From the NCBI GenBank assembly GCA_009693575.1, contig SHWZ01000005.1, positions 8,327 through 72,326 on the forward strand: 64,000 bases of DNA, written 5' to 3'. The notes beneath the pieces were generated by a model. That model did not search any database. It saw nothing but the letters and a program-made list of their open reading frames with translations, and was not told the origin of the DNA. This DNA is from Flavobacteriaceae bacterium. GTDB lineage: Bacteria > Bacteroidota > Bacteroidia > UKL13-3. A program made the translations under genes and the position numbers. Of the stretch, positions 1-64,000 are shown piece by piece. Every line of letters begins with the position of its first letter. The first letter of the stretch is position 1.

Positions 1-2
1 TC

Positions 3-2492
3 CCCATCCCCAAAGTCCCAAAATGAAAGAACGATACTACCACTGCTCACCGAACTGCTATCGGTAAATGCAAAGTTGTTTCCATTTAGGCACTGTGTAG
101 TGGCATTCACACCAAATTTCACTTTCGGCAGTGGATGAACATTGGCAGCCATACTTCCACTATCGATGCAACCGGTGCTGCTCATGGCTTTAAGTTTAAC
201 ACTAAAGTTTCCATCAGCAGTGTAGCTATGAGATGTGTTCTGATTTGTATCTGTTACTCCATCTCCAAAATCCCACCACCATTTGGTGATAGAGCCGCTG
301 TTCACTTTGCTACTATCCGTAAATGTGAAGCTATTTCCTAAGAAACACTGGTGGCTATTATCAATGGTGAAAGAAATTGCTGGGCCTGATTCAACATATA
401 TCTTCACTGAATCATAGGTAAAGCAACCGCCAACAGCAAACACATAAAGTTTTACATTGTACGTTCCAGAGGCAGTATAGGTGTGAGAAACACTCAATGC
501 TGTGTCGAAGGTATTATCTCCAAAGTCCCACAAGCGAATAAAAACTGCACCTGTGCTGCTATCACTGAAGGTGAAATTTTGACTACTAAAACATGCACTT
601 GTAGTACCATATTTTAGATTCACTTGCGGGGCTGTTCCCGAAATAACTGTTGTTATAGAACTCGTGTCAGCACAATAGCCACCTGATACTACGGCACGGT
701 AATCTCCGCCAGTAGTGGCCAAAAAGCTGGCATGGTTTGCTCCATTTATGTCCACACCATACACTTGCCACTGCACTATATTTTCATACTCCGCCTTCAC
801 TCCATTGAATGTTGAACTAATGACTGCTCCTGTTTGTAGATCGATATAAACCTCGTTTCCACTGCTGTCCTTTCCGTCTTTTGTTCCATCTTCATTTCTG
901 AATATCATACCAATGTATTTGGCAGGGTAGCCATAGCCAAGGCTGTAGAATGAGGGCACATCAAGAGTGATGCTCCACATATTGTTGCCTAGCGAATCCA
1001 TCTGACCAATGCCATCATCCTGGCCATAGTTACCGACGGTATTCACCCAGTTTGAGCCTACGGAATTAGTATCTGTAACTCCACTATGGATGTACACCTT
1101 GTTTGCTCCGCTTAGGGTGCTTTGTCCAAGGGTTGCATCATATATGATGGTTAACATGTTTTTATGATAGTTGGCCGAAGTCGAATCAACCCAAAGACCT
1201 ACTGAGCCCCCGCCACATATAGTAGTGCTGCCACCTGCTATCACGGTAGTAGTTGGGAGTGGTCTGATGGTTAATATTTGATCACTCGTCGGTCCTATAA
1301 GTACAGGGTTTGTGGAAACTGTTCTCAACTGGTAATTATTGCCAATGGGTAAGTTATTGGGTAGTTTCACAGTATATCCAGTGCTTTGATATGCTGATAT
1401 TGTTCCGAGCGAGGTAGCATTGACAAAACTGCCCGACGAATCTGAAATGTACATTTCGAACGTGTTGTTTGTTTCAAGGCTGTCATTGGTCACAATGTTG
1501 GCCGATAGGATGGAGCCACTGCACCAAACTGTGGAGTTCACCTTCGTCCAGATATTGAGGGTATCGTATATCCAGATATTGGATAACAGGCTATTGAGTG
1601 AGTCGCCCATTAGCACATAACCTCTTCCTTTTATACCAAATGAAGCAGCGAAACGAGTAGTACCAGGAAAGTCAGTCATTTTTATCCAAAAAGTCGTTGT
1701 GGTATCTAAGCGGTAGCAGTCGTTGAGGTGACCAGTATCTGACCCTGCCGTCACAAAGGCATATGGCCCCAACACAAAACCAGCAGCACCATTGCGTGCA
1801 CTTCCAGGGAATGAGGTAATTCCACCCCAAGAATCGGTTGCAGGGTCATATTTGTAAAATTCGGAATGGTAATTATTTCCATCATAGCCTAGACCTACAT
1901 AACATTTGTCGCCGATGGCAAAACCAACCGGATAATTAACCGTACCGCCTATAAAATTTGATTTAATTGTCCATGTATCGCTAGTTGGGTTGTATTCGTA
2001 CCAGTCGTCGAAATAATTGGATCCATTCCAACCTAGCCCGGCATATCCTATCCCATTGTTCGACATTCCTATGCCGCCCATCCTAGCTCCGCCTGGGAAG
2101 GCAGACTTAAAAGACCATGCATTTCCTCCAATATCATATTTATAGAAATCATCATAATAAATTCCCATGGAGTCCTTTCCTGCACCAATATAAGCGTTTA
2201 GCCCAATGGCAAATCCGAAGCAGCCCCAACGTGCCTTACCAATGAAATTTGCCATTTGAGTCCAGGTGCCGCTGTCGGGATTGAAACGCCAGAAGTCTTT
2301 GGTGCCTTGCTGTGTAGAAGTGTCAATAATCCCAGTACCTACATAGGCATAATTTCCAATTGCTAAACTTATGGAATATGAGCGGGCACTTACTGTAGTA
2401 ATTTTTCCGCTGGTCCAGTAGCCTTGTGCCTTCAAGTTTGGAATTGCGAAGCACACAAGTGCCGCAACGATAAGTAATGATTTTTTGTGCAT
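3..2492 (-). CDS. Secreted Kelch-repeat + PKD-domain protein (3' end runs off the window)
   Basis: Absent from the ORF track. ATG at 2492 gives MHKKSLLIVAALVCFAIPNLKAQ (signal peptide), followed by Kelch-like repeats (AYVGTG..DFWRFNPDSGTW, CYVGLGYDG..EFYKYDPATDSW). The PKD motif WDFGDG at 3-20 is in the same frame. Confidence 0.88.
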   Translation of the reverse strand, partial: MHKKSLLIVAALVCFAIPNLKAQGYWTSGKITTVSARSYSISLAIGNYAYVGTGIIDTSTQQGTKDFWRFNPDSGTWTQMANFIGKARWGCFGFAIGLNAYIGAGKDSMGIYYDDFYKYDIGGNAWSFKSAFPGGARMGGIGMSNNGIGYAGLGWNGSNYFDDWYEYNPTSDTWTIKSNFIGGTVNYPVGFAIGDKCYVGLGYDGNNYHSEFYKYDPATDSWGGITSFPGSARNGAAGFVLGPYAFVTAGSDTGHLNDCYRLDTTTTFWIKMTDFPGTTRFAASFGIKGRGYVLMGDSLNSLLSNIWIYDTLNIWTKVNSTVWCSGSILSANIVTNDSLETNNTFEMYISDSSGSFVNATSLGTISAYQSTGYTVKLPNNLPIGNNYQLRTVSTNPVLIGPTSDQILTIRPLPTTTVIAGGSTTICGGGSVGLWVDSTSANYHKNMLTIIYDATLGQSTLSGANKVYIHSGVTDTNSVGSNWVNTVGNYGQDDGIGQMDSLGNNMWSITLDVPSFYSLGYGYPAKYIGMIFRNEDGTKDGKDSSGNEVYIDLQTGAVISSTFNGVKAEYENIVQWQVYGVDINGANHASFLATTGGDYRAVVSGGYCADTSSITTVISGTAPQVNLKYGTTSACFSSQNFTFSDSSTGAVFIRLWDFGDNTFDTALSVSHTYTASGTYNVKLYVFAVGGCFTYDSVKIYVESGPAISFTIDNSHQCFLGNSFTFTDSSKVNSGSITKWWWDFGDGVTDTNQNTSHSYTADGNFSVKLKAMSSTGCIDSGSMAANVHPLPKVKFGVNATTQCLNGNNFAFTDSSSVSSGSIVLSFWDFGDG

Positions 2493-2681
2493 TGTTTTTT
2501 GGTTTTGAGGGTGCGAAGTTGGCCTTGATTCATGTATTTTACAAGGTTTATTTTATTAATATACAAAGGAAGACGAATGATTATGCTTGAAATTACTATC
2601 CCAATTGGATTGAAAAACCACGAATAGCCTAGCTGATACAACTTGATTCAATCACCATATATTTCGCTTAAGATTCAAAAT

Positions 2682-5273
2682 CTACCTATCCCAGTTCTCC
2701 CTGCGTTTGTTAAGTTTTAAATCCTGAAGCAAAGCACTTTTAGCTTTTATAGAAAACATGTACCGCTGCACAGGGCCCACAGGCACCCAACTGAAGTTCA
2801 TCTCCCAACAGTGTAGGTCACGGTGGATTGTTATTTCGGTGGTGGTAAGGTTTCTGTTTTCAATGTCATAGCCACTGCTGAGCCCCAGCTTCCACTTTTG
2901 TGTTAGTGTCAATTCTCCACGAAATTGGACGTTCTGCTGCATGGTTTTCGGTAGGCCAGGAGTTTGGTTGTAATACAAAATATAGTTGATGCTCAGGGTC
3001 CACGGTATCTCAAAATTTACATAGTCAATGGGGTTAGCCTCTACCATTTCCCGCTCTGTTTCGCTGCCATAATCACTTACCTTTTTGGCTTTCTTAAATT
3101 CCTGACTATTGAAAGAAGTGCCCATCGAAAGGTTGGCTGCTGTCATATTTCCCGCATGCCATTTGTGCTTCTTGAAAAGCAGTGTATCCGTCCGTCTTCC
3201 TCCAATATATTGGTAGGGGTCGGCCTGCCCACCAAAGGCCAGCGACACCTTTTTGAAGAGAGTTGTGCTGCCGCTCATAGTCATGTTCGACAACTTGTTT
3301 TTGGCTGCTAAAAAATTATAGTTACCATTAAAATTCAGGTTGTCAATGATGCTCATTTTCTCTACCGTTCGGGCAGTGTCATTTGTCTTCTTTTTATATT
3401 TCAATTCAAAATTATTCCCAATATTGTAGCCAATGCTACCCACTGCCCCGCTACTGGTGCCACCCACGGGCGAGCCTTCATATATATAGTAACGCTCAGG
3501 ATATTTCAGGCTCGAATCCTTTCGGTAAAATTCGTAGAAGCCATATTTGTCGCCACCAAAGTCAGGAGTATAGTTAAGACTTAGGCTGGGTGTGATGGTA
3601 TGCCGCAATGCCATCAGATTGAATTTATTTATATTAAAAAAACCAAACACCCGTGTACTCAATTGTGCAGAAGCTCCATACTGATAAGCACGGCCAAAAG
3701 CTGGTTGAGAATTGCTCAATACCTTACCTGAATTGAGGTCGTATTGCTTTTCTATTTTCTGCGAATACCACCATTCGTTATAGTTGAGCGAAGGTGTTAG
3801 AAAAAAGTATTTCAGGACTTTCACCTGCGGTAATTGAATGGGAATATTGTGCGAAATGCCATTTTTCATACTGTCGGCAATGGTGGGACTCAGCAGATTT
3901 TCATCCTTGACGTTTATCTGATTCAACAAATGACTATTATAGCCAATGCGAATATTTTCATACCAACGCAGCTCGCCCACTTGCACTTTTCGGGCAAATG
4001 GCGAAAAGCTATTCACGTTGAACGCCACATCAGGCAGCGACAGCGAAACATCACGGGTTTGTGTGTTCTGCGAATGGCGGAGAGCGGCAGTCAAACTATA
4101 TCTTCCTTTGCCAAATACTTTCCCGTAATTCACGTTGCTAGCAAGTGTGTTTTGGGTAATGTCGTTGAAGCCAAGCCCAGGCACAGTGCGGTTGTAGCTG
4201 CTGCTTTGTGCGTTTATGTTCAGATTGAAAGTAGTCCCCGGCTTGGCCTTAGCATTCACATTGTGTAGCCAACTGATTCGAAACGATTTGTTCTGTTGAA
4301 ACTCACTCGGCACATCTTTGTCTCCAGTGAAGAGATTATTATATTCGAAATTAAAATTGCCACTAAACTTATACAGCTTCACATATTGCGAAGCCACCCT
4401 GCCGCCCCAGCTACCATTGGCATATATATCGCTCATCAGTTTCAAATCCATAAAATGCCCCAAAGGAAGGTAGTAGCCAGCCCCACGCAAAAAGTGGCCA
4501 TAGCCCAGCGAATAGCCGTATGTAGGAATGATAATCCCCCGCTTCTGCCCTTGCATAAGCGGGAAGAAGGCAAAGGGAATGAAAGCTGGAGTAGGCACAT
4601 CAAGCACCATCAACTGGGCAGGGCCACTCACTATCTGTTTCTTGGGTATAATCTTCAACTTCTTTACCCGGATATGAAAGTGTGGGTTCAGTGTGTCAAT
4701 ACAAGTACTGTAGCGGGCATTTTGGCCATAAAGGTTGTCATCGGGGTCTTTCTTTACTTCTTCGCAATACACAATGCCGTCGCCCTCCTTGGTCGCCAGT
4801 CCGCTTATCCGTCCTCTTTTTGTTTTAAAATTGTAGGCAAGTTTATCGGATATATAGCTTTTATCGCCATCCTTAAAATCGGGTTTGCCGTAAGCCCGGC
4901 CGAGGCTGTCGGTCATTGGGAAGGCATGCAGGGTATTGTCGCTGAAATTGATTTTGGCGTAGGCCGACTTCAACTGTATTTGTTCATAATTCATGTTTGC
5001 ATTGCCCCACAGATGCACCGTTTTGCCGGGCAGATCAAAATAGATGGAGTCACTTGCAGTATAACTTACTTTGCTTTTCAGGGCATCCTTCCCAACGCGT
5101 AGAGAGTCGCTCTCAGCAAGGCATAAAGCAGTATCCGACTTCAACGAATCTGTTTGTGCATTTCCCAACAACGGACACAATAAAAGACAACCGAACAACG
5201 TTACGGGGATAAAAAACTGCCGACTTTGACTCTTGGCCGAATTATTGAAAATACTTTTGCGTTTTATATCCAA
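2682..5273 (-). CDS. lptD: Putative LPS assembly protein LptD (OstA-like N-terminus + beta-barrel)
   Basis: Bacteroidota LptD-like motifs KLAYNFKTKRG and IHRDLHCWEMNFSWVP...SALLQDLK. Start set to TTG 5273 by inference from a promoter at 5295-5302; the track start at 5555 overlaps the amidase. Confidence 0.85.
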   Translation of the reverse strand: MDIKRKSIFNNSAKSQSRQFFIPVTLFGCLLLCPLLGNAQTDSLKSDTALCLAESDSLRVGKDALKSKVSYTASDSIYFDLPGKTVHLWGNANMNYEQIQLKSAYAKINFSDNTLHAFPMTDSLGRAYGKPDFKDGDKSYISDKLAYNFKTKRGRISGLATKEGDGIVYCEEVKKDPDDNLYGQNARYSTCIDTLNPHFHIRVKKLKIIPKKQIVSGPAQLMVLDVPTPAFIPFAFFPLMQGQKRGIIIPTYGYSLGYGHFLRGAGYYLPLGHFMDLKLMSDIYANGSWGGRVASQYVKLYKFSGNFNFEYNNLFTGDKDVPSEFQQNKSFRISWLHNVNAKAKPGTTFNLNINAQSSSYNRTVPGLGFNDITQNTLASNVNYGKVFGKGRYSLTAALRHSQNTQTRDVSLSLPDVAFNVNSFSPFARKVQVGELRWYENIRIGYNSHLLNQINVKDENLLSPTIADSMKNGISHNIPIQLPQVKVLKYFFLTPSLNYNEWWYSQKIEKQYDLNSGKVLSNSQPAFGRAYQYGASAQLSTRVFGFFNINKFNLMALRHTITPSLSLNYTPDFGGDKYGFYEFYRKDSSLKYPERYYIYEGSPVGGTSSGAVGSIGYNIGNNFELKYKKKTNDTARTVEKMSIIDNLNFNGNYNFLAAKNKLSNMTMSGSTTLFKKVSLAFGGQADPYQYIGGRRTDTLLFKKHKWHAGNMTAANLSMGTSFNSQEFKKAKKVSDYGSETEREMVEANPIDYVNFEIPWTLSINYILYYNQTPGLPKTMQQNVQFRGELTLTQKWKLGLSSGYDIENRNLTTTEITIHRDLHCWEMNFSWVPVGPVQRYMFSIKAKSALLQDLKLNKRRENWDR

Positions 5274-5302
5274 AACAGATTCCTGATGAAGTTGCGAAAT
5301 TA
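5252..5302. promoter_or_regulatory. Overlapping divergent Bacteroidota -7 promoter elements (amidase +, lptD -)
   Basis: TACTTTTG at 5252-5259 (+) and TAATTTCG at 5295-5302 (-) match the TAnnTTTG consensus or its TAnnTTCG variant. Confidence 0.55.
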
Positions 5303-6062
5303 CAGATTTATTATCCCCCTCACCGCCATTGCTGTGTTTTTGTGCGTTTCTTTCAAAAATCCGAAAGCAATAATAAAGACAATAGTGATTGATGCCGGCC
5401 ACGGAGGCCACGATGTAGGATGCCATTACGGTGGCAAAAACGAAAAGGACATTACCCTGAAGGTGTCGCTGTTGCTGGGTCAGATGCTGCGAGACAGCTT
5501 TCCTGAGGTCGGGGTGATATTCACCCGAAGTAGCGATAGTTTCGTGGAGCTTCATGAAAGAGCGAACATTGCTAACAGAAATAATGCCGACTTTTTCATT
5601 TCAGTACATGTGAACGCAAGCACAAGTACAACAGCCTACGGCACAGAGACCTATGCTATGGGTTTGCATAAAACAGAAGGTAACTTGGCCGTAGCCAAAC
5701 GCGAAAACGAATCTGCTTTGTTGGAGAGCAACTACCAAAGCAACTACGATGGCTTCGACCCCAACAGCCCCGAGGGGAGTATTATTTTTACGATGTTCCA
5801 AAGCCAGTTTCTAAACCAAAGCCTGAAATTGGCCAGCAATGTGGAGCAAGAATTTAAGAAGACAAACCGTTATAGTCGTGGGGTAAAACAAGCTGGCTTT
5901 CTGGTACTTTGGAAAACTTCCATGCCTAGCATATTGGTGGAAACAGGCTACCTTAGCAATGCCATCGAACGTAAATTCCTAACTTCAGAAGACGGTCAAA
6001 TGGCAACTGCCCTATCCATTTTTGAGGCATTCAAGCAATACAAAAAAGATGCAGAGAAATAA
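5286..6062 (+). CDS. N-acetylmuramoyl-L-alanine amidase (Amidase_3)
   Basis: IVIDAGHGGHD, EKDITL, FISVHVN and SILVETGY motifs; start moved to ATG 5286. Confidence 0.95.
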   Translation: MKLRNYRFIIPLTAIAVFLCVSFKNPKAIIKTIVIDAGHGGHDVGCHYGGKNEKDITLKVSLLLGQMLRDSFPEVGVIFTRSSDSFVELHERANIANRNNADFFISVHVNASTSTTAYGTETYAMGLHKTEGNLAVAKRENESALLESNYQSNYDGFDPNSPEGSIIFTMFQSQFLNQSLKLASNVEQEFKKTNRYSRGVKQAGFLVLWKTSMPSILVETGYLSNAIERKFLTSEDGQMATALSIFEAFKQYKKDAEK

Positions 6063-6092
6063 ATTAGCGAAAATTTCGTCAACGTTTTACAA

Positions 6093-7466
6093 ATGACTTA
6101 TAGAATCAACGCTGTCTTTGCCATTCTATTTTTAGGGATTTCCGTTCCGCCTTTTGCCCAGTCTATTCATCCTAAGTTTGACCAACGCATATTCGATAAC
6201 CTTAAGAAAAACGGGCAGTTATTGGAAGGTCTTTTCAAAACATACGAGTTAAAACAGGTGGCAATAGCAAAGGTAAAAAATGCCATCGTCCTTGAAAACG
6301 GCTACGCCATGAGCAAGCTGAAAAATCCAGGAGATTGGCTGCGGATGCGGGAAGTTTATCAAGCTACACAGGTAGATTTGGTTTATACCAAATATCCCGT
6401 TGACAAAGAATTTTGGCTTACTGATTACCACGAATTGCTTGTGAAACGACTGGCTGAATTGTTCAAAGCCGATTCTTCACTGAACGACAACCGAATCAAA
6501 TGGAACCTGATACTTCAAACAGCTTGTGAAACTCAAGATGAGGCGAAAGCCATGTTTCATGGGTTTGTGATTAAATACGAAAAACGCAAAAAACCTATTG
6601 TGCTAAAGCCCGATGTGGCCATGACTCCATCAGAAAAAATTGACCGCTACTTGGTGGAGGTAGGAGGCATCAATGATTCACTTGTTTACAATACATTCGA
6701 CCAGCACAAAGCATGGACAAACGCCATGGTGGTAATGGATATGACGGGAAGCATGTACCAATACTCTCCTCAGGTGCTGCTGTGGCATATCAAAAATTCA
6801 GAACGAAGCGGCATCAAATTTTTCTGCTACTTCAACGATGGCGACAAAAAAGCGGAAGTAGATAAAAAGATAGGCGAAACGGGGGGAATCTATTTTGAGG
6901 ATGCGAACAAACCGGAGAAATTGGCAAAACTGCTGTATAAAGTGATGAAGGCCGGCTACGGTGGCGAAACCTTGGACGAAAACGACTTTGAAGCCATCAT
7001 AGCTGCAGAAAAAGAATACGCAGGCAAGTTTGAAAACCTAATCTTGGTGGCAGACAACACTGGTATCCGCGACTTTGAACTGATTGACAAAATAAAAAAC
7101 CCTATACGGGTGGTGCTTGTTGGCTGCGAATGGGGAATAAATGTGCAGTACATAAACCTGGCTTACCGAACGGGTGGCTCACTGTACACTATCAACGACG
7201 ATGTGACCGACATACTTACCAAAGTAAACGAAAAGAGGATCTTAGAAGTCAATGGCAACAAATACAAACTCAATAAACGCATCAACCTATTTGAATGCTA
7301 CGACGAAGAATATTGCCAGTACCAATTTCAGCAAGAAGAGCTGGCTGAGGGCAAAACCATTTCCTCCCTCAAATCCTCACCTGTTGGAAAGAAGATGTTC
7401 AAAGGCGTTAAAGGGCAGAAGCTCCCGAGCAAAAAGAAAAAAAAGAAATGGAATAGGGGGTATTGA
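6093..7466 (+). CDS. Secreted hypothetical protein with VWA-like domain
   Basis: Signal peptide, MIDAS-like VVMDMTGSM, END.EA..ILVADN, Lys-rich tail. Confidence 0.75.
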   Translation: MTYRINAVFAILFLGISVPPFAQSIHPKFDQRIFDNLKKNGQLLEGLFKTYELKQVAIAKVKNAIVLENGYAMSKLKNPGDWLRMREVYQATQVDLVYTKYPVDKEFWLTDYHELLVKRLAELFKADSSLNDNRIKWNLILQTACETQDEAKAMFHGFVIKYEKRKKPIVLKPDVAMTPSEKIDRYLVEVGGINDSLVYNTFDQHKAWTNAMVVMDMTGSMYQYSPQVLLWHIKNSERSGIKFFCYFNDGDKKAEVDKKIGETGGIYFEDANKPEKLAKLLYKVMKAGYGGETLDENDFEAIIAAEKEYAGKFENLILVADNTGIRDFELIDKIKNPIRVVLVGCEWGINVQYINLAYRTGGSLYTINDDVTDILTKVNEKRILEVNGNKYKLNKRINLFECYDEEYCQYQFQQEELAEGKTISSLKSSPVGKKMFKGVKGQKLPSKKKKKKWNRGY

Positions 7467-7539
7467 GGCTCACACCCAACCTCTGCCCGAGATATTTTTC
7501 CTTGTTCAGCATTGTAAATGTTGATTTTGTATAGGTTAA

Positions 7540-9060
7540 CTAAAGACTCTCTTTCCCCACAAATTGCTCCCAATCATCCTTTATTGAACCTTTTAGCACC
7601 CGTGGGAATTTGATTTGCCCTCCTTGTTTTCCTTTCAAGGCAAGAAACTCATTGAATTTTTCATTGGGTAGAAAGGTAAGGAAAATATAGGGGAGTGCGT
7701 GTTTGCGTTCAACAGCGTAGTCATCGTTCAGTTCGCAGATGCGTTGGTCAAGAAATTGCTTGAAAGTCTCCTTATCTACAAGCCTATCAGTGCCCACATA
7801 CCAGTGGTGAGCGTGTCGACCTTCATGGGTGTGGCCTATCACCGTATACTCATTGCTGATAATCCCAAACTTTTTGCAAGTATCGATCAACGCGGCATTC
7901 ATGTTGTCAACGGAAAGATGTTCGCCACAAAGACTGAGATAATGCTTGGTACGTCCGATTATTTTTATTTCAAATTTGGTGGTGTTAAGAAACTCAATGA
8001 CATCGCCAATGAAATATCGCCAAGCCCCAGAGCAGGTACTTATCAGCAGGGCATATTCAACATTGGGCTTCACATCTTTTATAGTCAAAAAATGAGCGTT
8101 GGCAAGCAGGTTTCCATCTGCATCGAAGTTATTCTCATCAAATGGTACAAATTCGTAAAATACCCCAGTGTTCAGTATCATTTTCATACCGGGGGCGTCG
8201 GGCTTGGTTTGGTAAGCAAAATACCCTTCGGAGGCCAAATAAGAATCCCAATAAGTAATCGGCTTGCCGCAGAGTTTATTCAGACTGTCTTTGTATGGGC
8301 TGATGGAAACGCCACCATGCACATACACCATAAAGTTAGGCCATATATCGTGGATATGGTTCAGGTCATATTCTTTGATAATGCGTTCCAATAGAATCTG
8401 AATCCAGGCAGGCACTCCGGCTATGATTCCAACATCCCAGCGGGGGGCATTTTTCACTATTTCGTCCAGTTTCTCTGCCCAGTTTTTCGTCCTGCGAATT
8501 GCTGGTTCGGGTTTAGTGAATGGTTCGTACCAAAATGGGACATGGCTTGTGGTAATTCCGCTGAGGTCACCACTATAATTTGTGCCATTAAAATTGAGGT
8601 CGGTGCTGCCACCAACCACGAGGCTATGTTTGGCAAAACAATCTTTTGGTATGGCTTTGCATCGCCCCGCTGCCACCACTTGCTTTATACTTGCCCGGCG
8701 GATAGCTTTGATGGTTTGCGAAGTGACAGGTATGTATTTACTTGACCCCTCAGAAGTGCCTGAACTAAGTGCAAAAAACTTAATATTTCCAGGCCAGGTC
8801 ACCGATTTCTCACCATCAAAAGCACGCTGCCACCAAGGGTGCATCTTTTCGTAGTCGTGCCAAGGCACTAGCTTTTGGTATTCTTGAACCACATGGTCGC
8901 TAAACACGATGTCGCTGAAATGGTATTCTTGACCAAAAGCTGTATTACCGGCCTTTAGAAGTAGCCGTTTAAGCACCTTCATTTGGGTGGCCTGTGCCCG
9001 AGCTGCGGCCGAAACACGGCGAAGGAGTGGGGATTTTACAATATCTGAAAGCAGGCTCAT
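7540..9060 (-). CDS. GH3 auxin-responsive promoter family protein (acyl-adenylate ligase fold)
   Basis: FALSSGTSEGSSKYIP, YLASEG and KQGGQIKFPRV motifs. Confidence 0.93.
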   Translation of the reverse strand: MSLLSDIVKSPLLRRVSAAARAQATQMKVLKRLLLKAGNTAFGQEYHFSDIVFSDHVVQEYQKLVPWHDYEKMHPWWQRAFDGEKSVTWPGNIKFFALSSGTSEGSSKYIPVTSQTIKAIRRASIKQVVAAGRCKAIPKDCFAKHSLVVGGSTDLNFNGTNYSGDLSGITTSHVPFWYEPFTKPEPAIRRTKNWAEKLDEIVKNAPRWDVGIIAGVPAWIQILLERIIKEYDLNHIHDIWPNFMVYVHGGVSISPYKDSLNKLCGKPITYWDSYLASEGYFAYQTKPDAPGMKMILNTGVFYEFVPFDENNFDADGNLLANAHFLTIKDVKPNVEYALLISTCSGAWRYFIGDVIEFLNTTKFEIKIIGRTKHYLSLCGEHLSVDNMNAALIDTCKKFGIISNEYTVIGHTHEGRHAHHWYVGTDRLVDKETFKQFLDQRICELNDDYAVERKHALPYIFLTFLPNEKFNEFLALKGKQGGQIKFPRVLKGSIKDDWEQFVGKESL

Positions 9061-9111
9061 GGTGCAATATTAAACAAACTTTTGGCGTATTGCAACTGCC
9101 AGCGGAATACA

Positions 9112-9813
9112 CTACTTTTTGCTGCCAAACAGCAGGCCGATATTGAGCCCCCCCGAGTACAAGTAGCTATTTAGGTTATCGGTGCGGAATGAGTTAATGG
9201 ATTTGCTAAAATTAGTTTCCACCCGCAGGAAGCAGCGTTTCATCAACTGAAAATCGGCACCGACCGAAAACATTGTGTTGAAAAGAAGCACGTGGTAAAG
9301 ATTTTTGTTTATTTCGGTTTTGAATGTACTTGTTTGACCTTTGCTGGTCATTGCTGATTCCACAAAAGCATCCAAAAGGTAGTTGGTAGTGACACCTGCA
9401 GTAACGAACAAGGAGCTTTTGGATCGAGTGAAATGCAGCCTCAACTTGAGCGGGATACAAAGGAAGTTGTAAAGCGAGACCTCATTTAACCTGCCAAAAG
9501 CAATACCCCCCATAGGGTTTATTGTATCTCTAGAAGTCTGCTCTCCTTTTCGAGAATAATTGAGCCCTGTTTCAAACCCAAAAATTCCAAGAAGTTTCTT
9601 TTGAAAAACCACACCTGAAGTGAAGCCTAAAAAAGCTCTATCTTGACTATTTTTATTTTTCATCAAGGCATAACTCGAAGTATCTGAAGTTGTAAGAATT
9701 CGAAAGGAATAATCGGGCGAAAAAGTGCCGCCAATCAATAGTTTTCGGTTGCTCTGAGCACTGATTGTAAGAATTGCAAAAGCAAAAAATGGAAGTAAAA
9801 TTATTTTTCTCAT
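9112..9813 (-). CDS. Outer-membrane beta-barrel protein (PorT/OMP_b-brl-like)
   Basis: Signal peptide from ATG 9813 (MRKIILL); FETGLNYSRKG, FLCIPLKL and amphipathic strands. Confidence 0.75.
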   Translation of the reverse strand: MRKIILLPFFAFAILTISAQSNRKLLIGGTFSPDYSFRILTTSDTSSYALMKNKNSQDRAFLGFTSGVVFQKKLLGIFGFETGLNYSRKGEQTSRDTINPMGGIAFGRLNEVSLYNFLCIPLKLRLHFTRSKSSLFVTAGVTTNYLLDAFVESAMTSKGQTSTFKTEINKNLYHVLLFNTMFSVGADFQLMKRCFLRVETNFSKSINSFRTDNLNSYLYSGGLNIGLLFGSKK

Positions 9814-9944
9814 TGGTAGAACAAAGGTAGAATAAGATATCGTTTGTAAAAATAGTTTTTTTATAAACAAACCAATTAGACTTATTAGTTAAGAAGCAAA
9901 AAAAGGACAGTTACACTTCACCTAATTTCGCAGCCAAAAATAGC

Positions 9945-11465
9945 ATGCAAACAATAAAACCAATAAAGAATGCACTGATTTCGGTGTACTACAAAGAGGG
10001 ACTGGAGCCAATCATCGCAGAAATGAAGCGGCTTGGTGTGATCATCTACTCAACAGGTGGCACACAAGACTTCCTTGAAAAACAGGGCATAGAAGTAATG
10101 CCGGTGGAAGATCTAACAGGCTACCCGAGTATTTTAGGTGGAAGGGTAAAGACACTGCATCCTAAAGTGTTTGGTGGCATACTTGGCCGCAGGGAAAACG
10201 AAACCGATATGGCTGAAATGCAACAATATGAAATCCCAGAGCTAGACTTAATTATTGTGGATTTATATCCGTTTGAAGAAACTGTAAAATCTGGTGCAGT
10301 AGAGGTCGAAATTATCGAAAAAATAGATATTGGTGGGGTTTCACTCATAAGAGCAGCTGCAAAAAATTTCATGCATGCTGCTATTGTTTCATCCAAAAAT
10401 GAATATGGCTTTTTGTTGGGGAAACTGCAATCTCAAAGTGGCACAACGTTAGAAGACCGAAGGCATCTGTGCAAGCAAGCATTTTTCACCACAGCACAAT
10501 ACGACAGCGAGATTTTAAAATATTTTTCTGGCAACCCGTTGGAGTTTCAGGCGGGGGCTTTTGGCTCACCAATGGGTTTGCGTTATGGTGAAAACCCACA
10601 TCAACAAGGTGCCTTTTTTGGTGATACAGAAAAATTGTTTGAACAACTGAATGGGAAAGAACTTTCGTATAACAACCTAGTGGATGTGGAAGCGGCAATG
10701 GAATTGGTTAATGAATTTGAGAAGCCCTCTTGTGTAATTATTAAACATACTAATGCTTGCGGAGCGGCTGAACGGGAAACAGCTTTGGACGCTTGGAGAG
10801 ATGCATTGGCGGGAGATCCAGTTTCAGCTTTTGGCGGAGTGGTAGCTTTTAATAGGGAAATAGATGCGGCTGTTGCAAAGGAAATTGACAGTATATTTTT
10901 TGAGCTACTGATTGCTCCTGCATTTACCAATGAGGCAATTGAAATTCTGAAATCAAAAAAGAACAGAATTGTATTGAAGTTGAAGAAATTTTCGCCAGCC
11001 AAATACCAACACAAATCATTGCTAGGGGGCGTGTTGGTGCAGCAAAAAGATATTTTTCAAGAACAAAAGACACACCTTAAAACGACTACAGAAAAGGCAC
11101 CAACCGAAGCAGAAATAAATGATTTACTCTTTGCTTTGCGATTGGTGAAACATACCAAAAGTAACACCATTGTGTTGGCAAAAAATAGACAGCTGCTAGG
11201 CAGCGGCTGCGGAATGACTTCGAGGGTGGATGCATTGAAACATGCTATCAAAAAATCCCAGGAATTTGGTTTTGATTTGAAAGGTGCTGTGATGGCAAGC
11301 GATGCTTTTTTTCCTTTCCCAGATTGTGTAGAGATAGCGAATGAGTCGGGGATAAAAGCAGTGGTGCAGCCAGGCGGTTCAGTGAAAGACCAACTTAGCA
11401 TTGACTACTGCAATCAACACCAAGTGGCCATGGTGTTCACAGGCATCAGGCATTTCAAACATTGA
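9945..11465 (+). CDS. purH: Bifunctional AICAR transformylase/IMP cyclohydrolase
   Basis: GRVKTLHP, LRYGENPHQ, SDAFFPF and RHFKH motifs; promoter TAATTTCG at 9923-9930. Confidence 0.98.
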   Translation: MQTIKPIKNALISVYYKEGLEPIIAEMKRLGVIIYSTGGTQDFLEKQGIEVMPVEDLTGYPSILGGRVKTLHPKVFGGILGRRENETDMAEMQQYEIPELDLIIVDLYPFEETVKSGAVEVEIIEKIDIGGVSLIRAAAKNFMHAAIVSSKNEYGFLLGKLQSQSGTTLEDRRHLCKQAFFTTAQYDSEILKYFSGNPLEFQAGAFGSPMGLRYGENPHQQGAFFGDTEKLFEQLNGKELSYNNLVDVEAAMELVNEFEKPSCVIIKHTNACGAAERETALDAWRDALAGDPVSAFGGVVAFNREIDAAVAKEIDSIFFELLIAPAFTNEAIEILKSKKNRIVLKLKKFSPAKYQHKSLLGGVLVQQKDIFQEQKTHLKTTTEKAPTEAEINDLLFALRLVKHTKSNTIVLAKNRQLLGSGCGMTSRVDALKHAIKKSQEFGFDLKGAVMASDAFFPFPDCVEIANESGIKAVVQPGGSVKDQLSIDYCNQHQVAMVFTGIRHFKH

Positions 11466-12370
11466 TGGGAAAAGTAGAACTTTTTTTTAATAAAAACCTT
11501 CCTTCGCGGGTTGATGAAATATATGACCCGCTCTTCGATGACAAGCAACTAAAAGTATATGTCAAGCGTGATGATCTGCTGCACCCACACATAAGCGGTA
11601 ACAAATGGCGGAAGCTAAAATACTTGCTTATGCAAGCAGAAGTGGAGAGCAAAAAGCATATTGTTTCTTTTGGAGGGGCTTACTCCAATCACTTACCTGC
11701 TTTGGCTGCAGCCTGTCATGAACTTGGGTTTGATTCAACGGGCATTATACGAGGAGAGGAACTGAATGATGAAAGCAATGCACAGCTTTCATTCTGCAAA
11801 AAAAAAGGAATGAACTTGATTTTTGTGGGGCGGGAAAAGTATAAAAATAAAAAACAAATTTTTGATGAATTTTTGGCATGGACACCAACCTCGGACAACC
11901 ATTTTGGACAAAGCAGCACTACACTATTTGTAGACGAAGGAGGCTACTCCATATTGGGAGCTAAAGGTTGTGAAGCAATCATTGATGAGTTGGAATGTGA
12001 ATATGATCATATAATTCTACCTGTAGGAACCGGAACTACTTTGGCAGGCATGGAGAATGCTATAAATCTATCAAAGACAAAACTTCACGGTATCGTAGTT
12101 TTAAAAGGTGCTGAATACTTGGCTGAGCAGATAAAGATATTAGCACCAGAAAGTACTAATTGGCAATTGCACCATCAATTTCATGCCGGTGGCTTTGCCA
12201 AGGCTACAAAGGAACTTCTAAAATTTATCCAAACAAAACAAATGGTTTGGAATATACCTTTTGAACCTGTTTATTCGGGCAAGATGGCCTTCGGGTTTTA
12301 TAGGTTGGCAAGTGAAGGATTGTTTGAAGAAGGGACAAAGGTGCTGATGGTGCATACGGGAGGACTTTAA
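11462..12370 (+). CDS. PLP-dependent ACC deaminase / D-cysteine desulfhydrase family protein
   Basis: KRDDL..ISGNKWRKL, SFGGAYSNH, EPVYSGK and HTGGL motifs. Confidence 0.92.
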   Translation: MMGKVELFFNKNLPSRVDEIYDPLFDDKQLKVYVKRDDLLHPHISGNKWRKLKYLLMQAEVESKKHIVSFGGAYSNHLPALAAACHELGFDSTGIIRGEELNDESNAQLSFCKKKGMNLIFVGREKYKNKKQIFDEFLAWTPTSDNHFGQSSTTLFVDEGGYSILGAKGCEAIIDELECEYDHIILPVGTGTTLAGMENAINLSKTKLHGIVVLKGAEYLAEQIKILAPESTNWQLHHQFHAGGFAKATKELLKFIQTKQMVWNIPFEPVYSGKMAFGFYRLASEGLFEEGTKVLMVHTGGL

Positions 12371-12441
12371 GTTAGTGACTCGTCCTAAAAAAAGTTTACA
12401 GTTTGCTCAACAAGGCTGATAAACAATTACCGAGTTAGCTA

Positions 12442-13035
12442 ATGGACTATTCCTACCTTTGCACTGTGCACGATATCGAACCCTATTTTAACTGGCGGAA
12501 CTTGTATACGAGTGAGAACGACCCTCGCTCACCTTACTACAAAAAAAAGCACAACGAGTTTGAATACCACAATAAAATTTACAACTTCCTTATTCACCCA
12601 CAATGGGATGAGTTTGGCTCAGCTACTTTATACTTGAAACTTCTTTTTGTAGATTATGCAGAAGGATATGCCGTTATTGAATTCATCGGCGAATGGAACG
12701 ATGCTGTGAACAACGACATCATGTGGTTAAAGCGGGAAGTGCTGGAGGTGCTGGCTACAGAGGGTATCGCTAAATATATACTCATTGGTGAAAACGTAAT
12801 GAACTTTCATAGCTCCGACGATTGCTACTACGAAGAATGGTTTCAGGAGGTGGGTGATGGTTGGATTGCTGCCATCAATTTCAAGAAACATGTGCAACAG
12901 GAATTTGGTAATGTGAATGTTGACTACTATCTCAATTTTGGCGGCGAACTGGACACCATGAATTGGCGTATACTTACTCCTCAATTGTTGTTTGAACGGG
13001 TGAGCTGGGTAATGGGTAGTCGGCTGGGAGCTTAA
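12442..13035 (+). CDS. Conserved hypothetical protein (possible STAS-like C-terminus)
   Basis: Clean 197-aa ORF, rich in aromatic and acidic residues (HPQWDEFGSATLYLK, IGENVMNFH). Confidence 0.75.
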   Translation: MDYSYLCTVHDIEPYFNWRNLYTSENDPRSPYYKKKHNEFEYHNKIYNFLIHPQWDEFGSATLYLKLLFVDYAEGYAVIEFIGEWNDAVNNDIMWLKREVLEVLATEGIAKYILIGENVMNFHSSDDCYYEEWFQEVGDGWIAAINFKKHVQQEFGNVNVDYYLNFGGELDTMNWRILTPQLLFERVSWVMGSRLGA

Positions 13036-13168
13036 TTCTAACTCACCATCCTACTGCCCAGTTAGATCAAAAGTAAAGTAACATGAGACCATAGTTGAAT
13101 AATCAAGACGTTTTGAAGCCAATTTGCGATAACACTTTATTTGTTTCAAGTTCAAGGTTACTTTTGTG

Positions 13169-13265
13169 CGGTGGAGTGAGTGTGAGAATTTGATGATGTG
13201 GAAGTGTGTTTAGTTTATTTATCCGAAGCCCTGCATCAAAGATTTTCAAATTAGCATCTCACCGA
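13169..13265 (+). ncRNA. Putative 6S RNA (6S-Flavo-like) or structured leader
   Basis: Follows promoter TACTTTTG (13159-13166). CGGTG pairs with CACCG (13260-64). TGAGAA-TTTGATG (13183-95) pairs with CATCAAA..TTTTCA (13234-48), giving a rod with internal bubbles. Confidence 0.5.
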
Positions 13266-13281
13266 ATTACTTAATACTTAA

Positions 13282-14694
13282 ATGTCCTTCTCTCCCCGCC
13301 AACCCGACGAAGACCCAGAAACCTTGAAGGCTGTAGAAGCCTTTGAGTTGATGTTGCAGGGCAAAGGGCCAGCCTATTTTGAAGAAGAGCAACTGGAAGA
13401 GATCATAGACCACTACATGATGAAAAGCCAGTTGAAGAAAGCTGAGATGGCCATAGACCATGCCGAACAAACCTATCCATATAGCACAGGGTTTTTGGTG
13501 AAACGTGCCTCCATCAACCTCATGAAAGGCGACCTGAAACAGGCCAACGAATTGATAGAAAAAGCCGAAACAATAGAGCCTAACAACCCCGATATTTATT
13601 TGCTAAAGGCAGAGCTGGCTTCGCAAAACGATGACTTTGACAAGGTAGAGGAATATTTCAAAAAAGCCCTAGCATATACCGACGACAAAAACGATGTGTG
13701 CTTTGGTATGGCCGTTATCTACATCAATGCCATGCGGTTTGAAAAAGCCGCCAACGTGCTGGAAAAAGTGGTGGAAAACGACCCCGAAAACGAACACGCC
13801 ATCTACGAACTGGCCATGTGTTACCACGAAAGCGGCAAGCACAACGAAGCCATTCGCTGGTTCAATAAATTTTTGGATATAGAACCTTACTCACCCTTTG
13901 CATGGTTCAACCTGGGAACTGCTTATTCGGCCAAAGGCCAAAATGCCAAGGCCGTGGAAGCCTACGACTATGCCCTCGTTATTGACGAAACCTTTGCCTC
14001 CGCTTGGTTCAACAAGGCCAATGCCCTGTATGAGCAAGGCAAGTATGATGAAGCCCTCGCCTGCTTCAAAACAGTGATGGAGATTGAGGGCAAGGATGCC
14101 ACCACCATGTGCAATATTGCCAACTGCTACCATGCTTTAGAGAATTTGGAAGAATCGGAAAGCTGGTACCGCAGCACCTTGGAAATGAACCCCAAATATG
14201 CCGATGCGTGGTTTGGCCTTGGTCTGTGTGCCGATAGCCGCAACCAGTTTGACAAAGCGGCATTCCACTACCGCCGTGCCTTGTTGATAGACGGCAGCAA
14301 CGCGGAATACCTACATGCTTTTGGGGATGTGAACTACGAACTGAACGAAATGCAGGCCGCCCTCCACTGCTACCAAAAGGTATGTGAACTGGAGCCCGAA
14401 AATGCAGATGCCTGGCACGACCAAGGTGTTACCCTCTTTGGCATGGGCCAAGTGGAAGCAGCTATAGAAGCCCTGCTGAAAGGCATGAAAATATTGCCTC
14501 AGCAAACGGAATTCCTGTACCGCATAGCATCCTTTCTTTTAGAAACCGCAGGCCGCGAAAAAGATGGCCTATTCTGGCTTGAAAAAGCCCTGCTGAAAGA
14601 GCCCGAAAAAGCCTATTGCCTGTTTCATTTTGAACCAAGCCTGAAAGACAACCCAAACGTGGCCGATTTGGTGAAGCGGTTTGAGCGGGGGTGA
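13282..14694 (+). CDS. Tetratricopeptide repeat protein
   Basis: Many 34-aa TPR units (AWFNLGTAY, AWFNKANAL, AWFGLGLC). Confidence 0.95.
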   Translation: MSFSPRQPDEDPETLKAVEAFELMLQGKGPAYFEEEQLEEIIDHYMMKSQLKKAEMAIDHAEQTYPYSTGFLVKRASINLMKGDLKQANELIEKAETIEPNNPDIYLLKAELASQNDDFDKVEEYFKKALAYTDDKNDVCFGMAVIYINAMRFEKAANVLEKVVENDPENEHAIYELAMCYHESGKHNEAIRWFNKFLDIEPYSPFAWFNLGTAYSAKGQNAKAVEAYDYALVIDETFASAWFNKANALYEQGKYDEALACFKTVMEIEGKDATTMCNIANCYHALENLEESESWYRSTLEMNPKYADAWFGLGLCADSRNQFDKAAFHYRRALLIDGSNAEYLHAFGDVNYELNEMQAALHCYQKVCELEPENADAWHDQGVTLFGMGQVEAAIEALLKGMKILPQQTEFLYRIASFLLETAGREKDGLFWLEKALLKEPEKAYCLFHFEPSLKDNPNVADLVKRFERG

Positions 14695-14732
14695 GGGGTT
14701 AATTTCGCAGCCTCCATTTCACTAACCCAGCC

Positions 14733-16433
14733 TTGGCCAAAAGACCCAACATCCGTTTTCAATCCCTAACCGGGCTGCTTCTTGCCACAGCTTTGCTGCT
14801 GGTTTTGAATTTGCTTTCGCAGCAGTTTTTCCTCCGACTCGACCTAACGGCTGAGAAGCGTTACACTCTGGCCAAGCCCAGCCGCGACTTGGCCAAAGGC
14901 TTGAAAGATGTGGCCTATTTCAAAATATACTTGGAGGGCGATTTCCCGGCAGGGTACAAGCACCTGCAAAAAGCCACGTTGGAGATTTTGGAAGAATACC
15001 GAGCGTATGCCGGGGCCAATATTGAATTTGAATTTGAAGACCCATTTGAAAAAGCAGGAACGCAGGAAGAGAAAGATAAAATAACTGAACAGCTATACAA
15101 GAAAGGGCTGCAACCCATGCCCGTGAAGTTGGATGAAACAGATGAACTTTCTACCAAAACTATTATACCCGGTGCTGTGGTCAGCTATCAAGGCAAAGAG
15201 TTTCCGCTGAACCTAATGCGACAGCAGTTTTTCCCGGGGGCCAACAACGAAGAGGAACTGAACAAGAGTGTAGAAAACCTGGAATACTGTATATCGGATG
15301 TGCTTCGCAAATGCGTGACCGAAAAGAAGAAACGCATAGGCTTCACTGCAGGCCATGGCGAACTGCCACGTGACGAGCTGGCCTCTGCCGCCAATGGGCT
15401 GATGGAAAGCTACGACGTGGAACGCATCAAGCTACAAGACCTGCCGCCCGTCGAACTAAACAAATATGATGTACTGGTTGTCGCCAAGCCAGATTCTATA
15501 TACAATCCTTACGAACGTTTTAAACTTGACCAATATGTGATGCACGGCGGCAAGGTTCTTTGGTTGGTAGAAAATGTGGTGGCCGATATGGATAGCATCA
15601 GCCGTTACAAAGAATTTCTGACCCCCACGATAGAAACAGGATTGGAAGAACTGCTCTTCAAATACGGGGCACGGGTGAACTACAGCCTGCTGAGCGATTT
15701 GCAGTGCAACTTTATACCCGTGATAAAACAGATGCAGAACGGGCAGCCCGGGCAGGATATGGTTCCATGGACATTTTACCCGATACTTTCAAGCACCTCC
15801 AAGCACCCCATCGTGAAGAACCTGGAACCTGTGTGGGGGCAGTTCACTTGCACCATTGACACAGTGGGCGGCAAGGGCATACGCAAAACGGTATTGCTCA
15901 GCAGCAGCGACCACAGCCGCACCCTCAGCAGCCCGGTGATGATTAGTATAAAAAACTCGGTGGTGAGGCAGCAAGATGTTGGGCTTTTCAACAAAGCTAA
16001 CCTGCCAGTATCGGTACTGTTGGAAGGCAAGTTCAAATCCTTTTTTGCCAACTACACCATGGACTCTGTGCCGGCAGAATTGGACTTCAAAAGCGAATCG
16101 CCCGAAAGCCGCATGATAGTGGTAGGCGATGGCGACATCATACGAAACCAGGTGAAACGCAGCACCGGAGAAATATATCCTTTGGGCTACGACCGCTATA
16201 CCCGCACCACCTTCGGCAACATGAAATTCATACAAAATTGTATAGACTACCTGCTGGATGGCCACGGCCTGATAGAAGTACGCACCAAAGAGTTTCAGGT
16301 GCGATTGCTCGACCGGGCAAAGGTGAAACAGGAACGCTTCAAATGGCAGGTAATCAATATGGCTTTGCCGCTGCTGCTGCTGTTTGTATTCGCTGGTGCA
16401 AACAATGCTGTGCGGAAGAAGAAGTATGGGTGA
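14733..16433 (+). CDS. gldG: Gliding motility-associated ABC transporter substrate-binding protein GldG
   Basis: RLDLTAEKRYTL, YLEGDFP, GHGEL, LDQYVMHGGK, LGYDRYT and a C-terminal TM helix; promoter TAATTTCG at 14700-14707. Confidence 0.93.
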   Translation: MAKRPNIRFQSLTGLLLATALLLVLNLLSQQFFLRLDLTAEKRYTLAKPSRDLAKGLKDVAYFKIYLEGDFPAGYKHLQKATLEILEEYRAYAGANIEFEFEDPFEKAGTQEEKDKITEQLYKKGLQPMPVKLDETDELSTKTIIPGAVVSYQGKEFPLNLMRQQFFPGANNEEELNKSVENLEYCISDVLRKCVTEKKKRIGFTAGHGELPRDELASAANGLMESYDVERIKLQDLPPVELNKYDVLVVAKPDSIYNPYERFKLDQYVMHGGKVLWLVENVVADMDSISRYKEFLTPTIETGLEELLFKYGARVNYSLLSDLQCNFIPVIKQMQNGQPGQDMVPWTFYPILSSTSKHPIVKNLEPVWGQFTCTIDTVGGKGIRKTVLLSSSDHSRTLSSPVMISIKNSVVRQQDVGLFNKANLPVSVLLEGKFKSFFANYTMDSVPAELDFKSESPESRMIVVGDGDIIRNQVKRSTGEIYPLGYDRYTRTTFGNMKFIQNCIDYLLDGHGLIEVRTKEFQVRLLDRAKVKQERFKWQVINMALPLLLLFVFAGANNAVRKKKYG

Positions 16434-16435
16434 AA

Positions 16436-16482
16436 GGGAAGTACGTCCCGATAGCTATCGGGATTGGGAAGTACGAAGTACG
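16436..16482. repeat. Palindromic element TCCCGATAGCTATCGGGA within GGGAAGTACG direct repeats and AAGTACG heptamers
   Basis: Perfect 18-bp palindrome at 16446-16463; GGGAAGTACG at 16436-45 and 16466-75. Confidence 0.85.
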
Positions 16483-16584
16483 AATGATTCAAATTAAAGC
16501 AACTACATCAAGCCTTCATTCGTTCTAACATTGCCCAAACTATTTTACCCAATTTGCCCAATTCACATACTTTACCTAATAATA

Positions 16585-17589
16585 ATGAAACGCAACCTCA
16601 TACTACTTCTTCTACTTCTATTGGCTTCGGGAGGCTATTGGCTTTTCAGCAAAGGATATTTCTCAAGCAAAAAGCCAGAGTTAAGTGATTTTGCGGTAGC
16701 CGACTCCAATAGCATCACCAAGATATTTTTGGCCGACAGGCTAGGAAATACGGTGACCTTGGAGCGGAAAGATGAAGTGTGGATGGTAAATGGAAAATTT
16801 GAAGCCCACCGAGGATATTTGAAGCAATTGCTACAGACAGTAACCAAAGTGCAAGTGAAAAGCCCAGTGCCTAAAGAGCAATTTAACGGGGTGGTGAAGG
16901 ACATAGCTGCCCAGCATGTTAAAGTAGAAATATACCAAGACAACGAATTAGAGAAGACCTACTATGTGGGCAACAGTACCCTGGACCGAATGGGAACTTA
17001 TATGCTCATGGACGGCAGCAGCTCTCCCTTTATATGTGAACTGACAGGGTTTGAGGGTTTTCTTACCCCTCGCTACATAACCAACGAACTCACATGGCGA
17101 AACAAGTGCATTTTCAATGTGCCATTGGAAAAGGTGAATAGTGTTTCTCTTAACTATACTGACAGCCCCAGCTTAGGTTTCACACTTACATGGAGCGGCA
17201 ATACTTTTCAGCTCAATGATGGCTTTGGCAAGGCAAATTCTTGGATTGTAGATACAGGTATGGTGCATTACTATCGTGGTTTGTTTGCAGGTGTTTATGC
17301 CGAAGCTTTCGGCACTGTGGAGTCCAGTGAAAATGTAGATTCTATCAGGAAATCAAAGCCCTGGTGTCTCTTGACAATTAAAAGCAACGAAAGGACTAGT
17401 TCCCTAGCAATCTATAAAAAGGGAGTAGACATACGTACCAAGATGCAGTACGATACCCAAGGCCGCCCTAATGGTTTCGATACAGAACGATACTATGCCT
17501 TCCTGAATGATGTCAATGAACCGATGCTAATTCAGGATTATGTGTTTGGAAACATACTGCGAAGGGCTAGAGATTTTGTAAGGAAATAA
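16585..17589 (+). CDS. DUF4340-like membrane-anchored protein
   Basis: N-terminal TM helix, W.VNG..A and GFEGFLTPRY motifs; typical position after gldG. Confidence 0.75.
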   Translation: MKRNLILLLLLLLASGGYWLFSKGYFSSKKPELSDFAVADSNSITKIFLADRLGNTVTLERKDEVWMVNGKFEAHRGYLKQLLQTVTKVQVKSPVPKEQFNGVVKDIAAQHVKVEIYQDNELEKTYYVGNSTLDRMGTYMLMDGSSSPFICELTGFEGFLTPRYITNELTWRNKCIFNVPLEKVNSVSLNYTDSPSLGFTLTWSGNTFQLNDGFGKANSWIVDTGMVHYYRGLFAGVYAEAFGTVESSENVDSIRKSKPWCLLTIKSNERTSSLAIYKKGVDIRTKMQYDTQGRPNGFDTERYYAFLNDVNEPMLIQDYVFGNILRRARDFVRK

Positions 17590-17662
17590 ATATGCATTTT
17601 GTGTGTAAAAATCAGTTACGTGGATAATACAACTTCTTAACTTTGCAGCCACAACATATCCT

Positions 17663-19552
17663 ATGAGCGACCCAATAAAACATGAGTGTGGAATCGCACT
17701 CATACGCCTGCTTAAACCCCTTGATTATTATAGGCAGAAATATGGCTCATCGTTGTATGGCCTAAAAAAGCTGTACCTGCTGATGGAAAAACAACGCAAC
17801 CGCGGCCAGGACGGTGCAGGGGTAGCCACCATCAAACTTGATCCAGAGCCAGGAAGCCATTATATAAACCGTCACCGCAGCTACGAAAGCAATGCGGTAA
17901 CCGATATTTTTTCTGAGATTTATAGGCAGATGCCCACCGATCAAGCAAAACTTGCCGATTCAGATTGGTTGAAGCAAAACGTACCCTATATGGGTGAACT
18001 GCTGATGGGTCACCTTCGCTACGGCACACATGGAAGCAATAGTGTAGACAAATGCCACCCAATGATTCGGGACAATAACTGGATGAGCAGAACATTGGTT
18101 CTTGCAGGTAATTTTAATCTTACTAATGTAGACGAGCTTTTCAATACTTTAGTAGAACTTGGGCAACATCCGATAGAGAAAGGTGACACAGTTACAGTAC
18201 TTGAGCGTATAGGCCATTTCTTGGATGAAGAAGTACAAGCAGAGTTTGAAGGATATAAAAGCAAGGGATTCGACAACCCACAAATAACCCAATTGATAGC
18301 GGACGGTATTTCGGTAGAGAAAGTCCTGAAACGAGCAACTAAAAAATTTGATGGAGGCTATGCTATTGCAGGTATGATTGGCCATGGAGACGGATTCGTG
18401 ATGCGTGATCCCAACGGCATTCGCCCAGCATATTACTACCATAACGACGAGATAGCTGTGGTGGCTAGCGAACGCCCTGCTATACAAACGACATTCAATC
18501 TTCAATACGAAGATATTTTGGAAGTGCCGCCTGGGTCAGCTCTCATTATTCGCAAAGATGGAAGGATTTATGAAGCACAAATAAACCCAGTGGCAGAGAA
18601 CAAAGCTTGTAGTTTTGAGCGGATTTATTTCAGCAGAGGCAACGATGCAGAAATATACAAGGAGCGAAAAATGCTTGGAAGATTGATTTCACCTATTGTG
18701 TTAAGTGCGGTCGACCACGACACGCAAAGCACCGTCTTCAGCTATATCCCTAACACTGCCGCCACCTCCTTTTATGGTATGATAGACGGGGTGCTTTCTT
18801 ATTTGGATGAATATAAGCGACAGGCTATAATGAACCTAGGGGGCAACATCACCGAAGAAAAGCTGACCGAAATATTAAGCCTGAAACCACGAAGAGAAAA
18901 GATAGCTGTGAAGGACGTAAAGCTTCGCACTTTCATAAGTGATGATACAAGCCGTGATGACCTAGTAGCACATGTCTACGATGTCACCTATGGTATCATT
19001 CGCTCTGGCAAAGACAATTTGGTAGTAATTGACGATTCCATTGTGAGGGGAACCACTCTTAAAAACTCCATCATTCGAATCCTTGACAGACTAAATCCCA
19101 AACGTATCATTATCGTTTCATCTGCTCCGCAAATCAGATACCCGGACTGCTATGGTATAGACATGAGCAGGTTGGGTGAATTTGTAGCATTTCAGGCCAT
19201 GATAGCCTTGGTGAAGGAAAGTGGCCAAGAGGATTTGCTAAAAGAAACATATGACCGATGCAAGATGATGCTTAGCATTCCGAAAGAGAACAATGTAAAT
19301 TTGGTAAAAGCCCTTTATGATCTATTTTCAGCGGATGAAATTACTCGAAGAATAGCTCAAATAATAACACCTGATGATGTGAAAGCAGAAGTACAGGTTA
19401 TTTATCAAACTATTGAAAATCTCCATATAGCTTGTCCTAAAAACCTCGGTGACTGGTATTTTTCTGGTAATTACCCAACTCCAGGGGGAAATAAGGTTGT
19501 AAATAAAGCTTTCATCAACTTTATGGATGGTGTGCATGAAAGGTCGTATTAA
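17663..19552 (+). CDS. purF: Amidophosphoribosyltransferase (long Bacteroidota type)
   Basis: HECG N-terminal nucleophile, RGQDGAG, GHLRYGT, VVIDDSIVRGTT and YPDCYGID motifs; promoter TAACTTTG at 17638-45. Confidence 0.96.
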   Translation: MSDPIKHECGIALIRLLKPLDYYRQKYGSSLYGLKKLYLLMEKQRNRGQDGAGVATIKLDPEPGSHYINRHRSYESNAVTDIFSEIYRQMPTDQAKLADSDWLKQNVPYMGELLMGHLRYGTHGSNSVDKCHPMIRDNNWMSRTLVLAGNFNLTNVDELFNTLVELGQHPIEKGDTVTVLERIGHFLDEEVQAEFEGYKSKGFDNPQITQLIADGISVEKVLKRATKKFDGGYAIAGMIGHGDGFVMRDPNGIRPAYYYHNDEIAVVASERPAIQTTFNLQYEDILEVPPGSALIIRKDGRIYEAQINPVAENKACSFERIYFSRGNDAEIYKERKMLGRLISPIVLSAVDHDTQSTVFSYIPNTAATSFYGMIDGVLSYLDEYKRQAIMNLGGNITEEKLTEILSLKPRREKIAVKDVKLRTFISDDTSRDDLVAHVYDVTYGIIRSGKDNLVVIDDSIVRGTTLKNSIIRILDRLNPKRIIIVSSAPQIRYPDCYGIDMSRLGEFVAFQAMIALVKESGQEDLLKETYDRCKMMLSIPKENNVNLVKALYDLFSADEITRRIAQIITPDDVKAEVQVIYQTIENLHIACPKNLGDWYFSGNYPTPGGNKVVNKAFINFMDGVHERSY

Positions 19553-19662
19553 TTCTGTTTGCCAGAATCAATATTAAAAGAATATTAATCATTGTGTTAC
19601 GTGCAATAAATGGAATTGCACTTTGCAAATTCCTGCCAAACCTTACATGAGGTCTGATTTAA

Positions 19663-19695
19663 TTTGGGAAGTGTTTGGGAAGACATCTACTTTTG
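19663..19695 (+). promoter_or_regulatory. Promoter with tandem TTTGGGAAG direct repeat
   Basis: TTTGGGAAG at 19663 and 19674 (11-bp period); TACTTTTG at 19688-95. Confidence 0.55.
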
Positions 19696-19720
19696 AAGTT
19701 CAAAGTAAGAAAAAACAACT

Positions 19721-21316
19721 ATGAGACACATGAATAAAAAGCTACAAAAAAATCTTTATACAATAGTTTTTGTGTGTGTCAGCCTCGGGGCATTTGCTCA
19801 AGGTCAACAAGCAGACAAATACTTATACGTGAGCAAGCAGACTGGTGAGTTTTGCCAGTTTCAAGGCGGTCAGGGTAAAACTACTGATAAGTATGAGCAT
19901 GGTGGAGTAACCAATGTGGTTGTGGATGGCCCCATCCAATATCAGGTGAACCCTGCCGACATGACCATAGGCATTAACCAAACCAAGAACTGGCAAGGTA
20001 AAGTGTGGCCAATCTTGGCACAATGCCCTGCTCCAGGTAACTCTGTGTGGTCAAAGCTAATAGCCCACTACGATGTGACCTATAGCCGCCCTCAAGGGGT
20101 TGGTATGGGTGGCAATGTGCAATCTACCTACGAATGTGGTGCAGGTTCTATTGACGATGGCTGTGCATTTCACGGCCCTGCTGGTGGCACCCACGAAATA
20201 ATAAATAAGATTGGTACTGAAGAACAGCCTTTCGAGGTGTTCAGTATCAACTGTGTTATTCCTGCGGCATTCACTTGCCAAAATGGAACAGCTACTCTTC
20301 ATGCTGACATTTACCCTGGAAACGGTGGCGATGTTACTTGGCAGACTCCTTTTGGGCAGTTGCAAGGAAATGACATCACTGTGAACCTCCCCGCCAATTT
20401 TAACAATATACCTGTAACTGCTACTTATACTGTATGTGGTTGCAGTTACACAGCCCAAGGCGTTATTCGTCCTAATAATTTTACTGGCTTTGGTCTACCT
20501 TGCTGCGTTAGCGGTACACAAGTTGTGGCCAATATAGCTGTTCTTCAGTTCGATGGCCCGTGTTGGCCTCCAGTAGTCTTCAGCCAAGCGGCTGTAGCCC
20601 CAATGCCCGACATGATGACTGCCGCACACACGGTTACGGCAATTTCGAATGGAGTGCCTTTTGTGGCTTCGACTGTGGCAGTTGCCGAAAACAATACTTG
20701 GACATACACCCCACTTGCAGTTGACTTTACCAAACTGGGCAAAATAGTAGAGACTATTGCCGATGCTGTGAAAAGCGTATCCGGCTCCCCATTTAGCCCA
20801 AGTGTAAATGTTACTGGTCAAATAAACATAGGCTCTGGAAAAATTTGTTGCCCAGGATTACCGAATTGCGTTCAAAACGCTGACAAAATTGAAGGACAAG
20901 TAGGTGTGGGAGCTTCTTTAAGTTGCCGATTCCCAGTATACGGAATACCTTATGTAGCCTCACTCGATGCTTTGCTTGATGTGGGGGTAAATGCTTCAGT
21001 AGGAGCAAATATAACAACTACTTGTACGGACCCTAAGGCTTGTATTACAGGAGCTGCTTCACTCACTCTTGGCCTTGGCCTTGGCCTGTCGCTAGCTGGT
21101 GGACTTGTAACCGCCGACCTGCGTGCAGTAGTCGAAGGTGCAGGGGTTGAACTCCAATATTGTTTTTTACCTGCACCTGCTACAGCAGCCTATACAGTAA
21201 CCCTTGGCAAGATAAAAATTGTTGGGTCAGTTACTACGCTAGAAATATTCAACTACTCGGTAGAGTATGTATTGTTTGAAGGCTGGCAGTCGGGCCCGCA
21301 TCCAATCAATCTTTAA
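19721..21316 (+). CDS. Secreted cysteine-rich hypothetical protein
   Basis: 531 aa with a signal peptide (AFA/Q) and 19 Cys; beta-rich; no recognised family. Confidence 0.85.
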   Translation: MRHMNKKLQKNLYTIVFVCVSLGAFAQGQQADKYLYVSKQTGEFCQFQGGQGKTTDKYEHGGVTNVVVDGPIQYQVNPADMTIGINQTKNWQGKVWPILAQCPAPGNSVWSKLIAHYDVTYSRPQGVGMGGNVQSTYECGAGSIDDGCAFHGPAGGTHEIINKIGTEEQPFEVFSINCVIPAAFTCQNGTATLHADIYPGNGGDVTWQTPFGQLQGNDITVNLPANFNNIPVTATYTVCGCSYTAQGVIRPNNFTGFGLPCCVSGTQVVANIAVLQFDGPCWPPVVFSQAAVAPMPDMMTAAHTVTAISNGVPFVASTVAVAENNTWTYTPLAVDFTKLGKIVETIADAVKSVSGSPFSPSVNVTGQINIGSGKICCPGLPNCVQNADKIEGQVGVGASLSCRFPVYGIPYVASLDALLDVGVNASVGANITTTCTDPKACITGAASLTLGLGLGLSLAGGLVTADLRAVVEGAGVELQYCFLPAPATAAYTVTLGKIKIVGSVTTLEIFNYSVEYVLFEGWQSGPHPINL

Positions 21317-21338
21317 TTTTTCAAGACCCATTGAAGTC

Positions 21339-22262
21339 ATGAAAAATATCATTCTAGCAAGTTTGATGGTGAATACATTCATCGCCGTCTCAGCAGAAGA
21401 CCGCATCCCCAAGTTTGAGGTTGCTCCGGTTGAAGTAGCTTTTTCTGCCACATTCACTGGAATACAGCCTGATGCCTCGCACAAGTCAGGCGACAACCTT
21501 ATTTACAAATTCACCGGCCAAGTGTTTGGCCCTGGAATGGACGGACAACTACAACTCGAAGGTTTCAGCGGCAAAACAGACCGCAAGACACCTTGGGAAA
21601 CACTCACCGAACTGGTGAACGCATACAAAAGGAAAGACTACGAAAAGATAATGTCCTTATATAGCAAAGTCAGCCGCGATGATTTGGATGCTATGCTGGC
21701 TGGCGACATGAAAGACAAATACCTGAACCATATAGGCAAAATACAGTCAGCACAGATTATTGCTGGATTTGAATACAAAGGTGGTTTCTTGGTAATATAC
21801 CAAGCCAAGGGAATAGGCATGAGCACCTGCTACATGACCCAAAGCAAAAAGAAGTTTCTGATTACTGCTTTCAAAGACGATGGCCCTGAGTCTTGGAACC
21901 TGTCACTATATTTCAAGTTCAAGCCTGAGCCAATGAAGCAACCTGAATTGATTACCAAAATGGATAGCTTTGAAGTATCAGACAGCAAAAGCTTTTCGTT
22001 CCGCCTGAGCAAGCCCGGCAATTGGCTGGTGGTGTTCAAAGACAAAGTAGGCGAAGGCACTCTTTATAATGCCCAAGATGGTAGCAACGGCGATGTAAAC
22101 AAAGAAGAAGGTGTAATGGATGTGGAGTTCAACAGCCGCAAGGTTTCGTCAAACAAAGACTACACACTCTACGCGGTGGAAACAAACTACCCCGTAACCA
22201 TGGTGACCGAAACATTGATAAAAAATGCCATGAGGTTTGGCTTCAGGGTTTACAAGAAATAA
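21339..22262 (+). CDS. Exported hypothetical protein (possible NTF2-like central domain)
   Basis: Signal-peptide-like N-terminus from ATG 21339; TPWETLTELVNAYKRKDYEKIMSLYS helix pair. Confidence 0.8.
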   Translation: MKNIILASLMVNTFIAVSAEDRIPKFEVAPVEVAFSATFTGIQPDASHKSGDNLIYKFTGQVFGPGMDGQLQLEGFSGKTDRKTPWETLTELVNAYKRKDYEKIMSLYSKVSRDDLDAMLAGDMKDKYLNHIGKIQSAQIIAGFEYKGGFLVIYQAKGIGMSTCYMTQSKKKFLITAFKDDGPESWNLSLYFKFKPEPMKQPELITKMDSFEVSDSKSFSFRLSKPGNWLVVFKDKVGEGTLYNAQDGSNGDVNKEEGVMDVEFNSRKVSSNKDYTLYAVETNYPVTMVTETLIKNAMRFGFRVYKK

Positions 22263-22279
22263 CCATAGATAACTTGACG

Positions 22280-22309
22280 AAAAGGCCGCTTACTTTGGGC
22301 GGCTTTTTT
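22280..22309. terminator. Bidirectional intrinsic terminator
   Basis: AAAAGGCCGC-loop-GCGGCTTTTTT between convergent genes. Confidence 0.85.
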
Positions 22310-22315
22310 AGTGTA

Positions 22316-23929
22316 TCAATGTTGAACTACTAACTTAATTGGTCTACTTAAGCCGATTTGCAACACATAAATTCCCGCAGCTAAATCTGCAATACGAAGG
22401 AGATTAATCCCTGCATGTAGCTGCTGATTTAATAGTGCTTTACCACTAATGTCAATTATGTTGGCAACGGCGATATTCGTTATTTCTATTGAAATTACAT
22501 CAGTCGCCGGATTTGGAAAAACGTTTAATTGCCTTGAGGCAACTTCTGCCACACCAATAGTACAGTTCATATCATTCAAGTATTTCAACGGCTTGTAGGC
22601 ATTCAGTCGGCCACCGCTTTTGGTGATGGTGGCAAGGGCAGTATTTGAGTCTGTATTGTTGAGCAGGATGCTGATAAGATCGGAAGCTATGGAGTCAGGC
22701 TTTTGGTTGTATAAGTGCAAATACTTGGGGCAAGCTGCCGAAAACATCAAACCCACCACCCCTGCTACTTGCGGACTGGCAAAGGAAGTGCCGCCGTCTT
22801 CGGTATATCCGTTGGAGGTGGTGGTGCAGAGTATATCTACTCCAGGAGCTGCAATATCCACTGCGTTTTTGCCGTAGCCACAGCCATTAACCTTTTTGTC
22901 GTCACGGTCGGTACTTGTCACCATTATCAAAAACTTGCTGGAGCAACTTGTTGGAATATCAAAGCTGGTGTCAATATTTTGAGAGAAGTTGGAAGTGCTT
23001 GCCACCGAAATTATCCCCGCCTTGCCCAGCGAATCATACATTCTGCACCAAATAGGGAAATCAGCAGGCATGCCAAAATCAACCCCAAAGGAGGAGTTGA
23101 CACAGACCACAAAAGCCCCCTTTTGTCCGTTGCTGTTGTTATACATCCTTCTCATTTTCAGGATATATGCATAACTCTCCACCACACTGCTTTCTACATT
23201 GGTGAAGCAGGCCACAGGCAGCATCTTTATGTTCCAGTTCACACCCGAAATGCCAATCTTATTATTACCCGTTGCCCCAATAATACCCATCACTTGTGTG
23301 CCGTGGGGAAGTGGGAGAATATTGTCGTTGCCATTGGGAACATCCAGCCCACGATAGTCGTCTTTGTAGCCATTGCCGTCATCATCGAGGTTGTTGCCGG
23401 GTATTTCATTGCGGTTCACAAAAAGGTTGGCCACCAAGTCGGGGTGGTTCAAATCCATGCCGCCATCCACCATGGCTACCACAATGGTATCTCCATTTTT
23501 AGTGACCCCGCCTGTGCTAATGTCCCATGCTTTAGTAACGGCAATATCCGCCCCGGCAGTGCCACCATTTTGACCCGTATTCAGCAAACCGTATTGTTGG
23601 GCAAACAAGCTGTCGTTGGGTGTTTTGCTTCGCAATGTCACGCGGTGGTTTAGCTGCACTGCATCTACTTCGGGCAAGGTGTTCATTGCATCCAAGGCTT
23701 GCTCATCCGTATATTTTTTTGCATCATATTGCAGCAACCACAGCCCCATCTCCATCGAAATCTTTTGCTTTACTTGGATGCCATCCGGCAAATGCGTGAC
23801 AAGGGATTCAAAGTCATCAGCTTGTTTCAGGGCTACTATTAGTTCCCCGGCAACAGCATTGGTTTGTGCCGAAACACTCAACCGAAGAAGGCAGGAGAAA
23901 AGCAGAGGTGCTATTGTCAAACGGAGCAT
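22316..23929 (-). CDS. S8 subtilisin-like serine peptidase with T9SS type A C-terminal domain
   Basis: Catalytic triad motifs VAMVDGG, HGTQVMG and GTSFASPQVAG; CTD VFPNPA...GIYVL. Confidence 0.95.
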   Translation of the reverse strand: MLRLTIAPLLFSCLLRLSVSAQTNAVAGELIVALKQADDFESLVTHLPDGIQVKQKISMEMGLWLLQYDAKKYTDEQALDAMNTLPEVDAVQLNHRVTLRSKTPNDSLFAQQYGLLNTGQNGGTAGADIAVTKAWDISTGGVTKNGDTIVVAMVDGGMDLNHPDLVANLFVNRNEIPGNNLDDDGNGYKDDYRGLDVPNGNDNILPLPHGTQVMGIIGATGNNKIGISGVNWNIKMLPVACFTNVESSVVESYAYILKMRRMYNNSNGQKGAFVVCVNSSFGVDFGMPADFPIWCRMYDSLGKAGIISVASTSNFSQNIDTSFDIPTSCSSKFLIMVTSTDRDDKKVNGCGYGKNAVDIAAPGVDILCTTTSNGYTEDGGTSFASPQVAGVVGLMFSAACPKYLHLYNQKPDSIASDLISILLNNTDSNTALATITKSGGRLNAYKPLKYLNDMNCTIGVAEVASRQLNVFPNPATDVISIEITNIAVANIIDISGKALLNQQLHAGINLLRIADLAAGIYVLQIGLSRPIKLVVQH

Positions 23930-23971
23930 AGTCGAAGTATTTTTTGTAGTAGTTAAATGCAATAAAGACCT

Positions 23972-24388
23972 TTAGGGTTGCACCAACTTTGGCACTAGGT
24001 CGAACGATTTTTTGCCATGTTTCATCTTCAAGGTATAATAGAAATCCAAGTTGGTTGACAGTAGAAAGGTGTCGCACCGTGTGCTGTCTTGCCGCTTGTA
24101 AAGCACAGCCTGGCAAGGTGGTTCGCCATCCAGCCACATCCGGCCATACACTTTCGATTGAGTGATATTTCCGCTGCTATCAATATGTATGTTCACTGGG
24201 TTTTTGCGATTGCTACCTGTGTAAAACAAGTCGAAATCGCCAGCTAAAAGAAAAGGTTTTGCCGTATCAATAGGTAGGGTAGAGTTGTCTTTTGTAGGCT
24301 TGATTGAAGCTTTAGGTATCATTTTTTTATCCTGCCCAGATTGGCCACTGCCAAACAATACTATTGTGCAATAAATCCATTTTTTCAC
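23972..24388 (-). CDS. Hypothetical exported protein
   Basis: 138-aa ORF with signal-like N-terminus; promoter-like TACTTTTG just upstream on the minus strand. Confidence 0.6.
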
Positions 24389-24423
24389 TGGGCAAAAGTA
24401 AAGTGGCTTCTACATTTGCCGCA

Positions 24424-25023
24424 ATGTTTATAGAACCACGCCGTAGTAAAGCCCATCGTGGATGGATAGAGGTAGTATGCGGAAGTATGTTTTCGGGAAA
24501 GACTGAAGAACTCATTCGCCGTTTGAAACGAGCCAAGATTGCCAACCAAAAAGTTGAAATTTTCAAGCCTGCCATCGATGTTCGTTACGATGAAAAGAAA
24601 GTAGTAAGCCACGACCAAAATTCTATCATGAGCACCCCAGTAGCCAACAGCCTCGAAATTTTACCACTGATAAACAACATGGAAGTAGTAGGCATTGACG
24701 AAGCCCAGTTTTTCGATGAAGACCTGCCAGCAGTATGCGAAGCCATAGCCAACCGTGGCATCCGTGTCATAATTGCAGGTCTGGATATGGATTATTTGGG
24801 CAAACCATTTGGCCCCATGTCAGCATTGATGAGCATTGCTGAATATGTGACTAAGGTACATGCTATTTGCATGGTATGCGGTGATATTGCATCACACTCC
24901 TACCGCCACCACAAAGGCGACATATTGGTGATGCTTGGCGAACAAGATGTATATGAGCCTCGATGCAGGCAGTGTTTCGAAGAAGGCATGGTTAAAGAAA
25001 ATCCTACCCTTTTCCCTGATTGA
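24424..25023 (+). CDS. tdk: Thymidine kinase
   Basis: [21 protein letters not shown] and CRQC zinc motifs; promoter TACATTTG at 24411-18. Confidence 0.97.
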
Positions 25024-25031
25024 TGCCTCTA

Positions 25032-25994
25032 TCACTTCTTAAACACCCTCACAGCACACCAGCCCAAAACGGGCAGGGTTAAAGTAGCAGCGAATGCAGT
25101 GATGCAAGGTAAGAAGCAGCAAAGTACCGCCGCAAATAGTAGGTAATACAAAGGATAAAGCAGAATCAAAAAACCAAACAACATGGAGTCATAGAACACA
25201 CTACCCTGGTTCAATTTGGCTGCAATTCTATTCAGAGGATAGTAAAATGGTGCATTGCACAACCAGCCTAGCAAAGCAGGGGCAAGTAGCAGCAACCGAA
25301 GAAGCATCGGAGTATCGTGGTGCAGTTTCATCACCTTTTCTTTGTCCCAAGTCAGTGGCTTCATTCGGCCCTCCAGCAAGGTGTTGAATCGGTTGAGGCA
25401 AGCAGCATCCATGGATGGTTCCCCTACATCGGCAATAGCTATTGGTTTATCATACACCATCTCAAGGCTCTTGCCTGGCCCTGCAAATGAAGTATAGTTG
25501 AGCCCGGTTGGAATTATCCTCAGTTTGTCTTTTAGTTCAGGATCAAGAAATGCTTGCATGGCCACTCTTGCCAATCCTTTTTTCAAGGGTCTAAGTTTAT
25601 ACTCATGCACACAAAGGCCCTCCGGATAAAAATAGATGATGCCATTGTTTTTGAGTGTCTTTCGGCATAGTTCGAACAGTTCATCATTTTTCAGTACATG
25701 CTCACGTCCACCATCGTTTCCACGATATGCTGGAATCATATGCAGACCATTAAAAATTTTACGAAGTAGCCCTTTTTTAAACACATCCCCTCGCACCACA
25801 GTATGGCCGGGTTCTTTCATCATAGCACCCTGAACCACGGTATCGAAAAAAGAGTTTGGGTGGTTGCTAGCCATTATTGCAGGCCCTTTCAGGTTTCGCA
25901 CCCAATCAGGTGGCGTATTCCTTTTTTTGAAATAGATATAGGCAGCAGGCCTAGCCAGAAAGGTGGCAAATCGGTATAAAAAATTTGGTTTCAT
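25032..25994 (-). CDS. PlsC-family glycerolipid acyltransferase
   Basis: NHPNSFFD (HX4D), YPEG and C-terminal TM helices. Confidence 0.9.
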   Translation of the reverse strand: MKPNFLYRFATFLARPAAYIYFKKRNTPPDWVRNLKGPAIMASNHPNSFFDTVVQGAMMKEPGHTVVRGDVFKKGLLRKIFNGLHMIPAYRGNDGGREHVLKNDELFELCRKTLKNNGIIYFYPEGLCVHEYKLRPLKKGLARVAMQAFLDPELKDKLRIIPTGLNYTSFAGPGKSLEMVYDKPIAIADVGEPSMDAACLNRFNTLLEGRMKPLTWDKEKVMKLHHDTPMLLRLLLLAPALLGWLCNAPFYYPLNRIAAKLNQGSVFYDSMLFGFLILLYPLYYLLFAAVLCCFLPCITAFAATLTLPVLGWCAVRVFKK

Positions 25995-28822
25995 TACTTG
26001 CTCAAATACATACTTTTCTCTTTGTAAAGCTGCCTGAAGTAAGGGTCGTAAAGGTCCTTGATAAATAGGATGGCTTCGCCCGTTGATTTCATTTCTGGGC
26101 CCAGTTCTTTTTCAATTTCTGGAAACTTGTTGTAGGAGAAAACAGGTTCTTTGATGGCAAATCCTTCCAGCTTTCGCATGATGTTGAAGTCTTTGAGTTT
26201 TTTAGCTCCGAGCATTACCTGCGTAGCTATGTTGATATAAGGAACTTGATAGGCTTTGGCAATGAAAGGCACGGTGCGGCTGGCTCGGGGGTTGGCTTCA
26301 ATCACATACACATAGTTATCTTTGATGGCAAACTGTATATTCAACAATCCCCGAATGTTCATGCTATGTGCCAGTTTCACCGCATAGTCGGTCATGGTTT
26401 TAACCACACCTGCATTCAACGTAAAAGGAGGCAGCACCGCCGATGAATCTCCGCTGTGAATTCCAGCGGGCTCTATGTGTTCCATCACTCCTATGATATG
26501 AACATCATCACCATCGCATATACAGTCCACCTCAGCTTCCTCAGCCCTGTCCAGAAAGTGGTCAATCAGCACCCGGTTGCCAGGAAGTTCCCTTAAAAGA
26601 TTTACTACAGCAGTTTCAAGTTCCTCGTCGTTTATTACTATTTTCATGCCTTGTCCACCTAGCACATAGCTAGGTCTCACCAGCACAGGGTAGCCCACTT
26701 CCTTGGCCACTTGGATGGCTTCGTCAGCAGTTTCGGCAACTCCATATTGTGGGTAGGGGATGCCTAGTTCTTTGAGCAGGTCGCTAAACAATCCCCTGTC
26801 TTCGGCAGTGTCCATGTCCTCGTAGCTTGTGCCAATGATGGGTATGCTATGTTCTTTCAGTTTCTTGGAAAGTTTCAAGGCTGTTTGGCCACCCAGTTGC
26901 ACAATTACCCCTTCTGGTTTTTCATGTAGAATTATCTCTCGCAAATGTTCCCAAAATACTGGTTCAAAGTATAGCTTGTCGGCCATGTCGAAGTCTGTAC
27001 TTACCGTTTCGGGGTTGCAATTTATCATGATAGCTTCGTAACCACATTCTTGAGCAGCCATCAGACCGTGTACACAGCTATAATCGAACTCGATGCCCTG
27101 CCCTATTCGGTTAGGCCCTGAACCCAGCACTATAATTTTTTTCTTGTTGGATGTTATGGATTCGTTGCTTTCAGCTACTCGCTGCTCAAATGTACTATAA
27201 AAATAATTGGTACTACTCTCAAACTCTGCCGCACAGGTGTCCACCATTTTGTAACTGCGTTTGATGTCCATCTCGTGGTAGCGTTTGTCGAACACTTCGT
27301 CTTCGGTGCAACCAACCAAATAAGCTATCTGCACATCACTGTAGCCCATGCGTTTCAGTTCGGCCATCAGCGGTATTGCTATATTCTGAATAGTATATCG
27401 CTTGGCCTCGATTTCAATAGTTACCAAGTCTTGCAACTGCATCAAAAACCAACGGTCAATCCGAGTTGCTTTTTCAATACTGCTAATTGGCACACCAAGG
27501 CTGAGGGCATCTTTGAGATGAAAAATTCGATCCCAACTTGGGTGAGCAAGGCTTTCCATTATCTGATCCAAATTGCGAAGCTGTTTTCCGTCAGCCCCCA
27601 AGCCTGAGCGGTTAATTTCCAAGCTCTGAATTGCTTTTTGCAAAGCCTCCAAGAAGCTGCGACCAATGCCCATTACTTCACCAACACTTTTCATTTGTAT
27701 ACCAAGTGTTTTATTCGCACCTTTGAATTTATCAAAATTCCAACGAGGTATTTTTACTATTACATAATCCAACGCAGGCTCAAAGTATGCGGAAGTGGTT
27801 TTGGTCACTGGATTCATTAGCTCGTCCAATGTAAAACCAATGGCTAATTTGCTGGCTATTTTGGCTATGGGATAGCCTGTGGCTTTGCTTGCAAGAGCTG
27901 AAGATCGGCTTACCCGTGGATTGATTTCTACAGAGATGATTTCTTCGTCCTCTGGGTTCACAGCAAACTGCACATTGCAGCCACCAGCGAAGGTGCCTAT
28001 ACTCCGAATCATGTGGATGGCTTGACTTCGCATTTCTTGGAAACAAGTATCACTCAAAGTCATGGCAGGAGCTACTGTAATGCTATCTCCCGTATGTATT
28101 CCCATTGGGTCAAAATTTTCGATAGTACATATCACAGCCACGTTGTCATTACTGTCTCGTAGAAGCTCTAGTTCATATTCTTTCCAACCAATCACGGCTT
28201 TTTCAACCAAAACTTCATGGGTAGGGCTGGCCTTCAATCCACGCATCAAGGCAGTGTCAAAATCTTCTTTTTTATGAATAATTCCTCCACCATAGCCGCC
28301 CAAGGTATAGCTGGGGCGAATCACCAGAGGGAAACCGATTCGTTGGGCAATTTCCTTTCCCTCCAAAAAGGAATTAGCTACATCAGAAGGTGCGACACCC
28401 ACCCCAATCTCAATCATCAATTTACGGAATTTGTCGCGGTTTTCGGTACTTTCTATGGCTGCAATGTCAACCCCAATGATCCGCACTTTATACTTTTCCC
28501 AGATGCCGAGTTCGTCGGCTTCTTTACAAAGGTTGAGAGCAGTTTGGCCGCCCATTGTTGGTAGCACTGCATCTATTTGTTGCTCCTCTAATATCTGTAC
28601 AATGCTTTCAACCGTGAGCGGTTTCAAATACACATGGTCGGCCATCACCGGGTCGGTCATGATGGTTGCTGGATTGCTATTGATAAGTGTTACAGAAATT
28701 CCTTCTTCTCGAAGGGAGCGGGCTGCTTGGGTGCCGCTGTAGTCAAATTCGCAGGCTTGGCCTATGATTATGGGGCCTGAGCCAATGATGAGAACCGACT
28801 TTATTGAGTTGTCTTTGGGCAT
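25994..28822 (-). CDS. carB: Carbamoyl-phosphate synthase large subunit
   Basis: GSGPIIIGQACEFDYSG, two ATP-grasp halves and EMKSTGE; start MPKD at 28822. Confidence 0.98.
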   Translation of the reverse strand: MPKDNSIKSVLIIGSGPIIIGQACEFDYSGTQAARSLREEGISVTLINSNPATIMTDPVMADHVYLKPLTVESIVQILEEQQIDAVLPTMGGQTALNLCKEADELGIWEKYKVRIIGVDIAAIESTENRDKFRKLMIEIGVGVAPSDVANSFLEGKEIAQRIGFPLVIRPSYTLGGYGGGIIHKKEDFDTALMRGLKASPTHEVLVEKAVIGWKEYELELLRDSNDNVAVICTIENFDPMGIHTGDSITVAPAMTLSDTCFQEMRSQAIHMIRSIGTFAGGCNVQFAVNPEDEEIISVEINPRVSRSSALASKATGYPIAKIASKLAIGFTLDELMNPVTKTTSAYFEPALDYVIVKIPRWNFDKFKGANKTLGIQMKSVGEVMGIGRSFLEALQKAIQSLEINRSGLGADGKQLRNLDQIMESLAHPSWDRIFHLKDALSLGVPISSIEKATRIDRWFLMQLQDLVTIEIEAKRYTIQNIAIPLMAELKRMGYSDVQIAYLVGCTEDEVFDKRYHEMDIKRSYKMVDTCAAEFESSTNYFYSTFEQRVAESNESITSNKKKIIVLGSGPNRIGQGIEFDYSCVHGLMAAQECGYEAIMINCNPETVSTDFDMADKLYFEPVFWEHLREIILHEKPEGVIVQLGGQTALKLSKKLKEHSIPIIGTSYEDMDTAEDRGLFSDLLKELGIPYPQYGVAETADEAIQVAKEVGYPVLVRPSYVLGGQGMKIVINDEELETAVVNLLRELPGNRVLIDHFLDRAEEAEVDCICDGDDVHIIGVMEHIEPAGIHSGDSSAVLPPFTLNAGVVKTMTDYAVKLAHSMNIRGLLNIQFAIKDNYVYVIEANPRASRTVPFIAKAYQVPYINIATQVMLGAKKLKDFNIMRKLEGFAIKEPVFSYNKFPEIEKELGPEMKSTGEAILFIKDLYDPYFRQLYKEKSMYLSK

Positions 28823-28932
28823 TTTTTTTTTATCCCGCCTGTGCGGGACATCCAAAAATGTGTTTGAGAAAGTGTTGCAAAATTAAGGGAAAATGGTTTT
28901 GTAGTCAGAACGATTCTATCCACAAAATGATG

Positions 28933-29650
28933 CTATACTTGATGCAAGCCACTGCATGTCGAACCGTTCGTAGGGATACGAGGTATTAGGAAAAACGTCC
29001 AATTGTCGTTTCTTAAGCATTGAATAGTCATGTGCCGTATTGGCAACTCCTTCCGAAGTATCAAGGTCACCGATGCCAAGCCAGGGGAAGAATTGCCAAA
29101 ACCTCTTCGCTCAGGTATTGCTTTGTTACTAAGTAAATAAGCAAGACGTTGGGTTTTTCCAGCAAATTTTTCCATCCATATATATGTGTTTTGCCCAACT
29201 GAGCTGCAAAAAGAGGAAGCTTTTCCTCTAGCTTTGAGGCATCCATCATGCGAAATTTTTTAAAAAACTGCCTCATCCCTCTTCAGCATTGTTCCCAAAG
29301 TAAAAACCATGGAGACCCTTTCAAGGCTGGTATTTGCCAAATGTAAATCCATATACCCACCCCTGATGTGGCCAAAAAGGTTGGCCTGCTTAATCTGGTT
29401 TTCATCCATAAATCTCAACCTGATCATCCAGAAACTGAATGCTGAATTCCTCAATAAAAGCTATTTCGCCATCCCATAAAACTAAGGTGAGAAAATGCCC
29501 CAAGTTTGGCGGAGCATTTTTTTTTTAGTGAGTCAAATTGTTAGGTACATCCAAGTGCCTCTTGAAGGAGGATGAGTATGTTCATAGCAGTGAGCAAAGA
29601 ATATTCAGCAACATAAAATTCATTTATTCAGCATTGCCATAGCGTACTTT
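28933..29650 (-). pseudogene. Probable decayed gene of unknown family
   Basis: Staggered short minus-strand ORFs (29260-29454, 29067-29276, 28933-29175) join plausibly by frameshifts, for example at the T6A6 run near 29260. Confidence 0.4.
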
Positions 29651-29701
29651 TGAAATCTAATCTTTTTCAATTGTCCAAGTACGATTCATTATATTAATAA
29701 T

Positions 29702-30136
29702 ATGGAAACCCACGAACGCTTTATGCGAGAGGCATTGAAAGAGGCACAGAAAGCTTTTGATGCGAAGGAAGTACCTGTTGGATGCGTAGTGGTGTGCCAA
29801 GGTGTAGTAATTGGTCGAGGCCATAACCTCACCGAGCGGCTTACGGATGCAACTGCTCACGCAGAGATGCAAGCTATCACAGCTGCTGCAAATCATATTG
29901 GTGGTAAATACCTGATTGAGTGTGCCCTGTATGTGACTCTTGAACCTTGTGTGATGTGTGCCGGAGCTATTTATTGGAGTCAGCTTGGTGGGCTGGTATG
30001 GGGTGCAAGTGATGAAAAGCGAGGGTTCAGCAAGATATCTCCGACAATCATTCACCCAAAAACCGAAGTGACCAAAGGCGTACTTGCCGAAGAGTCTGAA
30101 AAGTTGCTGAAAGATTTTTTTAAGAAGTTGCGTTAA
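29702..30136 (+). CDS. tadA: tRNA adenosine deaminase / nucleoside deaminase
   Basis: EVPVG, HAE and TLEPCVMCAGA motifs. Confidence 0.92.
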   Translation: METHERFMREALKEAQKAFDAKEVPVGCVVVCQGVVIGRGHNLTERLTDATAHAEMQAITAAANHIGGKYLIECALYVTLEPCVMCAGAIYWSQLGGLVWGASDEKRGFSKISPTIIHPKTEVTKGVLAEESEKLLKDFFKKLR

Positions 30137-31475
30137 GATTTCCCACGAAGTGTTTTTGGTAAAAATGTGCGAGCCCCTTCAACTCATTTTGGTTTCGACG
30201 GGGAAGATTCTCAACCTTTGAAAGTGCTTCAGTAAGGTGCTTAAACCTTAGTTCCATCTTTTCTTTGTCGAAGCTGGCATAAAGCGGCACTGCCTCCACT
30301 TGCTCTAGCTGCGAATACGGTTGACCGTTTAGCAAACCAATACTGAGTTTTAGTTTTAGATAAACAGGTAGATGCCCCCAAGTGAATATATCGTAGGCAA
30401 CAAAATCGCCCAACGAATAGATGGCAAATCCTTTTTTCTGCCTGCCAGTGCTTTGGTCTGCAAAAGTGTATGTTTCCATTGGCTGTATATTATGGGGGTG
30501 GCTGCCCAAAATAATGTCGGGGCCACACTCATCGAACACCCGATGAAACAAATCAACGATATGCGAAGAAGGGTAGGCTTGGTATGCGTTTCCGCAGTGT
30601 AGCGATATTGCCGTAAAAGCAGCTCCTCGCTCTTTTGCTAAGCGGCATTGCTCTTTGAGCAAGGTCAAATCGCATCCGGGGGTGTTCAATGGAAGGTGGT
30701 TCGTAAGCCAAGGCTTGTGTTTGGGATTTATTTCTCTGTTAAGAGAGTAAGTATAGCTTAGAAAAGCTGTGCGGATTCCATTTCTTTCCAAAATGGGAAA
30801 GCTATGCAAATCCGTTTCAGTCAATGCTGCTCCGCAGTGGGCTATTTTTTTCTCATCCAAAAATGCAAGGGTATCGGCCAACCCCGTTTCCCCCATATCA
30901 AGCGAATGATTGTTGGCCACACTTAGCACATCGAAGCCACTGTAGTTTCCATTTCCATTGAAGATATTAAACATCTCTTCTGAACCATTGAAGTACATAT
31001 GATATAGCATCATCTCTGGGACTGCCTGCTGCTTTTTGCTTGTCACAATAGGGGTTTCCAAGTTAGCAGTCACTATGTCTGCTCCAAAAAAATCCTTGCC
31101 CACCTCATCCCAAAGATGCTTGGCTGTATTGGCATTGATGAGTTTATAGGGCATCAGGTCGCCACCTGCATGAAGTGTGATTGAGTTGATTGCTACAAAA
31201 CCTTCAGGCATGTGAAAATCCAAATCCTGCTCGGCGAAATACGTCTCGGCATCAAAGCCCTTGCTACCAGTGTTGTGTGGGTTTTGGTAATATTTGTAGC
31301 CAAGGTAGATCACTCCGTGTGCACCCATACTGCGTGGGTCTTCCTCAAAATCGCGAACTGGAAATTTCCATTTGCCCCAATGCAGCCATCCCAGAAATCG
31401 ATAGATTGCAGCCAATATGGGAATAGTTAAATAGCCTACCCAAGTAACTCCTTTTGCCGCCTTAGGCTTTTTCAT
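30120..31475 (-). CDS. CapA family (PGA_cap) metallophosphoesterase-like protein
   Basis: GGDLM, NLETP, ANNHSLD, GSHPH and YSLGDF motifs. Confidence 0.9.
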   Translation of the reverse strand: MKKPKAAKGVTWVGYLTIPILAAIYRFLGWLHWGKWKFPVRDFEEDPRSMGAHGVIYLGYKYYQNPHNTGSKGFDAETYFAEQDLDFHMPEGFVAINSITLHAGGDLMPYKLINANTAKHLWDEVGKDFFGADIVTANLETPIVTSKKQQAVPEMMLYHMYFNGSEEMFNIFNGNGNYSGFDVLSVANNHSLDMGETGLADTLAFLDEKKIAHCGAALTETDLHSFPILERNGIRTAFLSYTYSLNREINPKHKPWLTNHLPLNTPGCDLTLLKEQCRLAKERGAAFTAISLHCGNAYQAYPSSHIVDLFHRVFDECGPDIILGSHPHNIQPMETYTFADQSTGRQKKGFAIYSLGDFVAYDIFTWGHLPVYLKLKLSIGLLNGQPYSQLEQVEAVPLYASFDKEKMELRFKHLTEALSKVENLPRRNQNELKGLAHFYQKHFVGNLNATS

Positions 31476-31523
31476 TCTGCCGCAAAATAATGCTGAAAAA
31501 GGATTGCATCAAAGCAATCACCT

Positions 31524-32597
31524 TCAAATCTTCACCCGCATGGCCACACTCAGGCTGGCACTCCACAGGTGTTCTTTCAATAGTTGCTTGTTGGGATAGC
31601 TGTTGGTAAGGCTGCAGTGGAACTCAGGGCCGGCCAGCAGTTCTACTTTGCCAAATTGCATTTTCATTCGGGGATTGAATATAGCTGATACTTGCATCAA
31701 AGGTTTACGGCGATTGTCGCTATAGGGAGCGTAGTTATCAGCTAAGGGTGACTTTTCTGCCAGCATCACTGCGGGCAAAAGCCCCTGCCGTAGTTCCAGT
31801 TTGGCTTTTCCAATATTCAATTTGTAATCAGCCAATAGCGGCACTTCTAAGCGGTAACTAGCATATTGACCTAGTTTGGTGTTGCTGCCAGCCTTGTGTA
31901 TATCGCTCGTGTAAATAGTGTATCCATATTTGCTCAACAAAAGCCCTGTGGTAATATTCCAATTTTTGCTCACTTGTTTGCTCACCATAGCTCCCACAGA
32001 AACGAAAGTGGCAGGCCTTTGTTTTAGCATCGAAAGTTGGGAGGTGTTGGAATAGGTTTGCACATTACTGCCAACAAAAATGGTTCGGTGAGATATGCCC
32101 ATACTGCCAAACATTTCCAAGGTTAGATTCTTTCTAGGGCATCCTTCCCTGGGCTTATCGCAAGTAGGTGTTGGTTTATTTTTGAGAAATCCAGCTTCCA
32201 TTTTTGGTGCTGATAGGGGCAGCATTACTATTTGCAAAGGCCTCGGCATAGGCTCCATGGCTGGAAGAGGAAATGCTTTTTCGGAAAGTACTATCGAAGG
32301 TTGGGTTACTGATTTATTTTCAGCAAAAAAAACTAGTTTTACCTCTGCTACTATCTCAGCGTTTGCCAACTGCCTATTTACTCGTATTTCCTTGCTTGCA
32401 GTTTCGTTTGGGTTAAGATATTTGCCCACGAACATCAACAACACAAATACTGATGCAAAAGCACCCCATTGAAACATCCTACCCCTTTGCTCGATGCTAT
32501 GCAGGGCTGATGCCAGAGCATTCCATGAGTCTGAGCTAGTTTTTAGCTCAAAATCTTTAGCTGCTTTTTTGAGTATATTTTCAGTCGTGCTTTTCAC
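31524..32597 (-). CDS. Anti-sigma-like membrane protein with C-terminal OM beta-barrel-like domain
   Basis: N-terminal helix ENILKKAAKDFELKTSSDSWNAL, one TM, a Pro-rich linker and a PorT-like barrel (YRLEVPLLADY); lies downstream of an ECF sigma. Confidence 0.65.
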   Translation of the reverse strand: MKSTTENILKKAAKDFELKTSSDSWNALASALHSIEQRGRMFQWGAFASVFVLLMFVGKYLNPNETASKEIRVNRQLANAEIVAEVKLVFFAENKSVTQPSIVLSEKAFPLPAMEPMPRPLQIVMLPLSAPKMEAGFLKNKPTPTCDKPREGCPRKNLTLEMFGSMGISHRTIFVGSNVQTYSNTSQLSMLKQRPATFVSVGAMVSKQVSKNWNITTGLLLSKYGYTIYTSDIHKAGSNTKLGQYASYRLEVPLLADYKLNIGKAKLELRQGLLPAVMLAEKSPLADNYAPYSDNRRKPLMQVSAIFNPRMKMQFGKVELLAGPEFHCSLTNSYPNKQLLKEHLWSASLSVAMRVKI

Positions 32598-32736
32598 TGT
32601 CCTGGTTTTCTATTTGCCCTTTATTTTCAGATTCTTCTTCCCACCCTTTCTCGGGCTTGGCCTCCACCGATTTGCCGACTGCTTCCAATAGTTCGTCAAA
32701 CTGGTCACGCTCGTCCATGCTGGGCTGGTTTTTCAT
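32581..32736 (-). CDS. Small acidic 51-aa protein (anti-sigma N-terminal-like)
   Basis: MKNQPSMDERDQFDELLEAVGKSVEAKPEKGWEEESENKGQIENQDSEKHD*; ATGA overlap with the sigma stop; below the track size cut-off. Confidence 0.55.
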   Translation of the reverse strand: MKNQPSMDERDQFDELLEAVGKSVEAKPEKGWEEESENKGQIENQDSEKHD

Positions 32737-33353
32737 TTAAGGATTGTTACGGTTTCGAGTGCTATTTCATGTAGTCTTCCTTTGGCGGCTATTAGTCGGG
32801 CCATTAACATTCTGGCACGGGTATAATAGTTGCGGATGGTATGTTCTTCAAGCCTCAATAACGATGCTATTTCCTCATGGTGTTTTCCCTCGATGCTGTA
32901 CAGATTGAGCACCACCCGATAAGCCGCTGGAAGCGACACAATCATCTCTACAATATCGCTGCTGTGCAGTCCCGAGTCAGTTTCTATGTCTTCAAAGTAG
33001 CTTTCTGCCAGCACAGGTTCAGGGTATTCTTCAAAGGCCAAGTCAGCCTTAGCCCACCGCACAATATTGCTTAGCATGGTGGCCGACAGCCAATCTTGAA
33101 AATGCCCTTGAAAACGGTAAAGCTGAATTTTAGAAAATGCCTCAACAAAACCTTGCTGCATCAGCTCCTCCGCTTTTTGTAGCCCACCGGTGTAGCGATA
33201 ACAAAGCCCCAACATCTTGGAGGAGTATGCCTCAAACAATGCCTGCTGCGATGGCCGATGACCATCAAGGCAGCGGCGGATACGTTCCTGTTCTAACCTT
33301 GTAGCTGCGTCTCTCAACTCTGACTCAGCATAGAATTCCTGCTTTTGTTTCAT
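32733..33353 (-). CDS. ECF-type RNA polymerase sigma factor (divergent)
   Basis: SQQALFEAYSSKMLGLCYRY and LPAAYRVVLNLYSIEGKHHEEIA motifs. Confidence 0.9.
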   Translation of the reverse strand: MKQKQEFYAESELRDAATRLEQERIRRCLDGHRPSQQALFEAYSSKMLGLCYRYTGGLQKAEELMQQGFVEAFSKIQLYRFQGHFQDWLSATMLSNIVRWAKADLAFEEYPEPVLAESYFEDIETDSGLHSSDIVEMIVSLPAAYRVVLNLYSIEGKHHEEIASLLRLEEHTIRNYYTRARMLMARLIAAKGRLHEIALETVTILK

Positions 33354-33364
33354 TTGATAAGTAT

Positions 33365-33389
33365 GACGTAGAAATGTTGCAGAGCGTTA
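33365..33389 (-). promoter_or_regulatory. Putative ECF autoregulatory promoter
   Basis: Minus strand TAAC-N17-CGTC, ending about 11 bp before the sigma ATG. Confidence 0.5.
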
Positions 33390-33579
33390 GTTGGTTTATT
33401 TAATTTGGGTAGGCAAATATAAGTAAAAACTAAGAATCAAACCCGATGGTTTTTTATTCTGTACATACCTCTTTAATCAATTGATAATTTTAAGTTAACC
33501 ATTAATCAAATGCATAAATTGTTTCATAGTTCAAGAAAAGAAATAACATACGAGAATAAATCAAATTCTCTGAATTCAA

Positions 33580-35925
33580 CTACTCCCCATCAAACTCCAC
33601 CAACTGGCTGCCGAGTTCCTTTTTCATGTTCACAATTTTTTCGAGGCTTAGTAGCAATGCTGGCAGCAAAATGAGGTTCATGAACATGCCAATGAACAAG
33701 GTGATGGAGGTGAGCAGTCCTAGTGCTTGTGTGCCTCCAAAGGTGCTGAACACAAAGATGACAAAGCCACAAAAAAGAATGACGGAAGTATAAACAATAC
33801 TCACCCCGCTTTCGATAATGCTATCTTTCACTGCAGGGCCTATTTTCCAATTGTTCTTCTTCAGGAAGTAGCGGTATTTGGCCAAGAAATGGATAGTAAA
33901 GTCTATACTGATGCCATAGGTGATACTGAAAATGATGATGGTGCTTGGCTTCAAGTTGATGTCGCCAAAGCCCATGATGCCAAGTGTGATGATGAGTGGG
34001 ATGATGTTTGGCACAAGAGAAATCAACACCATACGCCAACTAAAAAACAGGAATGCCATGAGTATACTGTTGATGAGGAGTGCCAGTACCATACTGGTTG
34101 TGAGGTTGCTGATGAGGTAAGAGTTTCCTTTGAGGAATATCAGGCTTGTTCCTGTTAGTTTTACTTCAAACTTCTCAAATGGGAATATGCTGTCTGCTCT
34201 CGCCTGTATTATTTTGCGTAGCTTCTCGGTTTCCACACTACCTATATCAGCCATTTGCACACTTATCCGAGCAACTTTGTAGTTGCTGTCAACGAGCCCC
34301 TTCAACATGTTATTCTTCTGTCCTTTCTTTGGTCGCATGAAGGTTTGCAGGGCTATAAATTCATCACTGCTGGGCAGCACATAGCTTTCAGGGTCGTAGC
34401 TGTGAAGAGCTTGACTGCTGAACTTTATCATTTCCAACAGACTCACTGGTTTGCTGAATTGCGGATACTCGGAAAGCACCTTGCTCAGGTCGTCCATTTT
34501 TTGTAGGTTGGGAAGGCTGCGAAAAGCACCTTTCTTTTTTGCTTCTATCTGCACCTCGAATGGCATCACTCCATGGAAATGTTTTTCAAAGAATTTTAGG
34601 TCGGTAAATACTTTTTCTCGCTTGGGCACATCATCAAGTATGTAGCCAATGTTTTTTACTTTGGTGAAACCCCAAAAACCCAGCCCCATAAGCACAAACG
34701 TAATGACATAGATGGCAGGGCGTTGATTGATAACCATGCGATGACACCATTGTGTAAAGAAGCCAAGTCGTTCGTTTTTTAGGTGTTTTAGTTGCTTGGG
34801 GTTAGGCGGTGGAAGGTAGCTAAATACGATTGGCAAGAAGAGGGCAGAAACCGCATATACAACCATGATATTGATACTGGAAATAATCGAGAATTCATCT
34901 AACAAGGAACTACCCGTAAAATTGAATACTCCGAAGCCAACAGCCGTGGTAACATTGGTAAGAAACAATGCCAATCCGTTTTTACTGGTGACCCGTGTGA
35001 GGGCTAAAATTTTGTTGCCGTGTGCTGCATATTCCATATGGTATACGTTCAGCAAATAGATACAGTTTTGTATGCCAATAATCACAATGAGCGGAGGAAC
35101 CAATCCTATCAACACAGAAATCTTGTAGCCCAGTAATGCGGTAGTTCCTAACGTGAATATCACACCAAGGATAACTACAATGATGGAATAGAACACCGCC
35201 ACAAACGAGCGGAAGAAAAACCACATAATAAGGCTGGTGATAAATATACTTATGAAGGTGAACGTGAGCAGTTCGTTTCTGATTTTAACCGCATATACCG
35301 TACGTATGTATGGCAGTCCGCTAAAGCATACTTCTTCACCGTGTTTTTTGGCAAATTCGTTGGCCATTTTTTCGATATCCCCCACCAAACCAATGCGTTC
35401 TTTTGTATCTAACTTTTGCTTGCTCAAGGTCACGCCCATCAGGGTCACATTGGCCGAATCGTTCAACAACAAACCTTTGTAAAATCCCAGCCCTGTTATC
35501 ACAGACTTCATGCTGTCAAGCTCATGCTGGTTTTCCGGTTCACGGTCAAAAAGCGGATTGACAACAAAGCGTTCCTCGGCTTCGTTGCGGTCTATCTTAT
35601 ACATCTGGGCGATGCTTACCACTTTCTCTACTCCTTCGGTAGCTTGCAACTTTTGCGATAACTCATACCACTCATTAAAAAAATCAAGTTGCCACAGTTT
35701 TTCGCTTTTAACCCCAAGCACCAGCACCGAACCATCCTCGCCAAACCGCTGCTTGAACGCCATGTAATCCACATAGTCGCTATCGTTTTTGGGGATGACC
35801 TTGGCAAAATCGTAGCTGAGCCCTATACGTGTGCTTTGCCATATCATTAGCAAGGTGAAAGCAGGCAATGAAATGAGCACCCAAAACCGTTGTCGCAGCA
35901 TAAATCCTGCTATCTTAGACCACAT
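33580..35925 (-). CDS. MMPL/RND family transporter
   Basis: Duplicated TM bundles with SGLPYIR, TGTSLIF and GISIDFTIHFL; start MWSK at 35925. Confidence 0.93.
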   Translation of the reverse strand: MWSKIAGFMLRQRFWVLISLPAFTLLMIWQSTRIGLSYDFAKVIPKNDSDYVDYMAFKQRFGEDGSVLVLGVKSEKLWQLDFFNEWYELSQKLQATEGVEKVVSIAQMYKIDRNEAEERFVVNPLFDREPENQHELDSMKSVITGLGFYKGLLLNDSANVTLMGVTLSKQKLDTKERIGLVGDIEKMANEFAKKHGEEVCFSGLPYIRTVYAVKIRNELLTFTFISIFITSLIMWFFFRSFVAVFYSIIVVILGVIFTLGTTALLGYKISVLIGLVPPLIVIIGIQNCIYLLNVYHMEYAAHGNKILALTRVTSKNGLALFLTNVTTAVGFGVFNFTGSSLLDEFSIISSINIMVVYAVSALFLPIVFSYLPPPNPKQLKHLKNERLGFFTQWCHRMVINQRPAIYVITFVLMGLGFWGFTKVKNIGYILDDVPKREKVFTDLKFFEKHFHGVMPFEVQIEAKKKGAFRSLPNLQKMDDLSKVLSEYPQFSKPVSLLEMIKFSSQALHSYDPESYVLPSSDEFIALQTFMRPKKGQKNNMLKGLVDSNYKVARISVQMADIGSVETEKLRKIIQARADSIFPFEKFEVKLTGTSLIFLKGNSYLISNLTTSMVLALLINSILMAFLFFSWRMVLISLVPNIIPLIITLGIMGFGDINLKPSTIIIFSITYGISIDFTIHFLAKYRYFLKKNNWKIGPAVKDSIIESGVSIVYTSVILFCGFVIFVFSTFGGTQALGLLTSITLFIGMFMNLILLPALLLSLEKIVNMKKELGSQLVEFDGE

Positions 35926-35962
35926 AAACTTTTTTATTTTGCGGGCAAAGGTATGGGGCGGG

Positions 35963-35994
35963 TGATTCGTTAATTTGTTGATTCGTTGGTTGGC
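35963..35994. repeat. Degenerate octamer tandem repeat
   Basis: TGATTCGT TAATTTGT TGATTCGT TGGTTGGC. Confidence 0.5.
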
Positions 35995-36137
35995 AACCGA
36001 TTGAGTAGTATCGTCCACTTTTGTTTCAAGTTTGATTGCAATAAATCACTAATCCACAGCCCTGTTGATATTAACTTATTACATACCAACTTGAGGTCAT
36101 TATTCAGTAGCTACATTGCAGCCCTAATCATAATTTT

Positions 36138-36608
36138 ATGTGGCAAAAATTTAATGGCGAAAACCTATCGGACAACATACTGCTAGAGGTGGAAGACACA
36201 CTAAAAGCGGAAGAAGCACGAGGGCATAAACTCAAAGTGTGCATTGGAACTGATAGTCAAGTGAAGGGAGCAATCATAGAGTTTGCTACAGTGATAGTGT
36301 TCGTAAGAGAGCAGCGGGGTGGTTTTATGTTTATACACCATGAGAAAACCCGAAGTGGTATGGGCATCAAAGAACGGATGATTACCGAGGTAGCCAAAAG
36401 CATTGATGTCGCCTATCAACTTTGCAATCTACTGGATCATTACCATGTTGACTTGGAGGTGCATGCCGACATAAATACAAACCCGTATTTCAAGAGCCAC
36501 TCTGCTCTGAGCGAGGCCATGGGCTATATTCTGAGCATGGGTTTCGTTTTCAAGGCCAAGCCCGATGCTTTTGCTAGTAGCTATTGTGCTGATAAGGTTG
36601 TGCATTGA
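36138..36608 (+). CDS. RNase H-like YkuK (DUF458) family protein
   Basis: CIGTDSQ, EVHADIN and KPDAFASSYCAD motifs. Confidence 0.88.
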   Translation: MWQKFNGENLSDNILLEVEDTLKAEEARGHKLKVCIGTDSQVKGAIIEFATVIVFVREQRGGFMFIHHEKTRSGMGIKERMITEVAKSIDVAYQLCNLLDHYHVDLEVHADINTNPYFKSHSALSEAMGYILSMGFVFKAKPDAFASSYCADKVVH

Positions 36609-36696
36609 TGGCTTTCCCGAAATTGATCGGGGCAGGCTCTATAAGCTTTACATCGCTTACTCAGTTTAACAACTTTCCCGCCTCTATTTTTGCCCA

Positions 36697-37398
36697 ATGG
36701 ACAAAAGAATAGCAAACGCTGATGAGGCTGTGAAAGATATACATAATGGAATGACCGTGATGCTTGGTGGTTTTGGACTTTGTGGTATACCCGAAAACTG
36801 CATAACCGCTTTAGTAAAGTCAGGAGTAAAAGGATTGACTTGCATTAGCAACAATGCTGGAGTAGATGATTTCGGCATTGGCTTGATGCTGCAACAAAGA
36901 CAAGTGAAGAAAATGATAAGCAGCTATGTGGGGGAAAATGCAGAGTTTGAACGCCAACTGATGAGCGGAGAACTAGAGGTGGAACTAATACCGCAAGGCA
37001 CATTGGCCACCCGCTGCTGGATGGGTGGAGCAGGCATCCCCGCATTCTATACACCAGCAGGAGTAGGCACTGAAGTAGCAGAGGGAAAAGAGCAAAGAAA
37101 CTTCCATGGCAAAGAATACTTAATGGAGCAATGGTTGCGAGCTGATTTCTCCATAGTGAAGGCTTGGAAAGGTGACACTCATGGCAACTTAATATACAAA
37201 GAAACGGCAAGAAATTTTAATCCTATGATGGCGATGGCAGGAAAAATAACCATAGCCGAAGTGGAGGAACTATTGCCAGCGGGTGCACTTGATCCAAACC
37301 AAATACACACCCCTGGTATTTTCGTGCACCGAATTTTTCAAGGAAAGAACTACGAAAAACGAATTGAACAAATAACCGTACGAAAAAAGGGGCAGTGA
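36697..37398 (+). CDS. scoA: 3-oxoacid CoA-transferase subunit A
   Basis: [17 protein letters not shown] and ARNFNP motifs. Confidence 0.93.
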
Positions 37399-37414
37399 AA
37401 CACCGACCCTTTTT
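37383..37414. terminator. Possible bidirectional terminator
   Basis: AAAAAAGGGG..GTG-AAA-CAC..CCCTTTTT hairpin between convergent genes. Confidence 0.5.
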
Positions 37415-37435
37415 AGAAATTTTGAAGCAATAGAA

Positions 37436-37918
37436 TTATTGTTTGGTCATTTCGAGCAGTTTGATGTTTAAGCCACCTACTTGGTCGGGACCGGCATCTC
37501 TTACCGCAATAGTACTACCACCGTATGTCCATGTTTGCTTGGTAGCTGTATTGGTACTGGCTATCCAAGTTACAGGGCCTTCTGTTCCGCATGTAGTTGT
37601 TACAGATGTCAAATCATTAAGCCAAGTAATGGGTCCAGTTACAATATACGTTTGAGCTGCTGGAGCCGCCAAGTCAAATTTAACTGTGATGGTGCCAGTA
37701 AGAACGTCATCTACTTTGTTCAGAACTACTGTTCCTGAACTGTTATTATTTTCATTCACCGTAATTCTTGTAGACGATCCTGTGGGTATCAAATCAGATG
37801 AAATTTTGTCAATCTTCCAAGTTCCTACCAGCATTTCTGTCTGTTTTTTAAGGTCGGAAGTACAGCCACTAAGCAGTAAAACAGTAGCAACGAATAGGGT
37901 TAGTGATAATTTTTTCAT
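37436..37918 (-). CDS. Lipoprotein with lipocalin-like fold
   Basis: Lipobox LLSGC and LVGTWKI motif. Confidence 0.8.
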   Translation of the reverse strand: MKKLSLTLFVATVLLLSGCTSDLKKQTEMLVGTWKIDKISSDLIPTGSSTRITVNENNNSSGTVVLNKVDDVLTGTITVKFDLAAPAAQTYIVTGPITWLNDLTSVTTTCGTEGPVTWIASTNTATKQTWTYGGSTIAVRDAGPDQVGGLNIKLLEMTKQ

Positions 37919-37981
37919 TTGGAGTATTTGGGGTTTAGTTGAATCACAAATAACGGGCATTTTGTGCAAAGGCAAAAAAAA

Positions 37982-38656
37982 TTATCCTACGAGAATCAAA
38001 AACAAATAAGCTGCTGGAGCTGTAAAAAACAATGCATCAAACCGGTCGAGAAAACCACCATGACCTGGAAGCAAAGTGCCGCTGTCCTTCACGCCAGCCA
38101 ATCGTTTAAGCTTGCTTTCAAAGAGGTCTCCACAAGTGGCGGCAATGCTTATTACAGCTCCGAAAAAAAGATAACTTATTTCTATATCTCCAAGTTTCCA
38201 ATAGCTGTAGAATCCACCCATTGCTACGGCACATAGAAAACCTCCAATTGTTCCTTCCCACGTTTTCTTGGGCGATAGCTTTGGTACAAATGGGGTGCGG
38301 CCAAGCCATCTGCCTGTGAGGTAAGCGAAGGTGTCGTTGGTCCAGGTAAGCACGAGTACTAGAATAGGCAAATCGGGAGAAAAGTCACCCTTATAATCAA
38401 AACCACCGGAAATAAACCCCAAGTTAAAAAACATCAGTAATGGCAGTGAAGTATAGACCAAACCACCCAAAGCTTTTAGCCACCTTATCGAGCCTGTTTT
38501 GTCAAACACAAATAGCTTGCAAAATTCCCAATAACTAAACCCAAACACAAGTAGGCAAAGTGGCCACAACGACCACTCGTGCAGGCTGCACCATAGCATT
38601 ACTATTACAAATACAAAACCCGTGAGGGCACGCTGAGCAAAATTGTTGAGAACCAT
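37982..38656 (-). CDS. cdsA: Phosphatidate cytidylyltransferase
   Basis: SPKKTWEG, GDLFESKLKR and KDSG..LPGHGGFLDRFD motifs. Confidence 0.96.
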   Translation of the reverse strand: MVLNNFAQRALTGFVFVIVMLWCSLHEWSLWPLCLLVFGFSYWEFCKLFVFDKTGSIRWLKALGGLVYTSLPLLMFFNLGFISGGFDYKGDFSPDLPILVLVLTWTNDTFAYLTGRWLGRTPFVPKLSPKKTWEGTIGGFLCAVAMGGFYSYWKLGDIEISYLFFGAVISIAATCGDLFESKLKRLAGVKDSGTLLPGHGGFLDRFDALFFTAPAAYLFLILVG

Positions 38657-38692
38657 TCGGGGGCAAAGGTCTTTGATTAGTATTATTTTTCG

Positions 38693-39520
38693 TTAGCTTA
38701 AAAGTATATTGTCAATCAGCCGAACGCTTGGCAATTTTACGGCCACCAGCAATACCGTTGGCCATTCCCAAGTTGTTGCAGGCTTCAAATCCGTTGTATC
38801 CACTATGGCTGCATACTCCACGACCATACCTGCATTCCCCAACTCTTTTGTAGCCCATTGTCCAAGCATTTCCGGGCTCAGGGTTTCCTTTTTTATCGTA
38901 GCCGTTGAAAGGGTTTTGTATATGTTGGAGGCAGTTTTTCGTTCCTCAGCACTCAGGCGGATATTGCGGGAACTCATGGCCAGTCCATCATCTTCACGCA
39001 CAATGTCGCACATCCTGAAACTGATTTTCATGTCAAAATTCCGCATCATCTTGCGAATCACACTGCATTGCTGAAAGTCCTTTTGCCCAAAGAAAACATG
39101 GGTTGGCCGCACAGCATCGAACAATTTTTTTACCACAGTCACCACCCCTTGAAAATGGCCGGGCCGGATTGCTCCTTCCCACAGGGCATCCAGTCCGCCA
39201 AGGTCGGTTTGCAGCAGTTCATCCGTTTTGTAAAGGTCATCATATTCCGGCAAAAACAGGGCATCACAACCCGCTTGCAACAGCAGTTCGATATCACTCC
39301 CAATTGGTCGGGGGTATTTGGCCAAATCAGCCGGGTCGTTGAATTGGGTTGGGTTCACAAAAATGCTGCAAACCGTCAGCTCGCATTCCCGCTTCGATTG
39401 CTCAATCAACGAAATATGCCCACGATGCAATGCTCCCATGGTGGGTACAAAACCAATGCAGACCTTTCCTTGCCGTGAAATCCAGTTCCTTAAATCACTT
39501 TGCTTTTTGAAAATTAACAT
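38693..39520 (-). CDS. panC: Pantoate--beta-alanine ligase
   Basis: VPTMGALHRGH, RPGHF, FGQKDFQQ and RLIDN motifs. Confidence 0.98.
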   Translation of the reverse strand: MLIFKKQSDLRNWISRQGKVCIGFVPTMGALHRGHISLIEQSKRECELTVCSIFVNPTQFNDPADLAKYPRPIGSDIELLLQAGCDALFLPEYDDLYKTDELLQTDLGGLDALWEGAIRPGHFQGVVTVVKKLFDAVRPTHVFFGQKDFQQCSVIRKMMRNFDMKISFRMCDIVREDDGLAMSSRNIRLSAEERKTASNIYKTLSTATIKKETLSPEMLGQWATKELGNAGMVVEYAAIVDTTDLKPATTWEWPTVLLVAVKLPSVRLIDNILLS

Positions 39521-39559
39521 ACGTATGACAATACATTACAACATTTTCATATTACCAAT

Positions 39560-40453
39560 TCACTTATCCATATATCCAAACTCCTTCAGCATCCGGTCAT
39601 TTTCCCGCCAGTTTTCTTTCACTTTCACAAAAGTCTTTAGAAATATTTTCTTGCCAAAAAATTTCTCCATCTCCAAGCGGGAGGCTGTCCCAAGCCGTTT
39701 TAGTCTTTCCCCTCCTTTGCCTATGATGATGGGTTTCTGGCTTTCGCGGATAATGTATATTTCGGCTTCAATACGTAGGATTGTTGGCTCATCTTTGAAC
39801 GATGTAATACCAACTTCCACCGTGTAGGGAACTTCCTCTTGGTATTGCAGCAATATCTTTTCACGGATGATTTCGGCAGCTATAAACCGTTCGGATTTAT
39901 CAGTCAGTTGTTCCTTGTCAAAATAGGCGGGGCCTTCTGGCAGAAGCGATTTTACCAAGTCAAGCAAGGCCGTGATATTGAACTTTGACAACACCGAAAG
40001 TGGCACCACATAGTTAGCTCCCAAGCTGGCTTTAATTATATCAAGCATCTCTTGGGTCTGCTCTTGGGTCAGTTGGTCCACTTTGTTCAGCACCACGATG
40101 GTGGGCACTTTGCTGGCAAATACCTTCTCTGAATATTCATCAGGTTCCCAGGGTGCAACCGCATCTATCATATATACAAATACGTCAGCATCTTCGTAAC
40201 TTTCTTTTACAAAGTTCATCATCTTTTCGTGTAGCTTATGCGATGGTACAATTGTACCGGGAGTATCCGAAAACACTATCTGAAAATCGTCGCCACTCAA
40301 TATCCCTTTGATGCGGTGTCGTGTCGTTTGGGCCTTGTGTGTGATGATGCTTATACGTTCACCAAGCAAGGCATTTATCAACGAAGATTTTCCAGCATTG
40401 GGCTTACCAATGATAGATACATAACCTGAACGATGGGTGATAGTTGTTTCCAT
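39560..40453 (-). CDS. era: GTPase Era
   Basis: GKPNAGKS, QTTR, DTPG, NKVD and KH-domain IIGKGG motifs. Confidence 0.98.
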   Translation of the reverse strand: METTITHRSGYVSIIGKPNAGKSSLINALLGERISIITHKAQTTRHRIKGILSGDDFQIVFSDTPGTIVPSHKLHEKMMNFVKESYEDADVFVYMIDAVAPWEPDEYSEKVFASKVPTIVVLNKVDQLTQEQTQEMLDIIKASLGANYVVPLSVLSKFNITALLDLVKSLLPEGPAYFDKEQLTDKSERFIAAEIIREKILLQYQEEVPYTVEVGITSFKDEPTILRIEAEIYIIRESQKPIIIGKGGERLKRLGTASRLEMEKFFGKKIFLKTFVKVKENWRENDRMLKEFGYMDK

Positions 40454-40455
40454 GT

Positions 40456-41838
40456 TTATAGTATAAATTCATCTCCTGCTTCGGGCAGCCACACTTCGGG
40501 CAGTCCTCCTTCTTCGAGCTTTTGTTGCAGCGTTTCCATGTTCAATCCTTCGCCGTGCACCAAGAATGTTTTGCCTGCATTTGCCTGCAATATATCGTAT
40601 GTCAGTTGTTCTCCATCAGCATGACTGCTGAATGCATCGGTTGAAGCAACGGTAGCGTACACCGGCAGCTCCCTGTTTTTTATGCGAATAGTTTGCATCC
40701 CTTGCAAAAGGCGATGGCCGAGAGTTCCTTCGGCACAATAGCCTGCAATGAGTATAGTTGAGTAGGGGTTGGATATATTGTTGGCCACATGCTGCTGTAT
40801 GCGTCCACCCTCCACCATACCGGCTGCACTTACAATAATGCAAGGGTCGAAATAGCTATCGAGTTCTTTGCTGTGTTCGGCATCTTCCACCAGTTGCAGG
40901 TTTTCCCAGTGGAACAAATCTCCATGCGATTTCAGAAATTCCCTTGCCTCATCGTTAAGTAAGTGTATATTCTTTTCGTAAATGTCAATGCCTTTGATGG
41001 CCAATGGGCTATCTACAAAAACCTTTATGGGTGGGAGTTTGCCTTGTTCGTGTAGCTTTTTCAGGCAAAACAAAATGGCTTGTGTACGCCCAACAGAGAA
41101 TGCTGGGATAATTAACCTTCCGTTCTTTTGCACACAACAGCTTTCTACAAACTGCATCAGTTCTTCAGCAGGGTCTATTCCCTTTCGGTGATTGCGGTTT
41201 CCATAGGTGCTTTCGCTAATCAGTGCATCGCATTTCTGTATAGGTTCGGCATCAGGGGTTAGGGGTGAATTATTTCGGCCACGGTCACCAGTAAAATATA
41301 GTGTTTTGAGTTTTCCTTTGTCTTCAATTTTTAGCAAAACAGCAGCAGCACCCAACAGATGCCCGGCTCCGCAGAACTCCATTTCCACATGTTCGTGCAG
41401 TCGAAATGGTTTGTGAAAGTCAAGGGTCACAAACTGCTCCATGCTTTCATTCACGTTGCTTGTGGTATATAAAGGTTTGGGCGATTTTACCTTGCCCTTT
41501 TTGCCTTTTTTATATTCATAGCTTTGTATCTTAGCCGAATCGAGCAGCAATTGCCGACTTAGTTGCAATGTAGGCGGGGTGCATAGTATCTGCCCCCTGA
41601 ACCCTTGTCGCACAAGGTTGGGTATATTTCCAGAATGGTCGATGTGTGCATGAGAAAGGATAACGCAGCCGATAGAAGTTGGTTCAAATGGAAATGAAAC
41701 TTGTGGAGCATAATGAAAATTACGTTTCTGTTCATAATCCAGTCCACAATCCAGCAAAATGCGGTAGCCATCATGCAACTCTATTAAGTGCATACTGCCA
41801 GTTACCTGCCTGGCTGCTCCCCAGAATATCAGTTTCAC
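40456..41838 (-). CDS. MBL-fold beta-CASP metallo-hydrolase (putative RNase)
   Basis: SHAHIDHSG, AGHLLG, ESTYG, FSSHAD and LVHGE motifs. Confidence 0.93.
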   Translation of the reverse strand: MKLIFWGAARQVTGSMHLIELHDGYRILLDCGLDYEQKRNFHYAPQVSFPFEPTSIGCVILSHAHIDHSGNIPNLVRQGFRGQILCTPPTLQLSRQLLLDSAKIQSYEYKKGKKGKVKSPKPLYTTSNVNESMEQFVTLDFHKPFRLHEHVEMEFCGAGHLLGAAAVLLKIEDKGKLKTLYFTGDRGRNNSPLTPDAEPIQKCDALISESTYGNRNHRKGIDPAEELMQFVESCCVQKNGRLIIPAFSVGRTQAILFCLKKLHEQGKLPPIKVFVDSPLAIKGIDIYEKNIHLLNDEAREFLKSHGDLFHWENLQLVEDAEHSKELDSYFDPCIIVSAAGMVEGGRIQQHVANNISNPYSTILIAGYCAEGTLGHRLLQGMQTIRIKNRELPVYATVASTDAFSSHADGEQLTYDILQANAGKTFLVHGEGLNMETLQQKLEEGGLPEVWLPEAGDEFIL

Positions 41839-42650
41839 TCTTTGATAAATTTATAGTTTTTGCCTCCCCACGATACAATATACAAACCTGCCTTCAAGCT
41901 AGAAATATCCACTTGCCCATTTGCAATAGTAAACGATTTACTTTTCCCATCCAACCCAACAATAGTAACCCTTTCTAAACTTGATGGGACAAGCAGAAAG
42001 TCGTTCGCAGGATTGGGGTAAACCATCGTTCCCTTCTTATCCCATTCCAATATATCAAGGGTTTTGTTGCTAAATGAGAATGCATCCAGCCACAACGATT
42101 CTCCATTTTTAGGAACAGCCGTAGTCGGAAAAGAAACTGTCAACGAACACCGTTGTGCTGTTTGATTAATGATATAATTTATTGGCAGGCTCCACTCCGT
42201 CCACGAGTTGGCTGCTCCAAGCTGGGTGCTGCTGCTGGCAGACATGACCCAGTTGCCATTGCTGTCCTTCACCAAGAATTCTAGGCTGATATTGAAAGAC
42301 GATCCTGTGAGTTTGTAGAAGCCTTTTAACTCGGTTGGTTTTCCTTTAAAATTGAAAGGAAGTATGAGAGTTTCCCCTACGGTAAAGCCACTAGAATCAC
42401 GAGCTGAGGTGATCATCAAACTATATGTTCCATTTTTTGAATCGTTGCTGCGTTGTATTCTTGGGGTATCGCCATTAGCCAACAGTTTTGCAGCATACTC
42501 CAAATTCCAATTTTTTGGTTTGATATATTTTCCAGTGTCAATATTTTCCCATTCCTCAAAACTAAAATTGGGTATAAAAGTCTGGGCATTGCTATCCCAA
42601 ACAAACACTTGAAAACCCAGCAAAATGAAGCATAGCCTTGAATACAACAA
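41835..42650 (-). CDS. Secreted carbohydrate-binding-like (PCMD-like) protein with T9SS CTD
   Basis: Signal peptide, IPNFSFEEW, LKGFYK and VYPNPA...GLYIV..KFIKE. Confidence 0.8.
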   Translation of the reverse strand: MLYSRLCFILLGFQVFVWDSNAQTFIPNFSFEEWENIDTGKYIKPKNWNLEYAAKLLANGDTPRIQRSNDSKNGTYSLMITSARDSSGFTVGETLILPFNFKGKPTELKGFYKLTGSSFNISLEFLVKDSNGNWVMSASSSTQLGAANSWTEWSLPINYIINQTAQRCSLTVSFPTTAVPKNGESLWLDAFSFSNKTLDILEWDKKGTMVYPNPANDFLLVPSSLERVTIVGLDGKSKSFTIANGQVDISSLKAGLYIVSWGGKNYKFIKE

Positions 42651-42654
42651 TAAA

Positions 42655-43620
42655 TTATTTTAAGGATTTTGGTTGCTCGGCAGGTTCAAGTTCGTAATGG
42701 TTTTGTGAAATAACCGAATGACGGTCAATATACCTTGGGCCTTCTACAGTCCAATCTGCCAGCGATTTTTTGTCGTAGCGGCAGGTGTTGCATATAAATC
42801 CTGAGTTGCCTTCGGGAGTATCTTCTACTTCTCCCCATTGGTCTTTGCGGCCGGTAACACGCAGCACTTCATCGCCAAAAAGCCACACTGCTGCACGGCC
42901 ACTGCATTTGTCGCAGTTGCGGTGGGCATCCATCGGCCTGGTGAACCACACACGGCTTTTGAACCGAAACGTTTTATCGGTCAATGCACCTACAGGGCAA
43001 ACGTCAATCACGTTGCCACTGAAATCATTGTCAACCACATTTTCTATGTAGGTAGAAATTTCAGCATGGTCTCCACGACCAAGCACACCGTGAACCCTCT
43101 TGTCAGTTATCTGGTCGGCGGTGTTCACACAGCGGTAGCAAAGGATACAGCGATTCATGTGCAACTTTATATGTTCGCCAATATCAACTGGCTCAAAGGT
43201 GCGGCGTTCAAATTCAAAACGGGTTTTCTCCAGGCCATGCTCGTAGCTAAGGTCTTGCAGATGGCATTCTCCAGCCTGGTCGCAGATGGGGCAGTCGAGT
43301 GGGTGGTTCATTAGCAAGTATTCCACCACACCGTTGCGTGCGTCAAGCACCCGTTCGCTGGTAGTATTTTTTACTATCATTCCATCCATGATTGGTGTAC
43401 TGCAGCTGGCTACCAACTTAGGCATAGGGCGTGGGTCTTTGGTGCTTCCAGCTGAAACTTCTACCAAGCATGTACGACATTTCCCGCCACTCACTTTTAG
43501 TTTGCTATAATAGCACATGGCAGGGGGCGACACGTCGGGTCCTATCATGCGGGCAGCGTTCAGAATGGTTGTACCGTCAGGCACTTCTATTTCACGGTCA
43601 TCTATGGTTACTATGGGCAT
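42655..43620 (-). CDS. nuoG: NADH-quinone oxidoreductase subunit G (short form)
   Basis: CYY..GGKCRTC, HPLDCPICDQAGEC, RCILCYRC and DVCPVGAL motifs. Confidence 0.95.
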   Translation of the reverse strand: MPIVTIDDREIEVPDGTTILNAARMIGPDVSPPAMCYYSKLKVSGGKCRTCLVEVSAGSTKDPRPMPKLVASCSTPIMDGMIVKNTTSERVLDARNGVVEYLLMNHPLDCPICDQAGECHLQDLSYEHGLEKTRFEFERRTFEPVDIGEHIKLHMNRCILCYRCVNTADQITDKRVHGVLGRGDHAEISTYIENVVDNDFSGNVIDVCPVGALTDKTFRFKSRVWFTRPMDAHRNCDKCSGRAAVWLFGDEVLRVTGRKDQWGEVEDTPEGNSGFICNTCRYDKKSLADWTVEGPRYIDRHSVISQNHYELEPAEQPKSLK

Positions 43621-43646
43621 TGCTGTGATACTTTTTGTTAAATAAA

Positions 43647-45002
43647 TTAAGCACTTGCGGTTTCATATTTCGTTTCACCAACCAATCCATAGCTTTTTGT
43701 TTGGGCCAACTGTGGATTCTTCACATGCCATTCAAACTCTTCCCGGAAATGGCGGATGGCTGCCGCTACAGGCCAGGCTGCGGCATCTCCCAATGGACAA
43801 ATGGTGTTGCCTTCTATTCTGCGTTGGATGTCCCATAGCAGATCAATATCTTCCATGGTTGCTCCTTTGCCATGTTCTATTTTGTCGAGCACTTTTAACA
43901 TCCAGCCGGTGCCTTCACGGCAGGGGCTGCATTGGCCACAGCTTTCATGATTGTAAAAGCGGGTGAAATTCCAGGTGTTACGAACAATACATTGGTCTTC
44001 GTCATATACAATAAATCCACCTGAGCCCATCATGGTGCCACTGGCAAATCCTCCATCAGCAAGGCTCTCATAGGTCATTAGTCTGTCTTCGCCTTTTATG
44101 TTTTTGTAAAATAATCCAGCAGGAACAATTGGCACTGATGAGCCTCCGGGAACTACGGCTTTCAATCTCTTTCCATGGGCCACACCACCACAGTATTCAT
44201 CACTATTCAGGAACTCCTCTACTGGTAAGCCCATTTCCAATTCAAACACACCCGGGGTTTTTATATTGCCGCAAGCGGAAATAAGTTTTGTTCCAGTGCT
44301 TTTGCCAATACCAATTTTGGCATATTCATCACCACCATCATTCACGATCGGAACAACTGCTGCAATGGTTTCCACATTGTTCACCACCGTAGGGCAGCCC
44401 CACAATCCTTTCACTGCTGGGAAGGGTGGTTTCATACGTGGATTTCCCCGTTTTCCTTCCAGGGATTCCAATAAGGCAGTTTCTTCGCCGCAGATATATG
44501 CACCACCACCGGGCTGCATGTAAAGTTCAAAATCAAATCCACTGCCGAGTATATTTTTTCCAATAAAGCCCTTTGCTCGTGCTTCTTCAATGGCTGTTTC
44601 TAGAATTTCATAAATCCAGCGGTATTCGCCACGAATGTAAATATAGGAAACTTTTGCACCCAAAGCATAGCTGCTAGTTATCATTCCTTCTATAAGTAAA
44701 TGAGGAAGGTACTCCATCAAGTAACGGTCTTTGAATGTACCGGGTTCGCTTTCGTCGGCATTGCACACGAGGTAGCGGGGCACTCCTTCGGGCTTGGCCA
44801 AAAAGCTCCACTTCATGCCAGTAGGGAAACCTGCTCCACCACGCCCGCGAAGGCCAGATTTTTTCACTTCTTCTACTACCTCTTCGGGGGTCATTTTCTT
44901 CAAAGCTTTCTCCACCGAGCGATAGCCGCCATGCTTCATGTAGGTATCTATATGGCGAATGCCTTCTACCTTGTCGTGTTCGAGTAATAGTTTGCGTGGC
45001 AT
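43647..45002 (-). CDS. nuoF: NADH-quinone oxidoreductase subunit F
   Basis: [19 protein letters not shown] and [12 protein letters not shown] motifs. Confidence 0.98.
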
Positions 45003-45003
45003 A

Positions 45004-45519
45004 TTATTTATTCCTCCAATCTCCTATTAGTTTGTCCATTTTTTCTGGGGTGAGATACTCATGGAAATTATCTCCCACCTGCATCATGGGGGCATAGCCG
45101 CAAGCCCCAAGGCATTCTACCGTTCGCCAGGTGAAAAGTCCATCTGCGGTTATTTCACCTTCCTTTATTCCCAGCTTGTTTTCAAGGTATTTACATATAT
45201 CCTCAGCACCCACAATCATGCAAGGCCCGGTGCGGCATACTTCTAATACATATTGTCCCACAGGGTGGAGGTGAAACATAGTATAGAACGTGGCAACCTC
45301 ATATACTTCTATGGGTTGGAGTTGCAGCAGTTCTGCTACTTTGTCTTGAGCCTCCACACTCACCCATCCATATTTTTTTTGTACAATATGAAGAAGTGGA
45401 ATAATAGCAGATTTCTGTTTCCCTGCTGGGTATTGTTTGGTAAAATGCTCCACCTGAGCCATCATTTCAGGGGTGAATACTACGGCTGCTTTGCTATGCG
45501 AAGGTTTTGTGCTGTGCAT
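45004..45519 (-). CDS. nuoE: NADH-quinone oxidoreductase subunit E
   Basis: [14 protein letters not shown] and ECLGAC motifs. Confidence 0.97.
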
Positions 45520-45543
45520 TGATTTAGCTTCTCAATTTTATAT

Positions 45544-46743
45544 TTAGGCGTCTAATTCTCCTGCGATTACGTTCATGCTGCTCAGGGTTACCACGGCATC
45601 GCTCAGCAAAGCTCCCTTTATCATTTCGGGATAGGCTTGGTAATAAATAAAACAAGGCCTGCGGAAATGCAAACGGAATGGCTGACGGGTTCCATCAGAA
45701 ACCAAGTAGAACCCTAGTTCTCCATTGCCGCCTTCTACCGAATGATATACTTCACCTTTGGGTACATCCATTTCACCCATCACTATTTTGAAATGATAGA
45801 TGAGGGCTTCCATGTTATTATACACATCATCCTTCGGAGGAAGATAAAAATCGGGCACATCGGCATGGTAATCTCCTTCGGGCAAATTGGCCAAAGCATC
45901 TTTCACTAATTTGAAACTCTCTAAAATTTCCTGTTGCCGCACCATGAAACGGTCGTAGGTGTCGCCTTGCGTACCCACCGGAATGGCAAAGTTAAAATCC
46001 TGATAACTGCTGTAGGGGTTCATTACTCGCACGTCATGATCAACACCAGCAGCCCGCAGGTTTGGACCAGTAAAGCCATAGTTCATTGCCCGCTCTGCCG
46101 AAATGGGCCCAGCCCCAATGCATCTGTCCATGAAAATACGGTTGCGTTCCAACAAATCGCTAAACTGCTGAAAAACCTTTGGGAAACCTTTGATAAAGTC
46201 GTTCAATTTTTCATAAAACCGTGTACTGAAATCACGCTCGAAACCGCCTATTCGGCCAATGTTGGTTGTTAGTCTTGCACCACAAACTTCCTCAAAAATA
46301 TCGTATATTTTTTCGCGTTGCTGAAATACATAAGTAAACCCGGTCAAAGCACCCGTGTCAACAGCTATCACTGAGTTGCACACCAAATGATCTGAAATAC
46401 GGGCAAGCTCCATGATGATGATTCGCATGTAGTCCACACGTTTGGGTACTGTGCATTTTATTAACTTTTCTACCGTCATGTGCCAGCCCAGGTTGTTGAT
46501 AGGCGACGAGCAATAATTAAGGCGGTCAGTAAGCGGGGTTATCTGGTTGTAGGGCTTGTGTTCCGCTATCTTCTCAAAAGCACGGTGAATGTAGCCCACT
46601 GTCTGCTCACTATTGTGTATCCGCTCCCCGTTCATGGTGAGGATATTCTGAAAAATGCCGTGCGTTGCTGGGTGTGTTGGCCCCAGATTCAATATTGACA
46701 TTTCGCCTTCGAGGCTGTCAATTTCTTGTAGTTCGGTGCTCAT
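45544..46743 (-). CDS. nuoD: NADH-quinone oxidoreductase subunit D
   Basis: LNLGPTHPATHG, GYIHRAFEK and GELDA motifs. Confidence 0.97.
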   Translation of the reverse strand: MSTELQEIDSLEGEMSILNLGPTHPATHGIFQNILTMNGERIHNSEQTVGYIHRAFEKIAEHKPYNQITPLTDRLNYCSSPINNLGWHMTVEKLIKCTVPKRVDYMRIIIMELARISDHLVCNSVIAVDTGALTGFTYVFQQREKIYDIFEEVCGARLTTNIGRIGGFERDFSTRFYEKLNDFIKGFPKVFQQFSDLLERNRIFMDRCIGAGPISAERAMNYGFTGPNLRAAGVDHDVRVMNPYSSYQDFNFAIPVGTQGDTYDRFMVRQQEILESFKLVKDALANLPEGDYHADVPDFYLPPKDDVYNNMEALIYHFKIVMGEMDVPKGEVYHSVEGGNGELGFYLVSDGTRQPFRLHFRRPCFIYYQAYPEMIKGALLSDAVVTLSSMNVIAGELDA

Positions 46744-46746
46744 TTC

Positions 46747-47286
46747 TTATTTGATATACCTCTGGTCAAATTCCTGTCCTTTGTTTCCATCGCGGCCAAA
46801 GTAGCGGTCGTCTTTGTCGGTGCGTGTGCCATCTTCGAGTGCATATTCTTTTCGCATCGGGTGGTAATCCATATCATCCATATTCAATATCCGTCGCAGG
46901 TTTGGGTGGCCTGTGAATAGTATACCATAGAAGTCGTAGGTTTCTCGCTCCATCCAATTTGCAGCATCGTAAAGTGATACAATGCTCGGCACTTCGGGCT
47001 TGGCCTTGGGCACAAAACACTTAAGGCGGATGCGTATATTTTTTGTCCACGAATGAACCAAATATACTACCCCCAGTTCGCGGCCCGCCTGTTCAGGATA
47101 ATGAACCCCGCAGAGGTCAGTGAGGAAGCCGCATTGCAGCGTTTCTTCATCACGCAGAAAGGTGAGGATTGGTAACAGGCTATCAGGTTTCACTTCCAGC
47201 GTTAGCATCTCGTAAGGCTCATCAAAAGCCAGAATGCTGTCGGCAAAACGGGTGCGGATGAGGTCTAAAATTTCTTGATTGTTCAT
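46747..47286 (-). CDS. nuoC: NADH-quinone oxidoreductase subunit C
   Basis: ANWMERETYDFYGI..GHPNLRRIL motif. Confidence 0.97.
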   Translation of the reverse strand: MNNQEILDLIRTRFADSILAFDEPYEMLTLEVKPDSLLPILTFLRDEETLQCGFLTDLCGVHYPEQAGRELGVVYLVHSWTKNIRIRLKCFVPKAKPEVPSIVSLYDAANWMERETYDFYGILFTGHPNLRRILNMDDMDYHPMRKEYALEDGTRTDKDDRYFGRDGNKGQEFDQRYIK

Positions 47287-47287
47287 G

Positions 47288-47830
47288 TTACTTCAAATCA
47301 TGACTATCCTGCAAAGCCTTGTACTCTGGTGAATTTCTCCTTCTCAAACTCTCATGTTTCACCATCTCCTGTATTTTTATGATGCCATCCATAAACTGTT
47401 CGGGGCGGGGCGGGCAGCCTGGTACATATACATCCACAGGAATAATTCTATCTATACCCTGAAGAACAGAATAGGTATCGAAAATGCCACCGCTACTGGC
47501 ACAAGCACCCACGGAAAGTACCCATTTAGGCTCAGCCATTTGTTCATACACTTGCTTCAAAACGGGCCCCAGTTTCTTGGCTATTGTTCCGGCCACAATC
47601 AGCATATCTGCCTGACGTGGACTAAAACTCATGCGTTCCATTCCGAAACGAGCAAGGTCGTAATTACTGCCCATAGTGGCCATAAACTCAATACCGCAGC
47701 ATGAAGTAGCAAATGGCAATGGCCAAAGGCTGTTGGCTCGGGCAAGGCCAATCATTTTATCTATAGCTCCAGTGCTGGTGGCCATAAAACCAGGGCCTTC
47801 AAAGCCGGGTATTTGTTGTTGGTCGCTCAT
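47288..47830 (-). CDS. nuoB: NADH-quinone oxidoreductase subunit B
   Basis: SCCGIE, SPRQAD and PGCPPRPE motifs. Confidence 0.98.
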   Translation of the reverse strand: MSDQQQIPGFEGPGFMATSTGAIDKMIGLARANSLWPLPFATSCCGIEFMATMGSNYDLARFGMERMSFSPRQADMLIVAGTIAKKLGPVLKQVYEQMAEPKWVLSVGACASSGGIFDTYSVLQGIDRIIPVDVYVPGCPPRPEQFMDGIIKIQEMVKHESLRRRNSPEYKALQDSHDLK

Positions 47831-47846
47831 TTTCCTAAGTTAAAAA

Positions 47847-47874
47847 TCGTACTTCGTAAATTGTATTTTGTACT
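47847..47874. repeat. Heptamer tandem repeat in the nuoA-nuoB spacer
   Basis: TCGTACT TCGTAAA TTGTATT TTGTACT; the sense strand reads AGTACGA-type units. Confidence 0.65.
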
Positions 47875-47880
47875 TGCTTC

Positions 47881-48243
47881 TTATCTCTCCCACTCCAAGG
47901 CTCCCTTTTTCAATACATAAAAAAAACCAATGAGGAAAAAAGTAACGAACATGACTACAGCAATGAAGCCTTCGCTGCCTAGTTCCTTAAAGTTGACTGC
48001 ATAAGGATAAAAGAAAATTACCTCTACATCAAACAACACAAAAAGAATAGCGGTGAGGAAGTATTTCACCGAGAATTGAACACGGGCATTGCCCTGTATT
48101 TCGATGCCACATTCGAAATTTTCGTCTTTCACAGCTCCTTTACGGCGTGGGCCAAGGAAGTGGGTAACTACCAGCACCAGCCCTACAAAGCCTACGGCAA
48201 CCATTGATTGCAGTACAATTGGTAAATAATCTTGAGTTTCCAT
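47881..48243 (-). CDS. nuoA: NADH-quinone oxidoreductase subunit A
   Basis: FECG, LFDVEVIF and KKGALEW motifs; start MET at 48243 with promoter TACATTTG at 48255-62. Confidence 0.97.
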   Translation of the reverse strand: METQDYLPIVLQSMVAVGFVGLVLVVTHFLGPRRKGAVKDENFECGIEIQGNARVQFSVKYFLTAILFVLFDVEVIFFYPYAVNFKELGSEGFIAVVMFVTFFLIGFFYVLKKGALEWER

Positions 48244-48362
48244 AAATCGTGCTGCAAATGTAACACGGGCAACGGTGCTGCGAAAATGGTAATTGGCAAA
48301 TTTATTTCGCATAAAAAAGCACATTAGCTTAACTTTACGCCCTTAATTATCAAGGTCTGATT

Positions 48363-51300
48363 GTGAATAATACTTTTTTGAGCCTCTTTTTATTCTGGCT
48401 TGCCATGTCCATTGGCAATAAAAATCAGGCTCAGGTTGTCATCAACGAGCTACAGGGCATGAACCTAGGCAATATTCTTGACGAAGATGGGCAACCATCC
48501 AACTGGGTTGAACTTTACAATAGCGACTCTTTTGATGTGAACCTTCAAGGGTATTTTTTGAGCAACAAAAACGATAAACAGCAACGTTGGCCTTTGCCCC
48601 CAATTATTTTACAGTCAGGCAAGCATTTATTAATTTTTACCTCTGGCAAGGATCGAAGCTATTTTATTGACCACTGGGAAACGCCAGTTTGGTACAATGA
48701 TATGTGGAAGTATAGGGTGCCGGCGGCAAACATGGCTAACTGGAATCAGCCCAACTTTAATGACGCCCTTTGGGCAAATGGGAAAGGTGGAATTGGATTT
48801 GGAGATGGGGACGACAGCACCAATGTAGGAACCTGCACCAGTCTTTACCTGCGAAAGAAATTTGATGTGACCGATACAGCACAAGTGCTCAAAATGTTGT
48901 TTGCTCTTGATTATGATGATGGATATGTAGCCTACCTGAATGGCCAAGAAATTGCACGAAATGGGCTAGGTGGCAATCCTCCAAACTGGAATGATCTTGC
49001 TTCTATAAACCATGAAGCCGTTATATATACAGGTGGACAACCTGATACGGTGAGTGTTTTGTCAAATGTTTTCAAAGGCTTACTGAAACCCACTGGTAAT
49101 CTTTTGGCTATAGAAATCCACAACAATACCGGTAACAGCACTGATATGTCTGCCATTCCTTTTTTAAGCTTAGCAATTACTGATTCTGGACAGTGGTATC
49201 CAAGCCACAACCTTAGTTGGATTCCTTCTTCGGGCAAAAATTACTTTCACACCAATTTTACTACAAAACGCAACACTACAGTTTATCTTAGTGACGCATC
49301 GGGAAAAATTCTTGATGAAAAAAGCACTGGATATTTAGATAGCGGTTTGGTGGCTGCAAGAATTCCTGATGGAAAAAACTGGTGCATAAGTGCTACAGAA
49401 ACACCTGACAGCAGCAACAATGGGCAAAAATGTATTGCAGGATATGCACCAACTCCGAGCTTCAACCTGAAGGCTGGATTCTACAATTCCAACCAAAGTC
49501 TTGCTCTCTCAAGTCCCAACAATAAATGCATCATTCGATTCACCACCAATTGCAAAGAACCGGATAGCAGCTCAAAACTTTTCACAGGGTCAATTATTCT
49601 TCAAAAAAGTACAGTGGTGAAAGCTCGTTGCTTTGACACATCAGGGTCCATGCTTCCAAGTAAGGTTGTTACCAATAGCTATTTTATTAAGGAGAGTGTT
49701 GATTTGCCTGTGATTTCTATATCCGCTGATTCAAGTGATATTTGGGACTACTACAAAGGTATCTATGTATATGGTCCCAACGCCGACTCGGTGAATTTCC
49801 CCTACTTTGGTTCTAATTTTTGGCAAAACTGGGAAAAACCATGTCATGTAGAATATTTCAAGCCCAGCAAGAAGGGCAATCAATTGTTTGAGTTAGATGC
49901 CGGATTGAGCATACACGGCAACTGGAGCAAAGGTTTCCCTCAACGAAGTTTCAGAATAGAAACCCGAAATATGTATGATAGTTCCAAGATTAACTATCCA
50001 TTATGGGATGTGAGAGGCTATTCAGAAATTGAAAACTTTAATATACGCAATGCTGGCATAGATTGGATGAACTGCCACTTGCGTGATGATGTGATGCAGC
50101 AAAATGTATTGAACACCCATAACGACATAATGGCAAGTCAGCCATGTGTGGTTTTTTTGAATGGATTGTATTGGGGTGTTTACCAAATTCGCGAGAAGCA
50201 AGACCAAGACTACTTGAAAGCTATTCATGGCATAGACCCCGCCAATGTAGATATACTGAAATGGAATAACTCGGTTGAACGAGGTGATGGCACTGACTGG
50301 ACCAATCTTTATTCATTCATCTCGAGTAGCGATATGACCCAAGCCAATAGCTATGACAGCCTGACAAAGCTCGTGGACATCGAAAACTATGCAGACTATT
50401 TTGCCTCAGAAACTTATTATGTAAACAATGATTGGCTGGGAGATTGGACCAATAATATTAAGTTCTGGAAGGAGAAAAAACAGGGCAGAAAGTGGCGTTA
50501 TATTATGTGGGATACTGATTTTGGACTTGGCCTGTCCAGTAGTCCAGACTATGATAAACTATATGCTCTTCGCTATCCTAATTCATGGAACTGGCATTCG
50601 GTTATGTTTGATACTATTATCACCAACTCAAACTTCCGGAAGTATTTTGTGAACCGATATGCAGATTTAATCAATACGGTCTTTCTGCCCTCCCACCTCA
50701 AGACAACACTGAAAGAGTTTGTAGATACCATGGACGATGAGATGCTACGCAGCTATAAGCGGTGGACAGCTCAAACTGACCTAACGAATTGGCAAAACAA
50801 TCTCACAAATATGCGGAATTTTATTGACGCACGTCCGGCATATGCCCGCAATTTTATTCAAAGCAATTTCAACCTTGGCGGACAAGTAACTCTTACGTTG
50901 GATGTGCAGCCGGCTGGAGCTGGCAAAATTCATATAAGCACCATAACACCAACTAAATATCCGTGGAATGGAGTATATTTTAATGGGGTGCCTGTTATGA
51001 TTACGGCCATTGCCAACCCTGGTTACACATTCAGTCATTATGCTATTGGGGCTGCTACAGACAGCAGTCAGTCTGTGTTAAAAAACTATACCTCTTCAAC
51101 AACTATCAAAGCTTATTTCACAGGAGGAAAAATGGCTTTGAAATTGGCGGTAAGTGAAATAAACTACAACTCGCCTGACACGATAGACCCTGGTAACTGG
51201 GTGGAGCTGCACAACTATGGCAATTATCCACTCGACATTAGTGAGTATACCCTTCATACACAAGGTGATTTCAGAAAGTTTAGTATCCCTTTGGGAACGG

Positions 51301-54300
51301 TTATTCCAACCAACAGCTATTTGGTGTTATGTGAAGATTCGGTGAAGTTCAAACAATCGAATCCCCTTGTAAAAAACCTCCTTGGCAACCTAGGCTTTTC
51401 GCTGGGTAACAATAGCGATTCCATTACCCTGAAAGACTGGACGGGTAAGACTCTACAAAAATTTGCATATAGTGACACCATGCCTTGGCCACAACTGACT
51501 GATGGCTGGGGTCGCACCCTCGAACACCTCAACGATTCTGCCTATCCTAACCTACCCGAAAGTTGGTTCAACGGCTGTATTGGTGGCTCACCTGGGCAAA
51601 GATTTTCTCCATGCAATGAGGCAGTAGTTGTTTCTGAAATTAATTACAAATCGGATAGCAAGAATGATGCGGGAGACTGGGTGGAGTTGCACAACAGTAC
51701 CAGCAGTGCAATCAATTTAGGGGGTTGGAAGTTCTATGACAACGATGACAACGCTGTCTATACAATTCCAAAAAACACTACTATTGCGGCCAGTGGATAT
51801 TTGGTTCTTGCTAGCAGTATCAGCAAGTTTCAAAATATATATCCAAACGTGGGCAATGCAGTTGGCTCATTCAGTTTCGGGCTGAACGCCAGTGGCGAAG
51901 TATTGCGACTCTTTGATAGCATGGGTAACCTCCAGTTCAACATGCGTTATGACCGCAAACAACCTCAATGGCCCTACAAACCAGACGGGTTAGGATATAC
52001 TTTGGAAATAAAGGATTCTACATTGGATTATTCATCAGGTGAAAGTTGGACAAGTGGGTGCTATCTTGGTTCTCCAGGCAATGCAAGAAACTTTTGCAAA
52101 GAAGATTTAACCATTTCAGAAATTAACCCAAATATGGAAACTTCGCTTGATAAGGGCGACTATTTGGAATTATATAATTTCGGGACACATGATTTACAAC
52201 TTGGTGGCTGGCTTTTGAAAACAAGAACCCAAAACTGGATTTTTCCCAAAGGTACAGAAATAAAAAATGGGAGACGTCTTCTACTTTGTGGTATCGATAG
52301 CAATCTTTCTTCTTGGAATCACTTGGCTTTGCAAGGGTTTTATTTGGATAATACTTCGGATTCCATACTGCTTACGGACGAAAATGGCAATGTGGTTCTA
52401 GCCGCCAATTATGATCAAGTTTCAGGGTATCCCGAGATGGTTTTTGGCAAAGGTTTTACCTTTGAGTTAAAGACCGATACCGCCAATCTCCTTAATCCCT
52501 TTTCATGGTTTGCGGGTTGCTTGGGAGGTAGCCCAGGAGTAGCCTACAAACCGTGTGCTTCTAATATTTTAGTGTCTGAAATTAACTATAGTTCCGCCCC
52601 TGAAATAGATGCAGGCGATTGGCTGGAATTATATAATTCAACGGCCAATGCAATTTCGCTGAGCAGCTGGAGTCTAACAACTAAACAAATCAATTCCAAA
52701 CTAAGTACGATAAATATACAATCTTCTTCTCGTTTAGTATTAGCAGCCGATTCCATCAAATTCAGCAAACAGTTTCCAGCGGTTCGCAATGTGGTTTTTT
52801 ATTCAAGCATAAACCTAGACAGCTACACTGATTATATAAAGCTATACGATAGTGCAGGCACTTTGAAACTTAGTCTAGGCTATCATTCTACAACACCCTG
52901 GGATGTGTATGCCGCCAGTAATGGATATACTTTGGAGCTAAAAAATGGCCTCATTAATCCAACGAATTTTTCTGAGCCTGTATCGTGGCAGCATGGGTGC
53001 TTGGGAGGTAGCCCCGGAGATAGCACCGGTAGTTGTGTGGCCGAAATTTCTGTTTCTGAGCTTAGCCTAAAACCTGACACTTTGCTCAATAGTGGCAAAT
53101 GGATTGAGCTTCACAATTTTGGAAATAAACCGCAAAACCTGTTAGGCTTCTCAGTTTTTGTAAGTGGTAATAGTTATGTTTTCAAACAAAATAATTGGCT
53201 CCACCCCAATGGCTATTTGCCTTTAGCTATGGATTCTTCATTATTTAACAAGGCCTATAAAATACGTTCCACTGGCCAAATTAATCTGGATTCAATAGCC
53301 ACAAATGCGAGTATTCTATTGGCTGATGAAAAAGGCAGAAACATTTACAAATCAGGATATGTCTTATCAAACAGCTTACTCGGATATGGACCTACCTTGG
53401 AAAGCCGGAATGATACCGGAGCGACTACCTCCAATTGGTTCCTCGGATGTCCGGGTGGCTCTCCAGGTGCTGCATTTTCATTATGTTCCTTCAATCCCTT
53501 GATTGCTGAAATAAATACAAACCCAGACCCAAAGCTCGATGATGGTCAGTGGCTTGAAATATGGAATAAAGATAGCATAACAACACTTGACCTTAGTGGA
53601 TGGGCTGTTGGTGGAGACGCAGCTGCTTTGGCATTTACCCTTCCGTCCAAAATCATCCTGAAACCTAATGCTCGTTTGGTACTTTGTTCGGATACTTTGA
53701 AGTTCAAAGCGGTTCATCCTTTTAGCAAAAACTATATTGGAAACATAAGCTTCAAATTGGACAGCACGGGCGTTTTAAGACTTTGGAGCCAACAAGTCCA
53801 GCCAGAGCTCGTGTTATTTTATCACAACATTTACCAACAGCCCGGCTATTCATTGGAATTGCTAAAAGTAGATAACCAGCTAGAAGGATTTTCAAATACC
53901 GCAGCATGGCAAAAGGGCTGTTATACTGGTTCGCCCACTTTGCCCTATGAGTCTTGTAACACATCTATCTGGGTCTCGGAAATAAACTACCACAGCAGCT
54001 TGGCCAATGATGCTGGCGATTGGCTTGAACTATGGAACAAAACTGCTTTACCATTTTTAATGAATGGTTGGAATATCCTGAATGAGTCTGGGAAGCGTAT
54101 TGCGTTGGGCAATCTCACTGTCCCTGAAGATTCTTTCTGGGTGATAGCCTCAGACTCTGTCAAATTTGCTAAGCAACACCCAGCTGTAAGCAACGAAACA
54201 TTCGAATCTTTCTCCTTGACTAATACCGATCGCCTTCGCTTATACAGTGGGGATGGCCGTCTTCATTGGATGCAAAAATGGAGTAACATCTCCCCATGGA

Positions 54301-54677
54301 ACGACTCGGCCGATGGACTGGGCTATACGCTGGAATTAAACTTGAAAGCGTCTGACCCTACTCAGCCGCAAAGCTGGTTCATTGGCTGCTTTGGTGGTTC
54401 GCCGAACAAGAGGTTTCAATCGTGCGTAAAATCTGGAATAAGTCAGGGGCAAATTAACAATAACGAATTGCGAATTTATCCAAACCCAGCCAAAAACGAA
54501 ATCACCATTGATTGTTTAGATTTATTCAGACAAACGCTTACTATTGTGGATATGCTAGGTAGAACCACATATGAAACCTCATTTCAGGGCAAAACAATTT
54601 TGCCAGTGGCTGATTGGTCCAGGGGCATATATATAATCAACATTGGTAGTTCAAGGGTGAAGTTGGTGATTGATTAA
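48363..54677 (+). CDS. Large T9SS cargo: lamin-tail domains + Fn3-like + CotH kinase + CTD
   Basis: INE..WVELYN LTD motifs; CotH motifs FLNGLYWGVYQIREK, NNDW..NN and WDTDFG; IYPNPA CTD. Confidence 0.93.
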   Translation: MNNTFLSLFLFWLAMSIGNKNQAQVVINELQGMNLGNILDEDGQPSNWVELYNSDSFDVNLQGYFLSNKNDKQQRWPLPPIILQSGKHLLIFTSGKDRSYFIDHWETPVWYNDMWKYRVPAANMANWNQPNFNDALWANGKGGIGFGDGDDSTNVGTCTSLYLRKKFDVTDTAQVLKMLFALDYDDGYVAYLNGQEIARNGLGGNPPNWNDLASINHEAVIYTGGQPDTVSVLSNVFKGLLKPTGNLLAIEIHNNTGNSTDMSAIPFLSLAITDSGQWYPSHNLSWIPSSGKNYFHTNFTTKRNTTVYLSDASGKILDEKSTGYLDSGLVAARIPDGKNWCISATETPDSSNNGQKCIAGYAPTPSFNLKAGFYNSNQSLALSSPNNKCIIRFTTNCKEPDSSSKLFTGSIILQKSTVVKARCFDTSGSMLPSKVVTNSYFIKESVDLPVISISADSSDIWDYYKGIYVYGPNADSVNFPYFGSNFWQNWEKPCHVEYFKPSKKGNQLFELDAGLSIHGNWSKGFPQRSFRIETRNMYDSSKINYPLWDVRGYSEIENFNIRNAGIDWMNCHLRDDVMQQNVLNTHNDIMASQPCVVFLNGLYWGVYQIREKQDQDYLKAIHGIDPANVDILKWNNSVERGDGTDWTNLYSFISSSDMTQANSYDSLTKLVDIENYADYFASETYYVNNDWLGDWTNNIKFWKEKKQGRKWRYIMWDTDFGLGLSSSPDYDKLYALRYPNSWNWHSVMFDTIITNSNFRKYFVNRYADLINTVFLPSHLKTTLKEFVDTMDDEMLRSYKRWTAQTDLTNWQNNLTNMRNFIDARPAYARNFIQSNFNLGGQVTLTLDVQPAGAGKIHISTITPTKYPWNGVYFNGVPVMITAIANPGYTFSHYAIGAATDSSQSVLKNYTSSTTIKAYFTGGKMALKLAVSEINYNSPDTIDPGNWVELHNYGNYPLDISEYTLHTQGDFRKFSIPLGTVIPTNSYLVLCEDSVKFKQSNPLVKNLLGNLGFSLGNNSDSITLKDWTGKTLQKFAYSDTMPWPQLTDGWGRTLEHLNDSAYPNLPESWFNGCIGGSPGQRFSPCNEAVVVSEINYKSDSKNDAGDWVELHNSTSSAINLGGWKFYDNDDNAVYTIPKNTTIAASGYLVLASSISKFQNIYPNVGNAVGSFSFGLNASGEVLRLFDSMGNLQFNMRYDRKQPQWPYKPDGLGYTLEIKDSTLDYSSGESWTSGCYLGSPGNARNFCKEDLTISEINPNMETSLDKGDYLELYNFGTHDLQLGGWLLKTRTQNWIFPKGTEIKNGRRLLLCGIDSNLSSWNHLALQGFYLDNTSDSILLTDENGNVVLAANYDQVSGYPEMVFGKGFTFELKTDTANLLNPFSWFAGCLGGSPGVAYKPCASNILVSEINYSSAPEIDAGDWLELYNSTANAISLSSWSLTTKQINSKLSTINIQSSSRLVLAADSIKFSKQFPAVRNVVFYSSINLDSYTDYIKLYDSAGTLKLSLGYHSTTPWDVYAASNGYTLELKNGLINPTNFSEPVSWQHGCLGGSPGDSTGSCVAEISVSELSLKPDTLLNSGKWIELHNFGNKPQNLLGFSVFVSGNSYVFKQNNWLHPNGYLPLAMDSSLFNKAYKIRSTGQINLDSIATNASILLADEKGRNIYKSGYVLSNSLLGYGPTLESRNDTGATTSNWFLGCPGGSPGAAFSLCSFNPLIAEINTNPDPKLDDGQWLEIWNKDSITTLDLSGWAVGGDAAALAFTLPSKIILKPNARLVLCSDTLKFKAVHPFSKNYIGNISFKLDSTGVLRLWSQQVQPELVLFYHNIYQQPGYSLELLKVDNQLEGFSNTAAWQKGCYTGSPTLPYESCNTSIWVSEINYHSSLANDAGDWLELWNKTALPFLMNGWNILNESGKRIALGNLTVPEDSFWVIASDSVKFAKQHPAVSNETFESFSLTNTDRLRLYSGDGRLHWMQKWSNISPWNDSADGLGYTLELNLKASDPTQPQSWFIGCFGGSPNKRFQSCVKSGISQGQINNNELRIYPNPAKNEITIDCLDLFRQTLTIVDMLGRTTYETSFQGKTILPVADWSRGIYIINIGSSRVKLVID

Positions 54678-54798
54678 CTACTAAAAGTTAGCCCTTTGCC
54701 ATGCTCACAAAAATGGGCAACTTGCGAAAGCCAGTGTTCACATCAGCAAAAACTTCCTTCGAGTGTATCAGCCTCAGCCCCATATTTGTGCCGTCATT

Positions 54799-55770
54799 AT
54801 GGCTCCTGAAAAAATAGAAGTAAGTCAGCAACAAGTGTCTTCAATGGTGAAGCTGTTGGACGACAACGACCAAGAGGTGAGCCGCCATGTAGAAGACAAG
54901 TTGTTGAGCTACGGGGCAAGTGTGGTGCAGCTGCTGCAAACCGAATGGGAAACTAGCTTTGAGGCTATCATTCAACAGAAGCTGGAAAATTTGATAGCCA
55001 AAATACAATTTGATGATGTAAAAAAATGCCTGACTGCTTGGGCTGCCAACAGTGAAGAAGACCTGCTGGAAGGTGTATGTGTTATTGCCCGTTACAAATA
55101 TCCAGATCTCGACAAGCAGGAGATTAGCAATATGTTGGATAAGATTAGGTTGGATATTTGGCTTGAGTTACACTACCAACTGTCTTCGCTTGAAAAGGTC
55201 AAGATAATAAACCATGTGCTTTTCAACTTGTATGGCTTCAATGCCAATGTGAACCACTATCACTCACCACAAAATTCTTACATAAACAATGTGTTGGAGA
55301 GTCGGAAGGGAAATCCGATTTCGCTCTCAGTGGTGTACCAATTGGTGGCTCAGCGGCTCAATATTCCTATTTATGGCGTGAACCTGCCCCAACATTTTGT
55401 GCTAGCCTACTGTAATGATAGTGGGCTGGAAACTCTTGACCATTTCAAAGACCCGATTGATTTGAACAACTTTAACAAAGGTCGCATCCTTTTTTACATC
55501 AATGCCTTCAACCGAGGAGCGGTGCTATCACTCGCGAATATTGAGCAGTTTGTAAAACAACTGAACCTGCCTCACGATCCACATTATTTTGCCCCTTGCA
55601 CCAATTTGAATATAGCCAAGCGGATGCTACGAAATCTGCAACATGCCTATGCTCATCATAACGACCCCAACCGCGAAAGGGATGTGCGTGAGATGCTGGC
55701 CATACTTGGCGAAGTGCAGGTAGAACAAGAGCCGGGCCTTGATGCGAGTGATGGGGAGGAAGAGGATTAA
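54799..55770 (+). CDS. Transglutaminase-like SirB1/YchA family protein
   Basis: NSYINNVLESRKGNPISLSVVY..GVNLPQHF motif. Confidence 0.9.
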   Translation: MAPEKIEVSQQQVSSMVKLLDDNDQEVSRHVEDKLLSYGASVVQLLQTEWETSFEAIIQQKLENLIAKIQFDDVKKCLTAWAANSEEDLLEGVCVIARYKYPDLDKQEISNMLDKIRLDIWLELHYQLSSLEKVKIINHVLFNLYGFNANVNHYHSPQNSYINNVLESRKGNPISLSVVYQLVAQRLNIPIYGVNLPQHFVLAYCNDSGLETLDHFKDPIDLNNFNKGRILFYINAFNRGAVLSLANIEQFVKQLNLPHDPHYFAPCTNLNIAKRMLRNLQHAYAHHNDPNRERDVREMLAILGEVQVEQEPGLDASDGEEED

Positions 55771-55773
55771 CAT

Positions 55774-55809
55774 AAAAAACCCCGCCGAATTATTTTACGG
55801 CAGGGCTTT
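55774..55809. terminator. Intrinsic terminator (mainly minus strand)
   Basis: AAAAAACCCCGCCG-loop-CGGCAGGGCTTT. Confidence 0.7.
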
Positions 55810-55836
55810 GGGTGTGTATCAGCTATAGTGAATTTT

Positions 55837-56157
55837 TTAGGCTATGCTAGGTATCATGCCCGGGCGGTATTGCGTTCGCAGTATGTCCAACTGCATTAGT
55901 ATGCGGTTGTTTAGTTCTATCAGCATCTTCACCTGGTTTCGCACCAGTGGGCGGTCTTGCTTTATTTTTGGTAGAAATTGTATGAGGTTGGAAAATGTGC
56001 AAGACAGTATGTTTTGCCGCTTTTCGAACATTGGAAGCTCCAACTCGAAGGTTCTGCTTTGGGGGTTTAGGTTTGAAAGCCCCGCCTCTACTTCCATCAT
56101 CCGCGACTGCAGGCCGCTAAGTTCTTTGTTGTAATTTTCTAAGTTAATATGTTTCAT
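55837..56157 (-). CDS. Hypothetical helical protein
   Basis: 106-aa ORF with ATG start and a downstream terminator. Confidence 0.65.
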   Translation of the reverse strand: MKHINLENYNKELSGLQSRMMEVEAGLSNLNPQSRTFELELPMFEKRQNILSCTFSNLIQFLPKIKQDRPLVRNQVKMLIELNNRILMQLDILRTQYRPGMIPSIA

Positions 56158-56899
56158 TACTGTGTGTTATTTGATATTGCAAGATTCGGCCATAAATCTT
56201 TCGCAATGTTTCAAATTTCTTGTAAAATGTTACATATCGTCAACGAATGGTAAAATATCTGCCATTTATCGTGGCAGTTTTTTTAGAAATAATTTTTCTT
56301 AGCCCCGCAATAAATTCCTACTATTGTGGTTAGTTAATTCCTACTAACCTAAAAATCAAATGAAAACCACAATCACTCTTTGGCTAATTAGCCAAATGGC
56401 TACTGCCCAATTTGGAACTTATCATGTGTGGGACTAAGTAAACCAAAGTGCGGTGCATCGACAGCAGAACGATTCCAAGCAAAAACCTTGGATTGACAGC
56501 ACTCGCAATAGCAAAGTGTACAAGTATATGTCGGTTTCATTCAAACTGGGCAAAGGCGGGAAGATGAAAATGACTGACTCAACTATTTCGACCAAAAACA
56601 GCCACGGTTACTACGATCACACCATCAGCTACAACAGCAAGGGTAGGTTGTTTTGGGAGAAAACCATAGGGAGGAATGAAAAAGGAAGGATGCTATGTTA
56701 CCAACAAACGTATTACCAGAAAAAGAAAAAATCGCGAACCTCGGCTTACTTATCAGAACAAGCTGCGGTAGGATATTTTGGAAAAAGGGGGTTCGTTGGG
56801 GAAGCAATGGGGGGGTATAACACATATAGGCTTTTTGGCAAAAACCTTTTAACCGAAACGGATGTTAAATATTATAGGAAAAACAATAAACTACATAAA

Positions 56900-57123
56900 A
56901 GATGGAAAAATTACCACCGAACAACTTGAACACTGGCTCGCCAGAAAACCAACTGATGCTACACAACTTGAAAGACTTATTGGAAATAACAGACTTGAGG
57001 CAGAGCATGGAAGAATCATCGCAGAGCATGGAAGAGTCGTTGCAGAGCATGAGAGAGTCGTTGCAGATACTTCAGGAAGAATTAGCACGGCGAAAATTGC
57101 TGAATCTCTAAAGCGATTAGATG
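56900..57123 (+). other. 219-bp insertion flanked by AGATG direct repeats
   Basis: AGATG at 56900-04 and 57119-23; ORFs 56453 and 57185 on either side share one frame. Confidence 0.65.
57000..57067 (+). repeat. 21-bp tandem repeat, 3 copies plus a partial
   Basis: GCAGAGCATGGAAGAATCATC / GCAGAGCATGGAAGAGTCGTT / GCAGAGCATGAGAGAGTCGTT / GCAGA. Confidence 0.92.
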
Positions 57124-57205
57124 AACTTATAGCTCCGATGGACTGCTGACCGATGCCACCACGTTCAATGGCGATAGCAGCAAGATGATTGACCGTTACA
57201 TGCTG

Positions 57206-57235
57206 GCCAATATTGTTGCCGGCAACAATATTGGC
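57206..57235. repeat. Perfect 30-bp palindrome
   Basis: GCCAATATTGTTGCC|GGCAACAATATTGGC. Confidence 0.95.
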
Positions 57236-57764
57236 AGTATGCACTACGAAAAAAGCAAGCTGAGAAATAGAATGGTGTATGAGTATTATGACGATGGTGA
57301 AAAGAAAGCAACCAGGTACTTTACCCCCAAAAGAAAACTAAGCTATGTGACCAACTACGAATGCAAAAGCGTGGGGGTGACTCAGCCACCAAAGCAAAAG
57401 GACACCACGACCGTATGTGTTCGCAGCGACAGAGATGAACTTGGTAGGAGAATGGAGGTGAGCGAATATGCCTATGGAGGCAAAATGACCAAGTTCATCA
57501 ACTACTTTGATAGCCTAAGACCAAATGGTGGAGAACAATAGCTACAACCATAAAAACGAAATACGAACCCGATGGAAAGTAATTAGGATTGATAAAAACC
57601 ATACTCAGTATGTGGTGTACAAAAAGGGCGGGGGGGGAATTTATATATTAATGATTTAATTGACCACGCTGACGGAAGCGGCTACACCTCTACTTTTCTT
57701 TCAAAAGGAGTAAAACCATTGAGCATTACAAAAGGCTATAATTTTAAGCGGGAGTAATTACAGG

Positions 57765-59039
57765 TCAATCCTGTTCGCCAGCCCAAGGCTGAACCCGTAT
57801 CTCATCTATGCGTGTGCCGTCCATGCTCAGTATTTCAAATTCGTATTTGCCAGCGTGTATTTTTTGGCTTTGTTCGGGTACGCTTTCATGCACTGAGTAG
57901 ATGTAGCCGCCCAAGGTTTCGTATTCCCCATCGGGTAGTTTTAGGTCGTAGCGTTGGTTTAAGTGGTCAATCTCGAGACGGGCTGAAAAGATAAAAATGT
58001 CATCGCCTTCTTCCTTTTCGGTGAGTTGTTCCTCGTCAAATTCATCTTTTATCTCTCCAAATATTTCTTCCAAAATATCCTCGATGGTGACAATGCCAGC
58101 CGTTCCGCCAAACTCATCCACCACCGTAGCCATGCTTTTGCGGCTCGAGGTGAATTTATCCAGAAGTTCACGGGCAGGCATACTTTCAGTAGCTACCACT
58201 ATAGGTATTAGGCAGGAGCGTATATCTTTTGGCCTACTGAACATACTGGTTTGATGCACGTAGCCAATAATGAGATCCACACTTTCTTCGTAAACCAAAA
58301 CCTTGCTGTGGCCGCTTTCGGTAAAGGATTGAAACAGCACATCCATCGGGTCTTTGACTTCCACGGCTACTATTTCTGTGCGAGGTATCATGCAGTCTCG
58401 TACTTTTACATTTCCAAAGTCTAAGGCATTCAAAAACATCTCTGTATCCACTTCTGCATCCTCGGCAATATCGACAGGAGCACTCTCGCTCACATATTGG
58501 TCAAGGTCTAATTTGTTAAACACTGGTTTGCCTTCATTCCACTCCATTTTCAGTATATCGTTTAGCAATCGCTTAGCAAGCCACATGATGAAATGCACCA
58601 ACGGATAGAACAAGTAATAGAAAAACAGGAACGGCACAGCCAGCAGTTGGAGCACCAAATCTGGATTGATTCGGAACAAAACTTTTGGCAAAAACTCAGC
58701 AGTGAACAAGATAAAAATGGTTGACACAAAAGATTCTACAAGCACTTTCAGTATTTCGCTATGATACAAGGCAGGTAATTGTAATTGTATCCATTCGTCT
58801 AGAATTCGGTTTTCGAAATAGATGGTATAGATAACTAGGCTAACACTGTTTCCAACCAGTGTCGTGCTGATAAATTTGCTTGGGGCTTTCACAAAAGGCG
58901 AAAGCAGCTTTGCCGAAAAATTCCCCTGCTTTGTTAGCAATTCCAGCCGCAGCTTGTTGGCCGAAATAAAGGCAATCTCTATCCCCGAAAAGAAGGCACA
59001 GGCCAGCAGGGTAAGCAGTATGACGACGGGGTCGCTCAT
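57765..59039 (-). CDS. HlyC/CorC family (CNNM + CBS + CorC) transporter
   Basis: FFSGIEIAF, AEFLPK, VVDEFGGTAGIVTIEDILEEIFGEI and YETLGG motifs. Confidence 0.94.
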   Translation of the reverse strand: MSDPVVILLTLLACAFFSGIEIAFISANKLRLELLTKQGNFSAKLLSPFVKAPSKFISTTLVGNSVSLVIYTIYFENRILDEWIQLQLPALYHSEILKVLVESFVSTIFILFTAEFLPKVLFRINPDLVLQLLAVPFLFFYYLFYPLVHFIMWLAKRLLNDILKMEWNEGKPVFNKLDLDQYVSESAPVDIAEDAEVDTEMFLNALDFGNVKVRDCMIPRTEIVAVEVKDPMDVLFQSFTESGHSKVLVYEESVDLIIGYVHQTSMFSRPKDIRSCLIPIVVATESMPARELLDKFTSSRKSMATVVDEFGGTAGIVTIEDILEEIFGEIKDEFDEEQLTEKEEGDDIFIFSARLEIDHLNQRYDLKLPDGEYETLGGYIYSVHESVPEQSQKIHAGKYEFEILSMDGTRIDEIRVQPWAGEQD

Positions 59040-59042
59040 GTA

Positions 59043-60176
59043 TTATTCAAAATAATTTAAGGTACTGAAACCGCCTTCTTGCAGGTATTGGTCTTTCTTC
59101 ACCCATTTCAAGTCCGCCAGCATCATATCGGCCACCAGCGATTGCAGGTGGTGCTTCGGGTTCCAACCCAATTGGGTGCGGGCTTTGGTAGCGTCTCCTA
59201 TCAGTAAGTCCACTTCTGTTGGTCGGAAATAACGGGGGTCAACCGCCACAATTTCCTGCCCAGCTTTCAACGAGCAATTCAAGCCCATTGCTTGCAGTTT
59301 GTCGGTGTCCAAGCTTTCCACAAAGCCAACTTCTTTGTCACCTTCCCCTTTGAAGCCAACCACAATACCCGCCTCAGCAAAGGCCATTTTCACAAAATCC
59401 CTAACAGCGGTGGTTGTTCCGGTGGCTATCACATAGTCTTCTGGTTTGTCTTGCTGCAATATCAGCCACATGGCTTCTACATAATCTTTGGCATGTCCCC
59501 AATCCCTCTTGGCTCCAAGGTTTCCAAGGTATACCTTGTCTTGCAAGCCCATTGCTATGCGGCTGGCCGCTCTGGTTATTTTCCGGGTCACAAACGTTTC
59601 GCCACGTACAGGGCTTTCGTGGTTGAACAAGATACCGTTGCAGGCATACATGCCATAGGCTTCGCGGTAGTTCACCGTTATCCAATATGCATACATCTTA
59701 GCCACCGCATAGGGTGACCGAGGATAGAAGGGAGTCTTTTCGCTTTGGGGCACCTCCTGCACCAGTCCATACAATTCGGAGGTACTTGCTTGGTATATTC
59801 TAGTTTTGTCAGTAAGCCCGGCCAGCCTTACTGCTTCCAGTATCCGCAGCGTTCCTGTTCCGTCGGCGTTGGCTGTGTATTCAGGTGTCTCAAAGCTTAC
59901 TTTCACATGGCTTTGTGCAGCCAGATTGTATATTTCGTCGGGTTTGGTTTCCTGTACTATGCGTATTAGGTTCGTGCTGTCCGTCATGTCGCCAAAATGC
60001 AGTTTGAAATGCACTTCCCGCTCGTGTTGGTCGCGGTAGAGGTGGTCAATACGGTCGGTATTGAACAGCGAAGATCGGCGTTTGATGCCATGCACCATAT
60101 ATCCTTTGCGAAGCAGGAACTCGGCCAGGTAAGCTCCGTCTTGCCCGGTGATGCCAGTGATGAGGGCGGTTTTCAT
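59043..60176 (-). CDS. gmd: GDP-mannose 4,6-dehydratase
   Basis: [28 protein letters not shown] and RDWGHA motifs. Confidence 0.98.
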
Positions 60177-60288
60177 TTGTTGGGTGTCCCCTTTTTTGTT
60201 TTGGTTAAAGATGCGAAATTAAGGCCGGTGTGTGTTTCTAGCTTGAAATCAGTTGATGGGATTATTTTTGCCAAAAAATAATTCGACT

Positions 60289-60828
60289 ATGTTAGAAAAT
60301 CTTGGCATCGGCACCCGCCTCACACACGCAGACCTTGGCGAAGGCGTGGTGGTAAACGAAAAATCAGCCACTTATTCTGTGTGTTACATAAAACACGGAA
60401 TGCGTGAATTGCAAAAAACCGATTCGGAAAAAGTGACCGTGACCGACCAGCTCGACCCTGACGAAGACAACGTGAGCCTCTTCGATGTGGAACGCATCCT
60501 GACACATGTGGTAAAAAAATATATTGAATACCCGGAGCAAGTAGAACTGGGCGTGAAATGGAAAGGAGGCAAAATGATACTGAAGCCCGGCGACTCAGGC
60601 TTGGCCAGCAAGGAAGTTCCCATCGAACAATTCTTTCATAAAATAGTGATGGCCCGCGACCGCATGCGGACATTGGAGCAACGCATCAACGCCAACCCCA
60701 AGCTGGAAGACGAAGAAAAGGTGAACCTACAGCAGTATATCACCAAAGTGTACGGAAGCCTCACCACCTTCAATATATTCTTCAAAAACGAATCGGATAA
60801 GTTTGTGGGGGATAAGGGAGATTATTAA
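60289..60828 (+). CDS. Conserved hypothetical protein
   Basis: H..LGEGVV N-terminus; FFHKIVMARDRMR..LQQYITKVYGSLTTFN helical C-terminus. Confidence 0.8.
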   Translation: MLENLGIGTRLTHADLGEGVVVNEKSATYSVCYIKHGMRELQKTDSEKVTVTDQLDPDEDNVSLFDVERILTHVVKKYIEYPEQVELGVKWKGGKMILKPGDSGLASKEVPIEQFFHKIVMARDRMRTLEQRINANPKLEDEEKVNLQQYITKVYGSLTTFNIFFKNESDKFVGDKGDY

Positions 60829-60952
60829 GGGTGAGTGGACTCAGCGTGTACTTTAGCACCTCACCTCATATATCCACCAAGTCCCTACCCTGCTCATGCC
60901 AAGCTCTAAGAGACTCGGCTACGAAAAAATCACATAGTTTTGCCATCAAAAA

Positions 60953-61633
60953 ATGAAACTCACTTACTACGGCCATTCCTGTTTTCTGTTGGATACTGGC
61001 AGCCACCAAATACTGTTCGACCCATTTATCCGAGGCAACGAGCTGGCCAAGCACATCCATGTGGATGAAATAAGCCCCGACTTTATATGCCTGAGCCATG
61101 CCCACCAAGACCACATGGCAGACTGCGAAGAGATAGCCAACCGCAGCGGGGCATTGGTGATATGCAATTGGGAAATACACGAGTGGCTGAACAAAAAAGG
61201 CATGACCAATACCCATCCCATGAACATGGGCGGCTGGCGGCAATTTGGTTTTGGCCGGTTGCGATGTGTGGCAGCCTTGCACAGCAGCATGTTGCCCGAT
61301 GGCAACAATGGTGGCAACCCTATGGGATTCGTGCTTGAAATTGCCGACAAAAAGATATACTATGCCGGCGACACAGCCCTCACAATGGATATGAAACTGG
61401 TAGGCGAATACTGGAAGCCCGACATAGCCCTGCTGCCCCTTGGTGGCAACTTTACGATGGATGTGGAGGATGCCCTGCTGTGTTCCGACTTTATCCAATG
61501 CAACACCATTGTGGGGATGCACTTCGACACCTTTGGCTACATAGTGATGGATAAGTCTGCCGCTGCCAAAGCATTTGCCGACAGGCACAAAACCCTGCAC
61601 CTGATGGATATTGGCAAAACCCGCGATATTTAA
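60953..61633 (+). CDS. Metal-dependent hydrolase (UPF0173, MBL fold)
   Basis: YYGHSCF, SHAHQDH, YYAGDT and MHFDTF motifs. Confidence 0.93.
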   Translation: MKLTYYGHSCFLLDTGSHQILFDPFIRGNELAKHIHVDEISPDFICLSHAHQDHMADCEEIANRSGALVICNWEIHEWLNKKGMTNTHPMNMGGWRQFGFGRLRCVAALHSSMLPDGNNGGNPMGFVLEIADKKIYYAGDTALTMDMKLVGEYWKPDIALLPLGGNFTMDVEDALLCSDFIQCNTIVGMHFDTFGYIVMDKSAAAKAFADRHKTLHLMDIGKTRDI

Positions 61634-61684
61634 GCCCATCTTTGTAAGCTTTATTAAGGCAAGATATTTGACAAGCAACCAACC

Positions 61685-63127
61685 GTGCATTCTACTTTCA
61701 GAAAAACAAGTTCCCTATCAATCGTGCTACTGCTGGCAGAGTTTGCTCATGCCCAACTTCAGTTTCAGAGCATACGCCACGACTATGGAACTATACCCAA
61801 AGCCCGCAAGCTGATGTCGGAATTTGTGGTGACCAACACAGGTGCTACTGATGAATACATACTTCGGCTAAGTGGTAGCAGGCAGTTTTCATTTGTGTTT
61901 ATGCAAGAAGTACTGAAGCCCGGGCAGAGCGATACCGTAAAACTGCTTTATGCACCGCAGCAAAAAGGAGCTTTCAGCGAGAAGATACAAGTATATTTGA
62001 GTAGTCCAATGGAGCCTATTACGTTAAGCATAAAAGGGGTAGTAGGGGAGCTTGACCCCGACGCACTTTCTATATGTTATTCATTCAAATACAATCACCC
62101 CAACGACTATCAGGCAGTAGCGGTTACTGGGCAAAAGGTGACAGTAATAGACAAGAAAACGGGTAAGCCCATCCCTGAAGCTTTTGTTCAGGTGTTCTCG
62201 CTGTCCGACCGCATCTCGTCCGACTATACAAAGGCTGACGGCACGGTTGGCTTTATACTTCCGCCCAACCTGTATGAACTACGTGTGCGAGCCGATTTCT
62301 ATACTTCGGCTACCCAAGAACAATACATGAACAAAACCACAACGGATGTAGTGATAGCCTTGGAACGAAATGAAGATATAACCGACACAGCCATTTTGCA
62401 AAGCACCCAAGTGCAGGCTGTTCGGATTGACACCGTAAAACCTCTGGAAGTAGTAATACCAAAAGTGGACACAATGCCAGTGGTAGTATCAACACCAAAG
62501 GATACGGTGATAATACCACCATTAGATAATACACCAAAGCCCGAACTGTTGAACGGACTGCTAAACCCAGATGTATACGCCCCAAGCAATGTCGTTTTTC
62601 TCTTGGATATTTCTGGCTCCATGCAGCAGGAAACTCGACTACCCTCACTAAAAAAATCAATGAAAGCCTTGGTGGAACAGCTGCGGCATACCGACAAGAT
62701 TACAATTTTGGCCTACAATGAATCAATAAAAATAGTGTTTCCCACAGGCTATGTGACTGACAAAGCCAAGCTATTCAAACAAATAGATACGCTGAAAGCT
62801 GGTGGACTAACAGCTACCGACCGTGGCCTCAAATTGGCCTACGAAATGGCATTGAGTGGATTTATTCCTGGGGGGAATAACCAAGTGATACTGGCTACGG
62901 ATGGTATTTTTGGGGTGACACCAGTAGAGAAAACTATGATAAACAAAGCTGCTCATGCATTACAACCCGTAATACTTTCTGTGATGGGTTTTGGACTTGC
63001 TCCTGTCATCAATGAAAAGCTTGCCAACTTGGCCGCAGAGGGCAATGGAAGTTTCTTTTCAGGACGTGGTCCGGGAGGGATGACTGCATTGGCTGAAGAG
63101 ATAAAAGCCAAGAGTAGGATAAAATAA
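61685..63127 (+). CDS. Secreted DUF1573-like + VWA domain protein
   Basis: HDYGTI..F.VTNTG Ig-like N-terminus; FLLDISGSM MIDAS; GGNNQVILATDG. Confidence 0.88.
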   Translation: MHSTFRKTSSLSIVLLLAEFAHAQLQFQSIRHDYGTIPKARKLMSEFVVTNTGATDEYILRLSGSRQFSFVFMQEVLKPGQSDTVKLLYAPQQKGAFSEKIQVYLSSPMEPITLSIKGVVGELDPDALSICYSFKYNHPNDYQAVAVTGQKVTVIDKKTGKPIPEAFVQVFSLSDRISSDYTKADGTVGFILPPNLYELRVRADFYTSATQEQYMNKTTTDVVIALERNEDITDTAILQSTQVQAVRIDTVKPLEVVIPKVDTMPVVVSTPKDTVIIPPLDNTPKPELLNGLLNPDVYAPSNVVFLLDISGSMQQETRLPSLKKSMKALVEQLRHTDKITILAYNESIKIVFPTGYVTDKAKLFKQIDTLKAGGLTATDRGLKLAYEMALSGFIPGGNNQVILATDGIFGVTPVEKTMINKAAHALQPVILSVMGFGLAPVINEKLANLAAEGNGSFFSGRGPGGMTALAEEIKAKSRIK

Positions 63128-63210
63128 AGTTGATGCCACTAAATGAGTTAGCAGTACTTTTTTGCAAAAGTGGACGGACAAGTCTTTGTTGATAGGGTAA
63201 AATTCATCGC

Positions 63211-63432
63211 CTATCGGTCAAGGCCGATGAGCTTTACCTGGCCTTCCTGCTGAAAAGAGTGTTTGTCCTGGAGGTTCATTTTCACACTTTTGTCCATGTG
63301 CCCAGCTAATACATATTGGGCAAATATAATGATTTCTTCTGCCTTTCCTGGTGTGAGGGCTTCAAGAATTTCGAGCATTTTTGTTTTCATTACTGTCGCC
63401 TTCAAAAGGCCTTTTTTGTTTATTGTACTCAT
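63211..63432 (-). CDS. Small hypothetical protein
   Basis: 73-aa ORF with ATG start in an otherwise empty spacer. Confidence 0.45.
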   Translation of the reverse strand: MSTINKKGLLKATVMKTKMLEILEALTPGKAEEIIIFAQYVLAGHMDKSVKMNLQDKHSFQQEGQVKLIGLDR

Positions 63433-63501
63433 AGGTTCATTTATTTATAAATTGTGAGCGATTTAGAACTAATGGCGAGTGATTGATTTATGTTTGCAAA
63501 G

Positions 63502-64000
63502 ATGAGAACTAATTTTATCGCAGTATTTTTGTTTTCCTGTGTTTCCTTACACTGTAATTTGAACAAAAAAACTAACTCAAACGTTTTTTTTTACAATGAG
63601 GATGCTGGCATTTCTTCACTAGATCCTGCGTTTTCCAAAGACCAATCTACGATTTGGGCTTGTTTGCAATTATTCAACGGGCTTGTTCAGTTAGATAGTT
63701 TCTTACATGTTTTTCCTTGCATTGCAAAAAGCTGGGAAATCACTGAAGGTGGTAAATCGTACATATTTCACCTTCGGGCCGATGTTTTCTTCCATGAAAA
63801 TGAAACTGTTTTTGGCAAGCAAAAAACAAGATTGGCCACAGCACATGATTTTGTTTATAGTTTCAAACGTTTGGTTTCGCCAACGACTGCCAGCCCTGGA
63901 GCGTGGATATTCAATGGCAAAATCTCATACCCAGACTCTGCTTTCACCGCCCCCAACGATTCTACATTTGTCTTGCGATTGATCAATCCATTCCCGCCTA
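63502..64000 (+). CDS. ABC transporter substrate-binding protein, family 5 (partial)
   Basis: Absent from the ORF track. MRTNFIAVFLFSC...ISSLDPAF..QLFNGLVQLD..IAKSWEI..YIFHLR; promoter TATGTTTG at 63489-96. Confidence 0.92.
   Translation, partial: MRTNFIAVFLFSCVSLHCNLNKKTNSNVFFYNEDAGISSLDPAFSKDQSTIWACLQLFNGLVQLDSFLHVFPCIAKSWEITEGGKSYIFHLRADVFFHENETVFGKQKTRLATAHDFVYSFKRLVSPTTASPGAWIFNGKISYPDSAFTAPNDSTFVLRLINPFPP

Follow-up and report, generated by a model that had tools for sequence, protein, structure and literature searches.

P1 encodes a predicted 531 amino acid exported protein that is rich in cysteine and consists of two modules, and it is followed directly by P2, which encodes an exported, charged partner of 307 aa. 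The two genes are found with two others in the order X-P1-P2-Y, and comparison of the sequences supports a four-gene envelope system in one family of freshwater Bacteroidia. P1 may be an effector that is exported and inserts into membranes, with P2 as a periplasmic partner that holds its C module; this is the reading we prefer and it is put forward tentatively. An earlier note on this DNA had described the pair as an orphan two-gene operon. This description is not supported, in that the pair appears to make up one half of a system of four genes that includes X and Y, and P1 combines two modules that have been shuffled independently.

P1 is at positions 19721–21316 on the forward strand of the window, i.e. 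the whole 64,000 nt stretch of DNA analyzed. These limits include the stop codon. A spacer of 22 nt (positions 21317–21338, + strand) separates P1 from P2, which is at positions 21339–22262 of the same strand, stop codon included. The listed open reading frame of P2 extends back to position 21267, however the start was set at the ATG at position 21339 because homologues align from there. Beyond P2, the stretch 22263–22318 has a folding energy of −20 kcal/mol (z = −4.24, with 0 of 200 shuffles equally stable). Its core hairpin at positions 22279–22309 (+ strand) precedes a U run and directly adjoins the S8 peptidase gene, which is convergent. This terminator, which is absent from the output of a simple terminator scan, is common to P1-P2 and the S8 peptidase gene.

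The gap between the upstream gene and P1 is 168 nt. A promoter-like motif, TTTG-21 nt-TACTTTTG, is found at positions 19663–19695 (+ strand), 26 nt 5′ of the P1 start, and was assigned by its position only. We take this pattern to be the Bacteroidetes −33/−7 promoter consensus. It has three matches in the window against a chance expectation of 3.9 and is thus not enriched, so that a promoter belonging to the pair is plausible at most. The flanking genes encode a class-II glutamine amidotransferase (purF-like, 629 aa) and the S8 peptidase. The position between purF and an S8 peptidase, the 22-bp spacer and the closing terminator had all been described in the earlier note and were found here as described. 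For its further claim, that the pair has its own promoter, the motif is suitably placed but is no more frequent than expected by chance.

The P1 protein has a signal peptide at residues 1–26 (positions 19721–19798, + strand) with cleavage after AFA (A26), as read by eye, and the hydrophobic N-terminus is conserved in homologue alignment A1. There are 19 cysteines, 18 of them past the predicted signal peptide, and these include a CxC pair (C239/C241) and two CC pairs (C261–262 and C376–377), the same count and pairs as originally claimed. Six full-length homologues display 42–56% identity. The earlier note had recognized neither family, and P1 and P2 are indeed both unannotated: Pfam, NCBIfam, PADLOC and PDB sequences, searched with single sequences and with profiles, gave no usable family, nor any confident full-length match to a characterized one. 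The absence of a T9SS C-terminal domain from P1 is also borne out. The Por_Secre_tail family (type A CTD, PF18962) has no match at E ≤ 1 in P1 or P2 in the Pfam search, whereas the adjoining S8 peptidase matches it, as do two NHL proteins of the same genome. An AlphaFold2 single-chain model of P1, built on a 7-row alignment, is poor (pLDDT 48), and the Foldseek comparison that had been proposed gave no match in the PDB at E ≤ 1e-3 with this low-confidence model.

A profile search with P1 yields 218 matches at E ≤ 1e-3. The module content of 155 matches is 67 with the N module only, 54 with the C module only and 21 with both. The N module encompasses about residues 35–250 (positions 19823–20470, + strand) and is the most conserved part of P1. 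Where it is present without the C module, it starts within the first 65 residues in 66 of 67 proteins. Its second half bears a weak resemblance to Ig domains (E = 0.04), and family and PDB-sequence searches with the module gave no usable match. The sequences fused to it differ from protein to protein: RHS repeats in P0156, a PLA2G12-like domain in three proteins (E-values 3e-7 to 1e-6, under the Pfam cut-off), and in others Calx-beta or unknown regions of ~750 aa. The HDxCY motif is visible in the PLA2G12-like region of P0082. Polymorphic toxins are said, after a definition by Zhang and co-workers of 2012, to combine a conserved N-terminal trafficking domain with differing C-terminal heads; here too, one N-terminal domain is common to proteins with different C-terminal heads. 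Among 351 sampled Bacteroidota genomes, with seven candidates per genome scored, only G000 yielded the N module.

The first part of the C module, at residues 253–336 (positions 20477–20728, + strand), bears cysteines, is poorly conserved (19–49% identity to relatives) and is probably a beta domain. Proteins that have the C module only align from profile position ~253, and some of these display a common AGPD repeat at the N-terminus. An amphipathic helix follows at residues 337–353 (positions 20729–20779, + strand); the low-confidence AlphaFold model places it at H337–351, in accord with the single helix that had been claimed. The remainder, residues 355–531 (positions 20783–21313, + strand), is a strand-rich core of long amphipathic beta-hairpins with conserved cysteines at the turns. 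An alternating-strand C-terminus had been read from the sequence. Compared with shuffles, the beta-dyad hydrophobic moment of this region reaches z = 5.0 (4.5 when the run was repeated), and the region has 13% Gly and 10% charged residues. The amphipathic strand pattern is kept across 36 aligned relatives, and C377, C435, C441 and C481 are invariant in the 36 sequences. The amphipathicity of the strands is the sole basis on which the C module is proposed to be membrane-inserting.

Searches of Pfam, NCBIfam and PADLOC show no match of the C module to known toxin or pore-former families. Specifically, aerolysin/ETX-MTX2, leukocidin and MACPF have no Pfam match in P1 or the C-module proteins, and the fold model of P1 is too poor to bear on such folds. 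The best ESM Atlas score for the C module, 0.89, is to unnamed clusters and is under the trust level. Among 401 sampled Bacteroidota genomes (seven candidates per genome scored), the module was detected in G000 and as one marginal match in G515 (E = 2.6e-4). The gene next to the G515 match was considered as a P2 candidate and rejected (hhalign probability 0.4%; no X, Y or P2 profile match nearby). The C module has no known fold and would constitute a new domain family either as a toxin head or as a membrane anchor.

The second of these possibilities has to be weighed here. The C module may be a small beta-barrel in the outer membrane, formed by one copy or by an oligomer, which anchors the N-terminal part in the manner of an autotransporter; P1 would then be displayed on the surface and would not be a toxin, and P2 would either act as a chaperone of its assembly in the periplasm or cap the turns of the barrel on the periplasmic side. 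We regard this as rather unlikely. It would accord with the finding that the C module (about residues 253–531) is at the C-terminal end in 75 of 75 proteins, and that 29 of these have F, W or Y as their last residue, a feature of outer-membrane barrels, which also counts against an effector. However the other 46 have a different terminal residue, and the truncated module of P0152 has a CBM_4_9 domain after it. In other phyla, the module ends large proteins that have Kelch, PKD, Big_7, PA14 or LGFP domains. These companions look like surface adhesins, and thus argue for an anchor and against a toxin carrier. A helix immediately before the strands and a dyad pattern with small residues on one face are likewise compatible with an anchor, as are the metatranscriptome contigs from three lake runs (two studies) that map onto the P1 coding region, which count for the effector reading as well. 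These contigs extend over neither P2 nor the flanking genes, although a part left uncovered carries no weight as a result.

The model of the region, of low confidence, has 7–9 strands over ~175 residues and the preceding helix. A VIA-align comparison of model residues 325–531 gave CymA as the nearest structure (Z 10.4, rmsd 5.5 Å, 167 aligned), followed by BtuB (Z 10.0), the NalP translocator (Z 9.6), EspP (Z 9.1), Hbp and AIDA-I. The proximity of this low-confidence model to outer-membrane barrels again favors an anchor over an effector, however the model has a pLDDT of 50–68 over these residues, rmsd values are 4–8 Å, and Z-scores of 7–8 are common without a true match. Other properties of the sequence are less favorable to a membrane barrel. 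There is no Pfam autotransporter or OMP family match in P1 or in 48 C-module proteins, the strand region is only ~175 residues long with 6.8% aromatic residues compared with 11–14% in Y, and six to eight conserved cysteines would be unusual. In addition, handle and anchor would then make up nearly all of P1.

P2 has a signal peptide (by eye), 288 mature residues and 27% charged residues, and thus is exported and charged as had been stated. A Pfam search gave nothing but DUF1266 at E = 0.2, a 9-member profile has no match among PDB sequences, and known immunity families do not match P2. The AlphaFold2 single-chain model was built on a 3-row alignment and has a pLDDT of 39, which rises to 82–84 inside the complex run described below. 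An NTF2-like helix pair had been proposed for P2; there is no Pfam or PDB-sequence match to NTF2/SnoaL, and the single-chain model is too poor at this pLDDT to bear on it.

P2 is found directly 3′ of every full-length P1 detected, i.e. in six of the 119 genomes of the order (the six that have a full-length P1), in three of four genome records (the fourth is interrupted by a contig end) and in seven of seven metagenome loci. The conservation of the gene pair, which had been named as a check, is upheld by these counts. The genes that flank the pair vary between loci. Trees of P1 and P2 show the same four groups, and the pairwise identities correlate with r = 0.96. There is one copy of P1-P2 per genome and spare partner genes were not found; this has been counted against an effector, as has the co-divergence of the N and C modules within the P1 family, where the head-swapping of polymorphic toxins is not seen. 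At locus L063, where a C-only protein is followed by a protein with a P2-like N-domain, the pairing of C module and P2 N-domain recurs at ~22% identity in an unrelated architecture. The start of the downstream protein compares with the P2 N-domain at an hhalign probability of 84% (E = 7e-6) and an hmmsearch E-value of 3.7e-10. The link between C module and P2 is thus independent of the N module.

A complex prediction of P2 with the C module gives ipSAE values of 0.70, 0.71 and 0.75 (median 0.71), and the best of three controls gives 0.00. Of 157 solved complexes, 116 attained this mark, compared with 2 of 215 mismatched pairs. At least 50% of contacts are common to the runs, with a partner pLDDT of at least 82. 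On the P1 side, the predicted contacts are at the turns 405–414 and 457–464, the last hairpin (505–522) and the helix (residues 344 and 348). Most of the interface on the P2 side is borne by the N-domain, residues 20–197 (positions 21396–21929, + strand), and includes residues 92–193. A strand-edge contact is also predicted, between P1 506–512 and P2 162–165 and 175–180. P2 is therefore predicted to bind the C module, clamping one end of the sheet, and the dedicated partner that had been claimed gains in substance from this model. Such contacts, on every other turn along one end of the sheet and on the helix, would also be suitable for a capped surface anchor. Adjacency and predicted binding would look alike for an immunity protein and for a chaperone.

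The order X-P1-P2-Y is contiguous in four metagenome contigs (L058–L061), and at L025 X and Y are ~2 kb from the P1-P2 pair. In the present genome, X and Y are on another contig (C7). X is an Ig-domain secreted protein and Y is an outer-membrane-like protein of ~700 aa that opens with an Ig-like region; X and Y have no usable match in Pfam, NCBIfam or PDB sequences. The ESM Atlas gives a Y homologue scores of 0.97–0.98 to unnamed clusters of ~670 aa from other phyla, which are without Pfam assignment. An N-module protein is present in ten genomes of the order, and all ten also possess X (E ≤ 1e-60) and Y (E ≤ 1e-105). Among the 109 other genomes of the order such an X is found in none and such a Y in one. 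The G009 operon is composed of X, a 1001-aa N-module protein, a different secreted protein of 596 aa, and Y. This 596-aa protein has the position of P2 and was rejected as a P2 (probability 2%). The gap between X and Y in G000 is 680 nt and contains no P1 or P2 remnant by HMM.

These data bear on the question of whether a special system is present at all. P1 and P2 might be ordinary periplasmic or surface proteins that are adjacent, and linked to X and Y, only because close relatives share ancestry. The full-length pairs are all derived from a single bacterial family and from similar lake metagenomes, and such kin are non-independent, so that the co-occurrence counts make the case look stronger than it is. 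However the pair stays intact while its flanks change, co-occurrence is patchy inside one genus (3 of 25 g2 genomes have the N-module protein, X and Y), the C module and P2 N-domain recur together in the distant architecture of L063, and the binding prediction passes its controls. We consider this explanation highly improbable.

A four-gene layout with an outer-membrane-like protein and Ig-domain proteins is also what may be expected of a surface fiber, with a logic like that of curli, Fap or chaperone-usher systems. P1 would be polymerized extracellularly via its Gly/small-hydrophobic strands, Y would be the outer-membrane channel, X an accessory protein or nucleator, and P2 a periplasmic chaperone against aggregation. 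Gly, Ala, Ser and Val are abundant in the strands, the partner is predicted to lie over a strand edge, and one related cluster with X-like and Y-like genes includes an OmpH/Skp-like chaperone gene. The sequence repeats of amyloid subunits are absent, however, and the curli, Fap and usher families are unmatched in the family searches. Furthermore the C module is a single, disulfide-stapled terminal unit that is also fused to large globular proteins. We regard a fiber as very unlikely.

In the effector reading, which we prefer, P1 and P2 would form a “cargo plus partner” cassette of X-P1-P2-Y. Both proteins have Sec-type leaders. The N module would be the handle by which X and Y bring P1 to the outer membrane or through it. 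In sister proteins, RHS repeats or a phospholipase-A2-like domain appear to be borne on this handle; as the handle carries varied cargo, the C module may be one of several alternative effector heads. It would most likely insert into membranes as a beta-sheet or pore. P2 would remain in the periplasm, keep the C module harmless and export-competent, and be an immunity protein, a chaperone, or both. Several further points argue against an effector, i.e. the lack of a match to a known toxin, pore-former or immunity family, the size of P2, which at 288 mature residues is large for an immunity protein, PLA2-like matches that are under the Pfam threshold, and the poor single-chain models (pLDDT 48 and 39). 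An extended form of this reading is that X-P1-P2-Y is an undescribed outer-membrane export pathway, in which Y, helped by X, would recognize the N module on Sec-delivered effectors and export these irrespective of the head attached. The C module would then represent new disulfide-stapled, membrane-inserting beta toxins, and P2 a new immunity family in the periplasm of the producer. Taken as a whole this is unlikely.

None of X, P1, P2 and Y is in a curated family, yet together they appear to make up a coherent, conserved and expressed-looking system, and its carriers are abundant lake Bacteroidia with small genomes. The C module alone is present in at least 75 representative proteins of several architectures. 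Should the N module prove to be the handle by which X and Y export proteins, Bacteroidota would have a secretion route besides T9SS and T6SS, and the C module, the phospholipase-like domain and the RHS repeats would already constitute a list of its cargo heads. The predicted P2 interface may provide an immediate handle for experiments.

Several known systems have features in common with this locus. Beta-barrel pore-forming toxins (aerolysin/ETX-MTX2, leukocidin) are, like P1, secreted proteins with amphipathic hairpins rich in Gly, Ser and Thr, and have lectin-like or Ig-like domains joined to a membrane-active part. They differ in that they have a single stem hairpin, whereas nearly the whole 175-residue domain of P1 is amphipathic, and there is no sequence or confident fold match between them. 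To our knowledge, these toxins normally have no immunity gene.

Type Va autotransporters have a C-terminal 12-stranded barrel threaded by a helix. The C module resembles these and the trimeric anchors in its extreme C-terminal place, in the helix followed by amphipathic strands and in the small residues on one face. Adhesin-like domains are upstream in some of the proteins, and the model superposes on translocators with Z 8.3–9.6, albeit at low confidence. In contrast, there is no sequence match, and the C-module strands are shorter, Cys-rich and aromatic-poor, with an inconsistent terminal aromatic. We know of no dedicated partner gene as a feature of autotransporters.

The TANFOR-domain polymorphic toxins of Bacteroidetes (Jana, Salomon and Bosis 2020, PMC7073777) share with P1 a Sec leader, a conserved N-terminal domain, variable C-terminal heads, a cognate protein encoded directly downstream and a limitation to Bacteroidota. 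TANFOR neighborhoods are reported in the same article to be enriched in T9SS-secreted proteins. P1 differs in that no NCBIfam or Pfam family is found in it at E ≤ 1 (a comparison that presumes a TANFOR model in the library), its head is neither a nuclease nor another known toxin, its partner is exported, and its N module is accompanied by two dedicated genes, X and Y.

In two-partner secretion (type Vb) and contact-dependent inhibition, the TPS/CDI systems (TpsA/TpsB, CdiBAI), a recognition domain of ~250 residues follows the signal peptide at the N-terminus, the operon also encodes a dedicated outer-membrane protein, the C-termini are variable and a protective gene is next in order. Searches of Pfam, NCBIfam and PDB sequences found neither Haemagg_act/TPS in P1 nor ShlB, POTRA or Omp85 in Y or the Y alignment. 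Also unlike TPS/CDI, Y opens with an Ig-like region, an extra Ig-domain protein X is present, and the partner would be periplasmic. In the logic of its arrangement, however, X-P1-P2-Y is similar to these systems.

P1, an exported Cys-rich protein of 531 aa, is encoded at positions 19721–21316 of the forward strand, and P2, its exported charged partner of 307 aa, by an open reading frame that starts with ATG and spans positions 21339–22262 of the same strand. The spacing between them is 22 nt. Upstream of P1 is a purF-like gene for a 629 aa class-II glutamine amidotransferase, which ends at position 19552, and downstream of P2, in convergent orientation, is a gene for an S8 peptidase that carries a T9SS sorting domain. 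Positions 16531–17589 (+ strand), upstream of the purF-like gene, encode a DUF4340 protein whose N-terminus bears a membrane anchor. The hairpin and U run 3′ of P2, with the terminator core at 22279–22309, has a folding energy of −20 kcal/mol (z −4.24), which none of 200 shuffles matched. Upstream of P1, positions 19663–19695 fit the Bacteroidetes −33/−7 promoter consensus, a pattern that occurs at chance level across the window (3 found vs. 3.9 expected). Another terminator-like hairpin with a T-rich run is present in the 3′-terminal part of the P1 gene (21143–21155, + strand) and could reduce read-through to P2. The stretch was found in freshwater and lake metagenome runs of eight studies; the window itself may derive from two of these runs. 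Six metatranscriptome contigs, from three runs of two studies, all lie within the P1 coding region; RNA libraries can hold DNA.

P1 has 19 cysteines, 18 of which are past the leader, with one CxC pair and two CC pairs. Residues 355–531 display strong beta-type amphipathicity (z 5.0 vs. shuffles) and contain 13% Gly, 10% charged and 6.8% aromatic residues. The description of P1 in the earlier note, i.e. the Cys count, the CxC and CC pairs and the alternating Gly/small-hydrophobic strands, is therefore accurate. That note recognized neither family, and P1 and P2 gave no match in Pfam, NCBIfam, PADLOC or the PDB sequences by single sequence or profile. Only six full-length homologues of P1, at 42%–56% identity, and two homologues of P2 were retrieved by word-index search. 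The earlier note proposed a pore- or fibre-forming protein with an immunity or chaperone partner; that P1 is a fibre subunit is improbable.

P1 joins two modules that are shuffled among proteins, an N module (residues ~35–250) and a C module (residues ~253–531). An exhaustive profile search among 1.84 billion representatives gave 218 proteins at E ≤ 1e-3. When 155 were re-scored, 67 displayed the N module only, 54 the C module only, 21 both, and 13 fell under neither criterion. The N module starts at or before residue 65 in 66 of the 67 N-only proteins, and its C-terminal partners include RHS repeats (database protein P0156), Galaxin-like repeats, Calx-beta and unknown regions of ~750 aa. In three proteins it is followed by a PLA2G12-like domain (E-values 3e-7 to 1e-6, under the Pfam cut-off). 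P0090, P0082 and P0110 are small N-module proteins of 347–364 aa that end in a Cys-rich domain of this type, which resembles group XII secreted phospholipase A2 at a sub-threshold level. P0082 shows the sequence HDxCY, the catalytic motif of secreted phospholipase A2. P0110 shares the His, which P0090 lacks, and two of these three proteins have the His-Asp pair.

The C module forms the protein end in all 75 proteins whose match extends to the last profile position, with no more than 14 residues left in 68 of these. In proteins of ~270–410 aa it is the sole module, preceded by a leader and a stretch rich in Pro or Cys, and it also terminates large proteins with Kelch and PKD, Big_7 and Glucodextran_B, PA14 or LGFP domains. 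P0152 has a truncated C-module match followed by a CBM_4_9 domain. Two large C-module-ended proteins from bacteria outside Bacteroidota, P0158 and P0125, display a PEP-CTERM motif at residues 170–222, distant from the C-terminus, which hints at either a fusion of two gene calls or an unusual domain arrangement.

The P1-P2 pair is evidently real and travels as one unit, as its distribution and divergence indicate. Among the 119 genomes of the order-level sample, all of one family, a full-length P1 is encoded in six, each with P2 directly downstream; in one (G051) the contig stops within P2. The pair is present in three of four named genome records, the fourth of which terminates 208 nt past P1, and in 7/7 metagenome contigs with full-length P1. 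The test of pair conservation proposed in the earlier note thus came out in favor of the pair (6/6 genomes and 7/7 contigs). The flanking genes vary among locus groups. Trees of P1 and P2 agree in their four groups, and pairwise identities are correlated among N module, C module and P2 (r 0.95–0.96), both over 11 loci with 10 different sequences. The purF-like protein of the window's genome is 75% identical to those of genera g7 and g8. With g8, the N module is 67%, the C module 53% and P2 50% identical, and with the g7 genome the figures are 45%, 37% and 25%; by this comparison the pair evolves more quickly than housekeeping genes.

P2 is confined to genomes with full-length P1; genomes with other N-module proteins lack it. 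In metagenome locus L063, a distant 411 aa C-module protein that lacks the N module is followed by a 456 aa protein. The first 190 residues of the latter match the P2 N-domain (hhalign probability 84%, E-value = 7e-6; hmmsearch E-value = 3.7e-10 with a 9-member profile) and the rest consists of thrombospondin type 3 repeats. At L074 (G515, contig C24, 7108–11648) a marginal 403 aa C-module relative ends in F. A 327 aa OMP-like gene is upstream of it, and genes for a 372 aa secreted and then a 239 aa OMP-like protein are downstream; none of these neighbors is similar to P2, X or Y.

Complex modelling, also proposed in the earlier note, was carried out with C module residues 253–531 (36-row alignment) and mature P2 residues 20–307 (9-row alignment). 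The ipSAE values were 0.70, 0.71 and 0.75 (median 0.71), and the best of three controls was 0.00. The calibration mark is reached by 116/157 solved complexes vs. 2/215 mismatched pairs, counts that are only rough here because custom alignments were used. The runs have at least 50% of contacts in common, with a partner pLDDT of at least 82. No solved complex like this one was found, judged by sequence. The predicted interface comprises turns 405–414 and 457–464, the last hairpin (505–522) and helix residues 344 and 348 of P1, which are the most conserved C-module motifs, and residues 92–193 of P2, i.e. the domain common to the L063 neighbor, with a few C-domain residues. The model supports binding of the C module by P2. 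That there is nothing special about P1 and P2 is very improbable.

In metagenome loci L058–L061 the gene order is X-P1-P2-Y. The secreted protein X, ~480 aa long, has TIG and Big_2 Ig-like domains, a DUF928 match below threshold and, at its C-terminus, a conserved FGLP-type motif. Y is 685–736 aa in length, Cys-free and aromatic-rich, with a C-terminus rich in aromatic residues; from its composition and C-terminus it is probably an outer-membrane protein. It has no match to any family, and Atlas features link a Y homologue to unnamed ~670 aa clusters in other phyla. X and Y are ~2 kb from P1-P2 on the opposite strand in L025, and together on contig C7 in the window's own genome (3279–4709 and 5396–7603). 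The ~680 nt gap between the latter two (locus L066, 4713–5395) has no open reading frame of 100 aa or more, and P1 and P2 HMMs detected no remnant of either gene in it. The X-Y distance is ~35–85 nt in genus g8, and P1-P2 occupy this interval in some metagenome contigs. Two tandem NHL-repeat proteins with T9SS sorting domains are encoded 3–5 kb from X-Y (L066, 10226–13105, − strand).

Within the 119-genome order, the ten genomes with any N-module protein are exactly those with X at E ≤ 1e-60, and all ten have Y at E ≤ 1e-105; none of the remaining 109 has X and one (G024) has Y at these thresholds, the samples being related genomes and thus non-independent. Three of the ten belong to a genus whose 22 other genomes lack N module, X and Y, and therefore the link extends beyond simple shared ancestry. 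The operon of G009 consists of X, a 1001 aa N-module protein, an unrelated 596 aa secreted fn3 protein, and Y. Contrary to the earlier note, the pair is thus not an orphan, since it is contiguous with X and Y in four loci and the N module tracks both genes in 10/10 genomes. Elsewhere in the order, many genomes have weaker X-like genes (DUF928-like, 24.6 bits vs. a cut-off of 26) next to weaker Y-like genes. An OmpH/Skp-like chaperone gene comes after them in L069 (G116, contig C7), and a gene for a 1616 aa protein in L068 (G047, contig C4). Such envelope gene pairs seem to form a wider family that lacks annotation.

Two observations weigh most in the interpretation. The N module resembles the fixed N-terminal handle seen in polymorphic secreted effectors, because it is always N-terminal, has interchangeable heads (RHS, lipase-like) and is accompanied by a dedicated pair of envelope genes. 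The C module, for its part, acts like one such head, since it invariably lies at the C-terminus and the next gene encodes an exported cognate protein that co-diverges with it and, by prediction, binds it. The C module's long amphipathic hairpins nearly throughout, low charge and disulfide staples point to a membrane-active head. The favored reading, which is quite possible, is that of a handle, a membrane-active effector head and, in P2, a periplasmic binder; binding in the periplasm would leave the producer unharmed or keep the C module export-competent.

Single-chain models are of low quality (pLDDT 48 for P1 and 39 for P2). That of P1 shows a helix at 337–351 and then 7–9 strands of ~20 residues. 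Foldseek gave no match with the fold model. By VIA-align, residues 325–531 are nearest to outer-membrane barrels at an rmsd of 4–8 Å (Z of 10.4 for CymA, 10.0 for BtuB, 9.6 for the NalP translocator and 9.1 for EspP), which is a lead only, because Z of 7–8 is typical for models that have no true match. Taken at face value, the barrel-like topology would place conserved cysteines at strand ends and turns, and the predicted P2 contacts at every second turn along one end of the sheet. The main rival, in which the C module serves as an outer-membrane anchor of the autotransporter type with P2 as its periplasmic cap or chaperone, better accounts for this model, for adhesin-type proteins that end in the C module and for the aromatic C-termini (29/75). 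However it is a poorer fit to the cysteines, the low aromatic content and the short strand region, it would leave P1 scarcely more than a handle and an anchor, and it is unlikely.

The effector reading can be compared with known systems. The four-gene logic of X-P1-P2-Y is similar to that of two-partner secretion and CDI, but no domain that defines these was found in the system proteins searched. On this reading the P1 system would be a secreted effector of modular build that has a cognate partner and its own outer-membrane component, all from families that are wholly undescribed within a limited literature search, and printed descriptions may exist. Among described systems of the same phylum, the nearest analogue is the TANFOR class of polymorphic toxins, in which a Sec leader and a conserved N-terminal domain precede variable toxin heads and an immunity gene follows downstream (PMC7073777). 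P1 differs in that it matches no curated family, that its head does not resemble the TANFOR heads listed there and that its partner is exported.
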